Source of the DNA: an uncultured Acidobacteriota bacterium
Lineage (GTDB): Bacteria; Acidobacteriota; Terriglobia; Acidiferrales; UBA7541
Length of the DNA: 64,000 nucleotides
Assembly: GCA_963749435.1 (NCBI GenBank)
Contig: CAVVMU010000010.1
Location: 570,678 to 634,677, forward strand
Reading direction: 5' to 3'
This document shows positions 1 to 64,000 of this stretch, piece after piece. Every line of letters starts with the position of its first letter. Position 1 is the first letter of the stretch. The translations under genes were made by a program, and so were the position numbers. The notes under the pieces were generated by a model that searched no databases, was not told where the DNA came from, and was given only the letters and a program-made list of their open reading frames with translations.

Positions 1-1345
1 AGGGATTAGATGCCGAACGTGATTTTACCTTGCGAATCTCTTCCAAGCGAGCGCGCAGGCGCTGTTCGAAACCTTGATCAGTGGGTTTGTACCAGGTGCG
101 GCCGGCGAGATTGTCGGGGAGGCAGGTCATGTCGGTGAGCTTTTCGTCGAAATCGTGGGCGTATTTGTAGCCTTGGCCGTAGCCGACATTCTTCATGAGG
201 CCGGTGACGGCGTTTCGCAGATGCAGCGGGACGGGATCGGCTTCGGTTTTGTGCACATCGTCGATGACTTCACCATAGGCAGTGTAAACGGCATTGGACT
301 TTGGCGCGAGGGCCAGATAAACAGCGGCTTGGGCCAGCGCGAGATTGCCTTCGGGTACTCCGAGAAAATCGAAGGCATCTTTGGCGGCAAGAGTGACGGC
401 GAGCGCGCCGGGTTCGGCGAGGCCAATGTCTTCGCTGGCCATGCGGACCATGCGGCGGGCGAGATAGAGCGGGTCTTCGCCGGATTCGAGCATGCGCACG
501 AGCCAGTAGAGGGTGGCATCGGGGTCGGAATTGCGGACAGATTTGTGGAGGGCGGAGATGAGATTGAAGTGCTCTTCGCCAGCTTTGTCGTAGCGCAGGA
601 GTTTGCGCTGGAGGACGTCTTCGAGGAGTTCGCGGGTGATGGTGCGCGCACCGGAGGCGGCTGGCTTGGCGCTGCGCGCGGCGAGGTCGAGTGTATTGTA
701 GGCGGAGCGGGCGTCGCCGTTGGCGTAGGACGCGATACGGAAGAGGACTTCGTCGGTGGCTTCGACGTTTTCGTTGCCGAGGCCGCGTTCTTTGTCGATG
801 ATGGCGCGCTTCAGGAGATCAACGATCTGCGGCGTGGTTAGGGGATCGAGGACGTAGACTTTCGTGCGCGAGAGAAGCGGCGAGATGACTTCGAAGGAGG
901 GGTTTTCGGTGGTGGCGCCGATGAAGGTGATGTGTCCGGCTTCGACATAGGGGAGGAAAGCGTCCTGCTGGGCTTTGTTGAAGCGGTGGACTTCGTCGAC
1001 AAAGACGATGGTTCGCTGGCCGCCGTGGGATTTGCGTTCGGAGGCCGCCATGACTTCCTTGATTTCTTTGATGCCGGCGAGGACGGCGCTGAAGGCGACG
1101 AACTCGGAGCGCGTGAGGCGGGCGATCATGCGGGCGAGGGTGGTTTTGCCGCAGCCGGGAGGACCCCAGAGAAGCATCGACGAGATTTGGTCGTTTTCGA
1201 TTTGCTGGCGAAGCGGTTTGCCGGGACCGAGGAGTTTTTCCTGGCCGATGAATTCATCGAGGGTACGAGGGCGCATGCGCTCGGCGAGGGGTTGATGCGC
1301 GGAGTCTTCGGTGGCGTGTTGCGGGAGGTTGGAGAAGAGGCTCAC
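1..1345 (-). CDS. rarA: Replication-associated recombination protein A (RarA/MgsA AAA+ ATPase); C-terminal end runs off the window
   Basis: Absent from the ORF track because no stop codon lies inside the window. Hand translation of the minus strand from GTG at 1345 gives ...RQQIENDQISSMLLWGPPGCGKTT (Walker A, about 1139-1165) and stays open to position 1. GTGA overlap with the stop of the upstream gene (1342-1344). Plus-strand ORFs 74..841 and 932..1399 are antisense shadows. Confidence 0.85.
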   Translation of the reverse strand, partial: MSLFSNLPQHATEDSAHQPLAERMRPRTLDEFIGQEKLLGPGKPLRQQIENDQISSMLLWGPPGCGKTTLARMIARLTRSEFVAFSAVLAGIKEIKEVMAASERKSHGGQRTIVFVDEVHRFNKAQQDAFLPYVEAGHITFIGATTENPSFEVISPLLSRTKVYVLDPLTTPQIVDLLKRAIIDKERGLGNENVEATDEVLFRIASYANGDARSAYNTLDLAARSAKPAASGARTITRELLEDVLQRKLLRYDKAGEEHFNLISALHKSVRNSDPDATLYWLVRMLESGEDPLYLARRMVRMASEDIGLAEPGALAVTLAAKDAFDFLGVPEGNLALAQAAVYLALAPKSNAVYTAYGEVIDDVHKTEADPVPLHLRNAVTGLMKNVGYGQGYKYAHDFDEKLTDMTCLPDNLAGRTWYKPTDQGFEQRLRARLEEIRKVKSRSASNP

Positions 1346-2307
1346 GATTTCGCCCCGGTTTTTTCCAACAGAGAATTGCGCTGGCGGGCGGCTTCGTAGA
1401 ACAAAACGGCGGCGGCAGCGGCGGCGTTGAGGGATTCGATGCCGCTGGCCATGGGGATGCGGATGCGGGCATCGGCGCTGCGTTCCACTTCTTCGGGAAG
1501 GCCGGCGCCTTCGTTGCCGACGAGGAGCGCGACGGGTTCGCACCAGTCGACCTCCCAGGGGGAGAGTGGCGGGGCGATTGTGGTTGAAGAGGACGCAATG
1601 AATTGCGCCCCTACAACCGAAGAAGGAACTTCGTGAACGGATGTGGCTAAGGTGCGGACGTTGGCGATTTTGAGTTGGGTAAGAAGAATCGGGAGCGACA
1701 TTCCGGGAAGAATCGGGAGATGGAGAGCGGCGCCGGCGGAGGCGCGCAAGGCTTTTGGCGAAAACGGACTGGCGGCGCCGGATTGGCCGGAAGCAGCGGT
1801 GACAGCGCCGGTAGCGCCGAACGCGGCGGCGGTGCGTAGGATGGTGCCGACATTGCCGGGGTCCTGTACACCAGCGAGAACTACGAGAAGGGGAGAGCAC
1901 GCAGAACTCGGCGCGTGAAGGAGATCATCCAGAGTGGCGGTGCGAGGCTGGACTAGAGCGGCGACGCCTTGAGGATGTTCGGTGTCGGCGAGGCCTTCGA
2001 AGAGACGATCGGTGGTGCGCAGTTTGGGGAAAGCCATTTCGGGCCTGTCGATGAGAGGGGCGAGGCGCTCGCGATGGCGTTCGCCGGATTCGCTGAAGAG
2101 GACGGCATCGATGCGGCAGCCGGAGCGAAGGGCTTCTTCGACGAGGCGCACGCCTTCGACACCGACGGCGCCCGATTCCGTCGGCAATCCTCCGCGTAGA
2201 GCCAAACGAAACTCTTTCAGCCAGCGATTGTCGCGGCTGGTCAGGACTCCTGGCGAGGCCGTGGGCACGCTCGCAGTGTTACGCGTGGATTTGCCGGGGG
2301 AAGCCAT
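1342..2307 (-). CDS. TrmH/SpoU-family RNA 2'-O-methyltransferase (RlmB-like)
   Basis: 321-aa ORF. The C-terminal SpoU methylase signature LLVGNEGAGLPEEV...IRIPMASGIESLNAAAAAAVLFYE is typical of the SPOUT family. Confidence 0.85.
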   Translation of the reverse strand: MASPGKSTRNTASVPTASPGVLTSRDNRWLKEFRLALRGGLPTESGAVGVEGVRLVEEALRSGCRIDAVLFSESGERHRERLAPLIDRPEMAFPKLRTTDRLFEGLADTEHPQGVAALVQPRTATLDDLLHAPSSACSPLLVVLAGVQDPGNVGTILRTAAAFGATGAVTAASGQSGAASPFSPKALRASAGAALHLPILPGMSLPILLTQLKIANVRTLATSVHEVPSSVVGAQFIASSSTTIAPPLSPWEVDWCEPVALLVGNEGAGLPEEVERSADARIRIPMASGIESLNAAAAAAVLFYEAARQRNSLLEKTGAKS

Positions 2308-2409
2308 CAGGGGGAGGGTAACAAATTTTCGGTGCGAGACGCTAACGCTGGGTCGTGGAGCGGCCCGCTTCGGCCCTTCGTTGCCGCTCAGGGTAAGAAG
2401 GCGAGCGCG

Positions 2410-3453
2410 CTATACGGGCTTTGCGGCAGAGGCCAGGGTTGCCGCTTGGTCATGCTCGGAAGACGCGAGCCGGGCGCGGACTTGCGAAAGTATTTCGAAA
2501 GAGCGGAGGCGGGCGGAGTGCTCGTAGATATGGGCGGTTGTGATGAGTTCGTCGGGTTGGGTGACTTCGATGAATTTAAGGAGGTCACGCTCGACGGTTT
2601 CGGGAGAGCCGACGACCGAGCAGAGCAGCGTCATGCTGGCGGAAGCTTTCTCCTGGGGCGACCAGTAAGAGTCGATGTCGTCGATGGGCGGCGGGATTTG
2701 GCCGGGAGTGCCACGGCGCAGGTTGGTGAAGGATTGCTGGACGGAAGTGAAAAGGTAGCGCGCTTGAGCGTCGGTTTCGGCGGCAATGACGTTGAGGCCG
2801 AGCATTACATAAGGGCGTTCGAGTTGGCGCGAGGGTTTGAAGTGCCGGCGATAGAGCTGCACCGCTTGCATCATGTCAGCAGGCGCGAAATGCGAGGCGA
2901 AAGCGAAGGGCAGGCCGAGTTCGGCGGCAAGTTCGGCGCTGAAGAGGCTGGAGCCGAGTAGCCAGATGGGGACGCGCAAGCCTGCGCCGGGTACTGCACG
3001 AATTCTTTGATTGGGCGCGGGGGGTTCGAAATAGGATTGCAGCTCCTCGACATCTTGGGGGAAATTGTCGGAAGTAGAAGCAATATTTCGGCGGAGTGCC
3101 CGCATGGTGGGCTGATCAGTTCCAGGAGCGCGGCCGAGGCCGAGATCGATGCGGTCAGGATAGAGCGAGGCGAGGGTGCCGAATTGTTCCGCGATGACGA
3201 GCGGGGAGTGATTGGGGAGCATGATGCCGCCGGAACCCACGCGAATGGTCTTGGTGCCTCCAGCAACGTGCGCGATGACGACGGAAGTTGCGGCGCTGGC
3301 GATGCCAGGCATGTTGTGGTGTTCGGCAAGCCAGAAGCGGTTGTAGCCCCAGGCTTCCGCGCGTTGCGCGAGATCGAGGGAGTTGCGCAAAGCATCGGCA
3401 GCTGTCGCGCCTTGCGGAATCGGCGAAAGATCGAGAATGGAGAAGGGAATCAC
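2410..3453 (-). CDS. LLM-class flavin-dependent oxidoreductase (luciferase-like monooxygenase)
   Basis: 347-aa ORF. N-terminus FSILDLSPI...[34 protein letters not shown]...[25 protein letters not shown] is the conserved YhbW/LLM pattern. Confidence 0.85.
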
Positions 3454-3616
3454 ATCTGTTGGATGCCTGATGGAACGGGCAAGTTACGGAAGCAGATTGA
3501 TTTGCTGGTTTGTGAGAGTGTTTGCGTTGAGCCAAGAGTCTTGTCACCCTTCCTTGGATCCTTCGGCAGGCTCTTATTGCATGCACTAGAGGGGTATGGT
3601 AGCGTCGCCAAATTGA

Positions 3617-4312
3617 GTGAAATCGCGGGCGAAGCGCCAGCGGGCGGGATTTGTGGCTTCGCCAAAGGCCAAAAAATTGTCGGCAGAACTGTTGCGCATC
3701 AACGCGCAAAACCCGGAAGCGGAAGTACTGCGTTACGCGGCCAGCTTTCTCAGCCGGGGAAGTGTCGTCGCTATTCCTACCGACACGTTTTACGGGCTAG
3801 CTGCCGACCCGTTTAATCTCGCCGCAGTGGATGAAATTTATCGCGTGAAGGGGCGTCCGGAGACGCGGGCGCTTCCGATTTTGGTGCGTTCGATGGAGCA
3901 GGCGATGCAGCTGGCGCGCGAAGTGCCGCAGAATTTTTTGCGGCTGGCGCAGGAGTTTTGGCCAGGTGCGTTGACGCTGGTGGTGGATGCGGCGAACCGC
4001 TTGCCATTGAAAGTAACGGCCAACACGGGGAAAGTGGCGTTGCGCTGGCCGAAGAGCGACATCGCGCGCAGATTGATCGAGGAGTTTGACGGGCCCATTA
4101 CAGGAACCAGCGCAAATATTTCTGGATTTCCATCGTGCTCGAACGCGCAGCAGTTGATGAAGCAGCTTGGCGGGCGGCTCCCGTTGATTTTGGATGGCGG
4201 AGAAACTGGCGCGACGTTGGGATCGACTATCGTGCAAGTCCATGGCGGAGCGTGGAAAATTATTCGAGAAGGCGCGATTCCCGTGGCGGAGGTTGAGAAG
4301 GCGCTGAAGTAA
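3617..4312 (+). CDS. tsaC: L-threonylcarbamoyladenylate synthase (YrdC/TsaC/Sua5 family)
   Basis: 231-aa ORF with IPTDTFYGLAADPFN...VDEIYRVKGRPETRALPILV...SANISG motifs. The true start may be downstream of 3617. Confidence 0.8.
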   Translation: MKSRAKRQRAGFVASPKAKKLSAELLRINAQNPEAEVLRYAASFLSRGSVVAIPTDTFYGLAADPFNLAAVDEIYRVKGRPETRALPILVRSMEQAMQLAREVPQNFLRLAQEFWPGALTLVVDAANRLPLKVTANTGKVALRWPKSDIARRLIEEFDGPITGTSANISGFPSCSNAQQLMKQLGGRLPLILDGGETGATLGSTIVQVHGGAWKIIREGAIPVAEVEKALK

Positions 4313-4421
4313 CGAACGAGAGTTCTTTTGTCCGGCAGCCTGCCTAGTCTTGCGGAGTGAATGAGTTGCACCAACTTGCCTTGCAAATAGTGCGGTTCGT
4401 GACGACGCCCAGCCAGGATGG

Positions 4422-4679
4422 GTGGCGTGCGAGTTTGAGGACGCGGACGGCCGTCGCCATACCCTCGTCGACAAAGTCCCGATATTCACCGATTTGATGC
4501 TTGATGCAACGAGCGTCTATCCCCAGATGGACACTGTTGGCTGCGAGATATTTGTCCGGTGGAAGGACGCAAGCGGGCGAGAGTTGCTGCGCGTCAGTAC
4601 CGCCAATCCCTGGTGGATTACCTCAACTGAAGAATTGTCTGAGTTTGTTGTGCTCCCATCCCAGATCTCCGAAGACTAG
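4422..4679 (+). CDS. Small hypothetical protein (85 aa)
   Basis: ORF with protein-like composition (VGCEIFVRWKDASGRELLRVSTANPWWITSTEE). The only possible start is GTG at 4422, since there is an in-frame TGA at 4362-4364. The AGGA lies only 3 nt upstream, so translation signals are weak. Confidence 0.35.
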   Translation: MACEFEDADGRRHTLVDKVPIFTDLMLDATSVYPQMDTVGCEIFVRWKDASGRELLRVSTANPWWITSTEELSEFVVLPSQISED

Positions 4680-4737
4680 TTGAAATTTAACGCAGAGTGC
4701 ACAGAGTTTGCGCAGAGTTCGCGGAGATTGCTGGGCG

Positions 4738-5925
4738 TTAGCGGGGCGGGGCATAGGAGATTTTACCGAGGATGGCGGGGCCACGCGCGCCAGTGGCGCT
4801 GGGGAGGTTGCTGGGGCGGTGGTGGAAAGTTTCGTAGGCCATGAGGGCGAAGGCGAAGGCTTCCTTGGCGTCGATCGGAATGCCAAAGTGCGAGGACTTC
4901 AGCACCTCAATACCATGGGGCCGATAGAATTCGGATAGGAACGAAAAGATCAGCGGATTGTTCGCACCGCCACCGGAGACGATCAACTGATGCATTCTTG
5001 TTTTTGGCAGAACGAAAAGTTCGATAGCCAATCGCACACCGACCACCGTGAACCAGGTCGCAGCGCGAATTAAGTCGTTCGGTTTGGCACGATACTTGCG
5101 GCCCAGTTGCAGGATTTTTTGTAAATACTCCTCACCAAAATATTCGCGGCCGGTGGACTTCGGTGGCGGCTCGTAGAGGTACGGTTCCTTCAGGAGTTGG
5201 GAGTTGAGAAGCGCAATATCCCGCCCTTTCAACGCAAGTTGACCGTTTTTATCGAAACGCTGGCGGCCGCGGCTAAAATGCGAGACCAATGCGTCAATCA
5301 GCATATTGGCGGGGCCAGTATCAAATGCGATGACGTCCGATGGTTTTGCCGAGGCTGGAATGACAGTAATGTTTGCTATGCCGCCGAGATTCAGCGAGAC
5401 GCGGCCGAGTCTTTCGTGGCGATAGAGAAGATGGTCGGCATAAGGAACGAGCGGAGCGCCTTGGCCGCCGAGGGCGATGTCGGCGGGACGGAAATCGCCG
5501 ATAGTTGTAATGCCAGTGCGGGCGGCGATGACGGAAGGTTCACCGATTTGCAGTGTCGAGGATGTGGCGTGTCCAAGATAAGGAGCTGGCTTTCCCTGAT
5601 GAAAAATGGTTTGGCCGTGGCTGCCGATAAGCGCAATGCGTTTTGGCGAGACGCGAAATTTGCGGCAAGCGGCGAGAGCGGCGTCCGCGAATACTTCGCC
5701 TAGACGAAAGTTCAACTGGCTGAGCTCTCCAGCGCTGATGGGATGCTGCTCGGCGACGCGAAGAATCTCTTTGCGCAGCGCAGGAGGAAATTTGCTCGAG
5801 GTGTGGCCGAGAAGTTTTGCGCTCAGATGCGGCGGCGCACCGGAGATGCGAGCGAGAGCAACGTCGATTCCGTCGGCGGAAGTGCCCGACATAAGACCGA
5901 GAACAAGCATGGGTTTCGGTGCCAT
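4738..5925 (-). CDS. anmK: Anhydro-N-acetylmuramic acid kinase
   Basis: 395-aa ORF with the hallmark N-terminus GLMSGTSADGIDVALA and overall AnmK length. Confidence 0.9.
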   Translation of the reverse strand: MAPKPMLVLGLMSGTSADGIDVALARISGAPPHLSAKLLGHTSSKFPPALRKEILRVAEQHPISAGELSQLNFRLGEVFADAALAACRKFRVSPKRIALIGSHGQTIFHQGKPAPYLGHATSSTLQIGEPSVIAARTGITTIGDFRPADIALGGQGAPLVPYADHLLYRHERLGRVSLNLGGIANITVIPASAKPSDVIAFDTGPANMLIDALVSHFSRGRQRFDKNGQLALKGRDIALLNSQLLKEPYLYEPPPKSTGREYFGEEYLQKILQLGRKYRAKPNDLIRAATWFTVVGVRLAIELFVLPKTRMHQLIVSGGGANNPLIFSFLSEFYRPHGIEVLKSSHFGIPIDAKEAFAFALMAYETFHHRPSNLPSATGARGPAILGKISYAPPR

Positions 5926-6068
5926 CGTCTGTAATGGGATTTAAACACAGAGGACACGGAGAACACAGAGCGGACAAGGAACGACGGAGATAAAGAGTGA
6001 ACGCAGCAAATGGCGCTGTAGGGGTGGGGCTTGCCCCACCGGGTTGAAACGCTCGCCGCTTCAATGCA

Positions 6069-8816
6069 CTACGAGATTTGCTTTTTCAATTCCGCCAGAA
6101 GATTGAGGGCGTCGAGGGGTTTGAGTTGGTCGAGGTCGGCGCCGCGGAGCTTGTCGAGGACGGCCCGATCAAGCGCTGTAAAGAGGACTTCCTGGTGGCC
6201 ATTGCGGCGGTGTCCGGAGGCGGCCGGTGGTGTAGTTCCACCGCTTGCGTTTGAGGAGAGGACTTCGAGGGCGCCAGGCGAAAGCGTTTCACTGAGGGCA
6301 TGCTCGCTCTGCTCGTGTTTCTTAAGAACTTCGCGGGCGCGCTCGATGACGCTGCGAGGAAGGCCAGCGAGGCGGGCCACTTCAATGCCGTAGCTTTTGT
6401 CCGCGCTACCTGGCTCGACGCGGCGCAGAAAGATAATTTCATTGGGCGTCTCTTTCACCGAGACGTGGACGTTTTGCACGCCTGTCAGGAGATCAGCAAG
6501 CTCGGTGAGTTCGTGGTAGTGCGTCGCGAAGAGCGTACGCGCGCGGGTGTGCTTCTGCAGATGCTCGACGACAGCCCAAGCGATCGAGAGACCGTCAAAC
6601 GTCGCAGTCCCGCGGCCGACTTCATCGAGCAGAACGAGGCTCGAAGGCGTAGCGTGATGCAGGATGGCCGCGACCTCGCTCATCTCTACGAGAAACGTAG
6701 AGCGGCCGCGCGCCAGGTTATCGCTGGCGCCGATGCGCGTGAAGATGCGGTCCGTAACAGGAAGTTTGGCCTGGCGCGCCGGAACGAACGAGCCCATCTG
6801 GGCCATCAAGACGATCAGCGCGGCCTGGCGAAGGTACGTGGACTTGCCGCCCATGTTCGGTCCGGTGATAAGCAAAAGCTGTTGCCGGCCCGGGTCGAAG
6901 CAGAGATCGTTGGGAACGAAGCGCTCGCCGCGCTGGCGAAGGAGTTCTTCAATGACCGGATGACGGCCTCCGACGATGAGCAGCTCTCCGGTCGAGTTGA
7001 ACTCGGGGCGCACGTAGCCGCGGTCGGCGGCCAGCTTGGCGAACGAACTTAGCACATCGAGCTGGGCGATGGCGCCAGCCGTGCGGCGAAGACGCGCCGC
7101 TTGCCCAGCGACGATTGAGCGAATTTCGACAAAAAGCTGGCGCTCGATTTCGAGAATGCGTTCGTCGGCGGCAAGAATCTTGCGCTCGTACTCTTTCAAT
7201 TCGGGGGAAGTGAAGCGCTCCGCGTTTACGAGGGTCTGCTTGCGCTCATAATCGGCGGGCGCGAGGTGGAGATTGGGTTTCGAAATCTCCATGTAGTAGC
7301 CAAAAATGGAATTGAAGCGAATTTTCAGCGAGGAGATGCCGGTGCGTTTCCGCTCGCGCTCTTCCATGGCCGCGATGATTTCTTTGCTATGGCGGCTGAG
7401 GTTGCGAAGCTCGTCGAGTTCTCCGTCGTAGCCGCCTCGGATAATGCCAGGATCCGTCGCGAGAGCGGGCGGTTCATCGGAAATGGAGCGTTCGAGACGT
7501 TCACGGACGTCAGTCAGTTCGTCAATCTCGCCGTGCAAGCGACGCAGCAGCGCGCTGCCGCCGACCGGGGGTGGAGTGAGAAAATTCTTCAGAACTGGAA
7601 GCTGCACGAGCGATTTGCGGAGAGCAAGCAACTCGCGCGGGCCAGCGAGGCCTAAAGTGATTCGGCTCGTGAGGCGCTCGAGGTCCTGTATGCCGCGCAA
7701 CTCCTTGCGAATTTCACCGCGAACCACAGTCTGCTGCAAGAGGTGCGTGACGGATTCAAGCCGAGCCTCAATGGCATCGCTATCGATCAGAGGCCGGAGA
7801 ATCCACGAACGCAGAAGGCGCGCACCCATGCCGGTGACCGTGGCATCGAGAGCGGACACAAGCGTCACAGGTCCGCCACGCGTGCCCTCTTCGCTAAAAA
7901 TTGGCGTGATCAGCTCGAGGTTGCGGACGGAGACGGGATCGAGCACGAGCGTCTCGTGTTGTTCGTAATAGCGCACACGATCCAGATGCTGCAGAGCGTC
8001 TGCGGTGGCCGGTTGCGCACTGGTTGAGCCCGCGGAAGTATCCGGGCCGCGGGCCGCATTTTCGCGCAAATAGTGAACAATGGCGCCGGCAGCGGCGAGT
8101 GCCTGCGGATGGTCGTCCAGGCCAAAGCCCGTAAGCTCAGCGACGCCAAACTGTTCGCGCAAGATCCGTTCCGCGTAGTCGCAATGGAAAATCCAGTCTT
8201 CGAGACGGCTTTCCACGCCTCCGGCGCCTTCGAGAAGGGATGTCTTTGCAGTCTCAAAGAGTTGCTGCGGGCGCGGAAGAAGCGTTTCGCGCGGATGGAG
8301 AAGCTGCAACTCATCACGCAAGGATTCGTCCGCATCCGGCCCCGAAAATTCCGTCGACTGGAATTCACCCGTCGAAAGATCCACAAAAGCGAGGCCAACC
8401 GGCGATCCGGAAGGATGCTTGGCAACGGCGGCCAAATAATTGTTCTCGCGCGCGTCGAGAACGGAGACATCGGTGGCTGTGCCCGGCGTGATGACGCGAA
8501 CGACCTCTCGCCGCACCAATTTTTTCCCGGGGCCTGGAAGTTCCATCTGGTCACAAATGGCGACTTTGAATCCGCCTCGGATGAGCCGCGCAATGTAGCC
8601 ATCCGCAGCGTGATACGGCACACCGCACATGGGAATAGGCTGGCCCTTTTCGCGGTTGCGCGAAGTCAAAGTGATTTGCAATTCGCGCGAAGCGAGGATC
8701 GCGTCCTCGTAGAACAATTCGTAAAAATCGCCGAGACGGAAGAGCAGCAGCGCGTGCGGGTAGCGCGTCTTGATCGCGTGATACTGCTGCATCAATGGTG
8801 AGGTAGGCTCGCTCAT
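6069..8816 (-). CDS. mutS: DNA mismatch repair protein MutS
   Basis: 915-aa ORF with N-terminal PLMQQYHAIKTRYPHALLLFRLGDFYELFYEDA, Walker A GPNMGGKSTYLRQ, and DEVGRGTATFDG. Confidence 0.97.
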   Translation of the reverse strand: MSEPTSPLMQQYHAIKTRYPHALLLFRLGDFYELFYEDAILASRELQITLTSRNREKGQPIPMCGVPYHAADGYIARLIRGGFKVAICDQMELPGPGKKLVRREVVRVITPGTATDVSVLDARENNYLAAVAKHPSGSPVGLAFVDLSTGEFQSTEFSGPDADESLRDELQLLHPRETLLPRPQQLFETAKTSLLEGAGGVESRLEDWIFHCDYAERILREQFGVAELTGFGLDDHPQALAAAGAIVHYLRENAARGPDTSAGSTSAQPATADALQHLDRVRYYEQHETLVLDPVSVRNLELITPIFSEEGTRGGPVTLVSALDATVTGMGARLLRSWILRPLIDSDAIEARLESVTHLLQQTVVRGEIRKELRGIQDLERLTSRITLGLAGPRELLALRKSLVQLPVLKNFLTPPPVGGSALLRRLHGEIDELTDVRERLERSISDEPPALATDPGIIRGGYDGELDELRNLSRHSKEIIAAMEERERKRTGISSLKIRFNSIFGYYMEISKPNLHLAPADYERKQTLVNAERFTSPELKEYERKILAADERILEIERQLFVEIRSIVAGQAARLRRTAGAIAQLDVLSSFAKLAADRGYVRPEFNSTGELLIVGGRHPVIEELLRQRGERFVPNDLCFDPGRQQLLLITGPNMGGKSTYLRQAALIVLMAQMGSFVPARQAKLPVTDRIFTRIGASDNLARGRSTFLVEMSEVAAILHHATPSSLVLLDEVGRGTATFDGLSIAWAVVEHLQKHTRARTLFATHYHELTELADLLTGVQNVHVSVKETPNEIIFLRRVEPGSADKSYGIEVARLAGLPRSVIERAREVLKKHEQSEHALSETLSPGALEVLSSNASGGTTPPAASGHRRNGHQEVLFTALDRAVLDKLRGADLDQLKPLDALNLLAELKKQIS

Positions 8817-8829
8817 GGCTTAGTCAAGC

Positions 8830-10995
8830 TCATGCGCGGATTCCCAATTCGGTCAGCAAGAATGCGTAGTCGAGCGCGATTTCCCGCAGATAATCATATC
8901 GTCCGGACGCGCCGCCATGGCCCGCGCCCATGTTGATTTTAAAAAGCAAAGGGTTCGCATCCGTTTTCAACGTGCGCAACTTGGCCACGTATTTTGCCGG
9001 CTCCCAGTACATAACTTGACTGTCGTTCAAACCAGTCTTTACCAGCATCGCCGGATACGGCTTGGCCTCTACATTCGTATACGGACAATAGCTCCTCATG
9101 TAGAAATAGTCCTCAGAGACGCGCGGATCTCCCCACTCCTCATATTCTCCGACGGTCAGCGGCAGCGAAGCGTCAAGCATAGTATTCAGCACGTCGACGA
9201 ACGGCACGTGGCTGATCACCATGCGAAAAAGGTCCGGGCGCATGTTGGCCACCGCCCCCATCAAGAGACCGCCGGCGCTTCCACCTTCGATCACCAGGCT
9301 TTCCGATGTTGTGTAGCGGCGCGCGATAAGGTGCTCGGCCGCGGCGATGAAATCGGTGAACGTATTGCGCTTACTTCGCAGCCGGCCCGCGTCGTGCCAG
9401 GGCTTGCCAAGTTCACCACCGCCGCGAATGTGTGCGATGGCAAAAATCATGCCGCGATCGAGCAAGCTCACGCGGTTCGAGCTGAAGGTAACAGCGATGG
9501 AGTAACCGTAGCTGCCGTAGCCGTAAAGCAACAGGGGCGCAGTGCCGTCCAACGGAGTGTCTCTTCGATAGACGATGGAAATGGGGACGCGCGCGCCGCC
9601 TGCAGTGGCGGCGTGGAGCCGCTCGGTGACATACCGAGTGGAGTCGTAACCGCCCAACACCGGCTGCTGTTTACGAAGCGTGCTCTCGCGTTTTGCCACG
9701 TCGTAATCAAAAACAGAGCGCGGCGTGACGAAGGATTCGTACTGGTAGCGCACAAAGGTCGAATCGAACTCGGCGTTCGTTCCAATGGACGCGTTGTAGG
9801 CGGGCTCGGAAAATTCTATGCGGTGAGAGGCCGAGAGAGCATCGGGCGCTTCAATGCCGAGATCCAGGATACGGAGAAATGGCAGCCCGCCTTCGCGCTC
9901 GGAGAGAACGATATGCGATCGAAACACATCGATGCCTGCGAGCATCACGTCGGGACGATTCGGTACGACCTCCCGCCACTGGGATCGCTGAGGGTCCGAG
10001 ACCGGGGCACACATCATCCGAAAAGTTCTTCCGCCCGAGTTGGTCCGGATAAAAAAGTAGCCGCCTAAGTCCTGAGGGTTTGCGTCGCTATTTTCCCGGG
10101 TGAGCGGATTCGGATGGTGGTCTACAAAATACTCGTGGTCCGTTTCACGCCCAGCGATAAGACGAAACTCGCCGGTGGGCGCCGTCGCAGGCAGAAACCG
10201 CACTTCGCTTGTCGTGTGGCTGGCAATCAGGAGCAGAAGAAACGCCCCGCTGCGGGTGCGATCGATTTCGATGCGGAAGCGCTCGTCGGTCTCCTCATAG
10301 ATCAACGCGTCTTCTTCCGAAGAACCAACAACGTGCCGGTACAGCCGGTGAGAACGTTTGGTGGTGGCGTCCTCGACGGTATAGTAGAACGTGCGATTGT
10401 CCGCCGCCCAGGCAACGCTGGTCACGCGCTCGATCGCTTCGGGAAGATCCCGTCCGCTCCATAAGTTCTTGATGTGCAGTGTGTACTGCCGAAACCCGGT
10501 GGTATCCAGAGCGTAGGCCAGCAATTGGTTGTCATTGCTTACTTCAAAAGCGCCCAGCCCAAGGAAGGAATGGCCCTCTGCAAGTCGATTCAGGTCCAAT
10601 AGCATTTCCTCAAGTGACTCGCCGGCGTCCACGCGGCGACAATGAGTCGGATACTGTTTACCTTCCTCCGTGCACGTGAAATACAGATAACCGCGAAGCC
10701 GGTAGGGAACAGATAAGTCCGTTTGCAGAATTCTCCCCAGCATTTGCTGATAAAGAGTTTCCTGAAAGGATTCCGTGGGCCGCAAAATCGCGTCGGTGTA
10801 GGCGTTTTCCTCTTCAAGATACGCGATGACCTCGGGATTGTCTTTCTGTCGCAGCCAGGCGTAATGGTCCATCCGGCGGTCCCCGTGCAAAACAGTCTCG
10901 ACCGGTTCTCGCCTCGCAAGCGGCGGTGAAACAGAAGGAGTGTCTGGTGACCCGGTGGGAAAAGCGGGCGCTGCAGCTTTGGCGTCTGAATTCAT
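8830..10995 (-). CDS. S9-family serine peptidase, oligopeptidase B / prolyl oligopeptidase type
   Basis: 721-aa ORF with a beta-propeller N-half and a C-terminal alpha/beta hydrolase containing the nucleophile elbow GGSAGGLLMG and ...GLNDSQV...GAGHGG. Confidence 0.85.
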   Translation of the reverse strand: MNSDAKAAAPAFPTGSPDTPSVSPPLARREPVETVLHGDRRMDHYAWLRQKDNPEVIAYLEEENAYTDAILRPTESFQETLYQQMLGRILQTDLSVPYRLRGYLYFTCTEEGKQYPTHCRRVDAGESLEEMLLDLNRLAEGHSFLGLGAFEVSNDNQLLAYALDTTGFRQYTLHIKNLWSGRDLPEAIERVTSVAWAADNRTFYYTVEDATTKRSHRLYRHVVGSSEEDALIYEETDERFRIEIDRTRSGAFLLLLIASHTTSEVRFLPATAPTGEFRLIAGRETDHEYFVDHHPNPLTRENSDANPQDLGGYFFIRTNSGGRTFRMMCAPVSDPQRSQWREVVPNRPDVMLAGIDVFRSHIVLSEREGGLPFLRILDLGIEAPDALSASHRIEFSEPAYNASIGTNAEFDSTFVRYQYESFVTPRSVFDYDVAKRESTLRKQQPVLGGYDSTRYVTERLHAATAGGARVPISIVYRRDTPLDGTAPLLLYGYGSYGYSIAVTFSSNRVSLLDRGMIFAIAHIRGGGELGKPWHDAGRLRSKRNTFTDFIAAAEHLIARRYTTSESLVIEGGSAGGLLMGAVANMRPDLFRMVISHVPFVDVLNTMLDASLPLTVGEYEEWGDPRVSEDYFYMRSYCPYTNVEAKPYPAMLVKTGLNDSQVMYWEPAKYVAKLRTLKTDANPLLFKINMGAGHGGASGRYDYLREIALDYAFLLTELGIRA

Positions 10996-11161
10996 AAGTC
11001 TCTTGATCTGGTGCGCGCGGCGGGCTGGGCGCCGGGCGTTAAGCCGGATTTTGCCGGGGTCGTACTGAGCAAAGATGAAATACGTTCGTCCGCTATACTA
11101 ACGGAAGTCAGCGATGGGAGAAAGCCGCTGGTAGAGCGATTCACAGAAACATCCCGAAAGG

Positions 11162-11824
11162 ATGGAGATGGCGCAGGAAATCGAAATCAAACTCAAGATC
11201 AACGACCCAAACTCCCTTCGGGCCAGACTCAAGCGCCTCGGCGCCCGCCTCGTCGGCGGGGGAACGGGCCGCGTCCATGAGTGGAACGTCATTTTCGACA
11301 AGCCGGACGGCTCTCTTGCCAAACAGGGACAACTCCTCCGGATTCGCACGGAGACGCCCGAACGCAAGTTGAAAAAACCTGGCAAAGCGCCCGCGCAGCG
11401 CGTCCTGCTTACCTTCAAGCGACCGGTAGCCATAGCTTCGGAGGCTTCCGGCAACGCCCAAGACAACCATCGCCACAAAGTAAGGGAAGAGTTTGAACTC
11501 CAGGTCACCGATGCCGATGTCCTCACAAAGATTTTCGAAGGTCTCGGGATGAAGGGATGGTTCCGCTACGAAAAGCACCGCACAACGTTCCGCTTGCCGG
11601 CGGCAGCGCATTGGGCACAAGGACTGTTAATCGAGGTCGATGAGACTCCCATCGGCACCTATGTCGAGCTGGAAGGGCCGCCCGCCGCAATTGACCGGGC
11701 CGCTCAGGAACTCGGGTTCACAGCCCAGGACTACATTGTGATGAACTACCTCAGCCTCTATGTGGAGGACTGCCGCCGGCAGGGCAAGGAACCGAAAGAT
11801 ATGGTCTTCGCAGCCACGAAGTAG
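11162..11824 (+). CDS. CYTH-domain protein (class IV adenylate cyclase / triphosphatase-like)
   Basis: 220-aa ORF starting MAQEIEIKLKI (the ExExK CYTH signature), with later acidic strands (LIEVDETPIGTYVELE). Confidence 0.8.
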   Translation: MEMAQEIEIKLKINDPNSLRARLKRLGARLVGGGTGRVHEWNVIFDKPDGSLAKQGQLLRIRTETPERKLKKPGKAPAQRVLLTFKRPVAIASEASGNAQDNHRHKVREEFELQVTDADVLTKIFEGLGMKGWFRYEKHRTTFRLPAAAHWAQGLLIEVDETPIGTYVELEGPPAAIDRAAQELGFTAQDYIVMNYLSLYVEDCRRQGKEPKDMVFAATK

Positions 11825-11874
11825 CCGACCCAGAAGAAAAAATCAAAAAAATCGCGAACAAAGTCATTCTTTTC

Positions 11875-11903
11875 TTGACAATGAAACGCGCCGGGCTTAT
11901 CAC
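11875..11903 (+). promoter_or_regulatory. Sigma70-like promoter: TTGACA - 17 nt - TATCAC
   Basis: TTGACA at 11875-11880, a 17-nt spacer, and TATCAC at 11898-11903. It lies in an ORF-free gap 50 nt after the CYTH gene stop. Confidence 0.4.
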
Positions 11904-12256
11904 TGCTCCAGCGACTGCGAATTGGTGCTTCAATTGCTCCCATCGCGGTTCGCGAGCGCATGGCGACATATCTGCCTCCATGCAGGAGTGGATTCTCTTC
12001 CGATGAGTGCGTCCAACGAACGGGAGCCTGGCCCCAGTCGCTCGAATGTAGTGCTGTTCAGTACAGAGCGGCTTGGGAAGGGCACTTGGGCAACGCCGCG
12101 CGAGGCGCAATTCCTTCCGCAGGCGGTTGGGTGGGGAGGGTCTGCATCGGGCTAACGGTAAGTCCATTTTTCTCAGGCACTTGCCCGCGGCCGAGCTTGT
12201 TTTCGGTACGCGGGTTTTTTGTTTGTGGATGTGGTGTTCGCGGTTTGAGGTAGCAC
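11904..12256 (+). promoter_or_regulatory. Long non-coding 5' leader of the MgtE_N/CBS - NRAMP operon (candidate riboswitch/attenuator; class unassigned)
   Basis: About 350 nt with no convincing ORF. Bounded by the promoter above and ending in an intrinsic terminator 37 nt before the ATG at 12257. Possible long-range helix GCGACTG (11911-11917) / CAGTCGC (12035-12041). Confidence 0.35.
12184..12220 (+). terminator. Intrinsic terminator-like hairpin inside the leader
   Basis: CCCGCG-G-CCGA / loop GCTTGTTT / TCGG-TA-CGCGGG (10 bp with a small bulge) followed by TTTTTTGTTTG. Confidence 0.6.
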
Positions 12257-13498
12257 ATGGAAATTTACGCAACGGAACTTATGGGCGCGGAAGCCTACGA
12301 CGCGCAAGGCAATTTCGTTGGCCGCGTGCGCGAATTCTTTATCGAGCCTTCGCAAGCGACCAACCGTCTGTCGCATTTCCTGCTTTCCCGCGGCAAATTC
12401 CAGCCACTGATGGCACGGCACGACCAGATAGCGACGTTTGCTCCTGGGACGGTGCGCCTGAACGTAAGCGAGCGCGCTTTGCAGCTTTACGAGCCGAACG
12501 AGTCCCTCCTGGCCGTTCGCAAGGATTTGATGGACCAGCAGATTATCGACACGCGGGGCCGCAAAGTCGTCCGTGTGAACGATGTCGACCTTACCGAAAT
12601 GAAGACCAACGGAAACGTAGAACTGAGAGTGACACAGGTCGACGTGGGATTGCCAGGCGCGGTACGGCGCCTCCTGCAAGGTGTTGTTTCCCCGGGAATG
12701 ATCCGCAGGCTGCAAAGCAAACTGCCGCAGAGCGCCATTCGCTGGGAATTCGTGAACCTGATCGAGTCCGACCCGCTTAGGCGCGTAAAGTTGCGCATCA
12801 CTCACGAAAAGTTGGAAGACCTGCACCCTGCTGACCTCGCCGAGATTATGGAAGACCTATCTGCGTCGGAACGGCAGGGAATTATCGCTTCTCTCGACGA
12901 AGAGACGGCAGCAGCTGTCCTCGCCGAGCTGGATGAGCGCTTGACCACACAGATCGTCGAGAAGCTGGACCCGGAGAAAGCTGCCGACATTCTCGAAGAG
13001 ATGGCGCCGGATGCTGCCGCCGATCTATTAGCGGACCTACCGAAAGAGACCTCGGAAGAATTGCTGGAAGAGATGCCCGGGCAGGAAGCCGACGAAGTGC
13101 GCGAACTGCTGTCGTTCGATCCTTCGACAGCGGGCGGGATGATGAACACGGAGTTTGTCTTTGTAGGGGAAGGCTCTCATCGCGAAGAAGTGCTGATGTG
13201 GATCCGGAGTCAGGAACTTAACCTCGATCAGCTCGATACCATTGTGCTGCTCGATGGCAAAGCGGAGTACTCCGGAACGGTTTCCGTGGCTCGTTTGCTA
13301 CTGGCCGCGCCGGAGCAGACCATGAAGGACCTGCGAAGCGAGCCGCTCCTGAGCATCGGCGCGGACGCGGATGAAAAAGACGTTTTTGAACTGTTCGACA
13401 AATACAATTTGCGCATGCTCACCGTGATAGATGAAGAGAAACGCCCCATCGGCACGGTTACAGTGGACGACGTTGTTTCGCGGCTGGTACAGAAATAA
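12257..13498 (+). CDS. Soluble MgtE-like cytoplasmic sensor protein (PRC-barrel-like N-terminus + MgtE_N + CBS pair; no transmembrane pore)
   Basis: 413-aa ORF. LHPADLAEIMEDLSASERQGII...AAAVLAELD...AADILEEMAPDAAADLLADLP...EVRELLSFDPSTAGGMMNTEFV is the MgtE N-domain pattern. It is followed by a CBS-pair-like C-terminus (LRMLTVIDEEKRPIGTVTVDDVV). No hydrophobic TM segments. Confidence 0.85.
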   Translation: MEIYATELMGAEAYDAQGNFVGRVREFFIEPSQATNRLSHFLLSRGKFQPLMARHDQIATFAPGTVRLNVSERALQLYEPNESLLAVRKDLMDQQIIDTRGRKVVRVNDVDLTEMKTNGNVELRVTQVDVGLPGAVRRLLQGVVSPGMIRRLQSKLPQSAIRWEFVNLIESDPLRRVKLRITHEKLEDLHPADLAEIMEDLSASERQGIIASLDEETAAAVLAELDERLTTQIVEKLDPEKAADILEEMAPDAAADLLADLPKETSEELLEEMPGQEADEVRELLSFDPSTAGGMMNTEFVFVGEGSHREEVLMWIRSQELNLDQLDTIVLLDGKAEYSGTVSVARLLLAAPEQTMKDLRSEPLLSIGADADEKDVFELFDKYNLRMLTVIDEEKRPIGTVTVDDVVSRLVQK

Positions 13499-13519
13499 AA
13501 AGGTAGTCGGAAGCGGCGG

Positions 13520-14839
13520 ATGAACTGGGAAAGCCTTAAATCGAGCTTTGAGGGACTGCAAACGCGCGGCGAAAATTTGCAGCAGAAGATCCGCGGCCTG
13601 CGCCGCCGTTTGACGCTGCTGCTTGCGGTTGTCGGGCCGGGTCTCATCACCTCGAACGTTGACAACGATGCCGGCGGCATTGCGACGTATTCCCAGGCCG
13701 GCGCCCAGTATGGCTATGCCTTGCTGTGGTCGCTGATTCCCATGACTATCGCGCTGTATGTGACGGAAGAGATGTGCGCTCGAATGGGCGTGATCACCGG
13801 CAAAGGACTCTCGGATCTGATTCGCGAGGAGTTCGGTTTTCGCCCCACCTTTTTTGTGATGATTACGGGTTTCTTCGTGGATTTGGCAAACGTCGTGGCG
13901 GAATTCGCAGGCGTGGCGGCTTCCATGGAAATGTTTCATGTCAGCCGCTACATTGCGGTTCCCATCGCCGCTTTCTTGGTGTGGATTCTGGTCCTTCGAG
14001 GGACCTACCGCCAGGTCGAAGTTATCTTCCTGATTGCCTGCGGATTCTACGTTACGTACATCATTTCCGCGTTCCTGGCCAAACCGGATTGGTTGGAGGC
14101 CGCCAAGCACGTCGTCATTCCGAACCTGAGTTTTAATTCAGGCTACCTGCTCACTCTAACCGCGCTCATAGGCACCACCATTGCTCCCTGGCAGTTTTTC
14201 TACCTACAGGCGGGGTTCGTGGAAAAGAAAGTGGGGCCAAGACAGTATCCACAAGCGCGCGCCGATGTTCTGGTAGGCAGCATCAGTTGCATGGTCATCG
14301 TATTTTTCATCATCGTTGCCACGGCAGCGACTTTGTATGTTTCGGGTCAGCGCGATATCACCGATGCGGTCCAGGCGGCCAAAGCGCTGATCCCCCTTGC
14401 GGGCAAATGGGCTGGATTTACTTTCGCCTTCGGCCTGCTGAATGCCTCGTTGTTCGCGGCCTCGATTTTGCCCCTCTCGACGGCTCACGTAATATGCGAA
14501 GGGCTCGGGTTTGAGGCGGGGATCGACCACAAATTCAAAGATGCGAAAATCTTTTACGGCCTCTATACGGTTTTGATTGCCGTCGGCGCGGGCATCATTT
14601 TGATCCCGCACGTTCCCATCTGGAAGATCTTCATTTTTTCGCAAGTAGGGAATGGCATTTGGCTGCCGGTGGTGGTCATCTTCATTTTGCTGCTGGTGAA
14701 CCGGCGCGAGCTGATGGGCGAACACGTGAACACCCTCGCGTTTAATATCGTGGCTTGGGTCACCGCGATTGCCATGATCATCCTGACTCTCGTACTGGTC
14801 TACACCTCGATCTTCCAGGCCGCTCCGCCCCAGCTCTGA
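13520..14839 (+). CDS. NRAMP/SLC11-family transporter with NRMT-like (Mg2+-type) binding-site substitutions
   Basis: 439-aa polytopic ORF. The TM1 motif GPGLITSNVDNDAGGIATYSQAGAQYGY aligns to the canonical ...DPGN...QAGA, giving DPGN -> DAGG. The TM6 motif GTTIAPWQFFYLQ aligns to G(A)xxMPHNLYLHS, giving MPH -> APW. Confidence 0.85.
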   Translation: MNWESLKSSFEGLQTRGENLQQKIRGLRRRLTLLLAVVGPGLITSNVDNDAGGIATYSQAGAQYGYALLWSLIPMTIALYVTEEMCARMGVITGKGLSDLIREEFGFRPTFFVMITGFFVDLANVVAEFAGVAASMEMFHVSRYIAVPIAAFLVWILVLRGTYRQVEVIFLIACGFYVTYIISAFLAKPDWLEAAKHVVIPNLSFNSGYLLTLTALIGTTIAPWQFFYLQAGFVEKKVGPRQYPQARADVLVGSISCMVIVFFIIVATAATLYVSGQRDITDAVQAAKALIPLAGKWAGFTFAFGLLNASLFAASILPLSTAHVICEGLGFEAGIDHKFKDAKIFYGLYTVLIAVGAGIILIPHVPIWKIFIFSQVGNGIWLPVVVIFILLLVNRRELMGEHVNTLAFNIVAWVTAIAMIILTLVLVYTSIFQAAPPQL

Positions 14840-14952
14840 GTCTTGCTACGGTGATCCCCGATACGGGGATGCCCGACAGGGCACCCGGGCATTGCGCAGC
14901 CACCAAATCGTATGTTAACTTTGCGGCGTAAAGAAGAAACCCCGGGAACCCA

Positions 14953-15798
14953 GTGCAACTCACCAAATCACACACGACGCTGCAAGTTTCCGCCTCCGGC
15001 GCGCTGGGACCTCTGACACCCGAGGAAGCTATCCTCTTTGAAAAACTGGATTTGGGACGCTTGCCGCGGCACGTCGCCGTCATTATGGACGGCAATGGCC
15101 GCTGGGCACAGCAACGGCATTTGCCACGCGTGGCGGGTCACCGCTCGGGCACTAAAACCGCCCGTACCACCATCGAAACGTGCGCGCGGCTGAACATTGA
15201 GGCGCTTACTCTTTACGCTTTCTCGGTGGAGAATTGGCGGCGTCCAAAAGCAGAAATCGATTTTCTGATGCAATTGCTGCGCGAATATCTGCGCCGCGAA
15301 ATGCCTCTGCTGCAAAAGAATGACATTCGCATGAAGTTTTTGGGACGCACGGACGAGCTCCCCAAAGGCGTGCAGGATGACGTGCGCGATGCCATGGAAC
15401 GTACCGCCGGAAACAAGGGCATGGTGCTCTGCGTGGCGCTGAATTACGGTGGCCGCGCGGAAATCGTTGACGCAGTGAATGCCATTCTGGCGGAACAGAA
15501 TGGGCACGCGGGCCACGCAGCGATCACGGAAGAAGCGCTCGCGCAGCACATGTATACGAGCGGGTTGCCCGACCCTGATTTGCTTATCCGCACAAGCGGG
15601 GAGATGCGCGTCAGCAATTTTCTACTCTGGCAAATCGCCTATGCCGAGATTTTTGTCACCGAGACTTTGTGGCCGGATTTCAATCGCGCGCGGCTTCTCG
15701 AAGCGCTCGTCGAATTCCAGAAGCGCGAACGCCGCTATGGCGGTATCCGCGAAGGCCAGCCCAACACCGAGACATCCGCCCGCGTCGTCGGCGAGTGA
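14953..15798 (+). CDS. uppS: Isoprenyl transferase / undecaprenyl diphosphate synthase
   Basis: 281-aa ORF (GTG start) with LPRHVAVIMDGNGRWA, FSVENWRRP and RTSGEMRVSNFLLWQIAYAE. Confidence 0.93.
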   Translation: MQLTKSHTTLQVSASGALGPLTPEEAILFEKLDLGRLPRHVAVIMDGNGRWAQQRHLPRVAGHRSGTKTARTTIETCARLNIEALTLYAFSVENWRRPKAEIDFLMQLLREYLRREMPLLQKNDIRMKFLGRTDELPKGVQDDVRDAMERTAGNKGMVLCVALNYGGRAEIVDAVNAILAEQNGHAGHAAITEEALAQHMYTSGLPDPDLLIRTSGEMRVSNFLLWQIAYAEIFVTETLWPDFNRARLLEALVEFQKRERRYGGIREGQPNTETSARVVGE

Positions 15799-15857
15799 TT
15801 TTTTTCTCCTAGACACCTCTGAGGGGTACTTTCCGCACGAATTTGTGACCCTCCCCC

Positions 15858-16796
15858 GTGATTTATTTCTCTCGATGTGATGAGATGGAACCTGCGATTC
15901 GTCAGGGGAATTCCATTTCAATGACTTGGTTGCGTGTAGCGACAGCCGCTGTTTTGATTCCGTGTGTGCTCGGCCTGGTGCTGTGGGGTTCGACCGGCGC
16001 GATGGCCATCGGCCTCGCCCTCGTCATTCTTCTTGCTCTCTTTGAATATTTTGCCTTGGGCGACGCCATTGGCCACCGCGCGTATCGTTTCTGGACGGCG
16101 GCCTGCGCATTGGGTCTTGTCTACGTGCAGTGGCTGGCCGCCATTGCTCCGTCGTACGATCTCGCGGGCGGACTAACCATCCATCGCATGGTGGGCAGAA
16201 TCTTGGGAATCATTCCCACCGTACAGGACGTTTTTTTTATTTTCGTACTCGGCGTAGCGGCACTGACTCTTTGGACGAAGCGCCCGATCGTCGAGGCCCT
16301 GCCCGCGGCGGGCATCAGTGCCAGCGGATTGCTCTTCGTCGCCTTTCCCCTGACCTTCACGATTCGCCTGCACGGATATAGTGCCGATGGTCCGAAGCTC
16401 CTCATGTTTGCTCTGGTCATCACCTGGGTTGGCGATACTTCCGCGTATTTTGCAGGCCGCGCACTCGGCAAGCATCGGATGGCGCCGGTGCTCAGCCCCA
16501 AAAAAACTTGGGAGGGAACGGTTGCAAGCCTTTTTGGCGCGATGCTCGTCGCCGTTGTGTTTGCCAAATTTCTCAACGTGCCGTTGCCGCATTTGCTGGC
16601 CATGGCTGCCGTCGGCAATTTCGCGGGCCAAGCCGGCGACCTGCTCGAATCCGCATACAAGCGCAGCGCGGGAGTAAAGGATTCCGGTTCGCTCCTGCCT
16701 GGGCATGGCGGCGTGCTTGACCGAATCGATGCCTTGATACTGGCCATCCCCGTTGTCTGGTACTATTGGATTTGGATCTACATTCCCAGCCGGTAG
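15858..16796 (+). CDS. cdsA: Phosphatidate cytidylyltransferase
   Basis: Polytopic ORF with the CdsA signature SAYKRSAGVKDSGSLLPGHGGVLDRIDAL. The true start is probably the internal MTWLRV... Confidence 0.9.
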   Translation: MIYFSRCDEMEPAIRQGNSISMTWLRVATAAVLIPCVLGLVLWGSTGAMAIGLALVILLALFEYFALGDAIGHRAYRFWTAACALGLVYVQWLAAIAPSYDLAGGLTIHRMVGRILGIIPTVQDVFFIFVLGVAALTLWTKRPIVEALPAAGISASGLLFVAFPLTFTIRLHGYSADGPKLLMFALVITWVGDTSAYFAGRALGKHRMAPVLSPKKTWEGTVASLFGAMLVAVVFAKFLNVPLPHLLAMAAVGNFAGQAGDLLESAYKRSAGVKDSGSLLPGHGGVLDRIDALILAIPVVWYYWIWIYIPSR

Positions 16797-16858
16797 GTTC
16801 CTAGGGCCTTCCAATCAAGTGCGGTAGCCAGACGATCGAGTCTGTCCCGCCAGGTTCA

Positions 16859-18073
16859 TTGCAAAACGGAGAAGAGAATTTTTTGAAACAGCTATCCATT
16901 TTGGGTTCCACAGGTTCGATTGGGCGTCAGTGTCTTTCTGTCGTGGAATCGTTGTCGGAGCGATTTGGAGTCGTTGCGCTGGCTGCCGGCGGCAACCTCG
17001 AAGAGCTCACTGGTCAGATTGAACGCCACCGGCCCGAAGTAGTCTCTGTCGGCGACGCGAAGAAAGCGGATGAATTAGCTTCCGCTCTCCGTGCCAAAGG
17101 TGTTTCTCCTCTCCCCGCAATTCATCACGGTCGCGAAGGAATGCTCGCAGTCGGAACGCACGCGAAAGCCGACATCGTCGTTTCTGCGGCAGTTGGCGTC
17201 GTGGGCCTTGAAGCCACCTACGAAGCAGTCAAACTTGGAAAAATTGTCGCGCTTTCGAACAAGGAAGTTTTAGTGGCCGCGGGCGAATTGGTGATGGCTG
17301 CCGCGAAGAAGGCCGGCCGGGAATTGCTGCCTGTGGATAGCGAGCACAACGCCGTCCACCAATGTTTGCGCGGCGGAACGCACAGCGAAGTCCGCCGCCT
17401 GGTGCTGACCGCGAGCGGTGGACCGTTTCGCAAAACGCCACTCGCCGAACTCGAAAACGTGTCGCCCGAGCAGGCGCTCGCGCATCCAAATTGGAAGATG
17501 GGCAACCGCATCACCATCGATTCCGCGACGATGATGAACAAAGGTTTCGAGGTGATCGAGGCGCGCTGGCTCTTCGGCGTGCGGCCTGACCAGATCGACG
17601 TCGTGATTCACCCGCAGTCCACGATTCACTCGATGGTCGAGTTCGTCGATGGTTCGATTCTCGCGCAACTCGGGCCAACCGATATGCGAATGCCCATCCA
17701 ATATGCGTTAACCTATCCGGAGAGAGCAGCGTCTAATCAAATAGCCCTGGATTGGCGCAAGCTGCGGCGGTTGGATTTCGCAAAAGTTTCCACGCGGCGT
17801 TTTCCCTGCCTTCGTCTAGCCCGCGAAGCGATGAAGAAAGGCGGGGCATTGCCGTGCGCGCTGAACGCGGCGGATGAGGTGGCCGTGGCCGCGTTTCTGG
17901 ACCGGCGACTTCCGTTCCTTGGGATTGCGGAAGTGATTGAAGCGGTGCTGGCACGCACGCCGCGTGTGCGCTTTGAAAAGATGGACGATGTTTTGGCCGC
18001 CGATGCGGAAGCGCGGCGCATGGCGAAAGAAGAAGTAGGGCGTTTAGCCGTAAAGGCAGTGGCAGTATCCTAA
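16859..18073 (+). CDS. dxr: 1-deoxy-D-xylulose 5-phosphate reductoisomerase
   Basis: 404-aa ORF (TTG start) with ILGSTGSIGRQ, LANKE-like SNKEVLV and NAADEVAVAAFL. Confidence 0.95.
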   Translation: MQNGEENFLKQLSILGSTGSIGRQCLSVVESLSERFGVVALAAGGNLEELTGQIERHRPEVVSVGDAKKADELASALRAKGVSPLPAIHHGREGMLAVGTHAKADIVVSAAVGVVGLEATYEAVKLGKIVALSNKEVLVAAGELVMAAAKKAGRELLPVDSEHNAVHQCLRGGTHSEVRRLVLTASGGPFRKTPLAELENVSPEQALAHPNWKMGNRITIDSATMMNKGFEVIEARWLFGVRPDQIDVVIHPQSTIHSMVEFVDGSILAQLGPTDMRMPIQYALTYPERAASNQIALDWRKLRRLDFAKVSTRRFPCLRLAREAMKKGGALPCALNAADEVAVAAFLDRRLPFLGIAEVIEAVLARTPRVRFEKMDDVLAADAEARRMAKEEVGRLAVKAVAVS

Positions 18074-18113
18074 GGATCAGAAAAAGGGAACGACAGAAGG
18101 GAACGACGGAGAT

Positions 18114-19454
18114 ATGGCAGCGGTATACCTGATAGTTGGCGTTGGGCTGGTTCTCGGAGTAATGGTCCTCATCCACGAATGGGGACATTTCATCGTCGCG
18201 CGGATGTGTGGCGTGCGCGTGGATGTGTTCTCCATCGGATTTGGTCCGCGTTTGTTTGGTTGGAAGAAGGGGCCGACGGACTATCGAGTGAGCGCGCTGC
18301 CGCTGGGCGGTTACGTGCGCATGGCCGGGCAGGATCTTTCGGAAGTCGATTCAGGAGAGAAACCTCCTACAGGTGCGCCGGATGAACTAATGAGCAAGCC
18401 GCGCTGGCAGAGAGCGCTGATTTCTTTTGCCGGTCCCGCGGTGAACTTGATTTTCCCAATCTTTCTTCTGACGGGGCTTTTCACGTTTGTGGGAATCCCT
18501 TATTCCGCGTATCTCGACTCTCCCGTAAAGATTGCAGCATTGCCTTCGGCCCAAGCGGCCACGAGTCCTTTGAAGGTCGGCGACACAGTCTTGTCTGTGA
18601 ACGGTGTTGCCACACCGAGTTGGGAGCAAGCCTTTCGCACTCTCAAGCTGGCTCCGGCCGGCCAATCGATCAAATTGGAAGTGGAAGAAGGCGGCGCGCG
18701 CCGCACGGTCGAAGTAACTCCTAAGGAAGGAACCGCTGCGGATCGCGTTCTAGGCTACGTACCTATCCGTCCGATTCTTGACCAGGTTGTTCCGGGCACG
18801 CCTGCAGACAAAGCTGGGCTGCGCGAAGGCGACACGATCACCGTGGTGAACGGAAACAAGATCCTATATTGGGAGCAGTTCGTGGAAGCGGTGCAGAGCT
18901 CGAATGGGCAGCCTATCGCGCTCGATGTCGATCGCAAAGGCCAAACCGTTCACACCACAGTGACGCCTAAGAAAGACATCGCGGAATCCGGTGAAAGCGT
19001 CTACCAGATTGGCGTTCTGCGCAGCGACGAGACGGCGTACAAGCGCGTAGCGTTCAGCGAGGGCGTGCGCGTCGCGGGCGCTTCGACGGAAGACACCATC
19101 GTTCGAACCGTGGACGTGGTCGGCAAGCTCCTCAGCGGGCGCGTCTCGATCAAACAGCTTCAGGGCCCCGTGGAAATCTCTCACCAGGCTGGTCAGGCCG
19201 TGCGCAAAGGGCCGCTCAACGTCATCTCCCTGATGGTGTTGATCAGCATCAACCTCGGCATCTTGAATCTCCTGCCGATTCCCATTCTCGATGGCGGAAA
19301 TATTCTGCTGCTGGCCATTGAAGGAATCATGCGGCGCGATTTGAGCCTGAGCTTCAAAGAGCGCTTCGTTCAGGTGGGACTTGTCTTCCTCTTGGTCATC
19401 TTCGCCATCGTTATGTACAATGACATTTTGCGGCGAATCACGAGCCATTCTTAG
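18114..19454 (+). CDS. rseP: RIP metalloprotease RseP (site-2 protease)
   Basis: 446-aa ORF with HEWGHFIVA (HExxH), PDZ-like central region, and NLLPIPILDGG. Confidence 0.92.
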   Translation: MAAVYLIVGVGLVLGVMVLIHEWGHFIVARMCGVRVDVFSIGFGPRLFGWKKGPTDYRVSALPLGGYVRMAGQDLSEVDSGEKPPTGAPDELMSKPRWQRALISFAGPAVNLIFPIFLLTGLFTFVGIPYSAYLDSPVKIAALPSAQAATSPLKVGDTVLSVNGVATPSWEQAFRTLKLAPAGQSIKLEVEEGGARRTVEVTPKEGTAADRVLGYVPIRPILDQVVPGTPADKAGLREGDTITVVNGNKILYWEQFVEAVQSSNGQPIALDVDRKGQTVHTTVTPKKDIAESGESVYQIGVLRSDETAYKRVAFSEGVRVAGASTEDTIVRTVDVVGKLLSGRVSIKQLQGPVEISHQAGQAVRKGPLNVISLMVLISINLGILNLLPIPILDGGNILLLAIEGIMRRDLSLSFKERFVQVGLVFLLVIFAIVMYNDILRRITSHS

Positions 19455-19460
19455 CCCGCA

Positions 19461-19982
19461 GTGCGCCGCGTGCCAGGAGGGCGACAGATGTCTGTATCGC
19501 CAGGCCACCGGGTTTCGACGGGCGAGCGCCTCAATACTTCAGAGACTACTGGAAAACTGCAGCAGGCGATCCGCGAGCGCGGGATTCGTCTGACGCGGCA
19601 GCGGCGCGTCATTCTGGAAGTGATGGACGCCGCCGACCAGCATCTGGACGTGGATCAAATTCTGGAGCGCGCGCGGAAAATTGATTCCGGCGTGCATCTG
19701 GTCACGGTCTACCGCACGATCGATCTTCTTAAGAAACAAGGCCTTATCGACGAGCTCGACCTGCTGCACCTGCGCGGAGACCGTCATTACTATGAGAGCC
19801 ATGGCCCGCGCGACCATATCCACGTCGCCTGTTTGCGGTGCGGCAAGGTCCGGGAGTTTGAAAGCCGCCTCTACGAACAACTGAAACAGCAAATCGCGCG
19901 CGACTTCAAAATGAAAGTCACCATGTCGCGCACGGAAGTGGGCGGTTACTGCGAAGAGTGCCTGGCCAAGATGCCTTCGTAG
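19461..19982 (+). CDS. Fur-family transcriptional regulator
   Basis: LTRQRRVILEVM...HLVTVYRTIDLL winged helix, then HIHVACLRCGKVREF and YCEEC metal-site cysteines. ATG at 19488 is an alternative start. Confidence 0.8.
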   Translation: MRRVPGGRQMSVSPGHRVSTGERLNTSETTGKLQQAIRERGIRLTRQRRVILEVMDAADQHLDVDQILERARKIDSGVHLVTVYRTIDLLKKQGLIDELDLLHLRGDRHYYESHGPRDHIHVACLRCGKVREFESRLYEQLKQQIARDFKMKVTMSRTEVGGYCEECLAKMPS

Positions 19983-20009
19983 TTCCCCCGCTGGCCGGCG
20001 TGGCATTCC

Positions 20010-20236
20010 TTACAGCAGGTTGGCAAATTCTTCGACGCTTATTTTCAGGTCTTGGATGATTCCACGCAATGTTTTCCGCTTCAATTCGCCCTTATGCATC
20101 GGGATCACCACGCGCGCCTTGTCGCTCGCGCGCACATAGATGGCGTGACTCCCGCTTTGGCGCCGGAACACGAACCCTAACTTCTCGGCAACGCGAACAA
20201 GCTCTTCGCCGAAGTCGCAGACAGCTTGGGCGTCAC
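20010..20236 (-). pseudogene. hicA: hicA-type mRNA interferase toxin, frameshifted near the N-terminus
   Basis: The track ORF (20010..20249) carries ELVRVAEKLGFVFRRQSGSHAIYVR...VIPMHKGELKRKTLRGIIQDL (HicA fold). The expected N-terminus VTPKLSATSAK is in another frame, starting at a GTG (20236) that forms a GTGA overlap with the hicB stop. A 1-nt loss around 20201-20210 separates the two parts. Confidence 0.7.
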
Positions 20237-20452
20237 ACGGGAATCTCAATCGGCTTGATCAGGATATCTTCTGTGGGAATGGCAAACCATCCGCCACCAG
20301 GCTCTCGAGGTAGAGTCCGATCGCTTCGCGAATATTCGCGACTCCTTCTTCGACGGTCTCGCTCTGTGTATGGCATCCTGGCAAAGTCGGACAAAAACGT
20401 GGTAGCCGCCTTCCACCTCTTTTTCGAAAATTACGGTGTACGAATGCGCCAT
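20233..20452 (-). pseudogene. hicB: hicB-type antitoxin, one to two frameshifts
   Basis: Hand translation of three frames gives three pieces. Frame 0: MAHSYTVIFEKEVEGGYHVF. After a T5 run (A5 on the plus strand, 20393-20397): CPTLPGCHTQSETVEEGVANIREAIGLYLESLVADGLPFP. A third frame: TEDILIKPIEIPV*. Concatenated, these read as a normal HicB. GGAGG lies 6 nt before the ATG at 20452. Confidence 0.7.
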
Positions 20453-20607
20453 CGCGAGCCTCCGTTCCACATATTCTAGCCGATTCCGGCTTGCTCAGTG
20501 CTACCTTCGTACGGCTGGGCGGGTGGGGAGACCGTTAGCTGCGAAGCAGCGAGAGCGTTCTACTCCAACACGAGTTCGGCGGCATACACAGTCTACCGAG
20601 AGGACCA

Positions 20608-21132
20608 ATGGCAGAGACGTTCGAAGCATACCGAAACCGAGTCCTGAGCTATCTTGGCGATAAGGAGCCCATCGGTGTCCAACAAGCCACCCCATCGCAA
20701 CTCGACCGGCGTCTGCGCGATGTCGCGCCCGAGGAGTTGATCCGGCGTCCTGCACCTGAAAAGTGGTCCATCGCCGAGATCGTAGCGCACTTGGCGGACG
20801 CGGAGCTGGCGATGGGGTGGCGATTGCGAAACATGCTGGCGAATCCGGGCGTGGCCTTAACGTGGTGGGATCAGGCCGTATGGGCGGAGCGCTTGGGTTA
20901 CGCGCAGCAAGAGGCGAGCCTTTCGGCGGGGGTCTTTCGGACGCTGCGCGAGAGCAACCTGCGACTGTTGGAGTCGGTCCCGCGCGCACGGTGGGTGGAG
21001 TGCTATGGGGTCCACGAGGTACGCGGACGGCAAACGGTCGAGGAGTTCGTCCGCTTGGAAGCGGCACACGACTTGAACCATCTTCGGCAGATCGACCGCA
21101 TCTTGGGTGGGCGTATGACCGGGCAGCCGTGA
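20608..21132 (+). CDS. DinB-family (DinB_2) four-helix-bundle protein
   Basis: 174-aa ORF with WSIAEIVAHLADAE... and ...EAAHDLNHLRQI, the His-containing helices typical of the DinB superfamily. Confidence 0.8.
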   Translation: MAETFEAYRNRVLSYLGDKEPIGVQQATPSQLDRRLRDVAPEELIRRPAPEKWSIAEIVAHLADAELAMGWRLRNMLANPGVALTWWDQAVWAERLGYAQQEASLSAGVFRTLRESNLRLLESVPRARWVECYGVHEVRGRQTVEEFVRLEAAHDLNHLRQIDRILGGRMTGQP

Positions 21133-21186
21133 TGGGACGGGTGGCAGCGCCTTTACATCGATAACTGCTTGCCTTTAACAGTGGAA

Positions 21187-21633
21187 TTATTTCGTCAGCT
21201 TGCCTTTTTCATTCTGAGCTGCAAGCCCATATCGTATTGCCGCTTCAAGCGTATCGATGTTTATATCCTTTAGAGCTTTAAACCGAATGCAATATCCAGT
21301 CACGCTCGCCTTGCCTAGTTTTTTTCCATACGTTTTGGCTAAGTACTTCTTATCTTTGAGACCAAGAATATAGACAGAGATTCCGGTTTTGTTTCCGCTC
21401 ACACCAATTTGAAAAAACTCTCTGCTTTTTCCATTGGCATATTTTATTGTGTGAAATCCATATCCAATCGTAGGGTTGGAAACAGTTTGATTTTTGCTGT
21501 CTTTACCATCGAAGAACCATAATTTGCATTCTGGTGACCCTTGAAGTGTGAGCCGATGCAACTCTCGCATGTCACTGCGTTTTGGCTCCGGTTGGCTGGC
21601 AATATACTTCTTGATTTGTTCTTGTACGTTCAT
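21187..21633 (-). CDS. DUF1801 (YdhG-like) domain protein, AT-rich and probably horizontally acquired
   Basis: 148-aa ORF (MNVQEQIKKYIASQPEPKRSDMRELH...GYGFHTIKYANGKSREFFQIGVS...). The nucleotide composition is visibly far more AT-rich than the flanks. Confidence 0.75.
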   Translation of the reverse strand: MNVQEQIKKYIASQPEPKRSDMRELHRLTLQGSPECKLWFFDGKDSKNQTVSNPTIGYGFHTIKYANGKSREFFQIGVSGNKTGISVYILGLKDKKYLAKTYGKKLGKASVTGYCIRFKALKDINIDTLEAAIRYGLAAQNEKGKLTK

Positions 21634-21697
21634 ATGTTCGGCTCCCCAGTTGCGCGCACGAGATTATACGACGTTTAATCCTTTTGAACCGCTGGAG

Positions 21698-21910
21698 TAC
21701 ATGCACCCAAGCTCGGGCTCAGTTGTCATTTCGTCTCAACCAAGACGGAGGAAGGCCTTCTGGCAAGAGCGATTCTATGACTTCAACGTCTACCGTTCGG
21801 GGAAAGGGAAAGAAAAACGGAACTACAGGCACGCCAATCCGGTCATTCGCGGCCTGGTGCAGCCGAGTCTCGGCAATTCTTCCGGCGCGAATTCCTTTCG
21901 TAAGCCTTAA
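21698..21910 (+). pseudogene. C-terminal remnant of an IS200-like / REP-associated tyrosine (Y1) transposase
   Basis: Within ORF 21548..21910, the stretch FWQERFYDFNVYRSGKGKEKRNYRHANPVIRGLV matches the conserved C-terminal block of RAYT/IS200-like transposases (FWQRRFYD...YxHxNPVxxGLV). The catalytic N-terminal part is missing. Confidence 0.5.
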
Positions 21911-22059
21911 TCGCCAGGGCCTGAAACCATCCGCAAAGACCCAGGATACGGGTACCCGGCGGAATACCCGAATTGTTTATCCATCCTATACGTCGGAGTT
22001 TAGCACGTCGGAAACCGGGGACAGGAACGCGGCAAAAAAAATGCAGATTCGCGAACCGG

Positions 22060-22341
22060 AGGACCGGCTGGAACATGGCATGTTTCCATATTTCCAACGA
22101 GACGAATGGGCGGGGCCCGCTGCGCCGGGAAAACGCCACTCCTTGATCGTCCCCTATCGGTTTGAACCGCAACCTGGTTTCCTGCTGCATCGAATGCAAC
22201 ACCCTTAAAGGCGACATGCCCGCCCCGGATTTTCTGCGCATTCTCTATCGTAAAGGCCGGCTCACCCCCGCCGAACTCGACGGCCGACTCGACGCCTTGA
22301 AAGACCTCGCGGCGGGCAGGCTGCGGCCCGCGGGGTTCTAA
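22060..22341 (+). pseudogene. HNH endonuclease remnant, frameshifted
   Basis: Hand translation gives ...GLNRNLVSCCIECNTLKGDMPAPDFLRILYRKGRLTPAELDGRLDALKDLAAGRLRPAGF* (stop 22339-22341). The preceding ...HSLIVP(Y) His-motif part lies in a different frame, and a TGA interrupts the C-terminal frame near 22146. Confidence 0.45.
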
Positions 22342-22618
22342 TGCTGCGGGAACAAGCATCGAGTTGTGGCGTCTAAACTTCATGAACCTCCTACTTGAAG
22401 TGCCCGGAAATTTGCGAGCCCGACGAAGGTTGGTGCTCTCGCTGCTTGTGGCCTTGGCGCTCTGGCCCTTTTTCGATGGCTACGTTTGTTCCATGATGCA
22501 GCCGCCGGAGCCGCCGCGGCACGCACCAACTACGAGTGATGGAACGACGTGGGATTTGCGCAGTAGGTGGCAATAGCGGACGGCAGTCGTCGAGGTTGGT
22601 GACGATCTACGTTGAAGT

Positions 22619-24439
22619 CTAGACCGAGACGCGAGAAGTGCGGGCGCGGCGCAGGCGAGTGAAGAATTTGTTGGCGCTGGCGATGTCTTTGGCGATTTGG
22701 GCGCGGAGTTCCTCAGGGCCGCTGAATTTCTTTTCTTCACGAAGACGCTTCCAGAAGTGGACCTCGATGCGGGCCGGCGTGAATTCGCTTGGCGGCTCGA
22801 GCAAATGAGTTTCCACGCTCAGTCCCGAGCCATTGAAGGTCGGGCGAACGCCGATGTTGGTCACTGAGCGCCGCGTGTGCGACTCGCCATCGAGGCGAGT
22901 GCGGGTGACGTAGACGCCCCGAGCGGGGAGCAATTCCTGATCGGCAGCGAGGTTCAGGGTCGGAAAGGTAAAGCGGCGCCCCGTGCCGGTTCCCGGCACG
23001 ACCTTTCCGCTGAGCACGAACGGGCGGCCGAGCAACCGACCAGCGTGAGCGACATCGCCACTGGAGATCTCGCGCCGAAGAATGGTGCTCGAGACGACTT
23101 CACCTTTGTGGACGACGTGCGGAATGATGACTACGTCGAAACCTCGTTCTGCGCCCAGCAAAAGAAGAATGCGGGCGGTCCCGGTTTGTTTGTGGCCAAA
23201 GCGAAAATTCTCGCCAACAAACACGCAGCGCACCTGGAGATCCCGCACGAGGATCTGGTCGACAAACTCCTGAGGCGAGAGCTTGGCAAGGTCGAGTGTA
23301 AATGGAAGTACCACCGCCGCATCCATCCCGAGTTTTGCGAAAAAGCTTAGGCGCTGTTCGTTGGTCGTGACACGCAGAGGCGCGGTCTCCGGGCGGAGAA
23401 CTTTCTGCGGAAGCGGATCGAACGTCAAAGCGGTTGCGACAGCTTTCAGCTCTCGCGCGCGGACAACGGCCGCGCGCAGGATCGCCCGGTGTCCCAGATG
23501 AATTCCGTCAAAATTGCCGATGGCTACCGTGCTGCCGCAGCGCGAAACCGCATAGCGCTCGGCCCAAGCCCTGGAGGAGCAAAACACACTGAGCGACTCT
23601 CGAGGAACTCCGGTGGAACGTGAGGCTGTATGTGAATCTGTCGATTCGTCCACGTTCACTTCTATTTCGAGGCCATCGTAGGCGAGATGCACGTTGTCAT
23701 AGCCCAGCTGGCGGAGACGCTCATTGGTTTCCGCGTGGGGCAAATCGTGAGCAATGTGCGTGAACCAGGCACGGCGGGGACTTAGTGTTTTGATCAGCGC
23801 CAAAGCTTGATCGACAGTCTGATGCATAGGGTGTGGAATGTCGCGCAGAGCATCAAGGATAAGTTCATCGAGATCGTGCAGAAGAGCCAGCGAGGCATCG
23901 GGGACGGAGCTGAAGTCGGTCAGATAGGCAGCCCGGCCAAAGCGGAAGCCGAGAACTTCCATGTTGCCGTGCAGCAGCGGAACAGGAATAAACTCGATCC
24001 CCAGGAGTTCGAACGCTTTCGTAGCCTCGTGGAGCGTGACGCTCGGAATCGTGCTGAGCTGGGGCTTGCCGTCGAACACATAAGCGAACGCGCGACGGAT
24101 GATCTGAAAAGTCTCCTCGTTGGAGTAAATCGGCAGCGCGGTTTGCTGGCGTAAATTGTAGGGACGAATGTCGTCGAAACCCATGATGTGGTCGGCGTGG
24201 CCATGGGTAAGCAAGACTGCATCCAGACGCTCGATATTGGCGCGCAACGCTTGTTGTCGAAAATCCGGAGTCGTGTCGATAACGACGTTCTGGCCGTTTC
24301 GCGAAAGGAGCAGGGAAGGGCGCAGCCGGTTGTCGTGCGGGTCTGGCGAGGTGCAGACAGAACAGTGGCAAGCGAGCGACGGAACGCCCATGGACGTGCC
24401 AGAGCCGAGTACGGTGATTTTTAGCGGAGCCGGAGGCAT
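22619..24439 (-). CDS. ribF: Fusion ORF: N-terminal MBL-fold metallo-hydrolase (PhnP-like) + C-terminal bifunctional riboflavin kinase/FMN adenylyltransferase
   Basis: Single 606-aa ORF. Residues 1-260 carry ITVLGSGTSMGVP...LLTHGHADH (HxHxDH). From about residue 300 it reads VAIGNFDGIHLGHRAIL...TFDP...VVIIPH..., a full-length RibF. There is no stop between the two halves. Confidence 0.85.
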   Translation of the reverse strand: MPPAPLKITVLGSGTSMGVPSLACHCSVCTSPDPHDNRLRPSLLLSRNGQNVVIDTTPDFRQQALRANIERLDAVLLTHGHADHIMGFDDIRPYNLRQQTALPIYSNEETFQIIRRAFAYVFDGKPQLSTIPSVTLHEATKAFELLGIEFIPVPLLHGNMEVLGFRFGRAAYLTDFSSVPDASLALLHDLDELILDALRDIPHPMHQTVDQALALIKTLSPRRAWFTHIAHDLPHAETNERLRQLGYDNVHLAYDGLEIEVNVDESTDSHTASRSTGVPRESLSVFCSSRAWAERYAVSRCGSTVAIGNFDGIHLGHRAILRAAVVRARELKAVATALTFDPLPQKVLRPETAPLRVTTNEQRLSFFAKLGMDAAVVLPFTLDLAKLSPQEFVDQILVRDLQVRCVFVGENFRFGHKQTGTARILLLLGAERGFDVVIIPHVVHKGEVVSSTILRREISSGDVAHAGRLLGRPFVLSGKVVPGTGTGRRFTFPTLNLAADQELLPARGVYVTRTRLDGESHTRRSVTNIGVRPTFNGSGLSVETHLLEPPSEFTPARIEVHFWKRLREEKKFSGPEELRAQIAKDIASANKFFTRLRRARTSRVSV

Positions 24440-24496
24440 GCTGAGAATATCGATACTCTTGAAAAAGCCAGGTTCAAATTCCCGGGGCGAATACGC

Positions 24497-24973
24497 TTAA
24501 GGCCGCCCCTTGGCTTTTGCGTGCGAGGCCGCCTGGGCCGCAACCGCCTGATTCACTTCCAAATAGGTCATTTTCAATTTGCCGAGCAGATCGAGCAGCA
24601 AAGTGTCTTCTTCCGGCGCCAGGTTGCCCTTGGTTTTTTCGTGCAAAGAATCCAGCATGTCGATCAGCTCATGCGCGGCTTCGGGATCGATCACCGGCTG
24701 CCCAGTGCGCGGGTCCGCATAAGCGCCCAAAACCATGGCCGCGTTGCTGCCAATCATGCGCACGAGATTCTCGAACGCAGGGGAACGCTTGGGGACTTCC
24801 ACGGGAGGCGGCGGAACCACCTGCTTTGGAGCCTCGGCTACGGGGTGCAACCGCTCTTCGCGTTTGGCCTCGCGCTCCTTTTCCTCCATGGCTTCTTTGC
24901 GAAGCTCACCTTCGGCGGTAAAGGGACGGCGGTCGATGACGCGGAATGAATCTTCGTGTTTATGATCGGTCAA
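24497..24973 (-). CDS. DUF1844 domain protein
   Basis: The C-terminal part of track ORF 24497..25267 has FENLVRMIGSNAAMVLG...DPRTGQPVIDPEAAHELIDMLDSLHEKTKGNLAPEEDTLLLDLLGKLKMTYLEV, typical of DUF1844. The likely start is TTG at 24973 (MTDHKHEDSFRVIDRRPFT) with AGGA 8 nt upstream. The upstream extension looks non-coding. Confidence 0.7.
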   Translation of the reverse strand: MTDHKHEDSFRVIDRRPFTAEGELRKEAMEEKEREAKREERLHPVAEAPKQVVPPPPVEVPKRSPAFENLVRMIGSNAAMVLGAYADPRTGQPVIDPEAAHELIDMLDSLHEKTKGNLAPEEDTLLLDLLGKLKMTYLEVNQAVAAQAASHAKAKGRP

Positions 24974-25155
24974 GGGGACAATCCTTAGCAGTATTTGTCC
25001 AGATAAGTTTAGCACGGCTAGGCGTTTAGGGAACTGTTGCAGTTCTGAGCAAGTCCGGCACAGCGGAACTAAATCGGCAAAACGGTGTTTGATAAGGTGA
25101 GCTAAGGTTTGAAAACATAGTTGCATCAAATACAGGAAAGACCAGGAGGAATTGA

Positions 25156-26064
25156 ATGCGACTCTCAAAGCACAAAGCGAAAATCGTATCAACCGTTCTG
25201 GCCGTGGCGTTTGTTCTGAGCATGCTTCCAGGCCGCTCGATGGCGCAGGACCAGGCGCCGCCCTCATTTTCTCCAGACCAACTGGACCATTTGGTTTCGC
25301 GAATCGCGCTGTATCCCGATCCGCTCCTGGCCCAGGTCTTGGCGGCCGCCACTTTTCCGGACCAGATTCCCGACGCCGCGAAGTGGGCCGATCAGCATCA
25401 TTATTTGAGGGGCGCTGAACTCGCCAATGCCATCAATGCGGATCGCCTGCCGTGGGACCCCAGCGTCCAGGCCGTGCTGCCTTTCCCGTCTGTTCTGAGC
25501 ATGATGGCTTCGGATATGAACTGGACTTCGGACATTGGCAACGCATTTCTCGCCGAGCGTCAGGATGTGATGGACGCGGTACAGAGAATGCGGCAAAAGG
25601 CCAGGGACTTTGGCTATTTGCGTAGCAATGGTCAGATTGTTGTAAGCGGTGGACCCTACATCGAGATCGCGCCCGCGAACCCAGCGTTCATTCCGGTGCC
25701 GTACTACGATCCGCTGGTGGTCTATGCCAGGCCGCGGCCAGGCTTCTTCATTGGCGGGGCGATTGGCTTTGGATATGGAGTATCGGTTGGCACCTTCTTT
25801 CGCCCCTGGGGCTGGGGGTACAGCCGCTTCGACTGGCGGGCACACGGCTTTTATGTGAATGACCGGCCGTGGGGGCGCTCCTGGGGAAATCGCGGCGTCT
25901 ATGTGCACGAATATCATGGGGTGCAGCGCTGGGATGCCGGGCGGCGCGCGGAAGGGCATGAATTAGTCGAGCGCAACGAACATGAACGAAATGCGTGGCG
26001 CGAAGGTCGTCCGCGGGAAGAAGAACATGACCATGGCGACCATGGCCACGGACATCGGCCCTAA
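25156..26064 (+). CDS. DUF3300 domain protein, secreted, with His-rich C-terminal tail
   Basis: Signal-peptide-like N-terminus, LDHLVSRIALYPDPLLAQVLAAATFPDQIPDAAKWADQH (the DUF3300 core), and a C-terminus EEEHDHGDHGHGHRP. Confidence 0.8.
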   Translation: MRLSKHKAKIVSTVLAVAFVLSMLPGRSMAQDQAPPSFSPDQLDHLVSRIALYPDPLLAQVLAAATFPDQIPDAAKWADQHHYLRGAELANAINADRLPWDPSVQAVLPFPSVLSMMASDMNWTSDIGNAFLAERQDVMDAVQRMRQKARDFGYLRSNGQIVVSGGPYIEIAPANPAFIPVPYYDPLVVYARPRPGFFIGGAIGFGYGVSVGTFFRPWGWGYSRFDWRAHGFYVNDRPWGRSWGNRGVYVHEYHGVQRWDAGRRAEGHELVERNEHERNAWREGRPREEEHDHGDHGHGHRP

Positions 26065-26098
26065 GAAGCAGCAAGTCCAAATCCGTTGCGGTTCAAAA

Positions 26099-26128
26099 GC
26101 ACCCTGGGAAGACCAGGGTGCTTTTTTT
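26099..26128 (+). terminator. Rho-independent terminator after the DUF3300 gene
   Basis: GCACCCTGG / loop GAAGA / CCAGGGTGC (9-bp perfect stem) followed by T7. An A4 run upstream makes it potentially bidirectional. Confidence 0.75.
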
Positions 26129-26139
26129 GCGGAAATTTA

Positions 26140-26166
26140 TTTTTTTTTTGGGGGGGGGGGGGGGGG
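26140..26166. repeat. Back-to-back homopolymers T10 then G17, abutting the left end of the IS
   Basis: Direct reading: T at 26140-26149 and G at 26150-26166, immediately followed by the IS inverted repeat at 26167. Confidence 0.95.
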
Positions 26167-27484
26167 CATAAGCGCTAAGATAAGCAATCAATTTGTGGTT
26201 TTCGTTTCCGATGGGGTTCGCTCAGGGCTGCGGCGATTTGGTTCCAACTCTGCAACACCGCTTGCAGCGGCACCTCTGGGAGCAGCGCTGCGATTACCTG
26301 GTGGAATGCAAACTGAAACTCACGCCACCGGCTGCGGGTTCTCAGTTTCGGGTAAGGAGTAGCCCCAGGGGGAAATCGTTCTTCCTACTCGTGCCAACTT
26401 TTGGCTCAGCAAGGCCACGAACAGTTTGCCGTACAACCAAGCACGGGTGCTTTGGTCATCATGTTTGGGGACATGTCCTAATTGGGCGATCGACTTCAAG
26501 CGTTTGAAGGTCAACTCGATTTGCCATCGCAGGCGATAACATTCCAGAACTTGTCGCGCGGTTGCGCTAGCCGAGGAAAGCGTCGTGAACACCAGCACAT
26601 ACTGGGCGTATTGCCACGTTTCAGGGCTGACCACCTTTCCCCGTTTCTCCGCCAGCCTCTTTTGCGCCCGTGCCATCGCTTCGCGACTCTTGCGAATGGC
26701 GCAGAGCCGCCCCGCAATCCGGTGTTGGCCGGAATGCACCCATACCGGCCACGCGTTCACGTCCCCCGCCTCTTGCAGCCCGGCCAAGGATTCCAGCAAC
26801 GGAAATGACTTGCTCCGCTTATCCCACAAAGGCAGGGCGTGAGGATTCAGGCGCACACACACATCCGCCTGTTGCTCGACCACCGCCGCAATCCCGGCCG
26901 GATGGCAGTAGCCCGCATCGGCCAGAACCAGTTCGCCAGCACGGAAACGAAAACGTCCGAACTTCTCTCCGGCGCCTTCGCCTTCGGTGGCAGTGAGAGC
27001 GAAATAATCGCACTCCAACGTGGGCAAGCGCAGGCTGTAGTGAATCCGCCACTGGCTGCCCGTCCTGCCTGGTTCGCGAACCACGGTGGCGTCCAGCAGA
27101 CGCACGTTGCGGCCCTGTAGCCTCGGCTGCAAATCGACCCCGCTGTCCTTCCATAGCCGCTGACACAACTGCCGCAGCCAATCCTCAGCATCCCGTAAGC
27201 GATTCAACAGTGTGACATCCGAGACGTTGGCAATCCCTGCCAACTTTGCTTGCACCGCCGTCTCGCGCAGCGACCAACCACAGCCCACATGCAACAGCAG
27301 CGTACGCAGCAAGGCTTCCAACGACGGGAAGCCGCGCAACCGCCGCACCGCTCCGCTGCTCCTCCCCAACTGCCGCCACTCCAGGGGAAATAGCCCCAGC
27401 AGAATCTCCCAGTCTTCCAGTTCAGCCATGTGCGGAGGCTACATCTAACCCAGCAACCAGTCAACTGTTATCTTAGCGCTTATG
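26167..27484 (-). mobile_element. IS4-family insertion sequence (1318 bp)
   Basis: Perfect 17-bp terminal inverted repeats: CATAAGCGCTAAGATAA (26167-26183) and TTATCTTAGCGCTTATG (27468-27484). They enclose a single DDE transposase ORF. Both flanks are G-rich (G17 on the left, GGGGAGGGGGGGG on the right), consistent with a target-site duplication. Confidence 0.85.
26320..27429 (-). CDS. IS4-family DDE transposase
   Basis: 369-aa ORF with LLDATVV (D1 region), LVLADAGY (D2) and the C-terminal YRLRWQIELTFKRLKS, which is the Y-(2)-R-(3)-E-(6)-K signature of IS4-family enzymes. Confidence 0.9.
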   Translation of the reverse strand: MAELEDWEILLGLFPLEWRQLGRSSGAVRRLRGFPSLEALLRTLLLHVGCGWSLRETAVQAKLAGIANVSDVTLLNRLRDAEDWLRQLCQRLWKDSGVDLQPRLQGRNVRLLDATVVREPGRTGSQWRIHYSLRLPTLECDYFALTATEGEGAGEKFGRFRFRAGELVLADAGYCHPAGIAAVVEQQADVCVRLNPHALPLWDKRSKSFPLLESLAGLQEAGDVNAWPVWVHSGQHRIAGRLCAIRKSREAMARAQKRLAEKRGKVVSPETWQYAQYVLVFTTLSSASATARQVLECYRLRWQIELTFKRLKSIAQLGHVPKHDDQSTRAWLYGKLFVALLSQKLARVGRTISPWGYSLPETENPQPVA

Positions 27485-27595
27485 GGGGAGGGGGGGGACG
27501 ATTTTCTGAGTCTCCCCACCGGGGTATACCTCCATAGTCGGTACTGTGCCAATTTCCGGTAAGCGTTTACCAGGAATTGCGATAAGCAGTGATCA

Positions 27596-29407
27596 TCACG
27601 GGATCACTACGCCGCGATTTGCTGCGCCCATTTGGGCCCCTTCGGAATCTCGTACTACGGTGCGAACCAGCAACGTTCCTGGTTGGAGATCAAAGCTCAA
27701 TTTCACGTTCAGGCCCGTCTTGTTCACTCGTTCCAGGGTTACATCTTTCAGCCGCAGGTCGAGGACTCGCTGCAGGCCGGCAAGCATTCTCCCGTTCTCG
27801 TCGAAGATGGCAGTGGTGATCGTCAACGTATCCTGGTTGCGTCCATCCACCTTACGAAACTTGAGTTCTTCGGTCCCTACATGGGTGACCACGGTGAGGT
27901 GGGCTCCGTCCGCGCCCTTGAAGAATTGCGCCTGGCATTCGATGGGTAGCTCGCGCAGTTCCTCCTGCGAGAAGACCGCCTGCTGGATCTCCTCTCTGGC
28001 CGCAGTTTCGGGGTTGGATTTGCCGCCCGGGGCGAAATAGCCGTGGCGGGCCTGCAGCCCCCATTTTTCTTTGTTCACTAACGTCACTTTTAGAGTGTGA
28101 TACTTCCCATCGATCTTTAAGTTTTGTGGTGTAAATCCCAGTACATAGGAAACTTCTGGCTCGGCCGCGGCATGCAGCAGACCTTGATCAATGTCATTCC
28201 GGTCGTGAAAGAAAACTCCGCCGGTGCCGTCTGCCAGGTCCGCGAGCGGCGCGAAGTGCGTTTCTTCTTCCCTCATTGTGGATTGTGTCTTCAGAGGACT
28301 AACAGAGGCGGTGGTGGCTAAGTTGGATGCGTCATAGACGGAGGATACCCACAGGCCCCGCGCATCAATCGTATTGATCACAACATTTTCTTTCGTGGCC
28401 CGGTCGATGACCTCCCCTTCCGGCTGATGCATTGATGGAAGCACGAAAAATCCCGGCGACATCATCACGATGACGCGCTGTCCGGGCAGGACGCTCATCC
28501 TTCGAATTAAAGCCTCCAGAGTTTGATACGTACGCTGTTCCTCCGCTTCCGCGATATTCAGCACCATCGAGGCCGCTGCCCCTACAATACCCGCGGCTGT
28601 CTGAGCCGCGCCTGGGTCTTTGGGCGAAATCCCGCTGCAATTCATGTAGTCCTGGATGGCCACTTGTATCGCGGAGGGGTCGATGGCAGCTGCAATCATA
28701 AATGCTTCGTCCAAGGTCATCGGCGGACAGCCCGCAGAGCTTTGCACGAGTGAATGCGGCAAGATTCGCTGGACCGCCTCCTCGAGTTTCCCTCGGTCCG
28801 CCGTAAAATCCTGTGCCACTTGACCGGAGGTGGTGAAAATGGAGAGGCGGTCGCGAGCCCCCATGGCCGCGAAGAGCTTCGCGGTGGCCTGTCGCGAAAA
28901 CATGGCGTCTTGAAGCGACAGATGGAGATCGTCGAAGAATAATGCGACGAACCTTTGCGGCAAAACTGCCGCTTTCACCGGTGTTCCTTCCGAAGTTGCC
29001 TCCTCTGAATCGACGGTAGGCGCGTGGGAAGCAGGAGTCTCTACGGAAAAACTCGAAATGATCTGTGGTCTGCGGTCGTCCGCGAGTTGAAAATCTTCCT
29101 TTTTCAGATTGGAAACGACCTTGCCGTTGCTGTCGCGCACAACGACGTGCACAAGGACTAAGTTGACGCGCACCTTAAACGTCGCAGGAGAATCGTGCGA
29201 AACGATTTCGTCGTTGGATGCCTTCGCGTCCGGTTTGGGGGCGTTTTGGGATGTGTCAGCCGGTGGGGCTTGAGGAGCTTGCGCAGTTGCGGATTGCGCT
29301 TGGGTGTCTGCAACGGGCAAACCGAAGGTGGAGAGCATGCCGCCAAGCAGAGCGAGCCAGACGGTTCTCGTAAGACTACCCGAAGTACGCCCGAGTAGAA
29401 TCGTCAC
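27596..29407 (-). CDS. VWA-domain protein of the acidobacterial VWFA-related type, secreted
   Basis: 603-aa ORF with a signal/TM N-terminus, then FKVRVNLVLVHVVVRDSNGKVVSNLKKEDFQLADDRRPQIISSF (the pattern I associate with TIGR03436), and a central VWA-like region. Confidence 0.8.
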   Translation of the reverse strand: MTILLGRTSGSLTRTVWLALLGGMLSTFGLPVADTQAQSATAQAPQAPPADTSQNAPKPDAKASNDEIVSHDSPATFKVRVNLVLVHVVVRDSNGKVVSNLKKEDFQLADDRRPQIISSFSVETPASHAPTVDSEEATSEGTPVKAAVLPQRFVALFFDDLHLSLQDAMFSRQATAKLFAAMGARDRLSIFTTSGQVAQDFTADRGKLEEAVQRILPHSLVQSSAGCPPMTLDEAFMIAAAIDPSAIQVAIQDYMNCSGISPKDPGAAQTAAGIVGAAASMVLNIAEAEEQRTYQTLEALIRRMSVLPGQRVIVMMSPGFFVLPSMHQPEGEVIDRATKENVVINTIDARGLWVSSVYDASNLATTASVSPLKTQSTMREEETHFAPLADLADGTGGVFFHDRNDIDQGLLHAAAEPEVSYVLGFTPQNLKIDGKYHTLKVTLVNKEKWGLQARHGYFAPGGKSNPETAAREEIQQAVFSQEELRELPIECQAQFFKGADGAHLTVVTHVGTEELKFRKVDGRNQDTLTITTAIFDENGRMLAGLQRVLDLRLKDVTLERVNKTGLNVKLSFDLQPGTLLVRTVVRDSEGAQMGAANRGVVIP

Positions 29408-29791
29408 TACGCATCCCCCCTTGAGCTTGCGTCAATCTACTGTTAATGCCACGAGCCCGTCAGCCTTGAGACTTGCTCGCACAATTGAGATGGGCGTGCC
29501 CAAATTCGCTCGCATCTAATGTAATGACGAGAAAACCGGACTTTCGGGTACGGCCGGGTTGGAATCCATCACTCAGTGAGCAGGGATCTGGTTACCGACT
29601 CCTGGTTTGTCGATTATTACCGGCCAATATTTTGAATCACACCCCTAAAAGCTGCAGGCGAGAAGGGTTATTCTCTTTCAGTTGGGTTTTTGTTTCAGGA
29701 GGAAGGAGCTCCGCTTCCGGCTGCGATCTTGGCGGGTCAACGCCGGAGGGCAGAGCCCCAATACGCTACGATTCTGTTTATCCCATTTTCC

Positions 29792-30301
29792 GTGGCGCCG
29801 CACAAGCTCGAAACGGATTGGGCCACGAGTTGCGCCGAGGTCATTCTGCGGCGATGTCCCGCTTGTGAACACGATTCGATCATCGGCCACGGACGCCGCC
29901 TCAAACAGGCGCACGATGAACACCACGACTGGATCGGGATCCGTCGCGGTCGCTGCCCCGGTTGCGGGAAAACCTTCACCTTCCTTCCACTGTTTTCTCT
30001 CCCTTACACCCATTACAGCTTGCCGACTCGTTGCCAGGCATTGCGGCGGCGCTTTGCGGAGCATTGCTCCTGGGAAGAGGCAGTGCCTACGCTCAAAGAT
30101 CCTAATCGCGTGCCTGATCCTTCCACACTTCGCCGCTGGGCCCACGGACTGGACCGCTCCCAACCGGCACTTTCCTTTCTCCACCAAGCGCTCGCCCGCA
30201 TGGCTCACTGGTCGGCGCTTGGTGATCCGCCCAATCACCAAGCTGGGCTTTTGTCTGGGCTGATTCCGGTTCTGCAAATTCTTTGGCCCTTGCGGCTCTG
30301 A
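29792..30301 (+). CDS. Cys4 zinc-ribbon protein, DUF6431-like
   Basis: Track ORF 29690..30301. The likely start is the in-frame GTG at 29792. It contains RRCPACEHDSIIGHGRR...IGIRRGRCPGCGKTFTFLPLF, a two-CxxC pattern I recall for DUF6431. Confidence 0.6.
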   Translation: MAPHKLETDWATSCAEVILRRCPACEHDSIIGHGRRLKQAHDEHHDWIGIRRGRCPGCGKTFTFLPLFSLPYTHYSLPTRCQALRRRFAEHCSWEEAVPTLKDPNRVPDPSTLRRWAHGLDRSQPALSFLHQALARMAHWSALGDPPNHQAGLLSGLIPVLQILWPLRL

Positions 30302-30335
30302 GAAATTTCCTCCTGCCCACCATCCTTGCCTGGGA

Positions 30336-31376
30336 ATGCTGGCCACCTTCTCCTATGTTCGCCTCCAGAGGCAAAACTGCGCCGTGGGCGAGGATATCGA
30401 AAAACTGAAACAGCGCCTTTCGCTGCTCGATTATCTGCGGCAGCAGCATTGGGCCGCCCGGCCTATCGCTTTCGGCCCCGAGTTCGTCGGACTCTGTCCG
30501 CTACATCCGGAAACCCGGCCTTCGTTCTATGTCAACACTCGCAAGAATCTCTTCTACTGTCACGGTTGCGGCCAGGGCGGCGATCTCCTTCGCTTTGTCC
30601 AGTTGTCCCGTCATCTTTCCTTCCGCCAAAGTCTCGCCTACCTCCAGCAGCAAAGCGCTCTTACAGCTGACCCTGCCGCCGTGCTGGAGCAAGCCGCCAC
30701 TTTCTATCAACAGCAACTCGAACGCTACCCCGAGGCACGGCGCTATCTCGAGCAACGAGGACTGCGCGATCCCCTCCTGATCAAAGAACTGCGCATCGGT
30801 TATGCCCCCGGCGGGAGCTTGCGCCGACATCTCGCGGCTCAAGGTTATTCTTGCGAGCTCCTAAAACGTCTCGGCCTTCTCAACCCACAAGGCTGCGACG
30901 CTTTCTACCGGCGCGTCATCTTCCCGTGCTGCCAAGGCGGACGCGTCGTCAACCTCTACGGCCGCAGTGTCGCTGCCGCCTTCGCCCATCGATTCCTCCC
31001 CGGCTCGAAGGGCGGCTTGTTCGCCTGGGAATCGGTTCGCCAGTTTCCTGCGGCGATTCTGGTGGAAGGTCTGTTCGATCTCGCAGTGTTGTAGCACGCC
31101 GGTTTTCGCCACGCCACCTGTTCGTTGGGCACCCATCTCAACGCTGACCAGTTTCAACAGTTGTGCGACCGTCCGCGCACCGTTTATCTCACCTTCGATG
31201 TCGACGCCAACGGCAGTGGACAACAAGCCTCGCAACAGTTAGCGCAGCGTCTGTGCGCGCAAGGCATCGCCACTCGCCGCGTTCTCCTGCCCGAGGGCCA
31301 CGATCCGAACTCTTTCTTCGTCCAGGGCGGTGACGCAGGACAGTTTCAAACTCTTCTGGAGGCTGCTCAGCCATGA
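30336..31376 (+). pseudogene. DnaG-type primase (CHC2 zinc finger + Toprim) interrupted by one in-frame TAG
   Basis: ORFs 30336..31094 and 31125..31376 are in the same frame, separated only by TAG at 31092-31094. The N-part has CPLHPETRPSFYVNTRKNLFYCHGCGQGGD (CHC2). The Toprim Glu (ILVEGLFDLAVL) lies just before the stop, and the Toprim DxD (LTFDVDANGSG) lies after it. Confidence 0.75.
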
Positions 31377-32419
31377 AGTTCTGTGTGCACTACCAGCAGA
31401 CCTCCCACAACGCACAAAGTCCGGTTCGTGTCGTCGAGCAGACCACTGGCCGAGGCATCGGCTGGATCAATCGTTACTTGGATCGCGAATATATCCGCCG
31501 CTTGGCGAACACCACTCTGCGCATCTACGCTCACAACCTGCTGCACTTTGTTCGCTGGTGGGAGAGTGTTCATCACATCGGCGACGTTAGGGAAGATGAC
31601 CTTACCGAGTCCACGCTCCTGGACTATCTGCGCTTCCAGTCCAGCCAACAACCTCGGCCTTCCCCTTCCACCATCAATGACCGCGTGGCCGTCGCCGAGC
31701 GCGCCATCCGCAACGAGTTCCCCGATGCTCCCTGCCAGATCGCCCGCGGCTTTCATCAAGCTTTTTTGCGGCGAAGGCCGATGGGTCTTGGCCGGCGGCA
31801 AGTAGCGATGAGCCGACTGCGCGTGAAGGTGCCCAAACGCAACATCGTGCCGCTCTCGGTGGATGAAGTAGCGCGCTTCTGGTCGAGTTTCCGCACTTCG
31901 CGCGACTTGGCCATCGTGGGCTTGATGTTACTGCAAGGGCTGCGGTCCGCCGAAGTATTGGCTTTGAATCGCGACGGCGCGTTGCTTTCCGAAGCACAAC
32001 TTCGCGTTCCAGGCAAAGGCAAGAAATTTCGTCTCTTGCCGTTGGCGCCAGAAACTGTGCAACTGCTCGAACACTACCTGCGATTGGAACGGCCCAATCC
32101 CTGCTCCGCCGCGCTCTTCGTCTCACTCAAAGGACACGCGCGCGGAACTCGTATGACCGCTGCGGGATTACGATCCTTATTCCGCTACCATCGCCAGGCC
32201 ACCGGCATTCAGCTCGCCAACCCTCATCGATTTCGCCACACCTTTGCCTCCGACATGATCCGCGCCGGAATGAGTCTTCCCGCGCTCATGCAGTTGATGG
32301 GTCACGCCGATATCCAGACCACGCTGCTGTATGTGCAAGTCACCCCACAAGACGTCTATCTGCAATATGCGCGCGCCGTGGCGCAGCACATTCGTCCTCT
32401 TCCGAGGACTCCCTCATGA
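31373..32419 (+). CDS. Tyrosine-type recombinase/integrase (first of tandem pair)
   Basis: 348-aa ORF with ...LRSAEVLAL...(Arg I region), NPHRFRHTFASDMIRAG, LMGHADIQTTLLYVQV (H-x-x-R, H, Y catalytic set). ATGA overlap with the primase stop. Confidence 0.9.
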   Translation: MKFCVHYQQTSHNAQSPVRVVEQTTGRGIGWINRYLDREYIRRLANTTLRIYAHNLLHFVRWWESVHHIGDVREDDLTESTLLDYLRFQSSQQPRPSPSTINDRVAVAERAIRNEFPDAPCQIARGFHQAFLRRRPMGLGRRQVAMSRLRVKVPKRNIVPLSVDEVARFWSSFRTSRDLAIVGLMLLQGLRSAEVLALNRDGALLSEAQLRVPGKGKKFRLLPLAPETVQLLEHYLRLERPNPCSAALFVSLKGHARGTRMTAAGLRSLFRYHRQATGIQLANPHRFRHTFASDMIRAGMSLPALMQLMGHADIQTTLLYVQVTPQDVYLQYARAVAQHIRPLPRTPS

Positions 32420-33555
32420 ACCGCGCGCGACGCCCTCCGCTACGACATCCTCTGGCTCCGGTCTTCGACCGGGCAGTCGATTCCTTCAGCGTGGCACTCA
32501 GTCCCGGAACCATTCGTCAACACCGCGGGACGGCACGCAACTTCCTAAACTATCTCGGCGCTGATCATCCGGAGGTGAAGTGCCTCGACCAATTGCGTCG
32601 TGAACCCCACATCCTCGGCTGGATGTCCCGCCTGCACTCGCAAGCGCCGCCGCTGTCCACGGCGTCCTATATCAATCGGCTTATCGCTCTACGTTCTATT
32701 TTCAACGAGCTGGCTTGGACCGAACAGCTTTCTGCACTCGCTCATCTGATCCGCCGCGAGGACATTCCGCGCCTCCCGCAAAGACTTCCACGCCCACTCA
32801 CGGCAGAGCAGGACGAACTGCTGCAGCAGGAGTTCCGCTTGCGCAATGATCTCGGCGGCAACGTCTTTCTGCTCATCCGTCACACCGGCATGCGCATCGG
32901 TGAGTGTGCCGATCTGTCCTTCGACTGCCTGCGCTCTACCGGCCCAGGTCAATGGGCGATTCACGTGCCGCTCGGCAAACTCAAAACGGAACGTATGGTC
33001 CCCGTAGATCCCTTTGTGTGTGAACTCGTCCAACGCCTCCGCTTCTTTCGTTCTCTTGATCCGCAGCCTGCCGATGGACGGCTCCTGGCCCGTCTGGGCG
33101 CCAAAGACACGCTCCTTCGCAACTTTCGTGATTACTTGCATCAAGTCTGCCATTCGCTCGGCCTTTCCACGCACATCGTCCCCCACCAATTTCGTCACAC
33201 CTATGCCTCGGAAATGCTTCGAGCCGGCGTTGGTTTTCCCGCGGTAATGAAATTACTCGGTCACACCTCTCCCGAAATGACCATGCAATATCTTGATGTC
33301 ACGTTGAATGATCTCCAGCGGGCATTTGAGCTGGCTCGCTCAAAACCTCGGCATCTGGTTCCGCAACCGAGGGTGCCGTCTGCCCCCCTTCGAACTGGCC
33401 TCGGCGGAGTGCTCGATTCTTTGCTTGCTACTCAACATGTGCTCGAAACGTTCCGCCGCTCGCTGCCAAACGGAACTTCTCGCCGTCGCCTGGACCGGCT
33501 CTCCAACCGCCTCACCAAAATCCTTAGCGAAGCTCGCAAGCTCCCGACACCCTGA
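32416..33555 (+). CDS. Tyrosine-type recombinase/integrase (second of tandem pair)
   Basis: 379-aa ORF with TGMRIGECADL, VPHQFRHTYASEMLRAG and LLGHTSPEMTMQYLDV. ATGA overlap with the first recombinase. Confidence 0.9.
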   Translation: MNRARRPPLRHPLAPVFDRAVDSFSVALSPGTIRQHRGTARNFLNYLGADHPEVKCLDQLRREPHILGWMSRLHSQAPPLSTASYINRLIALRSIFNELAWTEQLSALAHLIRREDIPRLPQRLPRPLTAEQDELLQQEFRLRNDLGGNVFLLIRHTGMRIGECADLSFDCLRSTGPGQWAIHVPLGKLKTERMVPVDPFVCELVQRLRFFRSLDPQPADGRLLARLGAKDTLLRNFRDYLHQVCHSLGLSTHIVPHQFRHTYASEMLRAGVGFPAVMKLLGHTSPEMTMQYLDVTLNDLQRAFELARSKPRHLVPQPRVPSAPLRTGLGGVLDSLLATQHVLETFRRSLPNGTSRRRLDRLSNRLTKILSEARKLPTP

Positions 33556-33634
33556 ACATGGGCAGAGATTGACCGGTTATGTCGGGTAATCGGAAGCTGA
33601 TCCGGTACCCCATTGGCAGTGCGCTTGTCAAAGT

Positions 33635-34624
33635 GTGCGGCGCACCGTAAAGTGGAACGTTTGTTGCGGTGGCGTTTTAGTTGGCATGGCGATGGCATCG
33701 ACCAAGAAAAAGACAAGGAATAAAAAGAAGCCAAGCGCAGCGAATCGCACAGCTGCGAAACCGGTTACGTTGACCGCTGGAGAGTGGTTCGAGAAGCTCG
33801 CGGCGGTACAAGCGCGATTGCGTGCTCCGGATGGCTGCCCCTGGGACCGTGAGCAAACGCACGCATCGCTTCGGACCTATTTGATCGAAGAAGCTTATGA
33901 GGTTCTGGAGGCGATGGGGAGCGGAGACGATGCGAAGTTCGCTGATGAAATGGGTGATTTGCTTTTGCAAATCGTGTTTCATTCGCAGATCGCCAGGGAG
34001 GAAGGACGGTTTGAAGTTTCGGACGTAATTCGCGCGGTGCACGACAAAATGGTCAGGCGGCATCCGCACGTTTTCGGCGAGAAACGGGCGAAAGATGCGG
34101 CTGAGGTACTTAAGAATTGGGAGCAGATCAAGAAAGAAGAGCGAGCTGCGGCGGGCAAAAAGACGGAGGGAGCGAAGAAGGAATCCAAGCCCGCCTCGAT
34201 GCTGGATGGAGTTTCGCGAGCGCTGCCTGCCGGACTGGAAGGCTTTCAGCTTACGCGGCGTGCCGCGCGAATCGGATTTGATTGGGATAACGTCGAAGGC
34301 GTGTTCGACAAAATGAACGAAGAGGCGGGAGAGCTTCGGCAAGCGCTAGGCGCGAAAGACGCTGGACGCTCTGAAGAAGAGATGGGCGATTTGCTCTTTG
34401 CCGCCGTGAACCTGGCGCGTTTTCTCCATATCGACCCGGAAATTGCTCTGAAGAAAGCCAACGCGAAATTTTCCACGCGATTCCGCCGAATGGAGGCGAT
34501 GGCTGCAGAGAGCGGCAGGGCACTTGCCGATGTACCTCGCGAGCAAATGGAAGAGTATTGGGAGGCGGCAAAGCGCGCCGAGAGCGAAGCCTCGCTGAAG
34601 AAAGCGGAGGCGCGCAAAGCCTGA
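33635..34624 (+). CDS. mazG: Nucleoside triphosphate pyrophosphohydrolase MazG
   Basis: Tandem MazG repeats: CPWDREQTHASLRTYLIEEAYEVLEA...GDLLLQIVFHSQIA...HPHVFG, and a second EEAGELRQA...GDLLFAAVNLARF. The true start is possibly ATG at 33686. Confidence 0.88.
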   Translation: MRRTVKWNVCCGGVLVGMAMASTKKKTRNKKKPSAANRTAAKPVTLTAGEWFEKLAAVQARLRAPDGCPWDREQTHASLRTYLIEEAYEVLEAMGSGDDAKFADEMGDLLLQIVFHSQIAREEGRFEVSDVIRAVHDKMVRRHPHVFGEKRAKDAAEVLKNWEQIKKEERAAAGKKTEGAKKESKPASMLDGVSRALPAGLEGFQLTRRAARIGFDWDNVEGVFDKMNEEAGELRQALGAKDAGRSEEEMGDLLFAAVNLARFLHIDPEIALKKANAKFSTRFRRMEAMAAESGRALADVPREQMEEYWEAAKRAESEASLKKAEARKA

Positions 34625-35364
34625 TGAGCGAGAAGATCTCCGTACGAAAATGCGCCGGAATCGACGAGTTTCAGCGATGTGTTGCTTTGCAGAAGGAAAT
34701 CTGGGGCGAAGAGGACATCGAGGTGGAACCCGCTACGCTTTTCGTCGTGGCTTCGGAGACGGGAGGACAAGTTCTCGGCGCCTTCGACGGCGACCGTCTT
34801 ATCGGGTTCACGCTGGCACTTGTGGGATTCACGAACGGGACTGTTTTTCTCCATTCGCACATGACGGGCGTGCATGGTGAGTATCGCGACCGCGGTGTTG
34901 GCCGGGCGCTCAAGTTGTTTCAACGCGAAGAAGCACTGGGGCGGGGCATTCGTTTGATCGTGTGGACATTCGATCCCCTGGAAACACGAAATGGGCATTT
35001 CAATTTAAACCGCCTGGGCGCGATCGCGCGGAAATATCTGTCGAATCTTTATGGCCTGACCAGCAGTCCGTTGCATCTAGGACTTCCGACGGACCGATTG
35101 TGGGCGGAGTGGCAGCTGGATTCGGCGCGAGTGGCGGCAGCAGTCTCGGACTTGGCTAGGGACCCGGACTCCGCTCCCGCGACGATTGAAATTCCAGATG
35201 AACTCGATCATTGGAAACAAAGCGATATGGCAGCCGTAGCAAGAGTGCAAGCGCGTATCCGGGAGGAATTTACGGGTTGGTTTGCACGCGGTTACGCGGC
35301 CATCGGAGTGAAAAAATCAGCGACGGGAATGGCTTATTTGTTAGCCCCGTGGAGCGATTTCTAG
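34624..35364 (+). CDS. GNAT-like acyltransferase of the type found next to N-succinylamino-acid racemases (COG3375-like)
   Basis: Start ATG at 34624 overlaps the mazG TGA (ATGA). Sequence MSEKISVRKC...CVALQKEIWG...LGAFDGDRLIGFTLA...HMTGVHGEYRDRGVGRALKLFQRE...TFDPLETRNGHFNLNRLG. Confidence 0.7.
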   Translation: MSEKISVRKCAGIDEFQRCVALQKEIWGEEDIEVEPATLFVVASETGGQVLGAFDGDRLIGFTLALVGFTNGTVFLHSHMTGVHGEYRDRGVGRALKLFQREEALGRGIRLIVWTFDPLETRNGHFNLNRLGAIARKYLSNLYGLTSSPLHLGLPTDRLWAEWQLDSARVAAAVSDLARDPDSAPATIEIPDELDHWKQSDMAAVARVQARIREEFTGWFARGYAAIGVKKSATGMAYLLAPWSDF

Positions 35365-35440
35365 GCGTGCGAATTCAATAGATTCAAGGACCCAAAGGCT
35401 TTGCGGTCTTACGTGAGCAACCTCACCGCGCGGCCGCAGA

Positions 35441-36562
35441 ATGAGAAAAGAACCGATGCGCATACAGGAAGTGACATTGCGGGAAGTGCGAATGAAGCTG
35501 ATCGCTCCATTCGAAACGAGTACCGATCGCACGGATGAGCGGCGCATCATCCTGACGGAAGTCGTGACGGACGGCGCCGTCGGGTGGGGCGAATGCGTAG
35601 CGGGAGAAAAGCCTTTTTATAGTCCGGAGACCACCGATACGACATGGATTGTGATGCGCGATTTCCTCTGGCCGATGATTAAAGGCCAAGAAATCGCGGC
35701 GGCTGCAAACGTTTGGGAGATGCTCGAACAAGTGCGCGGCCACAACATGGCCAAAGCCGCGCTGGAGTCGGCGATTTGGGACGCGGAAGCCAAACAGAAA
35801 GGTGTGCCGCTTTCAAAATTGCTCGGGGGAACGCGGGACGAAATCTCGAGCGGAGTTTCGATCGGGATTAAGGATTCGCTGGATGAACTGGCGGCCGCGG
35901 TGAGGAAAGAACTTTCCGCCGGTTATCAGCGCGTCAAAATCAAAATCAAGCCGGGTAAAGAGCTGCCGCAGGTCAAGCGCCTGCGCGAAGAGTTTCCCAC
36001 TATCAAGTTAATGGTCGACGCCAACTCCGCGTACCGGATGGAAGACTGGCCGCTGCTCAAGGAGTTGGAACACTTCTATTTGATGATGATTGAGCAGCCG
36101 CTGGGCTGGGACGATTTGTACGCTCATGTTGAACTGCAGAAAAAATTGGCGACGCCCATTTGCCTGGACGAGTGCATCCACACCGAAGAACAGGCGCGCG
36201 CGGCGATCCTTCTGGGCGCATGCAAGATCATCAACATCAAAATGGGGCGCGTTGGCGGCCACACCGTGGCGAAGCGCATCCACGATCTGTGCCAGCAAAA
36301 TGGAATGCCTGTCTGGTGTGGCGGAATGCTGGAGTCGGGAATCGGACGCGCGCACAACATCGCGCTTTCAACCCTCGCGAACTTCACCCTGCCGGGTGAC
36401 GTCACTGCCAGCCGTCGGTACTGGCACGAAGACATTATCGAGCCAGAAGTGACCGTCTCTCCCCAAGGTACGATTCGCGTGCCGACGGGACCTGGTATCG
36501 GTTTCGAGCCGCGCCGCGACTTCATCGAAAAACTCACCGTGCGGAAAGAGCGGCTGGTCTGA
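35441..36562 (+). CDS. Enolase-superfamily o-succinylbenzoate synthase / N-acylamino-acid racemase (MenC family)
   Basis: 373-aa ORF with VGWGECVA, YQRVKIKIKPG (KxK), LMVDANSAY, MIEQPL, ICLDECI and INIKMGRVGG, the characteristic metal and acid/base residue blocks. Confidence 0.85.
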   Translation: MRKEPMRIQEVTLREVRMKLIAPFETSTDRTDERRIILTEVVTDGAVGWGECVAGEKPFYSPETTDTTWIVMRDFLWPMIKGQEIAAAANVWEMLEQVRGHNMAKAALESAIWDAEAKQKGVPLSKLLGGTRDEISSGVSIGIKDSLDELAAAVRKELSAGYQRVKIKIKPGKELPQVKRLREEFPTIKLMVDANSAYRMEDWPLLKELEHFYLMMIEQPLGWDDLYAHVELQKKLATPICLDECIHTEEQARAAILLGACKIINIKMGRVGGHTVAKRIHDLCQQNGMPVWCGGMLESGIGRAHNIALSTLANFTLPGDVTASRRYWHEDIIEPEVTVSPQGTIRVPTGPGIGFEPRRDFIEKLTVRKERLV

Positions 36563-36566
36563 GGCA

Positions 36567-37532
36567 GTGCTCGTCCAGTTTTCCAGAGGGCGCGCGCCCA
36601 GCCGTCCAGTCATTGCCCTCCTGATCGGCGTTATCGTCACGATTTGGGCGGTCAACTTTATCGCCGCAAAGATCGGGTTGCGTTCTTTCCCCCCTCTGAC
36701 GATGGCTTCGTTCCGCGTGTGCGGCGCGGGCGTGGTTATGGTGCCTTTCTATCTATGCGTCCGGCGGCTTCGGCTGGCCTCGTTTGCCGAGACCGAAGCT
36801 GTTTCCAAGCGGGGATTCACGCGGCGCGATGCCTGGACGTTCCTTTACCTGGGATTTTTCGGTGTCAGCGTGAACCAATTCTGCTTCACGCTTGGATTGC
36901 ACTACACCGCGGTCAGCCATTCCGCAGTCATCGTGGGCATGGGGCCCATTTACACGCTCATTCTGGCGGTATTGCTGCGTTTGGAGAGACCTACGTGGCA
37001 CAAAGCTGTGGGCATGGCCATTGCCTTCACGGGAATCGCTGTACTCGCTTCGGAGCACGGTATTTCCGCCCATACCCCATCTCTGCTTGGCGACGCGATC
37101 ACCATGACGGGTTCTGTGGGCTTTGCAACCTATGCGGTGCTCGGCAAGCGTGTCGCGGGCGAATACGATGCGCTGACCATGACAGCTTACAACCACTTTG
37201 CCGGCGCTCTGATCTTGCTCCCGCTGGCCGTCCATCAGGCGTTGATGTTGGGATCAGCGGGGAATTGGCGGGCTGTTCCGTGGCAGGCATGGGCCGCCAT
37301 CCTCTATATGGGACTGTTTGGGTCGGCGGTCGCTTATGTCCTTTATTACTGGCTACTTCGTTATCTGGAAGCCTCGCAGTTGAGCGCCTTCACTTATCTG
37401 CTGCCTGTCCTCGCGTCGATTCTCGGCATTCTGGCGCTGGGGGAGAAGGGGTCCTGGACGCAGGTAGCAGGGGGAGCGCTCGCCCTAGGCGGCGTTTATT
37501 GGACCGAGTCCGGCAGGGTCGCCCCAAGTTAG
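36567..37532 (+). CDS. DMT-superfamily (EamA) transporter
   Basis: 321-aa polytopic ORF with two EamA-like halves. The overlapping ORF 36644..37564 in another frame has Arg/Gly-rich junk composition and is rejected. Confidence 0.8.
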   Translation: MLVQFSRGRAPSRPVIALLIGVIVTIWAVNFIAAKIGLRSFPPLTMASFRVCGAGVVMVPFYLCVRRLRLASFAETEAVSKRGFTRRDAWTFLYLGFFGVSVNQFCFTLGLHYTAVSHSAVIVGMGPIYTLILAVLLRLERPTWHKAVGMAIAFTGIAVLASEHGISAHTPSLLGDAITMTGSVGFATYAVLGKRVAGEYDALTMTAYNHFAGALILLPLAVHQALMLGSAGNWRAVPWQAWAAILYMGLFGSAVAYVLYYWLLRYLEASQLSAFTYLLPVLASILGILALGEKGSWTQVAGGALALGGVYWTESGRVAPS

Positions 37533-37623
37533 AAGTCAGAGTCTGCGTGTTCTTGAATCTATAGGGTGGCATGCGACACGAACAGCATCTTCCTTCAAAC
37601 GTGAAAGTGGCAATCCCAGGGGC

Positions 37624-38127
37624 TTACTTCACCTGCAGGGATTCGAGGTAGGCCACCAAGTCGTCGATATGTTGCTGGCCAGTGGGATCGTGATCCGGAT
37701 CGAGCGTCTTAAATCGCGCACCCCAGACCGGCATGTCCATCGAGCCGTGAGCTGCGAGGGACCTTCCAAATTTCACCAACGCCCCTACATAGCCCGACGG
37801 AAACTTGCCTTCGTGGCGCTTGCTGAGAGTCGTCAGATCAGTTGGTGGGGGCTTCAGCGCGGTGGCGGCTGGTCCGTCACCTTTGGCACTCTCCCCGTGG
37901 CAAGCGGCGCAGTACCTAACGTAGGTCTCCTTACCCGCTTGTGTGTCCGGTTGCCTTGCAGGGTGTTTCTGTGGACTTTTCGCCTGCGCCCGGCAGATGC
38001 CGGGGAGCGCCAGGAGCGCTACGCATAGAAGGAATACCTGAAGAGGGAACCTATAGCCCTTAGTGCGTTGCTCCAAATTAATTATGGGAGTCAGCTGCAA
38101 AGTCATTCCTCGGTCGGATACTACCAC
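37624..38127 (-). CDS. Class I c-type cytochrome, secreted
   Basis: Signal-like hydrophobic segment, a single haem motif YCAACHG, and a distal Met region (GSMDMPVWG). Confidence 0.75.
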   Translation of the reverse strand: MVVSDRGMTLQLTPIINLEQRTKGYRFPLQVFLLCVALLALPGICRAQAKSPQKHPARQPDTQAGKETYVRYCAACHGESAKGDGPAATALKPPPTDLTTLSKRHEGKFPSGYVGALVKFGRSLAAHGSMDMPVWGARFKTLDPDHDPTGQQHIDDLVAYLESLQVK

Positions 38128-38377
38128 GGCCTCAATCAGCCGTGCCCTGCCGAGTTAGGCGGAACACACAAAATGGCTGAAGTATCCCGCGGGGGGCGGG
38201 CTTCAGCCAATTAGGCGCGGCTCCGGGCCAAGGTCAGAATTAGAAAGCTTAGCAATCGGACCTCCGTGCAGCCTCCGTTGACCCGTAATGTGGGGCGTGT
38301 TAGCTTGCCGAGTCTTACTCAGAGAAGCTGGGCCGGCAGAATCAGGATGCCCCGCTCCGAGAGGCCAAGTCTTTCGC

Positions 38378-39493
38378 ATGACGACGAAACCGACCAATCC
38401 GGGAGGCAAACTCCCGTTGCGCTGGGGTGGCGAAAAGGCGCGTATTGCCGTTATACCTGGCGACGGAATCGGCAAGGAAGTGACGCCGGAAGCGGTCAAA
38501 GTGCTGCGGGCAGTGACGGCACGGGCCAAGCGGCCGCTGGAGTTCGTGGAATTTGATTGGGGCGCCGACCGCTACCTGAAGGACGGGGTGAGTTTACCCG
38601 CAGGGGCCGTCGAGATGCTGCGGGACGAGTTCGACGCCATATTGTTCGGGGCGCTGGGCGATCCTCGGGTGCCTTCCAACCAGCACGCCGCAGACATCCT
38701 TTTGGGCCTACGCTTCAAGCTGGATCTTTATGTAAATGCACGGCCTGTCGAACTGCTGCATGACCGGCTGACTCCATTGCGTGATCGCAACATGAAAGAC
38801 ATTCACTTCATGGTCTTCCGGGAGAATACGGAAGGGCTCTACGTCGGGGTGGGAGGCTTCTTCAAGAAGGGCACCGCGGACGAAATCGCGATGCAGGAGG
38901 ATGTGAACTCGCGCAAGGGGGTCGAGCGGATCATCCGGTACGCTTACGACTATGCCCGGCAGAACGGACTGACACGGGTCTGCATGAGTGACAAGTCGAA
39001 TGCTATGACGTTCGCGCATGACCTGTGGCAGAGGGTCTTCAAGGAAGTGCGGCAGGAATACCCCAAGATCGAGTCGCGGCATCTTTACATCGATACCTTA
39101 TCGATGGAAGTGGTACGCGATCCGTCGCAGTTCGACGTGATCGTGACGTGCAATCTGTTTGGGGATATCGTCAGCGACCTAGGAGCGCAACTGGCGGGCG
39201 GGCTTGGGCTTGCACCTTCCGGGAATATACATCCTGGCCGGACTTCGCTCTTCGAGCCTGTCCACGGCTCAGCGCCGAACATTGCCGGAAAAGGCATCGC
39301 GAATCCCTTTGGCTCGGTGCTGGCTTCGGCGATGATGCTCGAGTTCCTCGGCTGGAAGGAGGAATCTCAAGTACTACGGGAAGGCGTCAAGTCTGCTTTG
39401 CGTGAGAATTTTGTTACGCCAGATCTTGGCGGACTTAAACGAACAGTTGAAGTTGGAGATTGGCTGGCAGATTTTGCGAAGAAGTCGAACTAA
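38378..39493 (+). CDS. Isocitrate/isopropylmalate-family dehydrogenase (3-isopropylmalate or tartrate/D-malate dehydrogenase-like)
   Basis: RIAVIPGDGIGKEV, VFRENTEGLYVG, NLFGDIVSDL and FEPVHGSAPNIAGKGIANP. EFDWGADRYLKDG resembles the TtuC-type subgroup. ATG at 38378 is preferred over the track start at 38288. Confidence 0.8.
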   Translation: MTTKPTNPGGKLPLRWGGEKARIAVIPGDGIGKEVTPEAVKVLRAVTARAKRPLEFVEFDWGADRYLKDGVSLPAGAVEMLRDEFDAILFGALGDPRVPSNQHAADILLGLRFKLDLYVNARPVELLHDRLTPLRDRNMKDIHFMVFRENTEGLYVGVGGFFKKGTADEIAMQEDVNSRKGVERIIRYAYDYARQNGLTRVCMSDKSNAMTFAHDLWQRVFKEVRQEYPKIESRHLYIDTLSMEVVRDPSQFDVIVTCNLFGDIVSDLGAQLAGGLGLAPSGNIHPGRTSLFEPVHGSAPNIAGKGIANPFGSVLASAMMLEFLGWKEESQVLREGVKSALRENFVTPDLGGLKRTVEVGDWLADFAKKSN

Positions 39494-39549
39494 CGCTACT
39501 TAAAGCAAATCATTAACTGTGATCGCCCGATGATCGCTTGTCCGCTTGT

Positions 39550-40230
39550 CTAGGAATAGCTCACGCTTTGCTTGCGATCTCCTAGGCTTAACCCTGTGAT
39601 CAGCATCCCTAGCAAGAATCCGCCAATGTGCGCCCACCAGGCGACGCCGCCAGTTGCGGAGACTCCCACGGAGCTCACTCCCGCCAAGAACTGAAGCAAG
39701 AACCAGTAGCCGAGGATGATGAACGCTGGGATTGGTACGAAAAATATGAAGACCAGTGTCAGCACTCGAGCCCGGGGAAAAAGAATGATATAGGCACCCA
39801 TGACGCCAGAGATGGCGCCGCTGGCGCCGAGGGCGGGGAGGGTTGAGTGGAAGTTGAAGATAATGTGGGTGATCCCCGAACCGATACCACAGACGAGATA
39901 AAACAGAAGATAGGGAAAGTGGCCGAAGTAGTCTTCCACGTTGTCGCCAAAGATCCATAGAAAGAGCATGTTCCCCGCGATATGCATGAAGCCGCTGTGC
40001 AGGAACATACTGGTGAAAATAGGAACGAGGGCGTGTTCAAGGTTACCGTGGCCAGCGAGGGCGGCTCGGATATGCGACGGAATAGTGGCATTGGCCATGA
40101 CGAAGGCATCGCCCTGGTGAGGGCCCAGGGTGAGCTGGTAAAGAAAGACGATGACGTTCGCCAAAATGAGAAGAGTGTTGACGACAGGGTAGGTGCGCCG
40201 CGGGTTCAGGTCTTTGATGGGGATGAACAT
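39550..40230 (-). CDS. Rhomboid-family intramembrane serine protease
   Basis: 226-aa polytopic ORF with HSGFMHIAGNMLFLW and the catalytic GASGAISGVMGAY. Confidence 0.85.
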   Translation of the reverse strand: MFIPIKDLNPRRTYPVVNTLLILANVIVFLYQLTLGPHQGDAFVMANATIPSHIRAALAGHGNLEHALVPIFTSMFLHSGFMHIAGNMLFLWIFGDNVEDYFGHFPYLLFYLVCGIGSGITHIIFNFHSTLPALGASGAISGVMGAYIILFPRARVLTLVFIFFVPIPAFIILGYWFLLQFLAGVSSVGVSATGGVAWWAHIGGFLLGMLITGLSLGDRKQSVSYS

Positions 40231-40251
40231 GCGATGGAGTCTTCTGCCAGC

Positions 40252-41184
40252 CTAGGGGAAAGCGGCCCGGTTGCGCCGTCCTTTGCGTTGAAGTCTTTCA
40301 ATTTTGTCTAAAGCAGAAATTCCACCTCGAGCACCGAGTGCTTCGCAGTTCAAACCTGCCGCGGCGCAAGAGAAATCGAGAATGCGCTGCAACTCCCATC
40401 CGTGCAAGATGCCGTAAGAGAACCCGGCATGAAATACGTCGCCAGCGCCGGTGGTGTCCCTGACCCGCACTTTGTAGGAGGGAGAATACCAGAAACGAAG
40501 GCCGTCCCAGGCTAGGGCGCCATCAATGCCAAGTGTGGCACAGACGGCGCGGCAGCCGAACTTGCGTTTAAGGAGGGGAAGAGCTTTCAGTATGTCGGGT
40601 TCGCCGGTAGCGGCGCAGGGGAAGTCGCGGGAGGTGACGGGATAATCCACGAGGCGGAGAAGCGGAGAGAGATTGGATGACCAACGATCGACGTCGGCGA
40701 CGACAGGAATCTTGGCGGAGCGGGCCCAGGAGGCGGCTTGGCGGTTGGCAGCGGGGTCGCTTCCATCGATGTGGAGCAGGCGGGCTGAAGTTATCCAGCC
40801 TCGTTGAAGGAAGGAGCGGGGAAGAGCGAGGTTTGTATCCCGACGACTAACTACCGTACGCTCGCCGGATTCTGCTTCCACGAAGATAAAGGAGAGATGG
40901 CTGAGAGTTTCCGGGATATTGGCAAGATGGCAGGCGACACCCTCTTGCCGGAGGTCGCGGCGGTGCAATTGGGCGGCATGGTCGCCTCCAACGCAACCGA
41001 CGTAATGGGTGCGGAGGCCCCAACGCTGGCAGGCAATCAGGGTGGTAGCCACCTGACCGCCGAGCATGATCTGCGTGCCGAGAGCTTCGACCTTGGAGCC
41101 GAGAGCAGGGAATTGCGCAACTTGCAAAACGGTGTCGGTGGCGTTCTCGCCGATGCCGAGGATGTCGAATCGAGGCGATGGCAT
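40252..41184 (-). CDS. PfkB-family carbohydrate kinase
   Basis: 310-aa ORF with GGQVATT-type N-terminal motif and C-terminal DTTGAGDVFHAGF. Confidence 0.8.
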   Translation of the reverse strand: MPSPRFDILGIGENATDTVLQVAQFPALGSKVEALGTQIMLGGQVATTLIACQRWGLRTHYVGCVGGDHAAQLHRRDLRQEGVACHLANIPETLSHLSFIFVEAESGERTVVSRRDTNLALPRSFLQRGWITSARLLHIDGSDPAANRQAASWARSAKIPVVADVDRWSSNLSPLLRLVDYPVTSRDFPCAATGEPDILKALPLLKRKFGCRAVCATLGIDGALAWDGLRFWYSPSYKVRVRDTTGAGDVFHAGFSYGILHGWELQRILDFSCAAAGLNCEALGARGGISALDKIERLQRKGRRNRAAFP

Positions 41185-41586
41185 AATGTAGTGGTGCAGG
41201 GTATCGGAAGAAAAGGAAAATGCAAAGAGGGATGAGCGGTGGCTTGTGTCCGATAATGTAGGGCGGAAAAAGAGCTGGTTAACAGAATACAGGAAAGGGG
41301 TTTATTTGCAGATTGGCGCGGGAAATGGAAGGGGCCGGCTGAGATCTGCGACGGAGAGGCAAGGTGTCGACGAGCGGAAGACGACATCCCCATCCTTTCG
41401 AATGTGGCGAGGAACCCGCATGAGCGCAACTGGAACCGCATGCGAGGAATATCAAGAGCCCCATTCTCGCGAGCGAGTCCTATGGAGTTTCTCTGAATAG
41501 CATCACGTAAACATTGCGCGGCGCGAGCGTGTATGGTAATTAAATTAGCTCTGCGTGTGCGTGCGGAACGGACGTAACTCTTCACG

Positions 41587-42360
41587 ATGTCCGGTGCAGC
41601 GTCGGCGCGCCGACTGCTCATGCCTGCCAGGGAAACGGAAGCCATCATCTTGAAGACCTTTTCGCTTGGAGAGGCGGACCGCCTAGTGAGTTTCTTCGGG
41701 CGAACGTCGGGGCGGATGCGCGGCGTGGCTTCCGGAGCGCGCCGGATCAAAAATCGCTATGGCTCGACGCTGGAGATTCTGTCCCACGTCCAGCTCTGGT
41801 ACATCGAAAAAGAGACGCGCGATCTGGTGCGCATCCAGCAATGTGAGTTGCTGGAATCGTTTCACAAGTCGCAGAGCGATTACGAGTTGAGCACCGGGCT
41901 GGCGGTGGTCAGTGAAGTTTCCGAGCAGGTGCTCCCTGAGCATGAAACGGCCGAGGCCATGTTCCGGCTGCTACTGCTCACGGTTCGGGAAATCGAACGC
42001 ACGGGAGCCTGGCAGTTGCCTCTGAGCTATTTCGCATTCTGGACGGTGCGCTTGGGGGGATGGCTGCCGCAGTTCGATCGATGTGCTTCGTGCGGGGCAA
42101 TGTTCGGATCGCAAGCCGCTTTCCATGCACCGTGGGAGCCGGGGTTGTTTTGCGAGAAATGCCGGCGTGGCGGGATGCGCCCTCTGCATCTAGAGGGGAG
42201 GCAACTCGCCGAGCGATTTGCTGGAGAGAAGCTCGACAAGATTGAGTTCACGAAAGCCATGCATCAGCCGGCTGCAGAATTGCGGCAGGCTTCGCTGAAC
42301 TGGATTGAGAATCATACAGAGAAGCCGCTAGCGACACGAAAGCTCCTGGAGACGACTTGA
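41587..42360 (+). CDS. recO: DNA repair protein RecO
   Basis: 257-aa ORF with OB-fold N-terminus ([20 protein letters not shown]) and a Cys4 zinc motif (CASCG...CEKC). It overlaps the glyQ start. Confidence 0.88.
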
Positions 42361-43301
42361 CAGCTAAAGTAAAACTTGAGAAAAAACCGATCGGCCTAAA
42401 CTTTCAAGATTTAGTTTTGAAACTCTCGCATTTCTGGGTGAAGCAAGGTTGCGTGCTGCAGCAGCCGTATGACGTGGAAGTAGGCGCAGGCACGATGCAT
42501 CCGGAAACGTTTCTGCGGGTGCTTGGGCCAGCACCGTATCGCGTTGCCTACGTACAACCCAGCCGCCGCCCCGCCGATGGTAGGTACGGCGAGAACCCCA
42601 ACCGGCTGTATAAGCACACACAATTTCAAGTCATCCTGAAGCCGTCTCCCGCCGATGTGCAGGATCTTTACCTGCAGAGTCTAGGCGCCATTGGCATTAC
42701 GTTGAAAGAGCACGACATTCGCTTTGAGGAAGATAACTGGGAGTCGCCTACGCTTGGCGCGTGGGGTATCGGCTGGCAAGTCTTGCTGGATGGATTGGAG
42801 ATAACTCAGTTCACCTACTTCCAGCAAAGCGGCGGAATTGACCTAGACCCAATCTCCGTCGAATTGACCTATGGGCTGGAACGGATCTGTCAGTTCCTCC
42901 AGGACGCCTCGAGTGTGTACGACTTGCGATGGTCCGCGGACAAGACCTACGGAGAGATTCGTTTGGCGGAGGAGCAGCAATTCTCCGAGTACAGCTTCAA
43001 TCGCAGTGATGCGAAAGCGATTCGAGCCGAATTTGAACTGTACGAAAAACAGGCCAAGGAGTTGATTGATGGGTTTGCCGGAACGGAGGGGAAGGAGCGA
43101 GCGCGATATCCACTTCTTCCGGCCTACGACCACTGCCTGAAATGCTCGCACCTGTTTAATTTGATGGATGCACGAGGAGTGATCTCCACAACGGAGCGCG
43201 CCGCGCTGATGGCGCGAGTGCGTACGTTGGCCTGCCGCGGCGCCGCGGCATATTTAGAACAGATCGGTGGGCCATCCGTGCGCCGGGAGGTGCGGGGATG
43301 A
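42357..43301 (+). CDS. glyQ: Glycine--tRNA ligase alpha subunit
   Basis: [39 protein letters not shown]...[17 protein letters not shown], a highly conserved GlyQ sequence. Confidence 0.96.
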
Positions 43302-45451
43302 GCGCCGCCAAGGAAAAGGTCATCGACAAGCGAGTTGAAGTTTTGCTTGAAGTAGGGAGCGAGGAGATTCCGGCCGGAATGTTGCCCAAAGCGGAAGAGG
43401 ATTTACGCGCGAACCTGGAGAAGTTGCTGGCCGCAGAGAACCTCTCGGACGGGGTGAGCGTTGAAACTTTCAGCGCGCCGCGCCGGCTCGTCGCCCATGT
43501 GCGGGGAGTTCGCGAGAAACAAGCGGATGTCGTGAATGAAGTGACGGGCCCGCCGAAGTCAGTGGCTTACGATGCTGTCGGCGAGCCGACACGCGCTGCG
43601 ATCAGCTTTGCGGAGAAGCAGGGGCTCACGCTGAAGGAACTTTACGTCGTGAAGACTCCCAAGGGCGAATACCTGGCCGCGAAGCAAGTGAAGCGGGGGC
43701 GCACGGCGGAGCAGATACTGAGCGAAATTCTTCCGCGGGTGATCCATGACCTATCCTGGCCGCGCTCGATGACCTGGACGGGAATTGATGGCGCACGATT
43801 CATTCGGCCGATTCGGTGGATTGTCGCGGTCGTGAACGGCAAACCGCTGAAGTTTTCATTCGCGGGTGTCACAGCCGGGGACACAACGCTCGGCCATCGG
43901 TTTCTAGGCAAAGGACCGCTCCGCGTGAAGGACTTCGCGGACTTCGAAAAGAAGCTGAAGGCGAATGGCGTGATTGTTCGCCCTGCGGAACGCAGAGAGA
44001 AAATCTCGAAAGAACTAGCGGCGCACGCGAAGAAGGGCGGTTATCGGGTCCACGAAGACGCGGAACTCCTAAAGCTCGTTACCTATCTCAATGAATGCCC
44101 GAGCGTGCTGGAGGGAGATTTCGATCCTGCGTACCTTGCCTTACCAGACGAGATTTTGATTACCGTGATGCGCGGCCACCAGAAATATTTTGCGGTCGAG
44201 AAGCGGAACGGGGAAGTGGCGCCGCACTTTCTAGCGGTAATCAATTTGCCCCGGGACCCCAAGGGGTTGGTGCGAGCGGGACACGAACGGGTATTGCGAG
44301 CCAGGTTGGCGGACGCGCAATTTTTCTGGGAGTCGGATCAGAAATGTCGGCTCGCCGACTATCTGCCGAAACTGGAACGCGTCACGTATGAATCCCGGTT
44401 GGGGAGTTACCGGGACAAAGTCGAGCGGGTGCGAGCGATTGCACGCTGGCTTTCCGAGCAATGGTTCGACCGCGGGCTTATCCAAGCGCATGTGTCGGAG
44501 GCGGATCGCGCTGCGGAGCTTTCCAAATGCGACCTCGCTACAGAGATGGTCCGCGAGTTCACGGAGCTGCAAGGAATTGTCGGCGGGCTCTATGCGCGAG
44601 CACAGGGCGAGCCGGATGATGTTGCGGACGCGATTTACGACCACTACCGTCCGGTCGGCTTGGAAGATCCCATTCCGCGAAATCTCACGGGCTGCGCCGT
44701 GGCCCTGGGAGACAAACTGGACTCCATTGCGGGGTGCTTCGCCGTTGGTCTGGTTCCAACAGGTTCCAGTGATCCGTATGCTTTACGGCGCGCCGCACTT
44801 GGAGTGGTTAAGATTATTCTTGAGCGCAAACTCCCCGTTTCGATCTCCCTGGCAGTTGGTGCGGCCACGAAGGCACTGCTCACCAATCCGCCGAAACGAG
44901 GCGTCACTCCCGAGCAGGAAGCTCAAGTGGTGGACTTCATCTTGGACCGGGCCAAGTTCGTGCTGCGCGAGCGCGAGAAGTTCAGCTACGACGAAGTGAA
45001 CGCTGTATTCCGGGCCGGAGTGGATGATTTGGTCGACGCTCATAAACGGCTCGTCGCGCTGAAGGCCATTCGCAAGTCGAAGAATTTCGAACCGCTGGCG
45101 GTATCTTTCAAGCGTATCCGGAATATTCTTGAGAAATCGAATTACAAGAAAGAGGAAGCGTACGCGATTCAACCCGACCTATTTGAGAGCGACGTGGAGC
45201 GAGATCTGTTTACGGCAGTGCGTGCCGCCGCGTCCAAAGTGCAAGCAGAGAAGCGCGCAGGGAAATATCAAGAAGCACTTGAAGTTGTAGCCGGGCTGCG
45301 AAAAGCAGTGGACGACTTCTTTGCGGGTGTGATGGTGATGGCAGAGAAGGAAGAGGTAAGGAAGAATCGCCTGGCGTTGCTGTCCGAAATTCTGCGGGAG
45401 TTTACAACTATCGCGGATTTCTCCGAACTCGGTGGAGAGGAACGGAAGTAA
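43298..45451 (+). CDS. glyS: Glycine--tRNA ligase beta subunit
   Basis: 717-aa ORF overlapping the glyQ stop. [14 protein letters not shown] and ...MRGHQKYF... blocks are typical of GlyS. Confidence 0.95.
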
Positions 45452-45584
45452 GGGAACATAAAGTTTTGCTTTAATTCACTACAGACGAGGAACGTCGGCG
45501 TGCCGACAAATTTTTCCGGCCGTCGTGCAGAGGGCAGTCGCTGGACAGTTTTCAAAATTTCAAAAAAGACAAGCGAGGAATACA

Positions 45585-48314
45585 GTGAGTAAATGGGTCT
45601 ATTTTTTCGGTGCAGGCAAAGCGGAAGGCGATGGGAGCCAACGGGCTCTTCTGGGCGGAAAGGGCTCTGGTCTCGCGGAGATGAGCCGTATTGGGCTGCC
45701 TGTGCCGCCAGGTTTCACGGTAACGACGGAAGTTTGTACGTATTACTACGGGAACAAGAAGAGCTACCCGAAGTCGCTCGACGCGGAAGTGAAGAAAGCG
45801 ATGGCGCGAGTCGAAAAAATAATGGGGACAAAGTTTGGCGACAACAAAGCTATGCCGATGCTGGTATCGGTGCGCTCCGGAGCGCGCGATTCGATGCCCG
45901 GCATGATGGACACGATTTTGAATCTCGGCTTGAACGACGAAACAGTGCTCACGCTGGCCAAGGCTACCAAAAACGAACGGTTCGCCTGGGACTGCTATCG
46001 GCGGTTCATTCAGATGTATGGCGACGTTGTGATGGGTGTGCAGAAGCGGCCGGATGAGGATCATGAGCCGTTTGAGGTGGTGATTCATGGCCTCAAGCAT
46101 GAGCGGTATCACGAGGACGTGGACGACCCGAAACTTACGGTAGGGGATCTCCGGGAACTGGTCGTCCGTTTTAAAAAGCTGATCAAGGAACGCTCTGGAA
46201 AAGAGTTTCCTCAGGACGCCTGGAAGCAACTCTGGGGAGCGGTCGGCGCCGTGTTCGGATCGTGGATGAACGATCGCGCGTTTGTTTATCGCCGGAAGTA
46301 CAACATTCCCTCGGAATGGGGCACAGCCGTAAACGTACAGGCGATGGTGTATGGCAATACTGGCGAGAATTCCGGGTCGGGCGTGGCGTTCACGCGCGAT
46401 CCGGCGACCGGAGAGAAAGTTTTCTATGGCGAGTTTCTGATCAATGCGCAAGGAGAAGACGTGGTGGCTGGCGTGCGCACACCCGAACCGGTCGCACAGT
46501 TAAAGAACCAGTTGCCCAAAGCGTTTAACGAATTAGAGAAGATCCGCCAAACCTTGGAGAAACACTTTAAGGATGTGCAGGACTTCGAGTTCACGATTCA
46601 GGACGGCAATGTCTTCATGCTGCAGACGCGCAACGGCAAACGAACGGGGCTGGCGGCTGTGCGCATTGCGATTGAACTAGAGAAAGAGAAGCTGATTGAT
46701 TGGAAGACCGCCATCCGGCGAGTCCCCGCTGATCAGCTCGACCAGGTGTTGGCGCCGGTATTTGATCGCAAGGCGCTGCAGACTGCCAAGGTGATTGCGA
46801 AGGGTCTGCCCGCTGGGCCTGGGGCTGCTGCGGGCAGGATGTACCTGAATGCCGATCGCGCTGCCGCGGCTGGAGAGAGAGGCGAAAAGGTCCTACTCGT
46901 TCGCAATGAGACCTCACCGGAAGATTTGCGGGGGATGATCGCTGCCGAAGGCATTCTCACGGCGAAGGGTGGCGTTAGTTCGCATGCGGCACTCGTGGCG
47001 CGTCAGATGGGGAAGGTTTGCGTTTGTGGCGCAGCGTCGCTGCAGATTGATTATGCGGCAAAGACGATGACCGTGGATGGGGCGACTTATAAGGAAGGGG
47101 ACTTTCTTTCGATCAACGGGACTGCCGGGGAAGTGTATCCGGGCCAAATCCCGACCGCCGCGTCAGAAATTGTTCAAGTACTGATCGAGAAATCGCTAGA
47201 GGCCAGCAAGAGCCAGACGTATCAGAACTTCAAAAAGCTAATGGACTGGTGCTCGAAAGTAACGCGCCTATCGGTCCGTACCAACGCAGATACGCCTGAG
47301 CAGACGGCGCACGCCATCGCGTTTGGTGCTGTGGGCATAGGCCTCTGCCGTACCGAGCACATGTTCTTTGAAGGCAATCGCATCGACGCGATGCGCGAGA
47401 TGATTTTGGCGGACACCAAAGAACACCGGAAAGAGGCGCTCGCCAAGATCCTGCCCTATCAGCGGGAAGACTTCATTGGGATGTTTAAGGAACTAAAAGG
47501 ATATCCGGCAACGATCCGGTTTCTTGATCCTCCGCTGCATGAATTCTTGCCGCACGAGGGTTCCGAGCAGAGTGGTCTAGCCAAGAAGATGGGAGTGCCA
47601 GTCGAAAAGATCCAGCAGAGAGTTAAAGAATTACATGAATTTAACCCGATGCTCGGCTTCCGAGGCTGCCGCCTGGGCATTGTTTATTCCGAGATTTCCG
47701 AGATGCAGTCCCGAGCCATTTTCGAAGCCGCGGCGGAGGTTCAGAAGGCTGGGATCAAGGTCAATCCCGAGGTGATGATTCCGCTGGTCGGCTTCAAGAA
47801 GGAACTGGACCTTCAGGTCGAGGTCGTCCATCGCATCGCAAGCGAAGTCATGAAAGAGAAGGGTGTGAAACTGAATTACCTGGTCGGTACGATGATCGAA
47901 GTTCCTCGTGGAGCGCTCACAGCCGACGAGATTGCGCAGACGGCAGAGTTCTTCAGCTTCGGCACGAATGACTTGACGCAGACCTGCCTAGGGATGAGCC
48001 GCGACGATTCCGGTTCTTTCCTCGGGCCTTATCAGGAGTTGGAAATCGTCAAGAAGAATCCTTTCGCTACCATCGATCAGGCGGGTGTTGGCCAACTGAT
48101 CGAGATGGCTGTGGCGCGGGGGAACAAGACTCGCCCCGGGATCAAGCTAGGTATCTGCGGCGAACATGGCGGGGACCCGGAGAGCGTCAAGTTCTGTCAT
48201 CGCGCCGGGTTGACGTATGTAAGTTGCTCGCCGTTCCGGGTGCCAGTAGCCCGACTTGCGGCAGCTCAAGCAATGGTTGAAGAGGAGCAATCCAAGAAAA
48301 AGAAAGGGAAATAA
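45585..48314 (+). CDS. ppdK: Pyruvate, phosphate dikinase
   Basis: The likely GTG start at 45585 gives (V)SKWVYFFG. Also has [10 protein letters not shown], the phospho-His loop [15 protein letters not shown], and the C-terminal PEP-utilising CGEHGGDP block. Confidence 0.95.
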
Positions 48315-48353
48315 GAGAATTAAGTCGCGCAATTTGTATCTAGAGTAGTGCTT

Positions 48354-48412
48354 GAAGCCGTCGGCGGGCAGACATCTCAAGGAATGTCTGCAGTTCCGGC
48401 GGCTTCTTTTTT
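48354..48412 (+). terminator. Long hairpin + T-run terminator after ppdK (abuts the stop of the convergent permease gene)
   Basis: Outer stem GAAGCCGTCGG ... CCGGCGGCTTC (one mismatch), with an inner stem GCAGACAT ... ATGTCTGC, followed by TTTTTT. Confidence 0.65.
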
Positions 48413-50741
48413 AGGTCGGCATCTTAAAGAAGAAGTAGAGCCCTAGAAAAAGAAAAGTGATATCGGTGGACCAAGCCGCGAGAAACGGCGGCAACTGCCC
48501 AACACCGCCCATCGCTTCCAGCAACCGCGCCGCAGCCCAATAAACGATGCCGATGCCCACGCCGAGAGCGACTCCTCCGACCGCTCCACGCGTTCCGACC
48601 AGCAGCGCGAAGGGAATCGCCAGCAACATGCTGACGGGAGCGATCAGCGGGAATGCCAGCTTTACGTGCCACTGTACCGTCAGGTTGGCGACGTCAAAAC
48701 CAGCTGTGTGCAACTCCGCGATATACCGCCGCAGTGCTCCCAGGCTCATCTGGGAGGCCTGGCGCACCTCGCGATTGAAATAGCTCGGAGGTTCCGAAAG
48801 CTCGGGCAGCGATGTCACGGGGAATCGCTCATAACGCGTGATGGTGCCATCGACGAAATCGCGAACCCAGCCGCCCTCAAGAACCCAGACTTTCTGCGAA
48901 TCGGACCACGTCGCGCGCGTAGCAAAGACCCGTCGCCGCATTTGGAACGTGGCCGGGTCGAGCTCCACCACGCTGAGACCTCCAAAAAGATTCTGCGTTG
49001 GGTCAAACAGGTCGTAGTTGTAGATTTTCTCGTCGTTGCCAAAAATCCATCGCTGTGGATGGGCATAGGTTTGCGCGGGGCGCCCCTTGATCTGGTTGCG
49101 CAGCGCGTCCTGGCGCTGGTTGGCGTAGGGAAGATAGGTCTCGTCCAACACGATCATGGTGGCAGCGAGAGTTAGGCCGGAGAAAAGCAGCGGCAATGCG
49201 AGCCGGTACAGACTGATGCCGCTGGCCTTGCACGCCACAATTTCGTTGTTTTTGCTCATCACACCGAGCGTTACGAGAACCGCCACCAGCGCGCCCAGCG
49301 GCGCGAGGTTATAAATCAAGTAGGGCGTCAGATAGCGGAAGTAATCCACGACGATGAGAAAGGGCACACGGTGCCGCGCGATGTCATCCAGCAACTCGAA
49401 AAACGTGAACGCCTCAAAAAGAAAGATAAAAGCCGCCATGAGTACCGAGAAATGAAAAAAGAAGCGGCGCACGAGGTAGATATCCATGAGTCGGGGAAAG
49501 CTGCCGCTGGATGGGACGCCGTTCTCTTGAGGTTCTATGACACCGTTGGGAATGTGAACTGCCGCGATGGCCGCGGCACGGACCCGCGCCTTCCTGCGGC
49601 GCAGTAACCTGGCCCAACTCCGGAATCGGGCCATAGGATTCATCCACCGGCTCTCCCCGCGGAACTGTTCCATGCGGGGAAGCAGCGCTAGCCCGAGTAT
49701 CGCCAATAGAATGTTTGCTCCCCAGATGCCGACTGCGGGAGAGACATGGCCCTGCCGCGCCAGCCCTGCACCAATCACGGTAAGCAAGTAGTAGGAAGCA
49801 ATAATGATTACGGCAAGCAGAGACCCCGCAGCGCGGCCGCCACGCCGAGGTTGCGCACCGAGCGGCACGGCAACCAGGGCGAACACGAGGCACGCCGCAG
49901 GAAAGGCCAGCCGTTTATGCAATTCCACGCGAGCCTCGCGCCAACTGGCATCATTTTCCCGCAGAAGCTCGCCCACGGATCGTTCCGAATTGCTCAGCTG
50001 GCGAGGTTGCGCCGGAACGAGATTAGTCGCTTCGATCGGCCAGTCGCTCTGCCCAAAGGCCGTCACAGAGTACCGGTCCGGATCTTCGCGCGAAAACTCG
50101 TGTGTGGTTCCGCCCTTTAGGTGAAGCTCCAGCTTGCCCTCTTTGGGTTCGGCAATTACAATCGCATTCTCCGCCAGGGTGAGTTGCGAGCCGTTCTCTC
50201 CTCCGGCCTCAGCGAGAAATACGCCGCGCCATTGCGTGCCGCTGGCAGACACGTCGTTGACGTAGAGGACAAATTTGGGGAATCGTTCGTCGAAGACGCG
50301 AGGTTGCACGGCGAAGGAAATCTGTGACGCGACCAGATCCGTCTCAAGAGCCCGGTATCTATGGAAAGCCATCGGACCGAGCCAGAGCGTCATGCAGAGC
50401 GTCACAAGGGCGCCAGCCAAAGCAAGCATGCCGACGGGCAGTAGAATCCGCCGGCGGCCAATGCCGAGCGCTGTCAGGGCAATGACCTCGCTGTCGGCGG
50501 ACATGCGGCCAAGCCCGAGCAGCACGCCAATCAGCACGGCCATGGGCAGCGTGAACGTCAAAACGCCGGGGAAAATGCAGAGAAAAAGTTCGAGAATTTG
50601 GGATCCTGAGCCAGTGTGACGGACAAACAGCTCCATCAATCGAACCAGTTGTGGCACGAAGAAAACGAACGTAAATACCGCGATTCCGAGGAGTGCGTGA
50701 CGAAAAACTTCACGAACAATGTAGCGGTCCAGGATGCGCAT
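48411..50741 (-). CDS. Fused LptF/LptG-family (YjgP/YjgQ) permease, two modules in one ORF
   Basis: 776 aa. The first module starts MRILDRYIVREVF... and the second starts about residue 419 (MDIYLVRRFFFHF...). Each has the 3TM-periplasmic domain-3TM layout. They are joined by an Arg-rich linker (residues about 357-418) with no stop. Confidence 0.8.
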   Translation of the reverse strand: MRILDRYIVREVFRHALLGIAVFTFVFFVPQLVRLMELFVRHTGSGSQILELFLCIFPGVLTFTLPMAVLIGVLLGLGRMSADSEVIALTALGIGRRRILLPVGMLALAGALVTLCMTLWLGPMAFHRYRALETDLVASQISFAVQPRVFDERFPKFVLYVNDVSASGTQWRGVFLAEAGGENGSQLTLAENAIVIAEPKEGKLELHLKGGTTHEFSREDPDRYSVTAFGQSDWPIEATNLVPAQPRQLSNSERSVGELLRENDASWREARVELHKRLAFPAACLVFALVAVPLGAQPRRGGRAAGSLLAVIIIASYYLLTVIGAGLARQGHVSPAVGIWGANILLAILGLALLPRMEQFRGESRWMNPMARFRSWARLLRRRKARVRAAAIAAVHIPNGVIEPQENGVPSSGSFPRLMDIYLVRRFFFHFSVLMAAFIFLFEAFTFFELLDDIARHRVPFLIVVDYFRYLTPYLIYNLAPLGALVAVLVTLGVMSKNNEIVACKASGISLYRLALPLLFSGLTLAATMIVLDETYLPYANQRQDALRNQIKGRPAQTYAHPQRWIFGNDEKIYNYDLFDPTQNLFGGLSVVELDPATFQMRRRVFATRATWSDSQKVWVLEGGWVRDFVDGTITRYERFPVTSLPELSEPPSYFNREVRQASQMSLGALRRYIAELHTAGFDVANLTVQWHVKLAFPLIAPVSMLLAIPFALLVGTRGAVGGVALGVGIGIVYWAAARLLEAMGGVGQLPPFLAAWSTDITFLFLGLYFFFKMPT

Positions 50742-50797
50742 GGCGCGAACCGTGAGTGTAACACGGCAGCGCAGAAGTCACTTGAAAGAGAAACTCA

Positions 50798-52999
50798 ATG
50801 AATCGCGTTCATGTCGTGCTTTTATGGCACATGCATCAGCCGCAGTACCGGGACCCGGAAACCGGCCGCTACGTATTAGCCTGGACGAGGCTCCACGCCC
50901 TCAAGGACTACTGGGGCATGGTGGCCATGCTCAAGGACTTTCCAAATTTTCACGCCACCTTTAACGTCGTGCCGTCGCTCGGAATGCAGCTTGAGGAATA
51001 TGCAAGTGGAGAATTCAACGAGCCGTGGTTTTCCCTGGCTTTCAAGCCAGCCGATGACTTAACGCGTGAGGACAAAGCGGAGATTCTGGCGCGCGCGTTT
51101 CAAGTGAATCATGAACGGCTGATGTCGCGATGGTCTCGTTTCGTGGAGTTGCACGAGTGGGCGCAGCCCGCCGGCGGTGCACAGGCGCTAGTTTCCTTCA
51201 CCCTCCGTGATTGGCGTGACGTTCAGCTGCTTTCCCAGTTGGCGTGGATGGATGAATCCTGGTTTGAGAAAGATTCAGTCGTCAGCCGTCTCGCGAACAA
51301 AGGAAAAGAGTTCACGGAGAAAGACAAAGCGGCCTTGAAGGCCAAGCAATTGGAACTGCTTGGTTTGGTTTTGCCCGAGTATCGCAAAGTGGCAGAGACA
51401 GGCCAAATCGAACTGAGCACAACGCCGTTTTACCACCCCATCCTCCCGCTGATCTGTGACTCAGATATCGCTCGAGTGGCCAATCCCGGCACGCCACTCC
51501 CGCGCCGCGCTTACCGGCGTCCCGAAGATGCGCGCGAGCAACTCCGCCGAGCCCGCGAATATCACGAACGCGTTTTCGGAATGAAGCCCGCTGGCCTCTG
51601 GCCATCGGAAGGTTCTGTCTCCGATCAGGCTTTGACCATCGCCACAGAAGAAGGCTTCCAGTGGTTCGGCACCGATGAAGGCGTCCTCGGTAGAACGCTG
51701 AACGCCGGATTCTTTCGCGATGCAAAGGGCGTTCCGGCCAATGCGGACCGCCTTTACAAGCCGCTGCGCGTACAACTCGGCGGAAAGCCCATCACCGGAC
51801 TCTTCCGCGATCACCATCTCTCAGACCTCATCGGTTTCGTATACAGCCGCATGAACGGAAAAGATGCGGCGGCGGATTTGCACGGACGGCTTCGCGAACT
51901 GGGCGACCGCGTCCAGACATCACAACCTTTAACGATCTGCCTCTTCCTCGACGGGGAAAACGCCTGGGAATATTATCCGGGAAATGGCCGCGAGTTTCTG
52001 CGCGAGTTCTACGGCCGCATCCAGGGAGACCAGGATTTCCGGGCGCTGACAGCGAGCGAAGCGATTGCGTCGGCTGGCGACATCCCAACGAACGCCGGGA
52101 TTTTCCCTGCATCGTGGATTAATGCGAATTTCGACGTGTGGATTGGCCACAGCGAAGACGTTGCCGCATGGGAGCTCCTTTGGGACGCCCGCGAAGCCTA
52201 CGGCCGCGCGGTGGAGGCGTACAAGCAAGGCCGCGACGGCGCTCCGACGGAACTGGCTTTGAAAGAGGCGCAGGAGTCCTTGCTGGCAGCGGAGGGAAGC
52301 GATTGGTGCTGGTGGTATGGCCCGGAGCACAGCACAGCCAATGATGCGGAATTCGATGCTCTGTATCGCAAGCATCTGACGGCAATCTACCTCGCACTCG
52401 GCCAAGTGGCTCCGCAAGAACTCGCCAAGCCCATCAAACGCCAGCCGGAACACGCTCTACAGCTAGCTCCGACAGGCTTCCTGAAAATCACGGTGGACGG
52501 CCGAGACACTTCCTACTTTGAATGGCTGGGTTCAGGCCTCTATTCGCCCGAACGCCGCGGTGGTGCGATGCACGGCCGCACATTCTACCTTCATGAAATA
52601 CGTTATGGTTTTGAAGAAGGCCGCTTTTGCGTTCGCGTGGACCCGTTCCTCGATCTTCTAGGAGAACTTGAAGATTCGGAATTCCGTATCACCATCGGCA
52701 CCGCCGAAGAAGTCAACATTGTAGTGAAGCTCGTCCGTGGCCACCTTCAGGAGTTCGCGGTGGAGATGGGGCGGGTCTGCCTTCTCAATCCCAACACCGT
52801 CGCGGAAGCTTCCTTCGACCGCATCCTCGAAGTCGCCATCCAACGCAGTCAGCTTAATCTGAAAGGGCAGAGGAAGCTAAAGTTGGGCGTCGGGCTTTGG
52901 CATGGCGGTCTGCCTGTGGACGTCCTGCCAGCGGAAGGTATTCTCGAAGTCAACCTCGGTGAAGAGAACTCTGCGTGGCCGCCGGAAGACCTGACCTAG
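50798..52999 (+). CDS. Glycoside hydrolase family 57 protein (alpha-amylase / glucanotransferase type)
   Basis: 733-aa ORF with N-terminus VVLLWHMHQPQYRD...RLHALKDYWGM, then LSTTPFYHPILPL, GLWPSEGSVS and DGENAWEYY, all typical GH57 blocks. Confidence 0.85.
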   Translation: MNRVHVVLLWHMHQPQYRDPETGRYVLAWTRLHALKDYWGMVAMLKDFPNFHATFNVVPSLGMQLEEYASGEFNEPWFSLAFKPADDLTREDKAEILARAFQVNHERLMSRWSRFVELHEWAQPAGGAQALVSFTLRDWRDVQLLSQLAWMDESWFEKDSVVSRLANKGKEFTEKDKAALKAKQLELLGLVLPEYRKVAETGQIELSTTPFYHPILPLICDSDIARVANPGTPLPRRAYRRPEDAREQLRRAREYHERVFGMKPAGLWPSEGSVSDQALTIATEEGFQWFGTDEGVLGRTLNAGFFRDAKGVPANADRLYKPLRVQLGGKPITGLFRDHHLSDLIGFVYSRMNGKDAAADLHGRLRELGDRVQTSQPLTICLFLDGENAWEYYPGNGREFLREFYGRIQGDQDFRALTASEAIASAGDIPTNAGIFPASWINANFDVWIGHSEDVAAWELLWDAREAYGRAVEAYKQGRDGAPTELALKEAQESLLAAEGSDWCWWYGPEHSTANDAEFDALYRKHLTAIYLALGQVAPQELAKPIKRQPEHALQLAPTGFLKITVDGRDTSYFEWLGSGLYSPERRGGAMHGRTFYLHEIRYGFEEGRFCVRVDPFLDLLGELEDSEFRITIGTAEEVNIVVKLVRGHLQEFAVEMGRVCLLNPNTVAEASFDRILEVAIQRSQLNLKGQRKLKLGVGLWHGGLPVDVLPAEGILEVNLGEENSAWPPEDLT

Positions 53000-53082
53000 T
53001 CCACTCCAACGAGTTCTTACACCTGCTACCTGGCAACTGGCCCCTACTTCGCCCCTGTCCGCCCTCCTTTTCACCTTTCTCC

Positions 53083-53131
53083 TTGACAGGCTAGGAGAGT
53101 GAGTCTACATTCCTAGCTCATCTAGGAGAGT
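53083..53131 (+). promoter_or_regulatory. Promoter (TTGACA-17-TACATT) with overlapping repeats; candidate PadR operator
   Basis: TTGACA at 53083-53088 and TACATT at 53106-53111. Direct repeat CTAGGAGAGT at 53091-53100 and 53122-53131. Quasi-palindrome CTACATTCCTAG at 53105-53116. Confidence 0.4.
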
Positions 53132-53138
53132 CGCGAAC

Positions 53139-53480
53139 ATGGATAAGCAACTCGAACTTCTGCAAGGCACTCTCGACATGCTGATTCTAAAAGCCGTATC
53201 CCTAGGTCCCCTCCATGGCTACGGGATTCTTCTTCGCATTCAGCAAATCTCAAAAGACCGCCTGGAAATTCAGCAAGGCTCTCTTTATCCCGCGCTTTAT
53301 CGCCTAGAGCATCAAGGCTGGATCGCCAGCGAGTGGGGCGAGTCAGAAAACAAGCGCAAAGCAAAATACTACACGCTGACGCCAGCAGGGAAGCGCCGCC
53401 TGCAAGCGGAAACCGAAAACTGGAATCGCATGGCCGACGTCATGGCGGGAATCCTGAGAACAAAGCCGGAGGAAATATGA
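53139..53480 (+). CDS. PadR-family transcriptional regulator
   Basis: 113-aa ORF with [32 protein letters not shown]...[16 protein letters not shown]...KYYTLTPAG. Confidence 0.88.
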
Positions 53481-56167
53481 GCCTCTGGAGAAGGATTCGT
53501 TCTTGGTCGCACGCGATATTTTGGCGCACGCGTATGGAATCCGAGATGGAAACTGAGCTTCTTTTCCATCTCGACAAGTTTGCGGAGGAGCTGGTTCGCA
53601 GCGGCGTTTCGCGCGAGGAAGCCATGCGGCGAGCGCGCATGGAATTTGGCGGCATCGAGCGAGCAAAAGAGGAAGGCAGGGAGGCGCGCGGCGTCAGCTT
53701 ACTCGACCAATTGATCCAGGATTTGCGCTTTGGAGCGCGAATGTTTCGCAAAAGCCCTGGGTTTACGTTAGTAGCCGTCCTCACGCTCGCTCTTGGCATC
53801 GGTGCAAACACCGCCATCTTTAGCGTTGTAAACGCTGTCCTCCTGAGTCCTTTGCCTTACGCCAATGCTCATCGTCTCGCGATGGTGAAAGAGATCTTGC
53901 CCAACATGAGCGCCGAGCCTTTCAACGTATCCGGGCCAGACGTCGCTCAAATTCAAAAATTGAATCACGTTTTCGAGGATGTTGGCGGATTCCGCGTGTG
54001 GACTTACGAGCTTTCCGGAAAGAGTGAACCGCAGCGAGTGACTGCCGATCGCATAAGCAGCAACCTCTTCGATGTGCTGGGCGTGCAACCGTCAGCAGGT
54101 CGTGTGTTCTCGCCGCAGGAGGAACAGTTCGGACATCAGCTTGTTATCCTGAGCCACGGATTGTGGCAACGCCGGTTCGGCGGACAGAAAAATATCCTGG
54201 GCCAAACAGTCAACCTGGACCGCAAGCCTTACACCATCGTCGGGGTCATGCCGCAGAGCTTCGTGTTTCCTCTCCCGGGAATGTTGCAGGGAGTCCCGGC
54301 CGATCTCTGGGTTCCGCTGGGCCTATCCAAAGAAGAACTGGCTGACTTCGGAGACAATTTTTCTTACACCGTGGTGGGCAGGCTGAAACCGGGGATACAG
54401 CAAGGGCAAGTCACTGCGGACCTGCAGCTCGTCTCTCAGGGCGTTCTTGAGATATACAAGCAATGGTCTCGCGACGCCAACACGCCGTTGGGCGACTTCC
54501 GGCTCGGCATGGTATCGATGCCTCTGCGCGATGAAGTGACCGGTCCGCTGAAGCCAATGTTATTGATGTTGCTCGGGGCGGTGGGTTTCGTGCTGCTGAT
54601 AGCGTGCGTGAACGTAGCGAACCTGTTGATGATGCGCTCGGTCGGGCGTCAAAAGGAAATGGCGGTTCGTTTGGCCATTGGCGCGGGCAGACTTCGTTTG
54701 TTGCGCCAGTTTTTGGTGGAAGGCTTGTTGCTTGCGTTCACTGGCGGCGCACTTGGTTTGGCTCTGGCCGTATGGTTCAAGGACGCCTTAGTGGCCCGAA
54801 TACCATCGAATATTCCTCAGTTCCATGCCATCGAACTTGATTGGACTGTGCTGCTCTTCAGCTTCGTGCTCGTCACGCTGGCGGGGCTTACCTTCGGTGC
54901 TTTGCCGGCTCTCTGGGCGTCGAAAACCGATTTTGGTGCTTCGCTGCAGGAAAGCGGTCGAGGCAATTCGCAAGGCCCGGATCATCGGCGCGTCCGCGCT
55001 ACGTTTGTGATCGTCGAGGTCGCCCTTTCCGTGATGTTGCTGGTGGGCGCCGGGCTGCTGGTACGCAGCTTCCAGCGAGTTTTAAGCACCAATCCAGGCT
55101 TCCGTCCAGAACATGTGTTGACCGCGTCGATCGATTTGCCTCCGGACGAATACGCGCAAGACGAGAAGGTGGCTTCTTTCTACAAACTATTGATGGATAA
55201 GCTGCGTCAGACGCCAGGCGTTGCCAGTGCGGGAGGCTCGACAGATCTGCCTCTTCTTGGGGAATGGACGCACGCGTTTACAGTCGAGGGCTACCAGCCG
55301 CCCCCTGGACCTGCCATGAGCTTGTGCCATCACTCCGTCATCTATGGAGATTATCTTCAGACTATGGGTATTCCGCTCCTTAGCGGAAGGTATTTCACGG
55401 GGCAGGAAGTAGCTAAATCCACGAATGTGCTCATAGTGAGCGAATCCTTAGCCAAGAAATATTGGCCCGGTCAGAATCCATTGGGCAAACGCCTGAAATG
55501 GGGACCGCCGGAATCGACAGAACCTTGGCTGACCGTGATCGGGGTAGTAGGGGATGTAAAACAGGGGGCGCTCGAGACAGCGACGGATGCGCATACCTAC
55601 GAACCTTACGCCCAGCTCGGGGCGCCGCTCTCACTTCGAATTGCGTTGCGCGGACAAGGAGATGCCGGAACGCTCGCAGCGGACATTCGAGTCGCCACGC
55701 GGAGCCTGGACCGTCAACTTGCGCTTGGGAGCATCCGCACGATGGATCAAGTCATCAGGAGATCTACGGAAGGCCGTCGCTTCGTTTTGGCGCTCGTGGG
55801 ATCCTTCGCGGCCCTGGCTCTCCTGCTGGCGGCTGTTGGTATCTATGCAGTGCTCGCATACTCGGTGACTCGAAGAACGCATGAGTTGGGTGTGCGAATG
55901 GCATTAGGTGCGCGGCGCGGCGACGTGCTTCGCCTGGTGTTAGGTCACGGCTTGCGCGTTACGGCAATCGGAATCGCTCTCGGTATAGTTGGGGCGCTCG
56001 GCTTGACACGTCTTCTTCAGAGTTTGCTATTCGAAGTGCATCCCACCGATCCAGCTACTTTTGCAGTCGTGCTTCTGTTGATGGCCGGCGTTTCGGTTGC
56101 AGCATCGTATCTTCCTGCACGCCGCGCGATGCGAGTCGATCCCATGGAGGCTCTGAGGTACGAATGA
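53477..56167 (+). CDS. MacB/FtsX-like duplicated orphan permease (ADOP type) with N-terminal helical prefix domain
   Basis: The start ATG at 53477 overlaps the PadR TGA. Prefix [10 protein letters not shown]...[33 protein letters not shown], then [36 protein letters not shown] and two FtsX-like 4-TM modules. Confidence 0.85.
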
Positions 56168-56211
56168 AAGCGCAAAGGAGCGGAAATCTGGGGCAATCAA
56201 GGGGAGGAAGT

Positions 56212-56448
56212 GTGAGTCTTTGGAGCCGCCTTCGTTCGTGGGCAAAGACAACTCTTCGTCGGGCTCGCATGGAAAGCGAAATGGACGCTGAACTTCGCTT
56301 TCATATGGAATCGTTCACCGAGGACTTGGTTCTCAACGGAGTTCCGCGGGCAGAGGCTGCGAGGCGCGCTCGCATCGAATTCGGGGCCGTCGAAAAAGCG
56401 AAGGAGGAGTGCCGCGAAGCTCGCGGCGCCAAATCATGGGAACCCTGA
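56212..56448 (+). pseudogene. Detached N-terminal prefix domain of the second ADOP permease (frameshift)
   Basis: GTG at 56212 (GGGGAGGAAG upstream) gives VSLWSRLRSW...[47 protein letters not shown], colinear with the first permease prefix. It ends at TGA 56446-56448. The permease body continues in another frame. Confidence 0.55.
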
Positions 56449-58859
56449 TGCAAGATGTCCGTTTCGGCGCGCGCATGCTCCGCAAAAGCCCCGGGTTTAC
56501 CGCCGTGGCCATTCTCACCCTTGCCCTGGGCATTGGCGCAAACACCGCCATCTTCAGCCTTGTCGATGGCATCCTTCTTCGCCCCCTGCCTTTCGCGACA
56601 CCTCAAAACCTCGTCAGCATTTCGGGCACCTTCCCCAGAGGCGCGTTCGTCGCTTTGCGCGAGCAGATGCAATCCCTCGATGCGGCCGCGTACTTTGAAG
56701 GCCACGAATTCAATCTCACCGGGCGCGGTGAGCCGGCGCGCCTGTCGGGCATGCTTGTCTCCGCGGAATTTTTCTCCGTCTTGGGCGAGCGTCCGGAGAT
56801 TGGCCGTACTTTTTATCCTGGCGAAGACATCGCGGGAAGAGACAATTACGTCGTTTTAAGCCACTCGCTCTGGCAAGAGCGCTTCGGAGCCGATCCATCG
56901 ATTCTCGGCCGTTCCATCGAGCTCGAAGGCGTCAGCCGCGAAGTAATTGGCGTGATGCCCGCGGAATTTACGTTTCCTTCCGCCAAAACACAGGTCTGGT
57001 TGCCTCTCCACAACGATCCTCGCGACACGGTTGCCTATTGGGCTGGCGATTTCATGCCCATCATTGGCCGTCTCCGTCCTTCTTCAACCATTCCCCATGC
57101 TCGCGCCGAGATTCGGATGTTTCAGTCGCGGGTAGCCAAACTCTTTCCCTGGCCCATGCCGGCGGACTGGAATGCCGACATCAGCGTCGTGGAATTGCGC
57201 AATGGCATGGTCACGGGCGTGCGCGGCCGTCTGTTCCTATTGCTTGGCGCGGTTGGCCTGATTCTTCTCATCGCTTGTGTCAACGTCGCCAACCTCGCCC
57301 TTTCCCGAGCCGCCACGCGCGAAAAAGAAATCGCTGTGCGCACAGCGATGGGCGCGGAACGCAGCCGGATTGTCCGCCAACTTCTCACGGAAAGTGTCTT
57401 GCTTGCTCTATTTGGTGGGTCGCTCGGAGTCGTGCTCGCCATCGAGGGGCTGCATTTGCTCAAGGCCGCGCTTCCGGCGGACACACCTCGTCTTGCCGAT
57501 GCGCATATCGATTGGCGAGTTCTCGCATTCACGTGTTGCCTGGCCGTTCTCACGGGGCTTCTCTTCGGTCTTGCCCCCGCGCTTCACTCGTCGCGAGCAT
57601 CTCTCGCCCAGTCGCTTAATACGGCCACGCGCGGAGCCGGCGTCTCCATTTCAAACCAATTGCGAGGCGCGCTGGCGATCGCGGAAGTTGCTTTCGCCGT
57701 GCTTCTCGTTATCGCAGCAGGCTTGCTGATTCGCAGCTTTGTCGCGCTCTCGCACGTGGACCCCGGTTTTCGCGCCGACCGAGTGCTTACGGCGCGCGTC
57801 ACTCCCAATCAGGCATTTTGTGGCGAGCCCTCACGCTGCATTTCTTTCTATCGCGAACTCCTCGGCCGCATACAAGGCGTTCCCGGCGTCAATTCTGTCG
57901 CTGTCGTCAACACGCTGCCTCTCGGCGGCCGTGTCGCCAAGCGCTCCCTCGAAATCGAAAACGAACCTGTGGCTCCGGGCAAGGCTATGCCGCTCTTCTG
58001 GATGGACGTCGTGACGCCTGACTATCTGCGCGTTATGAAAATTCCAGTCGTCGCCGGCCGAGGTTTCAACTCCGCGGACGATTCGGGCAATGCACCCGTA
58101 GCGATCGTAACCACAGCCGTCGCTCACCGGTTTTGGCCCGGGCGCAGTCCCATCGGCTCGCACGTTCGCTTAAGCGGAGACAAAGACTGGCGCACCGTCG
58201 TCGGCATCGTTTCCGACGTTCGCGCTTACGACCTGCAAAAAAATGTTCCCGATTGGATCAACGGCACGATCTACCTTCCGTATGCCACACACGCGACGCT
58301 TGAAGGCGGGCGCGTCCCGTCGGACATGACTCTCGTCATTCAATCGAACCTGGATGAGTCGCAGCTTCAGAATGTCCTGCGGCGAACCATCGCCGATCTC
58401 AATCCGGAAGTCCCGGCAAGTGAAGTGAAGACGATGCGCGCTGTAGTCTCCGAGGCCGTTTCAACCCCAGCTTCCACAACCGTTCTTTTCGTAGCGTTTG
58501 CCGCGCTCGCGGTCGTCCTCGGACTGATCGGCATTTACGGCGTGCTGTCGTTTCTCGTCTCCCGGCGCACCCGCGAAATCGGCATCCGGCTCGCTCTTGG
58601 TGCGCAGCGCCGCGACGTACTCTGGCTGGTGATGAAGGAAGGCGCGAAATTCTCGATTCTAGGTATTTCCCTCGGGCTGGGGTGCGCTCTCGGGATCACT
58701 CGACTTCTGACCAGCGAACTCTACGGCGTCAGTCCGGCGGACCCTGTCACATTTTTAGCGACGGCACTCCTCATGGCCGCGGTAACGCTTCTCGCGTGCT
58801 ACGTTCCTACGCGGCGCGCCATGCACGTCGATCCACTCGTGGCTCTCCGTAATGAGTGA
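56409..58859 (+). CDS. Second MacB/FtsX-like ADOP permease (body; N-terminal prefix lost to a frameshift near 56428-56440)
   Basis: 816-aa ORF. From the internal ATG at 56436 it reads [43 protein letters not shown], followed by two FtsX modules. Confidence 0.8.
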
Positions 58860-58892
58860 TTTCTAGGCTTAGGCTGCGGAAGACGAACTTCG

Positions 58893-60044
58893 CTAAAACA
58901 GTTTTACCGCGAGGTCCTGCGGCTTGTTCCCGACGGGGATCATCGTTAGCAAACTATTCGTTCGCACGCGAATCACCGCAACATCCGATGAGCCTTCGTT
59001 CACGACGACCAGTAAATTCTCGTTGGGCTCGTCGGGATCGAAGCGCATTACGCCGGGGGATTGCCCCGCTTGAATCGGGAATTCTTTCCCTGTGCCAGGC
59101 TCACGCATCACCCGCCGGTTGGGCAAGTCCACCGGAATAATGTGGCCCGCGGCACTATCCGAAACATAGAGCGTATTTCCGTCGGCGCTTAGAACTCCTC
59201 GCGTGGGCGCCGAGCCGAGCACCATGTAATCTCCCACCTCGTGCGTCCACGTATTGATCACCTGCAACCCGTGCGCCTCGGGCGAGATGACATACAGCTC
59301 GCCTCCGTCTGGCTTCAGCAGCATGTCCGAAGGATTTCCATCCAACTCCAGGTTCGTCACGAGGACGCTCCTCCGCAAATCGACCACCGATAGCCGGTGT
59401 TCTGTCCGGCTCAACACAAACGCCAGGCTACTGTCTGGAAGCACCGCGACTCTTTCTGGCTGCTGAACAATGCCCACCGTGCTGCGGAGCGCCAGTGTGC
59501 TCGCATCATGTATTCCTAGCGTCGCGTCACGATGATTCAGCACCAGCACGATCTTTCCGTCCGGTGTAACCTGCGCCAGAACCGGCTCCCCGCCCGTTTT
59601 TGTCCGCGCCAGCACACTTTTCGACTGACAATCGATCACCACCAGCGTGTCCGATCCCGACGACGTCGTGTACAAGAGCCCGCCGTCCGGCGAAAAATCA
59701 ATCGCGTAGGGAAGGGGACCAACGGGAATCCGCGCTCCTACCTGATTCACCCGCGCATTGATTACCCAAACGTATCCGCCGGCCGAACTCACTCCCCAAA
59801 CCTCAGCCCGTTTCGGATGTTCCCGCATCCCCGATAATCCCGGCCCAATCGCAATGCGTGCCACGGCGCCGAGCTTCACAAGATCAATCACCGTCACGCT
59901 TCCGTCGCCCGCGGAAACGTACGCGCACAATCGCAACCCCGGCCTCAGAAAAGACGGCCGGTGCTCGCGCAAAAGCAAAACCACGCCCGTAATCAGCAGA
60001 ACGCCCAGCAGGAAGTACACACGGAAATTACGCGGCCGGTCCAT
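58893..60044 (-). CDS. YncE/YVTN-type beta-propeller repeat protein with N-terminal membrane anchor
   Basis: Repeated ~40-residue units (GSVTVIDL..., YVWVINA..., DTLVVIDC..., LSVVDL..., LYVSDS..., DVAVIRV...). The likely start is ATG at 60044 (MDRPRNFRVYFLLGVLLITGVVLL). Confidence 0.7.
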   Translation of the reverse strand: MDRPRNFRVYFLLGVLLITGVVLLLREHRPSFLRPGLRLCAYVSAGDGSVTVIDLVKLGAVARIAIGPGLSGMREHPKRAEVWGVSSAGGYVWVINARVNQVGARIPVGPLPYAIDFSPDGGLLYTTSSGSDTLVVIDCQSKSVLARTKTGGEPVLAQVTPDGKIVLVLNHRDATLGIHDASTLALRSTVGIVQQPERVAVLPDSSLAFVLSRTEHRLSVVDLRRSVLVTNLELDGNPSDMLLKPDGGELYVISPEAHGLQVINTWTHEVGDYMVLGSAPTRGVLSADGNTLYVSDSAAGHIIPVDLPNRRVMREPGTGKEFPIQAGQSPGVMRFDPDEPNENLLVVVNEGSSDVAVIRVRTNSLLTMIPVGNKPQDLAVKLF

Positions 60045-60149
60045 AGTCAGTTGGATTGTTGCATGTAGTCTGAGGAATTGGTGACAAATCCGAACGTCAA
60101 CCTGAAATACCAACAGGAACACTGGCTCGTTGTAAGGCGCCAGAAGCTT

Positions 60150-61178
60150 TCAATTCACCTCGCGACCCAAAACCGCCGCAATCTGGCGAACCTCTTTCAC
60201 TAACTCGGTAAACTCTTCCGGCAGAATCGATTGCATGCCATCGGAGAGCGCTTTGTCCGGCTCGTGATGCACTTCGACGAGCAGTCCATCTGCGCCCACC
60301 GCGATCGCCGCGCGCGACAGCGGCAAAACTTTGTGCCGCTTGCCCGTCCCGTGTGACGGATCCACTAAGATCGGCAAATGGCTCCGCTTCTTCACCGCCG
60401 GTACCACTGCCAAATCCAAAGTGTTCCGCGAAAAATCCGAAAACGTTCGCACGCCGCGCTCGCACAGCATCACGTTGTAATTTCCTTCGGACAGGATATA
60501 TTCCGCGGCCATCAAGAACTCATCCAACGTCGCCGACATCCCGCGCTTCAAAAGCACTGGCTTCTTCGCTCGCCCCGCCCGCTTCAGCAGCGAAAAATTC
60601 TGCATATTCCGTGCGCCAATCTGAATTACGTCGGCGTACTCCTCGACCAGGTCCAGACTCTCGTTGTCGATCGCCTCGGTAATAATCCCAAACCCATACG
60701 CCTTGCGCACCTTCGCCAAAATCTTTAGCCCCGGCAATCCCAACCCCTGAAAGCTGTACGGCGAAGTCCTCGGCTTATAGGCCCCGCCCCGAAACAACCG
60801 CGCCCCGCTCTTCTTCACCCGTTCCGCAATCGCCATACACTGCTCTTCCGTCTCCACCGCGCACGGCCCCGCCACCAGCGCGATCATCTTTCCGCCAACA
60901 ATCACCTCTCCTCCCGGCACCGGAACCCGCAGTACGCTGTCCTCCTCCTTCGCGTCCCGACTCACTAGCTTGTACGGTTTGCTGACCGGTATGCACTCCA
61001 CCACTCCCGGCAGCGACTCCAGCACTCCCAGATCGATCGCTCCCTTGTTCCCGGTAATCCCGATCGCCGTTCGAATCGTCCCCGGAATCGGATGCGCCTT
61101 CAGCCCCAGACTCTCAATGCGTTCGCACACCCCGCGAATCTGCTCCTCCGTAGCGTGCGACTGCATGACCACCAGCAT
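60150..61178 (-). CDS. 3-deoxy-7-phosphoheptulonate (DAHP) synthase, type I-beta with N-terminal ferredoxin-like regulatory domain
   Basis: From ATG at 61178: [25 protein letters not shown]..., then [32 protein letters not shown] and VDPSHGTG. The upstream extension in the track ORF looks non-coding. Confidence 0.88.
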
Positions 61179-61290
61179 CGTCAACTCCCCTGTGCTCTGA
61201 ATACACCCCAAGCAAACCAGTAGTCTAAGCCATGCCGCTGTGGCCTCGCAAATCCGCGAATCGTTCGAATTCTTCGAACAGGGAACTGCT

Positions 61291-62982
61291 TCAGGCGGGT
61301 TTCGGTTCTGCCCGCCGCGCCCGATAAAAACCCCACGCAACGATAAGAATCGCCGCCGCACTCAGCGTAATCGTCACTGCCGACCAGAACGTCACCGCCG
61401 CGTCCACGCCAAGCACGTGCTCAGGCACAGTGACCAGGCTCCACATCGCGTTGCTGAGCCGCATCTCGTCCGTGGACCGGAAGCTCGAGCCTCGGAAATC
61501 CGCCAGCACCCTCTGAAACGGCAGAAAACAAACCAGGAACGCGCCACTCGCCACGAGCAACGTCATCGGCGCCCAATCTGCTGTGAAACACACTACTCGC
61601 CGCCACAGCCCGGTTTGCGCTGCCTTTTTGCTAGACCACAATTCCAGCGACAGAATCCCCACTAAAGCGCAAAGCAAGGCGAGTCCGCCCAGAATCACAA
61701 ATCCTTGCACTAGCGCCGCTTGGCGTTCGAACGTCCGAGCGCGCTCCGTGCGCCCTTCTTCGTCGCGCGCAAAGCGGTGGCGGACGGATTGCTCAAGCTC
61801 GTTCAGGTGCGCGATTGTTCTGCGCGCCTCGTCCGGTCTTCCTTCAGCGATATAGATCTCCGCAAGTTCCTTGTCCGCCATGCGCGAAATCGCCGCCGCA
61901 ATCAACTCCTCGATCACCGTCCCGCCTGAACCCATCATCCGCGCTCCAAACGCGGCCACTCCTTGCGCTAGTGTCTCCGCCTGTTTCGCGTCACCCGCTG
62001 CCAGCGCCTTGCTTGCTTGGTCCAGTTCGATCTCCGCATACAGCCTCATCAGCCGCAGGTCCGGAATCCCGTGCGACCACAGACTCATGAGAAAAATGTC
62101 CGGCGGCAGACTCGGGTCGCGGTCCCATACATCACGCATCACTCGGATGTGCTTCACCAGGTAGCTGTCGTACTTCGGTGCGGCATACGCTCGCGCCATC
62201 ATCGCCATCCACTGCGGGTCCTCCCCCAGGCTCCGGTAGTCGCGCTCGTTTGAGTAGCCAGCACCCACGCTGAGCTTCTGTTCTGCCACCGCGCTCGCTT
62301 CGATCAGGATCGGGACCGCATTGTCGGGATCTGCGGCTTGCAACCGTTCGACCCACTCTTTTTGCGCCGGGTAGTAATTCGCGCGATGGTTTTTCGCCCC
62401 ATAAATCCAGATATATGATGGATCCAGCGCCACAGTCCGCTCCACGAACCTCTCTGCGCGCTGCTCCGCTTCATGCGCGGGGTCTCTCGTCGCGCTGAGC
62501 GCCACGAACGCCAGGGTCTCTGCATCCTTCGTCTTCTCCGCCCGCGCGGCCAGTTTGTCGAGTGTCCGCTGGTCGGAATTCGTCGGCATAAACTCCAGCC
62601 AGCTGGCCGTCACCGTCTGCACGGCCAAGCGCCCCTCCGGCAAAAACAGCAGCACCGCCGTGCACGTCAAAACAGCCGCCGTGAACAATCTCGATCGCTT
62701 TGGCAGCACCCCCCGCTGCTCGGGGCCCCATGCTTCGGGAGGGGAACTGCCAGCTGGAAGTTTCATCCGCTTCCAAGCACTCGAAAGCACCGAACGTGAG
62801 AAGAGCATAATTCCTCCGAACGACCACCTCACCATTTCAAACGCACTCCTCGTCTCATCAATCTCCGCCGCCAGGGCCAGCCCCCACGCGCGATTCTCCT
62901 CCGGCCAATAACGCACCGCGCATCCCAACGCCCATCGCGCAAATCGCGCCGTCACCGAATTTTCTTGTGCGGACATGCTCAT
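61291..62982 (-). CDS. PadR-coupled membrane protein (cytoplasmic helical N-domain, TM, large helical-repeat periplasmic domain, C-terminal TM bundle)
   Basis: The start ATG at 62982 forms an ATGA overlap with the PadR stop. Sequence [34 protein letters not shown]... Hydrophobic segments around [15 protein letters not shown] and four more near the C-terminus. I recognise no enzyme motif. Confidence 0.6.
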
Positions 62983-63296
62983 GCCCCGTGCTCCGCTGCC
63001 GAGGGCTTCCAAAATCGCCGTTCCTGCGCCTCGCGAATCTCTTCGCGCGCCCACTCCCGCGCGGTTCCGGAAAGCCTGTACAGATGTCGCGGCGGCCGCC
63101 CAGGCGTCTTCGCTTCTTCCCACCGCGTCTCCAGCCAGCGCAATTTCTCTAGCCGCATCAATATCGGATAAAGCGTTCCGGACGGAATGCTCGTGCTCTG
63201 GCTCAGCGAATACCCGTGCTGCCATTGTCCTGGCCGGGTCAGCAAAGCATCGAGTACCGTCAGCGTTTGCTTCGAAAGTCGAATGCGCACTCCCAT
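62979..63296 (-). CDS. PadR-family transcriptional regulator
   Basis: 105-aa ORF with TLTVLDALLTRPGQWQHGYSLSQSTSIPSGTLYPILMRLEKLRWLETRWEE...RHLYRLS. Confidence 0.85.
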   Translation of the reverse strand: MGVRIRLSKQTLTVLDALLTRPGQWQHGYSLSQSTSIPSGTLYPILMRLEKLRWLETRWEEAKTPGRPPRHLYRLSGTAREWAREEIREAQERRFWKPSAAEHGA

Positions 63297-63306
63297 ATCA
63301 ATAACT

Positions 63307-63331
63307 CTACATAGGTAGATATAATTGTCAA
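63307..63331 (-). promoter_or_regulatory. Promoter and candidate PadR operator for the 62979..63296 operon
   Basis: The minus strand reads TTGACA (63331-63326), spacer, then TAGAGT close to the ATG, giving a near-leaderless transcript. Quasi-palindrome CTACATAGGTAG at 63307-63318 overlaps the spacer/-10. Confidence 0.35.
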
Positions 63332-63458
63332 CCCCTTCTTTCTCCTCTGCCCTCTACTTCCAACCCTTCGCCTCTCCTCTTCGCCCAATCGCCCGGCTGC
63401 CTCAGCCATTTTGCCTCGTGTGCTAGAATAGCTAGTTTGAGGACAGGCCGATTTTCTT

Positions 63459-64000
63459 GATGGGAATGCCAGAACAACCTCTCACTCACGTCTCTGAATT
63501 TGATCCTGAAGACGAGTATCGCCCGGAACCCGAGCCGGAACCGCTCCCGCCCACGTGGATGGACGGCAGCCTTCGTATTGGCATCCACGCGTCCATCGCC
63601 GGAAGCTACCTCAACGCTCTCGAGTCCGCGCGTAAGCTAGGCTGCAATGCTCTGCAAATCTTCTCCGCCAGTCCGCGCATGTGGCAAGGCGGTCCCTCGC
63701 GCATCCCTGAAGTAGACGCAGCCGCCTTTCGCTCTCGTCGCGCCGAACTAGGCCTCGGCCCACTCGTCATTCACGCAAACTATCTGATCAATCTCGCTGC
63801 CGAGCAGCCCATGCTGCGCACGCGCTCGATTCAAGCCTTTCACGATGAGCTTGTCCGCGCCATTGCCCTCGGCGCCGATTTCATCGTCGTCCACCCCGGC
63901 TCGCGCGGTGAAGCCACGCCAGAGCAAGCGGTGTCCACCGTCATCGAATCCGTCAAGCAAGGCTCCAAGCGCGTCTCTCTTGGCAACTTGCGCATCCTCA
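63459..64000 (+). CDS. nfo: Deoxyribonuclease IV (endonuclease IV), 3' end runs off the window
   Basis: Not in the track because there is no stop in the window. Hand translation from ATG at 63459 gives MGMPEQPLTH...LRIGIHASIAGSYLNALESARKLGCNALQIFSASPRMW...LVIHANYLINLA...FIVVHPGS, the endonuclease IV TIM-barrel motifs. Confidence 0.85.

Follow-up and report, generated by a model that had tools for sequence, protein, structure and literature searches.

NRMT transporters of the SLC11 (NRAMP) family are a fourth class of bacterial Mg2+ importers that work without H+ coupling. EleNRMT of Eggerthella lenta (PDB 7qia) carries both Mg2+ and Mn2+ with no H+ coupling, and its Thr224 is required for Mg2+ transport and far less for that of Mn2+ (Ramanadane et al. 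2022). According to Shin et al. (2014, PLoS Genet 10:e1004429, PMC4072509), most NrmT genes adjoin a gene for a homologue of the MgtE cytoplasmic domain, which was proposed to act in feedback regulation or, alternatively, through "metal chaperone activity". The same study describes control of both genes by an M-box, which is present in many members, not all; the Acidobacterium capsulatum pair ACP_2976/ACP_2977 lacks it. When the A. capsulatum genes were expressed in B. subtilis, co-expression of the MgtE-like protein "did not further improve rescue" (PMC4072509).

The locus described here is a genuine two-gene operon and a member of this already described "MgtE-like fragment + nrmT" type. Its first-pass annotation had taken the pairing to be undescribed, which is corrected by the report of Shin et al. 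(2014, PLoS Genet, PMC4072509). The operons of that study (C. acetobutylicum CA_C0685 and A. capsulatum ACP_2976/ACP_2977) contain the same two families in the same order as the window, by which we mean the whole 64,000-nt stretch of DNA analysed. The A. capsulatum pair shares the window's phylum and the absence of an M-box, although the window comes from a different lineage, an uncultured Acidoferrales-like acidobacterium. What is new here is the three-module make-up of the partner protein, the pattern in which it retains MgtE Mg2+ sites, the occurrence of the partner beside relatives of EleNRMT, and a leader with an upstream open reading frame (uORF) and a terminator.

Layout and distribution of the operon

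Gene 1 (12257..13498, + strand; 413 aa) encodes a soluble PRC-PRC-MgtE_N-CBS-CBS protein, as established from its open reading frame, domain searches and fold, and gene 2 (13520..14839, + strand; 439 aa) encodes an NRMT-clade SLC11 transporter, assigned from its open reading frame, Pfam and the residues of the ion site. Their coordinates place the two genes on the same strand and in a common reading frame with a 21-nt gap; the open reading frames, their positions and this spacing all agree with the first-pass annotation. Direct reading of the sequence shows a Shine-Dalgarno-like GAGG (12247..12250, + strand) 6 nt 5' of the gene 1 ATG, and a GAGG/GGAG element occupies the equivalent position in the aligned intergenic regions of relatives.

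The order of partner followed by NRMT was found in all related metagenome loci of sufficient extent. A genome scan for NRMT loci, with a 13-sequence NRMT alignment as query, showed the partner adjoining the NRMT in 54 of the 75 species-level loci with enough upstream sequence, including WOR-3, Nitrospirota, Binatia, Smithella and Aminicenantes; the other 21 had no partner inside 4 kb. Eggerthellaceae, which belong to another phylum, have the same pair with the genes 4 nt apart or overlapping by 1 nt, and their partner shares 31% identity with gene 1 across residues 3-405. The partner also precedes the NRMT in close relatives of EleNRMT. Throughout, the order is partner then NRMT, and the junctions are very short or overlapping, in at least three phyla. 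Conservation of gene order across genomes had been named beforehand as a check on the pairing, and the metagenome loci, the genome loci and the Eggerthellaceae all display it; adjacency of partner and NRMT is well beyond chance.

Full-length fusions of the two proteins, sought as a proxy for interaction, were absent among 150 NRMT representatives and the 240 partner homologues listed. Two contig-end fragments (P0213 and P0193) carry a CBS domain N-terminal to an Nramp domain and may be merged gene calls. The idea that the NRMTs without a partner form a distinct paralogue clade was not supported, as they are scattered over the Terriglobales part of the tree.

The partner protein and the transporter

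Pfam searches of gene 1 identified PRC (PF05239) at residues 2-48 (E 6.9e-07), MgtE_N at residues 189-289 (E 6.4e-28) and CBS at residues 357-410 (E 1.2e-08); the PRC tandem, the MgtE_N domain and the CBS pair are encoded on the + strand at approximately 12257-12751, 12803-13123 and 13130-13492, respectively. The NCBIfam mgtE model (TIGR00400) matches gene 1 at profile positions 15-249 of 450 only and scores 125.6 bits, where its cut-off is 232.75 bits, indicating that gene 1 corresponds to the cytoplasmic half of MgtE without the pore. The C-terminal K413 aligns near residue 255 of T. thermophilus MgtE, and neither that alignment nor the mgtE model reveals a plug helix or a transmembrane domain (the MgtE pore has five TM helices). 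Given this end point and the partial, sub-cut-off match to TIGR00400, gene 1 is not an MgtE channel. Residues 174-409 align to the cytosolic domain of T. thermophilus MgtE (2yvy) with E 2.4e-27, and the predicted fold of gene 1 superposes on it with a Foldseek TM of 0.78 (target-normalised; rmsd 3.7 Å over 240 columns). The initial description of an MgtE_N domain and CBS pair without a membrane pore is thus borne out by Pfam, the partial mgtE match and the 2yvy fold. Gene 1 shares the MgtE_N superhelical domain and the CBS pair with the MgtE cytosolic domain (T. thermophilus 2yvy, 2zy9) at about 30% identity, and differs from it by an additional 170-aa N-terminal tandem PRC module.

This N-terminal segment of 170 aa is predicted to form a single compact two-module beta domain (pLDDT 90.9, pTM 0.83), and among PDB structures it most resembles the PRC-barrel proteins CdpB1/CdpB2, MTH1859, RimM and the reaction-centre H subunit. 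The second PRC module is recognised from fold and sequence pattern alone. Together with the PF05239 match at residues 2-48, the model and these matches confirm the "PRC-barrel-like repeats" noted earlier. The beta-barrel fold is shared with CdpB1/CdpB2 (8qzo; Foldseek E 4e-5, single-barrel TM about 0.7, target-normalised), the reaction-centre H subunit and the C-terminal domain of RimM, but identity to PRC-barrel proteins is just 9-19%, and fusion of the barrels with MgtE_N and CBS domains is peculiar to the gene 1 family. Members of that family are three-module proteins without exception, about 413-450 aa long. Across 21 diverse homologues the tandem PRC-barrel is the best-conserved segment of the protein, with 8 of the 20 invariant positions in PRC2. 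The excerpted text of Shin et al. (2014) speaks of a "small gene" with homology to the cytoplasmic domain of MgtE and makes no reference to the PRC-barrel module.

We compared the metal and nucleotide sites of MgtE with gene 1 and counted residue conservation over 53 members of the partner family. The Mg4 site (MgtE D91 and D247; gene 1 D252 and D405) and the Mg6 residue (MgtE D95; gene 1 D256) are invariant in all 53. The Mg5 site is gone, D226 being replaced by N384 (Asn in 53/53) and D250 by S408 in gene 1, and at Mg7 the Glu59 of MgtE is Ala in gene 1 and Glu in 29 of the 53. The plug helix is missing from the whole family, and its Mg2+ ligands are therefore absent from gene 1; the ATP-stacking F227 is L385 (Leu throughout the 53), and the ATP-site residues R187 and D188 are A345 and R346 in gene 1. 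The first-pass annotation had credited gene 1 with the Mg2+-sensing gate of MgtE; the Mg4/Mg6 acidic residues of that gate are indeed retained, whereas its Mg5, Mg7 and ATP residues and its plug helix are not. Gene 1 consequently cannot act exactly as the MgtE gate does.

Gene 2 matches the Pfam Nramp family (PF01566, E 1.3e-93), and among solved structures EleNRMT (7qia) is its closest relative, with E 2.3e-100 across residues 29-429, compared with 6e-28 for DraNramp, about 1e-27 for MntH, about 1e-17 for ScaDMT and 8e-17 for plant NRAT among canonical NRAMPs. The NCBIfam MntH model gives 151 bits, well under its cut-off of 430. The signature motifs are N49-D50-A51-G52-G53 and T219-T220-I221-A222-P223-W224; alignment confirmed the residue numbers first assigned to D50-A-G-G53 in TM1 and A222-P-W224 in TM6. 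Residues D50, G53, T219, A222, W224, E128 and Q375 correspond to EleNRMT D55, G58, T224, A227, W229, E133 and Q379, so that the two proteins share the same D, G, T, A, W, helix-3 Glu and helix-10 Gln even though about half of their aligned residues differ. In the TM1 D-x-x-G motif, where Gly replaces the canonical Asn, the Asp is present in 41 and the Gly in 35 of 43 diverse clade members. The TM6 T-x-x-A motif of gene 2 has Thr (T219) in place of Ala and has lost the Met ligand (A222), a position that is Thr, Ala or Ser in 41 of the 43. On helix 6b, W224 and L229 of gene 2 and W229 and N234 of EleNRMT stand where the histidines of the H+ pathway would be; none of these residues is protonatable, and the absence of the histidines is consistent with uncoupled transport. 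As first proposed, then, gene 2 falls in the NRMT clade and not in the Mn2+/Fe2+ clade, judging from the E values for EleNRMT and DraNramp and from the match of the ion-site residues. Close agreement with EleNRMT at all defining residues predicts transport of Mg2+ and Mn2+; gene 2 probably is an NRMT-type SLC11 carrier for H+-uncoupled import of hydrated Mg2+ (and Mn2+).

An NRMT-type site alone does not establish Mg2+ as the physiological substrate in Acidobacteriota, given how A. capsulatum NrmT behaved in B. subtilis: rescue of a Mn2+ transport mutant was complete, whereas Mg2+ auxotrophy was rescued at low-millimolar Mg2+ only, and Shin et al. (PMC4072509) call it probably a Mn2+ transporter whose partner may respond to manganese. 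The acidobacterial pair might then be a Mn2+ system in which the NRMT imports mainly Mn2+ and gene 1 senses or buffers that ion, in keeping with the rescue pattern, the authors' suggestion, the carriage of Mn2+ by EleNRMT as well, and the lack of an M-box before the window operon. However, gene 2 retains as T219 the Thr found at EleNRMT T224, the acidic residues kept by gene 1 belong to MgtE Mg2+ sites, a bona fide M-box Mg2+ riboswitch precedes the same gene pair in other Acidobacteriota, and heterologous complementation shows capacity, not physiological role. We regard a Mn2+ system as unlikely.

Leader region of the operon

A promoter-like element (11875..11903, + strand) consists of TTGACA at 11875-11880, a 17-nt spacer and TATCAC at 11898-11903. 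Both the TTGAC box and a downstream "GCTTATCA" box keep their positions across 34 aligned intergenic regions, suggesting that the element may act as a promoter; a strict sigma-70 scan did not call it.

Downstream lies an unannotated 50-codon uORF (12003-12155, or to 12161 with its second stop; + strand) for a putative leader peptide, MSASNEREPGPS...AVGWGGSASG, which ends in tandem in-frame stops (TAA 12153-12155 and TAA 12159-12161). Of 74 unique homologous sequences, 96% keep this frame open over 48 codons or more, compared with 15% and 5% for the other frames. Third codon positions in the homologous sequences show about twice the entropy of the first and second, a sense codon never takes the place of the first stop (TAA in 50 sequences, TAG in 13, TGA in 2), and length varies in-frame from 38 to 62 aa. 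Frame openness, third-position bias and stop-codon switching make up comparative evidence that the uORF is translated. Once this coding signature appeared, a purely structural RNA or a new riboswitch was rejected as the main reading of the leader; some RNA-level constraint on the uORF stays, since the third positions of its Gly codons are frozen. The peptide is conserved at its ends only, with a hypervariable middle, and such peptides were not found among 15 billion predicted proteins. Near its N-terminus, after S, A, S and N, residues 6-11 form an E-x-E-P-G-P motif with E6, E8, P9 and P11. This composition fits the criterion for intrinsic ribosome destabilisation, at least four D/E/P residues in 6 (Chadani et al.), marking the motif as a putative destabiliser.

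The uORF is followed by an intrinsic terminator (12184..12224, + strand), identified by energy and conservation, in which the hairpin CCCGCGGCCGAG-cttgtt-TTCGGTACGCGGG (12184-12214; -18.7 kcal/mol) precedes the T-rich tract TTTTTTGTTT. Across 68 sequences the hairpin is conserved: 92% of cells are paired, compared with 23-51% in slid controls, and one pair covaries. A predicted 18-bp alternative, anti-terminator helix (-27.8 kcal/mol) is 83% paired across 68 sequences; its covariation was not above that of shuffles, and the pairing was nearly as frequent in composition-matched shuffles (94% vs 100%). Covariation thus lends the anti-terminator no support, and the shuffle control shows the pairing to be mostly a composition effect, for which reason we put forward an attenuation mechanism by inference only. 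A search of indexed RNA runs turned up none that contains this stretch. An Rfam search of the window leader with E up to 10 returned noise (SOX2OT, Pyrobaculum sRNA) and no M-box (RF00380), and the possibility of a divergent M-box was dropped as well. In other Acidobacteriota an M-box does lie at this position upstream of the partner, with 124 bits in locus L124 and 115 bits in L104.

Genes 1 and 2 could nonetheless be transcribed unattenuated from another promoter, the uORF being a free-standing small protein or the terminator ending a separate transcript, as might be argued from an anti-terminator that finds support in neither covariation nor shuffle controls and from the negative strict promoter scan. 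Against this, the gene 1 ATG of the window lies only about 32 nt beyond the end of the T-rich tract (12224), and the first T-run in relatives starts 21-110 nt 5' of the ATG, at 21-31 nt in L076, L084, L093 and L094, among others; gaps as short as the window's could hardly hold an additional promoter with its 5' UTR. Moreover, a hypervariable middle between conserved ends is unusual for a folded protein, and the M-box, likewise a terminator-type switch, sits at the same position in relatives. An unattenuated operon thus appears quite improbable.

Proposed regulation and comparison with known systems

Gene 1 is most likely a detachable cytoplasmic regulatory subunit of gene 2, and the pairing is best explained by a putative Mg2+ gate acting in trans. 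In the mechanism we propose, the tandem PRC-barrel module would dock the gene 1 protein onto the cytoplasmic face of the transporter, and cytoplasmic Mg2+ at the retained Mg4/Mg6-type acidic sites would cause the MgtE_N and CBS modules to close together. Closure would throttle uptake, so that the uncoupled carrier would gain negative feedback of the sort built into MgtE. The leader, with its promoter-like element, translated uORF and intrinsic terminator, would set expression of both genes: at low Mg2+, destabilised ribosomes would abort translation of the uORF at its E-x-E-P-G-P motif, the terminator would not form and the operon would be read through. Physical contact between gene 1 and the NRMT, the direction of regulation, Mg2+ as the ion sensed and attenuation in the leader are the inferred elements of this scheme. 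We give the account as a whole, comprising a known operon type, an NRMT carrier, gene 1 as its regulatory subunit and control by the leader, about an even chance of being correct. The more specific proposal, that an undescribed uORF attenuator has here replaced the M-box and that gene 1 is a PRC-docked, Mg2+-gated detachable lid on a carrier of unrelated fold, is tentative and rather doubtful as a combination.

Mg2+ is a freely diffusing, millimolar ion with no known chaperones. Both points weigh against a gene 1 protein that, instead of gating transport, receives the ion from the transporter as a metallochaperone or cytoplasmic acceptor; metal chaperone activity is the alternative offered by Shin et al. 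(2014, PMC4072509). Although the gene 1 protein is rich in acidic residues and tightly co-encoded with the transporter, as such a role would lead one to expect, its conserved domains are those of a known allosteric sensor, the MgtE_N/CBS clamp, and conservation peaks in the protein-docking PRC module, not in the acidic sites alone, which leaves a chaperone very unlikely. That gene 1 acts on some other target, such as the ribosome or the cell envelope, and adjoins the NRMT through shared Mg2+-responsive expression only is hardly credible: PRC barrels do occur in RimM (ribosome maturation) and CdpB (cell division) and 21 of 75 NRMTs have no adjacent partner, but the order is consistent and the junctions very short or overlapping in at least three phyla, and no additional domain pointing to another pathway was found among the 240 partner homologues listed.

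How an H+-uncoupled NRMT avoids overloading the cell with Mg2+ would most obviously be answered by the conserved partner, which was set aside after a single negative complementation test in 2014. Experimental handles are provided by the partner beside EleNRMT relatives, by the conservation of the PRC tandem and by the retention of Mg4/Mg6 with loss of Mg5, the ATP-stacking Phe and the plug. EleNRMT was studied alone, yet its close relatives have a partner gene of the gene 1 kind; if gene 1 is the gated lid of the carrier, the biochemistry of EleNRMT alone would cover just one half, the unregulated one, of a system with two subunits.

Compared with the operons of Shin et al. (2014), the window operon has a 50-codon uORF and a terminator in front. 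The M-box (ykoK, Rfam RF00380) of the Acidobacteriota loci L124 and L104 and of Clostridial nrmT operons takes the same position and is also of terminator type, but the window leader has no Rfam match and its conservation is partly protein-coding. If the leader is confirmed, a riboswitch and a leader peptide would interchange at one position. A second point of comparison is mgtL, the leader of enterobacterial mgtA (Chadani et al.), likewise a short uORF that precedes the gene for a Mg2+ importer. Its EPDP and the E-x-E-P-G-P of the uORF are both N-terminal acidic/proline clusters preceded by small residues; the two peptides have no sequence homology and differ in length (17 vs 50 codons), and mgtL works with a Rho-dependent terminator whereas the window uORF is followed by an intrinsic one. 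If confirmed, the leader would represent a second, independently evolved case, this one outside the enterobacteria, of Mg2+ import controlled by a leader peptide.

Domain content and identity of the gene pair

Gene 1 (12257..13498, + strand, 413 aa) and gene 2 (13520..14839, + strand, 439 aa) share strand and frame, and their ORF coordinates confirm the 21-nt spacing recorded in the first-pass annotation. Pfam places a PRC domain (residues 2-48), an MgtE_N domain (residues 189-289) and a CBS domain (residues 357-410) in gene 1. Because the NCBI mgtE model matches only through its cytoplasmic half (profile positions 15-249 of 450), with a score under the cut-off, gene 1 is an MgtE_N-CBS protein without a membrane pore, as first described. 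The T. thermophilus MgtE cytosolic domain aligns to residues 174-409, gene 1 itself stops at the expected start of the plug helix, and an AlphaFold model of gene 1 (mean pLDDT 82.5) superposes on that domain with a TM score of 0.78. Modeled alone, residues 1-170 yield a compact beta domain at high confidence (pLDDT 90.9, pTM 0.83) whose best solved relatives are the PRC-barrel proteins CdpB1/CdpB2, MTH1859, RimM and the reaction-centre H subunit; hence the PRC-barrel-like repeats originally noted at the N-terminus were correctly recognized.

The Nramp domain of gene 2 spans residues 54-405. Among all PDB chains, its best match is the Eggerthella lenta NRMT (EleNRMT, 7qia; E 2.3e-100), whereas canonical MntH/DMT proteins score no better than 1e-27 and the Al3+ transporter of plants 8e-17. 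The altered motifs D50-A-G-G53 and A222-P-W224 had been numbered exactly, and gene 2 matches all site-defining residues of Ramanadane et al. 2022 (D50, G53, T219, A222, W224, E128 and Q375), with Leu at the second helix-6b histidine position. With EleNRMT as its closest structure and these residues matched, gene 2 belongs to the NRMTs, bearing out the proposed NRMT-like site. A scan of 1.8 billion cluster representatives returned 851 proteins at E <= 1e-30, and the signatures D-x-x-G and T-x-x-(A/T/S)-P-(W/Y) predominate in 43 diverse clade members. In two NRMT fragments at contig ends (P0213 and P0193), the Nramp domain is preceded by a CBS domain; these may be rare natural partner-transporter fusions or else merged gene calls.

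Conservation of the pair and its published relatives

The first-pass annotation regarded the pairing, and the idea that gene 1 regulates the transporter, as uncharacterized; Shin et al. 2014 had already described both, with MgtE cytoplasmic-domain homologues next to most NrmT genes and feedback regulation as the proposed role. The window locus is therefore another case of a published partner-nrmT system, which is real and conserved. As described there, the Acidobacterium capsulatum pair ACP_2976/ACP_2977 was assayed in B. subtilis, where NrmT by itself relieved Mg2+ auxotrophy only when Mg2+ was supplied at low-millimolar levels, co-expression of the partner "did not further improve rescue", and a Mn2+ transport mutant was completely rescued by NrmT. 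Rescue of the Mn2+ mutant speaks for the main rival explanation, that acidobacterial partner-NRMT members serve Mn2+, which we consider unlikely. EleNRMT transports both Mg2+ and Mn2+ (not Ca2+, and with no H+ coupling; Ramanadane et al. 2022). Within incomplete literature coverage, we found no later work on the partner or any tying it to a PRC barrel. More novel than the pairing are the conserved tandem PRC module and partly retained MgtE Mg2+ sites of the partner, its presence beside close relatives of EleNRMT, and an unannotated uORF-terminator leader.

The synteny survey upheld the expected linkage and showed it to be widespread. The order CYTH gene, gene 1, NRMT, uppS is kept wherever the contig extends in 80 soil-metagenome loci (gene 1 at 78-98% identity). 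In a separate set of 80 loci, drawn from different GTDB species and with NRMTs of 52-94% identity, 54 contain a gene 1 homologue, which in nearly every case sits immediately upstream in the same orientation; of the remaining 26, 5 are truncated by the contig end and 21 lack a partner within 4 kb. Partner-less loci are dispersed in the Terriglobales part of the tree, and the partner is present throughout both the window's clade and a clade outside Acidobacteriota (WOR-3, Nitrospirota, Binatia, Smithella and Aminicenantes). In Eggerthellaceae, a 450-453-aa PRC+MgtE_N+CBS gene (sharing 31% identity with gene 1 across residues 3-405) precedes NRMTs that are 87-91% identical to the crystallized EleNRMT construct, the genes lying 4 nt apart at one locus and overlapping by 1 nt at the other.

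Several metagenome loci (L049, L051, L054-L057, L059-L061 and L070) combine a gene 1 homologue about 80% identical to that of the window with an NRMT of only about 57-61% identity, as against about 80% for NRMTs of sister loci, which suggests that the transporter gene was replaced or recombined beside a conserved partner. The conserved upstream neighbor throughout the window's lineage is the CYTH-domain (triphosphate tunnel metalloenzyme) gene at 11162-11824. Immediately downstream of the NRMT, on the same strand, lies a conserved uppS-cdsA-dxr-rseP cluster (14953-19454); since the 113 nt that separate uppS from the NRMT stop show no evident terminator with a T-run, read-through into this cluster is possible.

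A putative uORF-terminator leader

The 432 nt that separate gene 1 from the CYTH gene (stop at 11824) contain no Rfam match. Conserved among relatives are a promoter-like element (TTGACA-17 nt-TATCAC, 11875-11903) and, strongly, an intrinsic terminator (12184-12224), and between them sits a uORF (12003-12155), almost always 50 codons long and ending in tandem stop codons. In the window the T-rich tract ends only about 32 nt short of the gene 1 ATG; in relatives the first T-run starts 21-110 nt ahead of the ATG, and this spacer is not conserved. Of 74 unique sequences, 96% keep the uORF frame open over 48 codons or more, compared with 15% and 5% when either of the other frames is read. Entropy at codon position 3 is about twice that at the other two positions, and Pro, Glu, Val and Gly codons vary synonymously. 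TAA (50), TAG (13) and TGA (2) all serve as the first stop, which no sequence replaces by a sense codon; two codons farther on follows an invariant, in-frame second TAA, and length varies in-frame from 38 to 62 aa. The peptide has a conserved N-terminus (S/N-E-L-E-P-G-P) and C-terminus (A-V-G-W-G-G-F-x-x-G) flanking a hypervariable middle, and a divergent subgroup follows the pattern ME.RSSN.EPG...DREARPGLx. The strict peptide motif occurs in 80/95 loci where the gene 1 homologue shares 59% or more identity with gene 1 and in 0/33 at 50% identity or less; its nucleotide motif occurs only once in the window, and none of six peptides queried appears among 15 billion predicted proteins.

Third positions of the Gly codons near the uORF end are frozen, which points to an additional RNA-level constraint there. 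If the 3' arm of the terminator is left out of the folding, uORF codons -10 to -3 pair with the entire 5' arm in the best predicted structure (-27.8 kcal/mol), and when the stop-codon region is masked as if by a ribosome, the terminator is predicted to form. In such a classical attenuator, a ribosome reaching the uORF stop codon would cause termination, and one failing early in the uORF would permit read-through. Residues 6-11 (E-x-E-P-G-P), preceded by small residues, conform to the published description of intrinsic ribosome destabilization, which is stronger at low Mg2+ and is the mode by which MgtL controls mgtA (Chadani et al.). The alternative, anti-terminator helix is 83% paired across 68 sequences; among these, covariation did not exceed that of shuffles, and shuffling the upstream segment left pairing almost as frequent (94% versus 100%). 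For these reasons we regard a translated uORF and terminator gating the operon as likely, and advance Mg2+ sensing through ribosome destabilization at the uORF only as a hypothesis.

Two other Acidobacteriota loci carry a different leader: a high-scoring M-box, the Mg2+ riboswitch, occupies the same position in L124 (124 bits) and L104 (115 bits). In an Acidobacteriaceae MAG, the Acido-Lenti-1 RNA motif (RF01687; L110:2404-2453, 38.8 bits against a gathering score of 37) lies about 170 nt upstream of a gene 1 homologue, and this orphan motif may be another leader of the partner-nrmT operon.

Partner architecture and comparison with MgtE

All 240 partner homologues listed share one three-part architecture and a length of about 413 aa, and none of them is fused to Nramp. 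The most conserved stretch in 21 diverse members is the second PRC-like module (residues 88-165; DLLDQQIIDxxGRKVVRVNDVxL...VDVGxRGAVRRL...W), which contains 8 of 20 invariant positions, and the conserved tandem PRC module is a probable docking element. To examine the Mg2+ sites of MgtE (Mg4, D91/D247; Mg5, D226/D250; Mg6, D95; Mg7, E59; Maruyama et al. 2018), we transferred them to gene 1 through the alignment with the T. thermophilus cytosolic domain. D252/D405 at Mg4 and D256 at Mg6 are kept without exception (53/53 family members). The first Mg5 position is Asn in 53/53, a change corresponding to D226N, one of the two in the MgtE mutant D226N/D250A made to disable this site, and the second is S408 in gene 1. 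At Mg7 the window protein has Ala, and 29/53 members have Glu. At the MgtE ATP-binding residues F227, R187 and D188 (Tomita et al. 2017), gene 1 has Leu (53/53 members), Ala and Arg, and the plug-helix ligands are absent along with the plug helix. Judged from these residues, Mg2+-dependent closure of the N domain onto the CBS pair is plausibly still possible, whereas gene 1 cannot plug a pore in the MgtE manner and probably does not bind ATP as MgtE does. The best-supported explanation, about which we are evenly poised between acceptance and doubt, is that gene 1 is a detachable cytoplasmic Mg2+-responsive regulatory subunit of an uncoupled carrier.

A short, strongly basic tail (e.g. RRGRRRLR, SRKKRRKR), which the window protein lacks, closes some partners outside the window's clade (L122, L130, L132, L134, L148 and L157, from Thermoanaerobaculia, WOR-3, Nitrospirota, Binatia, a deltaproteobacterial MAG and one Acidobacteriota MAG); it may make contact with the membrane or the transporter. 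At two loci the partner gene is split, into ORFs of 326 and 84 aa at L081:2737-3979 (possibly a long-read frameshift) and into a separate 107-aa PRC ORF and a 249-aa MgtE_N-CBS ORF at L120:2652-3934. The split partner reported for C. acetobutylicum resembles these two genes.

Follow-up and report, generated by a model that had tools for sequence, protein, structure and literature searches.

The four co-directional genes between a VWFA-like gene and mazG in the window, the 64-kb stretch of DNA analysed here, form a discrete mobile element. With a probability of roughly 80%, the window holds one slightly damaged copy of a cargo-free, site-specific transposon of ~4 kb (~3.97 kb). This transposon is IS-like in behaviour but built on tyrosine recombinases, and it is widespread and abundant in soil Acidobacteriota. 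The gene order, already proposed in a first-pass annotation, is borne out by the open reading frames and by Pfam: gene 1 matches DUF6431 (E 4.6e-11), gene 2 matches Zn_ribbon_DnaG, DNAG_N and Toprim, and genes 3 and 4 each match Phage_integrase (E 1.5e-26 and 4e-23). The ATGA gene overlaps lie at 31373-31376 and 32416-32419, exactly where they had been placed. No ORF beyond these four is found between the element ends, and the region is free of cargo, phage and conjugation genes, as the same annotation had held.

Table 1. Features of the element and its surroundings (positions within the window).
Feature	Position	Strand	Sequence or remark
VWFA-like gene	27596-29407	minus	left neighbour
Left target arm ('B' arm), host DNA	29598..29608	+	ACTCCTGGTTT
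Left crossover core	29609..29612	+	GTCG
Left terminal arm	29613..29628	+	ATTATTACCGGCCAAT; inverted repeat of right arm
Conserved non-coding leader	29629..29764	+	contains CAGGAGGAAGGAGCTCCGCTTCCGGCT; probable promoter/RBS and cis-acting sites
DUF6431 Zn-ribbon gene	29765..30301	+	Pfam DUF6431; motif CxxC...KQAHDEHHDW...CxxC
DnaG-type primase gene	30336..31376	+	CHC2 Zn finger, catalytic core and Toprim; inactivated in window copy
Tyrosine recombinase 1 (YR1, 348 aa)	31373..32419	+	Pfam; by alignment, homologue of Tn554-like short partner
Tyrosine recombinase 2 (YR2, 379 aa)	32416..33555	+	by alignment, homologue of recombinase region of Tn554-like long partner
Right terminal arm	33568..33580	+	ATTGACCGGTTAT; reverse complement of left arm
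Right crossover core	33581..33584	+	GTCG
Right target arm ('B-prime' arm), host DNA	33585..33596	+	GGTAATCGGAAG
mazG	start 33635/33677, end 34624		right neighbour

The interval originally assigned to the element, 29408-33634, does contain it but is ~200 bp too wide on the left and ~50 bp on the right; the element spans 29609-33584 (3,976 bp). Similarity to all other copies starts at 29600-29609 and stops at 33584. Because it is confined to this range, the outer parts of the original interval, 29408-29608 and 33585-33634, belong to the host's intergenic DNA. Inverted arms of 13 bp, ATTGGCCGGTTAT / ATAACCGGCCAAT, form the ends, and the right arm reads ATTGGCCGGTTAT in most copies. Within single long-read genomes, copies are 99.7-99.95% identical over 3,981-4,001 bp between unrelated flanks, the identity setting in at the left terminal arm (29613). 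The motif TAACCGGCCAAT in the left arm is retained down to subfamilies with recombinase identities of only 40-47%. Every copy has a core of 3-5 bp at both junctions, which varies by subfamily (GTCG, as in the window copy, GCCG, GCCC, GTGG or CAGGC).

An empty junction in relatives had been suggested as a way to define the ends, and the orthologous site upstream of mazG is indeed empty in close relatives. Their right flank is 87-94% identical to the window. At locus L170 the homology of the flank (94% over 820 bp) starts exactly at the right core, 33581, and the empty site reads AGTCCTGATTT-GTCG-GGTAATCGGAAAC. The empty sites L170 and L171 have just one copy of the core, and the sequence of the right target arm is also present in L170 to L172. 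A pseudo-palindromic consensus of ~30 bp is common to the targets at 62 distinct insertion sites; to the left it is informative for only ~13 nt beyond the core, and to the right of the core it reads gc.AacCGga. Insertions avoid ORFs: a frame of at least 100 codons spans 19 of 43 sites, compared to 38.6 ± 1.7 for control positions.

Species-representative genomes contain the four-gene unit at 327 loci, and metagenomes at more than 574; taxon labels outside Acidobacteriota stem from MAG binning and are provisional. These hundreds of recurrences with precise, common ends place the unit far beyond chance. It is not fixed at one locus but occurs in many different contexts, with several near-identical copies per genome: at least five in one 6.6-Mb contig and at least seven in another MAG. 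The element is a very common, apparently unannotated repeat of soil Acidobacteriota that breaks short-read assemblies and sits at synteny breakpoints, and for these reasons its recognition should improve both annotation and the reading of genome rearrangement in a major soil phylum. Reading frames are intact in most copies. All four genes are under purifying selection, with dN/dS values of 0.22-0.30 for the DUF6431 gene, 0.21-0.25 for the intact primase, 0.14-0.26 for YR1 and 0.21-0.37 for YR2 (0.44 in the most divergent YR2 pair).

Metagenome contigs of 3,972-3,973 bp start and stop at the core without terminal overlap, a sign of collapsed repeats. They speak against an integrative mini-plasmid, a free 4-kb replicon kept via its primase and integrating reversibly, whose integrated phase would be the chromosomal copies. 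Some integrative plasmids and satellites do have this gene set of primase and integrase, and the conserved non-coding leader of 130 bp might act as an origin. However, no circular contig was found, the joint sequence of a circular junction was absent from 169 loci and from IMG/VR, a plasmid database of 72,556 records gave no match to the element, and Rep, helicase and partition genes are missing from it. Element copies are integrated in all long contigs. We regard a mini-plasmid as quite improbable.

A P4- or PICI-like phage satellite or phage-inducible island, mobilized by a helper phage, is close to refuted. No core genes are commoner in satellites than integrase and primase, and the PHROG matches of the element are phage primases and integrases. 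A tyrosine integrase paired with a primase is common to the element and to P4-type satellites, PICIs and integrative plasmids, all of which replicate after excision. These systems, however, possess a single integrase, a primase-helicase or Rep, regulators, packaging functions and only one attB, whereas the element has two recombinases and a bare DnaG-like primase, and reaches several copies per genome at many insertion sites rather than at one tRNA or attB. At only 4 kb it lacks regulators and packaging or capsid-redirecting genes, and the family is absent from the viral contigs of IMG/VR. An anti-phage defence system was rejected as well: PADLOC returned only generic DnaG-like matches to DRT-associated models and no match for DUF6431 or either recombinase.

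Both recombinases had been credited with complete catalytic sets, and the R-K-H-R-H-Y residues are indeed present in YR1 (R191, K215, H285, R288, H311 and Y320) and YR2 and invariant in an alignment of six sequences. The analogy to Tn554 also holds at the sequence level. By alignment, YR1 and YR2 are homologues of the short and the long partner of Tn554-type modules, respectively, where the modules aligned are actinobacterial ones with DUF6262/TnpC, classed as Tn554-like in PMC3414803, and not Tn554 itself. YR1 shares 35-37% identity with 360-aa recombinases encoded on plasmids of Rhodococcus and Mycobacterium (35.8% to the 360-aa short partner, E 8e-39). YR2 matches the long partner with 33% identity over 318 aa (E 5e-39) and the short partner with E 1e-11; its length is 379-383 aa in every subfamily.

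A chance neighbourhood of host housekeeping genes (XerC/XerD and DnaG) is refuted by the present data. The top NCBIfam models are Xer and dnaG, but every score is far under the curated cut-off, and the block is multicopy, variable in locus, bounded by defined inverted ends and missing from the orthologous site. For the recombinases, XerC/XerD identity was rejected on scores of 116 and 96 bits against cut-offs of 335 and 330, together with the multicopy state and mobile ends. The primase scores 182 bits against TIGR01391 (cut-off 283.6), covering model positions 7-354 of 414; it was set apart from chromosomal dnaG by this score, by its length of 332 aa without the C-terminal helicase-binding (DnaB-binding) region and by its travelling with the element. 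The first-pass annotation had named clustering with XerC/XerD and dnaG, or a single fixed locus in all relatives, as grounds for refutation; both were checked and neither applies.

The DnaG-type identity of the primase stands: the CHC2, Toprim E and DxD motifs can be read directly from the sequence, and the protein matches the PDB DnaG structure 2au3 (E 4e-42). What had been overlooked is an in-frame TAG at 31092-31094, which in the window copy leaves a 252-codon frame with the Zn-ribbon and the N-terminal catalytic core and cuts off the Toprim part. This codon is TGG (Trp) in five other copies, and intact primases of other copies have 332-333 aa. The frame is broken in the window copy and a few others and intact in most. 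With its nonsense mutation, the window copy is either decaying or reliant on other copies. The element encodes no helicase, initiator or recognisable origin, and the primase by itself is no replication system.

Where the DUF6431 gene starts is uncertain: the mechanical ORF opens at TTG 29690, but this TTG is not conserved, and conserved coding begins near 29765, with codon-position entropy of the coding type. The stretch 29669-29788 is among the lowest-entropy parts of the element (0.26-0.35); codon periodicity is absent from it (0.30/0.46/0.30), and its indel lengths are not multiples of 3. The DUF6431 protein has 1,372 homologues among protein clusters. An AF2 model (pLDDT 61) predicts a Zn-ribbon beta sheet followed by helices; a structure search with it gave no significant fold match.

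Most likely, the element circularises and integrates site-specifically, and its own primase would render this process replicative. The two recombinases would bind the 13-bp inverted arms at both ends and swap strands across the short core. Thereby the ends would join into a circle, and the joint, ATTGGCCGGTTAT-core-ATAACCGGCCAAT, would constitute a classical core-type recombination site. The circle could then integrate at chromosomal sites that have the same core with arm-like CCGG half-sites on either side, mostly intergenic. As had been suggested, the most likely role of the primase is to start DNA synthesis on an intermediate that has been excised or copied out; transposition would then be replicative (copy-out, paste-in), and many identical copies could accumulate. 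DUF6431 is most likely a DNA-binding accessory factor, in the position held by TnpC or Srap in related elements. We infer the circle, a division of labour between the recombinases, the replicative step and the roles of primase and DUF6431.

Conservative cut-and-paste, in which an integrative element excises and reintegrates without element-directed replication, would account for the empty sites in relatives. Primase and DUF6431 would then have some other task, such as regulation, repairing the donor site, or interfering with host replication or competitors. A primase is dispensable for classical tyrosine-recombinase elements, the element is devoid of origin, initiator and helicase, and the window copy and a few others persist with broken primase genes. 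Cut-and-paste out of a replicated sister chromosome could be another route to the multicopy state. On the other hand, the primase is intact in most copies and its dN/dS stays at ~0.22 across subfamilies down to 59% identity, up to at least seven near-identical copies per genome are hard to reach by strict cut-and-paste, and the related strand-biased circularizing integrative elements (SE) copy out without leaving the donor site empty (PMC10214605). We consider strict cut-and-paste unlikely.

Replicative transposition may extend further, to a self-priming copy-out, paste-in cycle, which we put forward tentatively and at less than even odds. In this cycle the two recombinases would produce one strand or a nicked circle by copy-out or excision, in the way suggested for SE and Tn554-type elements, and the DnaG-like primase would begin the complementary strand at the conserved leader. 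DUF6431 would serve as a Zn-ribbon specificity factor of a new kind for recombination or priming, common to DDE transposons, and the element might represent the first tyrosine-recombinase transposon family with its own primase. For the question of how Tn554-, SE- and GInt-type elements copy via tyrosine recombinases alone, a primase-bearing relative points to the replication step, and a primase knock-out offers a simple genetic handle on it.

That the unit might be undescribed had been suspected, and the multicopy state, ends and empty site support a small mobile unit of which no published description was found in the searchable literature. The primase and Zn-ribbon genes had been considered foreign to Tn554 and RIT elements; indeed, no known Tn554, RIT, SE or GInt element has a primase or DUF6431. 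The closest likeness is to the Tn554 family (Tn554, Tn6188 and actinobacterial tnpAB(C) modules; Tn554-like recombinase pairs are recorded in Actinobacteria, PMC3414803). Both have two adjacent, co-directional catalytic tyrosine recombinases and no other transposase type, insert site-specifically with a short core at either junction and without a duplication of the transposase type, and reach several identical copies in some hosts. In contrast to Tn554, the element has two extra conserved upstream genes (DUF6431 and the DnaG-type primase) and 13-bp terminal inverted repeats (perfect in most copies), is cargo-free and uses many target sites per genome. The Tn554-like long partner has 611-828 aa with a Cys-rich C-terminal extension, a segment that YR2 lacks in the alignment. 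DUF6262 is TnpC (PMC11947258); tnpC has no match among the element's four proteins, and some Tn554-like modules are also without it.

SE and GInt islands likewise combine two catalytic tyrosine recombinases with accessory proteins, show target preference without transfer genes, and are bounded by imperfect terminal inverted repeats of 13-19 bp flanking a short spacer. SE copy-out without an empty donor site is a behaviour that would fit the element's primase. By gene content and description, rather than by sequence alignment, SE/GInt are nevertheless distinct: their core set, intA-tfp-intB-srap, includes a third, catalytically dead recombinase-fold gene (tfp/ginC) and srap/ginD, while the element has no third recombinase-fold gene. 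They measure 7-16 kb or more, carry cargo and occur in one or two copies per replicon, as opposed to ~4 kb without cargo, and SEs have been detected only in Gammaproteobacteria. Four genes, 13-bp arms and a ~30-bp target make up this compact and fully defined recombination system. Natural variants are numerous, with core and arms that differ by subfamily, which makes the element valuable as a model and perhaps as a tool for programmable site-specific integration.

RIT elements are, like the element, small cargo-free units with overlapping co-directional tyrosine recombinase genes. They have three recombinases (ritA, ritB and ritC), in contrast to the two Phage_integrase proteins here. A genuine RIT (465, 327 and 336 aa) is nested inside some copies of the element, and the two are therefore distinct.

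DUF6431 gains its first functional context from the element. In Clostridia it is also encoded as the first gene of a multicopy transposable cassette, in which it is joined by a DDE integrase and an AAA ATPase instead of tyrosine recombinases and a primase, an organisation that we take to be IS21-like.

The four-gene block between the VWFA-like gene and mazG is a mobile element present in several near-identical copies per genome. It forms a discrete unit bounded by inverted recombinase-type arms and by a short core that also occurs in its targets; a target consensus and an empty site were identified, and all four genes are under selection. In the window the element comprises four co-directional ORFs (see table). 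The two ATGA start/stop overlaps described in the first-pass annotation were present as stated, and the complete catalytic set claimed there for both tyrosine recombinases, YR1 and YR2, was borne out by alignment with relatives, in which R191, K215, H285, R288, H311 and Y320 (YR1 numbering) are invariant. The interval it had assigned was too long and was corrected to the ends set by copy comparison. Indeed, these ends are visible solely when copies are compared; a generic repeat finder detected no convincing terminal repeats within the window. The window contained no tRNA as a possible target, and no known RNA was detected in the element. The primase frame of the window copy carries an in-frame TAG at 31092-31094, within the part encoding the Toprim domain; the codon is TGG (Trp) in five other copies, and uninterrupted primases are 332-333 aa long. 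The window copy is therefore probably non-autonomous or decaying, unless the TAG is a sequencing error.

Features of the window copy and its neighbours, with pairwise dN/dS between diverged copies (DUF6431 pairs for which a wrong frame was picked are left out)
Feature	Position	Strand	Description	dN/dS
VWFA-like gene	27596-29407	minus	left neighbour of the element	
Element	29609-33584		window copy	
DUF6431 protein gene			first ORF; Pfam DUF6431, E 4.6e-11	0.22-0.30
DnaG-type primase gene			second ORF; Pfam Zn_ribbon_DnaG and DNAG_N, then Toprim	0.21-0.25
YR1 gene			third ORF; 348 aa; Pfam Phage_integrase	0.14-0.26
YR2 gene			fourth ORF; 379 aa; Pfam Phage_integrase	0.21-0.37, 0.44 in the most divergent pair
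mazG	33635/33677-34624		right neighbour of the element	

A search of 5.8 billion proteins returned 1,372 homologues of the DUF6431 protein, of which the best 120 were all at least 62% identical and came mostly from soil metagenomes and Acidobacteriota MAGs. Whether the synteny recurs elsewhere had been raised as a check, and it does: the identical four-gene order was found in unrelated contexts (beside amidohydrolases, an RND efflux operon, carbonic anhydrase or an IS66 transposase), with several copies per genome. Scans yielded 327 element loci in a collection with one genome per species and more than 574 in JGI metagenomes. One long-read MAG carried at least 5 copies on a single 6.6-Mb contig, a second MAG at least 7, and several more at least 3 to 5; these numbers are lower bounds from the best 80 loci of each collection scan. 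Copies from the same genome share 99.7-99.95% identity across 3,981-4,001 bp and lie between unrelated flanks. Metagenome contigs of 3,972 and 3,973 bp begin and finish exactly at the element core and look like a collapsed repeat, not a circle. Hosts were mostly Terriglobia or Acidoferrales; a few MAGs, some with contigs of 65-450 kb, carry the binning-based labels Acidimicrobiia, Limnocylindria, Methylomirabilota, Verrucomicrobiia or Betaproteobacteria.

Alignment of copies defined the termini. The right end is ATTGGCCGGTTAT followed by a core of 3-5 bp, and the left end is the same core followed by (A/G)TTAT(T/A)ACCGGCCAAT. The arms (GGCCGGTTA; target sequence TTCCGGTTA) are 13-bp inverted repeats, perfect in most copies. 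The core, present at both junctions of each copy, is GTCG in the subfamily of the window; other subfamilies have GCCG, GCCC, GTGG or CAGGC. The left and right junctions of some copies disagree at the fourth core base, as would be expected of an exchanged region that is partly heteroduplex. The window copy reads ACTCCTGGTTT-GTCG-ATTATTACCGGCCAAT at its left junction and ATTGACCGGTTAT-GTCG-GGTAATCGGAAG at its right. At 62 distinct insertion sites, the flanks were informative for no more than about 13 nt to the left of the core and 12-16 nt to its right; the consensus of GTCG-type targets (...tcCcG..t-GTCG-gc.AacCGga) and that of GCCG-type targets (gaTaAcTTCCgg.Tt-GCCG-accAtcCg.cCagAac) are both arm-like. 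The arm TAACCGGCCAAT is kept even in freshwater subfamilies whose recombinases are just 40-47% identical to those of the window. Joined hypothetically, the two ends give ATTGGCCGGTTAT-core-ATAACCGGCCAAT, which to judge from its sequence has the layout of a classical core-type tyrosine-recombinase site, as known from lambda, Cre/loxP and XerCD/dif. A promoter formed at the joined ends was considered and rejected, the spacing being unfit on reading the sequence, and a promoter scan of the element found nothing.

The joint was also looked for directly. The pattern ATTGRCCGSTWAWGYCSNNNNTWASCGGCCAR, as expected of a circle or tandem, gave 0 matches in 169 loci and in IMG/VR, and PLSDB held neither a DNA match nor a DUF6431 protein match. 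An integrative mini-plasmid is thus improbable, as circular contigs or joints and plasmid matches were not found and the element encodes no Rep or helicase.

None of the fetched element loci contained an empty site. Empty sites were reached by tracing MazG orthologues (96%, 94% and 89% identical) to their contigs, and the element was absent from all of these. In L170, one of the loci without the element, 820 bp upstream of mazG align with the window at 94% identity, and this homology begins exactly at 33581. Its site, AGTCCTGATTT-GTCG-GGTAATCGGAAAC, contains a single GTCG, so that the relative with an empty mazG junction sought by the first-pass annotation does exist. Two further loci of this kind, L171 and L172, read ACCCTGGTTA-GTCG-GCTGATCGGAAAC. 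We compared window positions 33581-33700 with L170:2600-2790, L171:1890-2080 and the corresponding part of a fourth element-free locus (L173:6840-7030). All share the sequence on the right-hand side of the core, and beyond the ~11-nt arm on the left the window, L170, L171/L172 and L173 are all unlike; upstream neighbours are GreA, a 632-aa protein or a 308-aa protein, and in the window the VWFA-like gene and an IS4-like transposase. The differing left neighbours make the attB upstream of mazG a synteny breakpoint as well, consistent with rearrangements mediated there. The IS4-like DDE transposase (369 aa, DDE_Tnp_1; 26320-27429, minus strand), two genes to the left of the element and missing from the syntenic region of L173, is a further mobile insertion in the same variable region.

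A phage satellite is very unlikely: the genes present, the number of copies, the variety of insertion sites, the absence of the element family from IMG/VR and the empty site all contradict it. Insertions tend to be intergenic: open frames of 100 codons or more span only 19 of 43 reconstructed sites, versus 38.6 +/- 1.7 for control positions taken from these flanks. In three MAGs (L015:11598-11677, L008:9895-9975, L091:5849-5921), a conserved 80-bp sequence adjoins the insertion. It is occupied in both orientations (L008, L091) and unoccupied in L015, where it reads AAATCCCGGATT-GTCG-GCTACCCGCAAG and adjoins a gene for a 496-aa transposase; some targets thus lie inside another repeated element.

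The first-pass annotation had named clustering of the recombinases with housekeeping XerC/XerD, and of the primase with the chromosomal dnaG, among the findings that would speak against its reading. Both recombinases are Xer-like in NCBIfam, with scores far under the cut-offs. A housekeeping Xer pair with DnaG can practically be dismissed, since gene content, copy number, the many insertion sites and the empty site all contradict it. Among 72,556 plasmids, the best matches of YR1 were 360-aa recombinases of Rhodococcus and Mycobacterium plasmids (35-37% identity), whose modules consist of a short and a long recombinase together with DUF6262. For YR2, the long recombinase is by far the better match (33% over 318 aa, E 5e-39, versus E 1e-11 for the short one); YR2 does not have the Cys-rich segment found in the C-terminal extension of the long recombinase. 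YR1 and YR2 are 31% identical in the catalytic domain. DUF6262 is the TnpC of the Tn554-family transposon Tn6188 (PMC11947258), and actinobacterial recombinase pairs have been described as Tn554-like, some multicopy and some without TnpC (PMC3414803). The recombination module belongs to the wider Tn554/SE/GInt kind, a likeness drawn from comparison with these actinobacterial Tn554-like modules. The primase resembles bacterial DnaG (PDB 2au3, E 4e-42; TIGR01391, 182 bits versus a cut-off of 283.6) and terminates after the Toprim domain; its nearest plasmid relatives are ~30% identical. The element combines DUF6431, a DnaG-type primase and two recombinases of similar size without TnpC, and it is further set apart by its 13-bp inverted arms, cargo-free 4-kb size, high copy number and host range. 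The searchable full-text literature on DUF6431, on Tn554/tyrosine recombinases with primase/DnaG and on Acidobacteria contained no matching family. The element is not categorically new; these distinguishing features match no described family found.

The DUF6431 protein has an invariant core, CxxC...SIxGHG.R.KQAHD..HDW...CxxC..FTFLP. A first AF2 model (pLDDT 43) was set aside as unusable; a more diverse alignment gave a model of moderate confidence (pLDDT 61, core 67-87), with a predicted beta-sheet Zn-ribbon followed by helices. This second model had no significant PDB neighbour. Its best local matches, at E >=0.1, were NrdR, an RNA polymerase I subunit and ribosomal proteins, which as far as the model goes are nucleic-acid-binding Zn-ribbons. 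A His-Me finger (beta-beta-alpha-Me) nuclease was also considered. A PDB profile search aligned CPxCE..SIxG..HDxxHD..CxxC with Hpy99I (E 0.039), and Pfam Endonuclease_7 matched 1 of 24 members (E 0.039). The Asn after the second CxxC is missing and no nuclease is among the neighbours of the AF2 model, which leaves this assignment a weak lead. Longer DUF6431-bearing proteins were rejected as deletion chimeras with neighbouring genes. Clostridial DUF6431 proteins belong to multicopy cassettes that also encode a DDE integrase and an AAA ATPase, so the domain recurs as an accessory of transposable elements. The DUF6431 frame opens right after an in-frame TGA at 'xTILFIPLS' (window 29690-29845) in about two thirds of copies, and sixteen copies have no ATG, GTG or TTG ahead of the Zn-ribbon although the stretch looks coding; a distant homologue begins 'MCILIPLS'. 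The reading frames imply a non-AUG start (ATT or CTG), readthrough or frameshifting.

All four genes are maintained by selection (dN/dS, see table). Most of 72 unique full-length copies have uninterrupted frames, which from stop to stop measure 355-370 codons for the primase, 361 for YR1 and ~395 for YR2, and codon-position entropy is of coding type in all four genes (~0.3/0.27/0.75). Positions 29669-29764 are among the most conserved stretches of the element (entropy 0.26-0.35), show no periodicity and have indels that are not multiples of three, and so represent a non-coding cis element. This leader holds an SD-like AGGAGG, the palindrome GGAGCTCC and CTTCCGG, a target-arm half-site that might, speculatively, be an accessory binding or priming site. 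A possible long hairpin with a GGAGCT/AGCTCC stem and A-T to G-C co-changes appeared when 14 sequences were compared; with 41 sequences the stem was not recovered, and ~12 A-C mismatches were counted by eye. In every subfamily, coding-strand GC skew is ~-0.14 (-0.12 to -0.16) and AT skew ~-0.10, opposite to neighbouring plus-strand host genes. Because the skew probably stems from Arg/Leu/Pro/His/Gln-rich proteins, it was not counted as support for single-stranded intermediates.

By analogy with the families involved, we infer circle formation and reintegration. YR1 and YR2 would synapse the two ends and exchange strands across the core, giving a circle with an attP-like joint that would integrate at attB-like sites. 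Conservation of the primase across all subfamilies, together with the high copy numbers, argues that it takes part in transposition; the simplest role of the primase would be to prime synthesis on an excised or copied-out intermediate. Pure cut-and-paste, with the primase serving an unrelated function, is the less likely course. SE elements, which also use tyrosine recombinases, transpose by copy-out, do not leave the donor site empty and produce nicked double-stranded circles (PMC10214605), behaviour that the proposed primase-primed step echoes. The DUF6431 protein would act as a DNA-binding accessory in the place of TnpC or the SE accessory protein Srap.

Two copies are often spaced 8-12 kb apart within a contig, as direct or inverted pairs (L074/L071, L023/L024, L050/L051, L012/L020). 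They flank ~4 kb of host DNA, which in L074/L071 carries genes for a hybrid histidine kinase and a FIST protein. Composite structures or a preference for local reinsertion could account for such pairs. The element is itself a target: two copies of one genome contain a 3.57-kb RIT element (465, 327 and 336 aa; L010:8642-12234, L013:8636-12228), the two insertions being 99.8% identical and in opposite orientations. In each case the insertion point immediately follows the codon for the catalytic tyrosine of YR1 (...CTGCTGTAT), and TGTAT (GCTGTAT in L010) is repeated at both junctions, which suggests that RITs target a motif at this codon. Another insertion of 3.4 kb, distinct from the RIT and with its own inverted ends, interrupts the L035 and L036 copies near 8574-11961 in opposite orientations.
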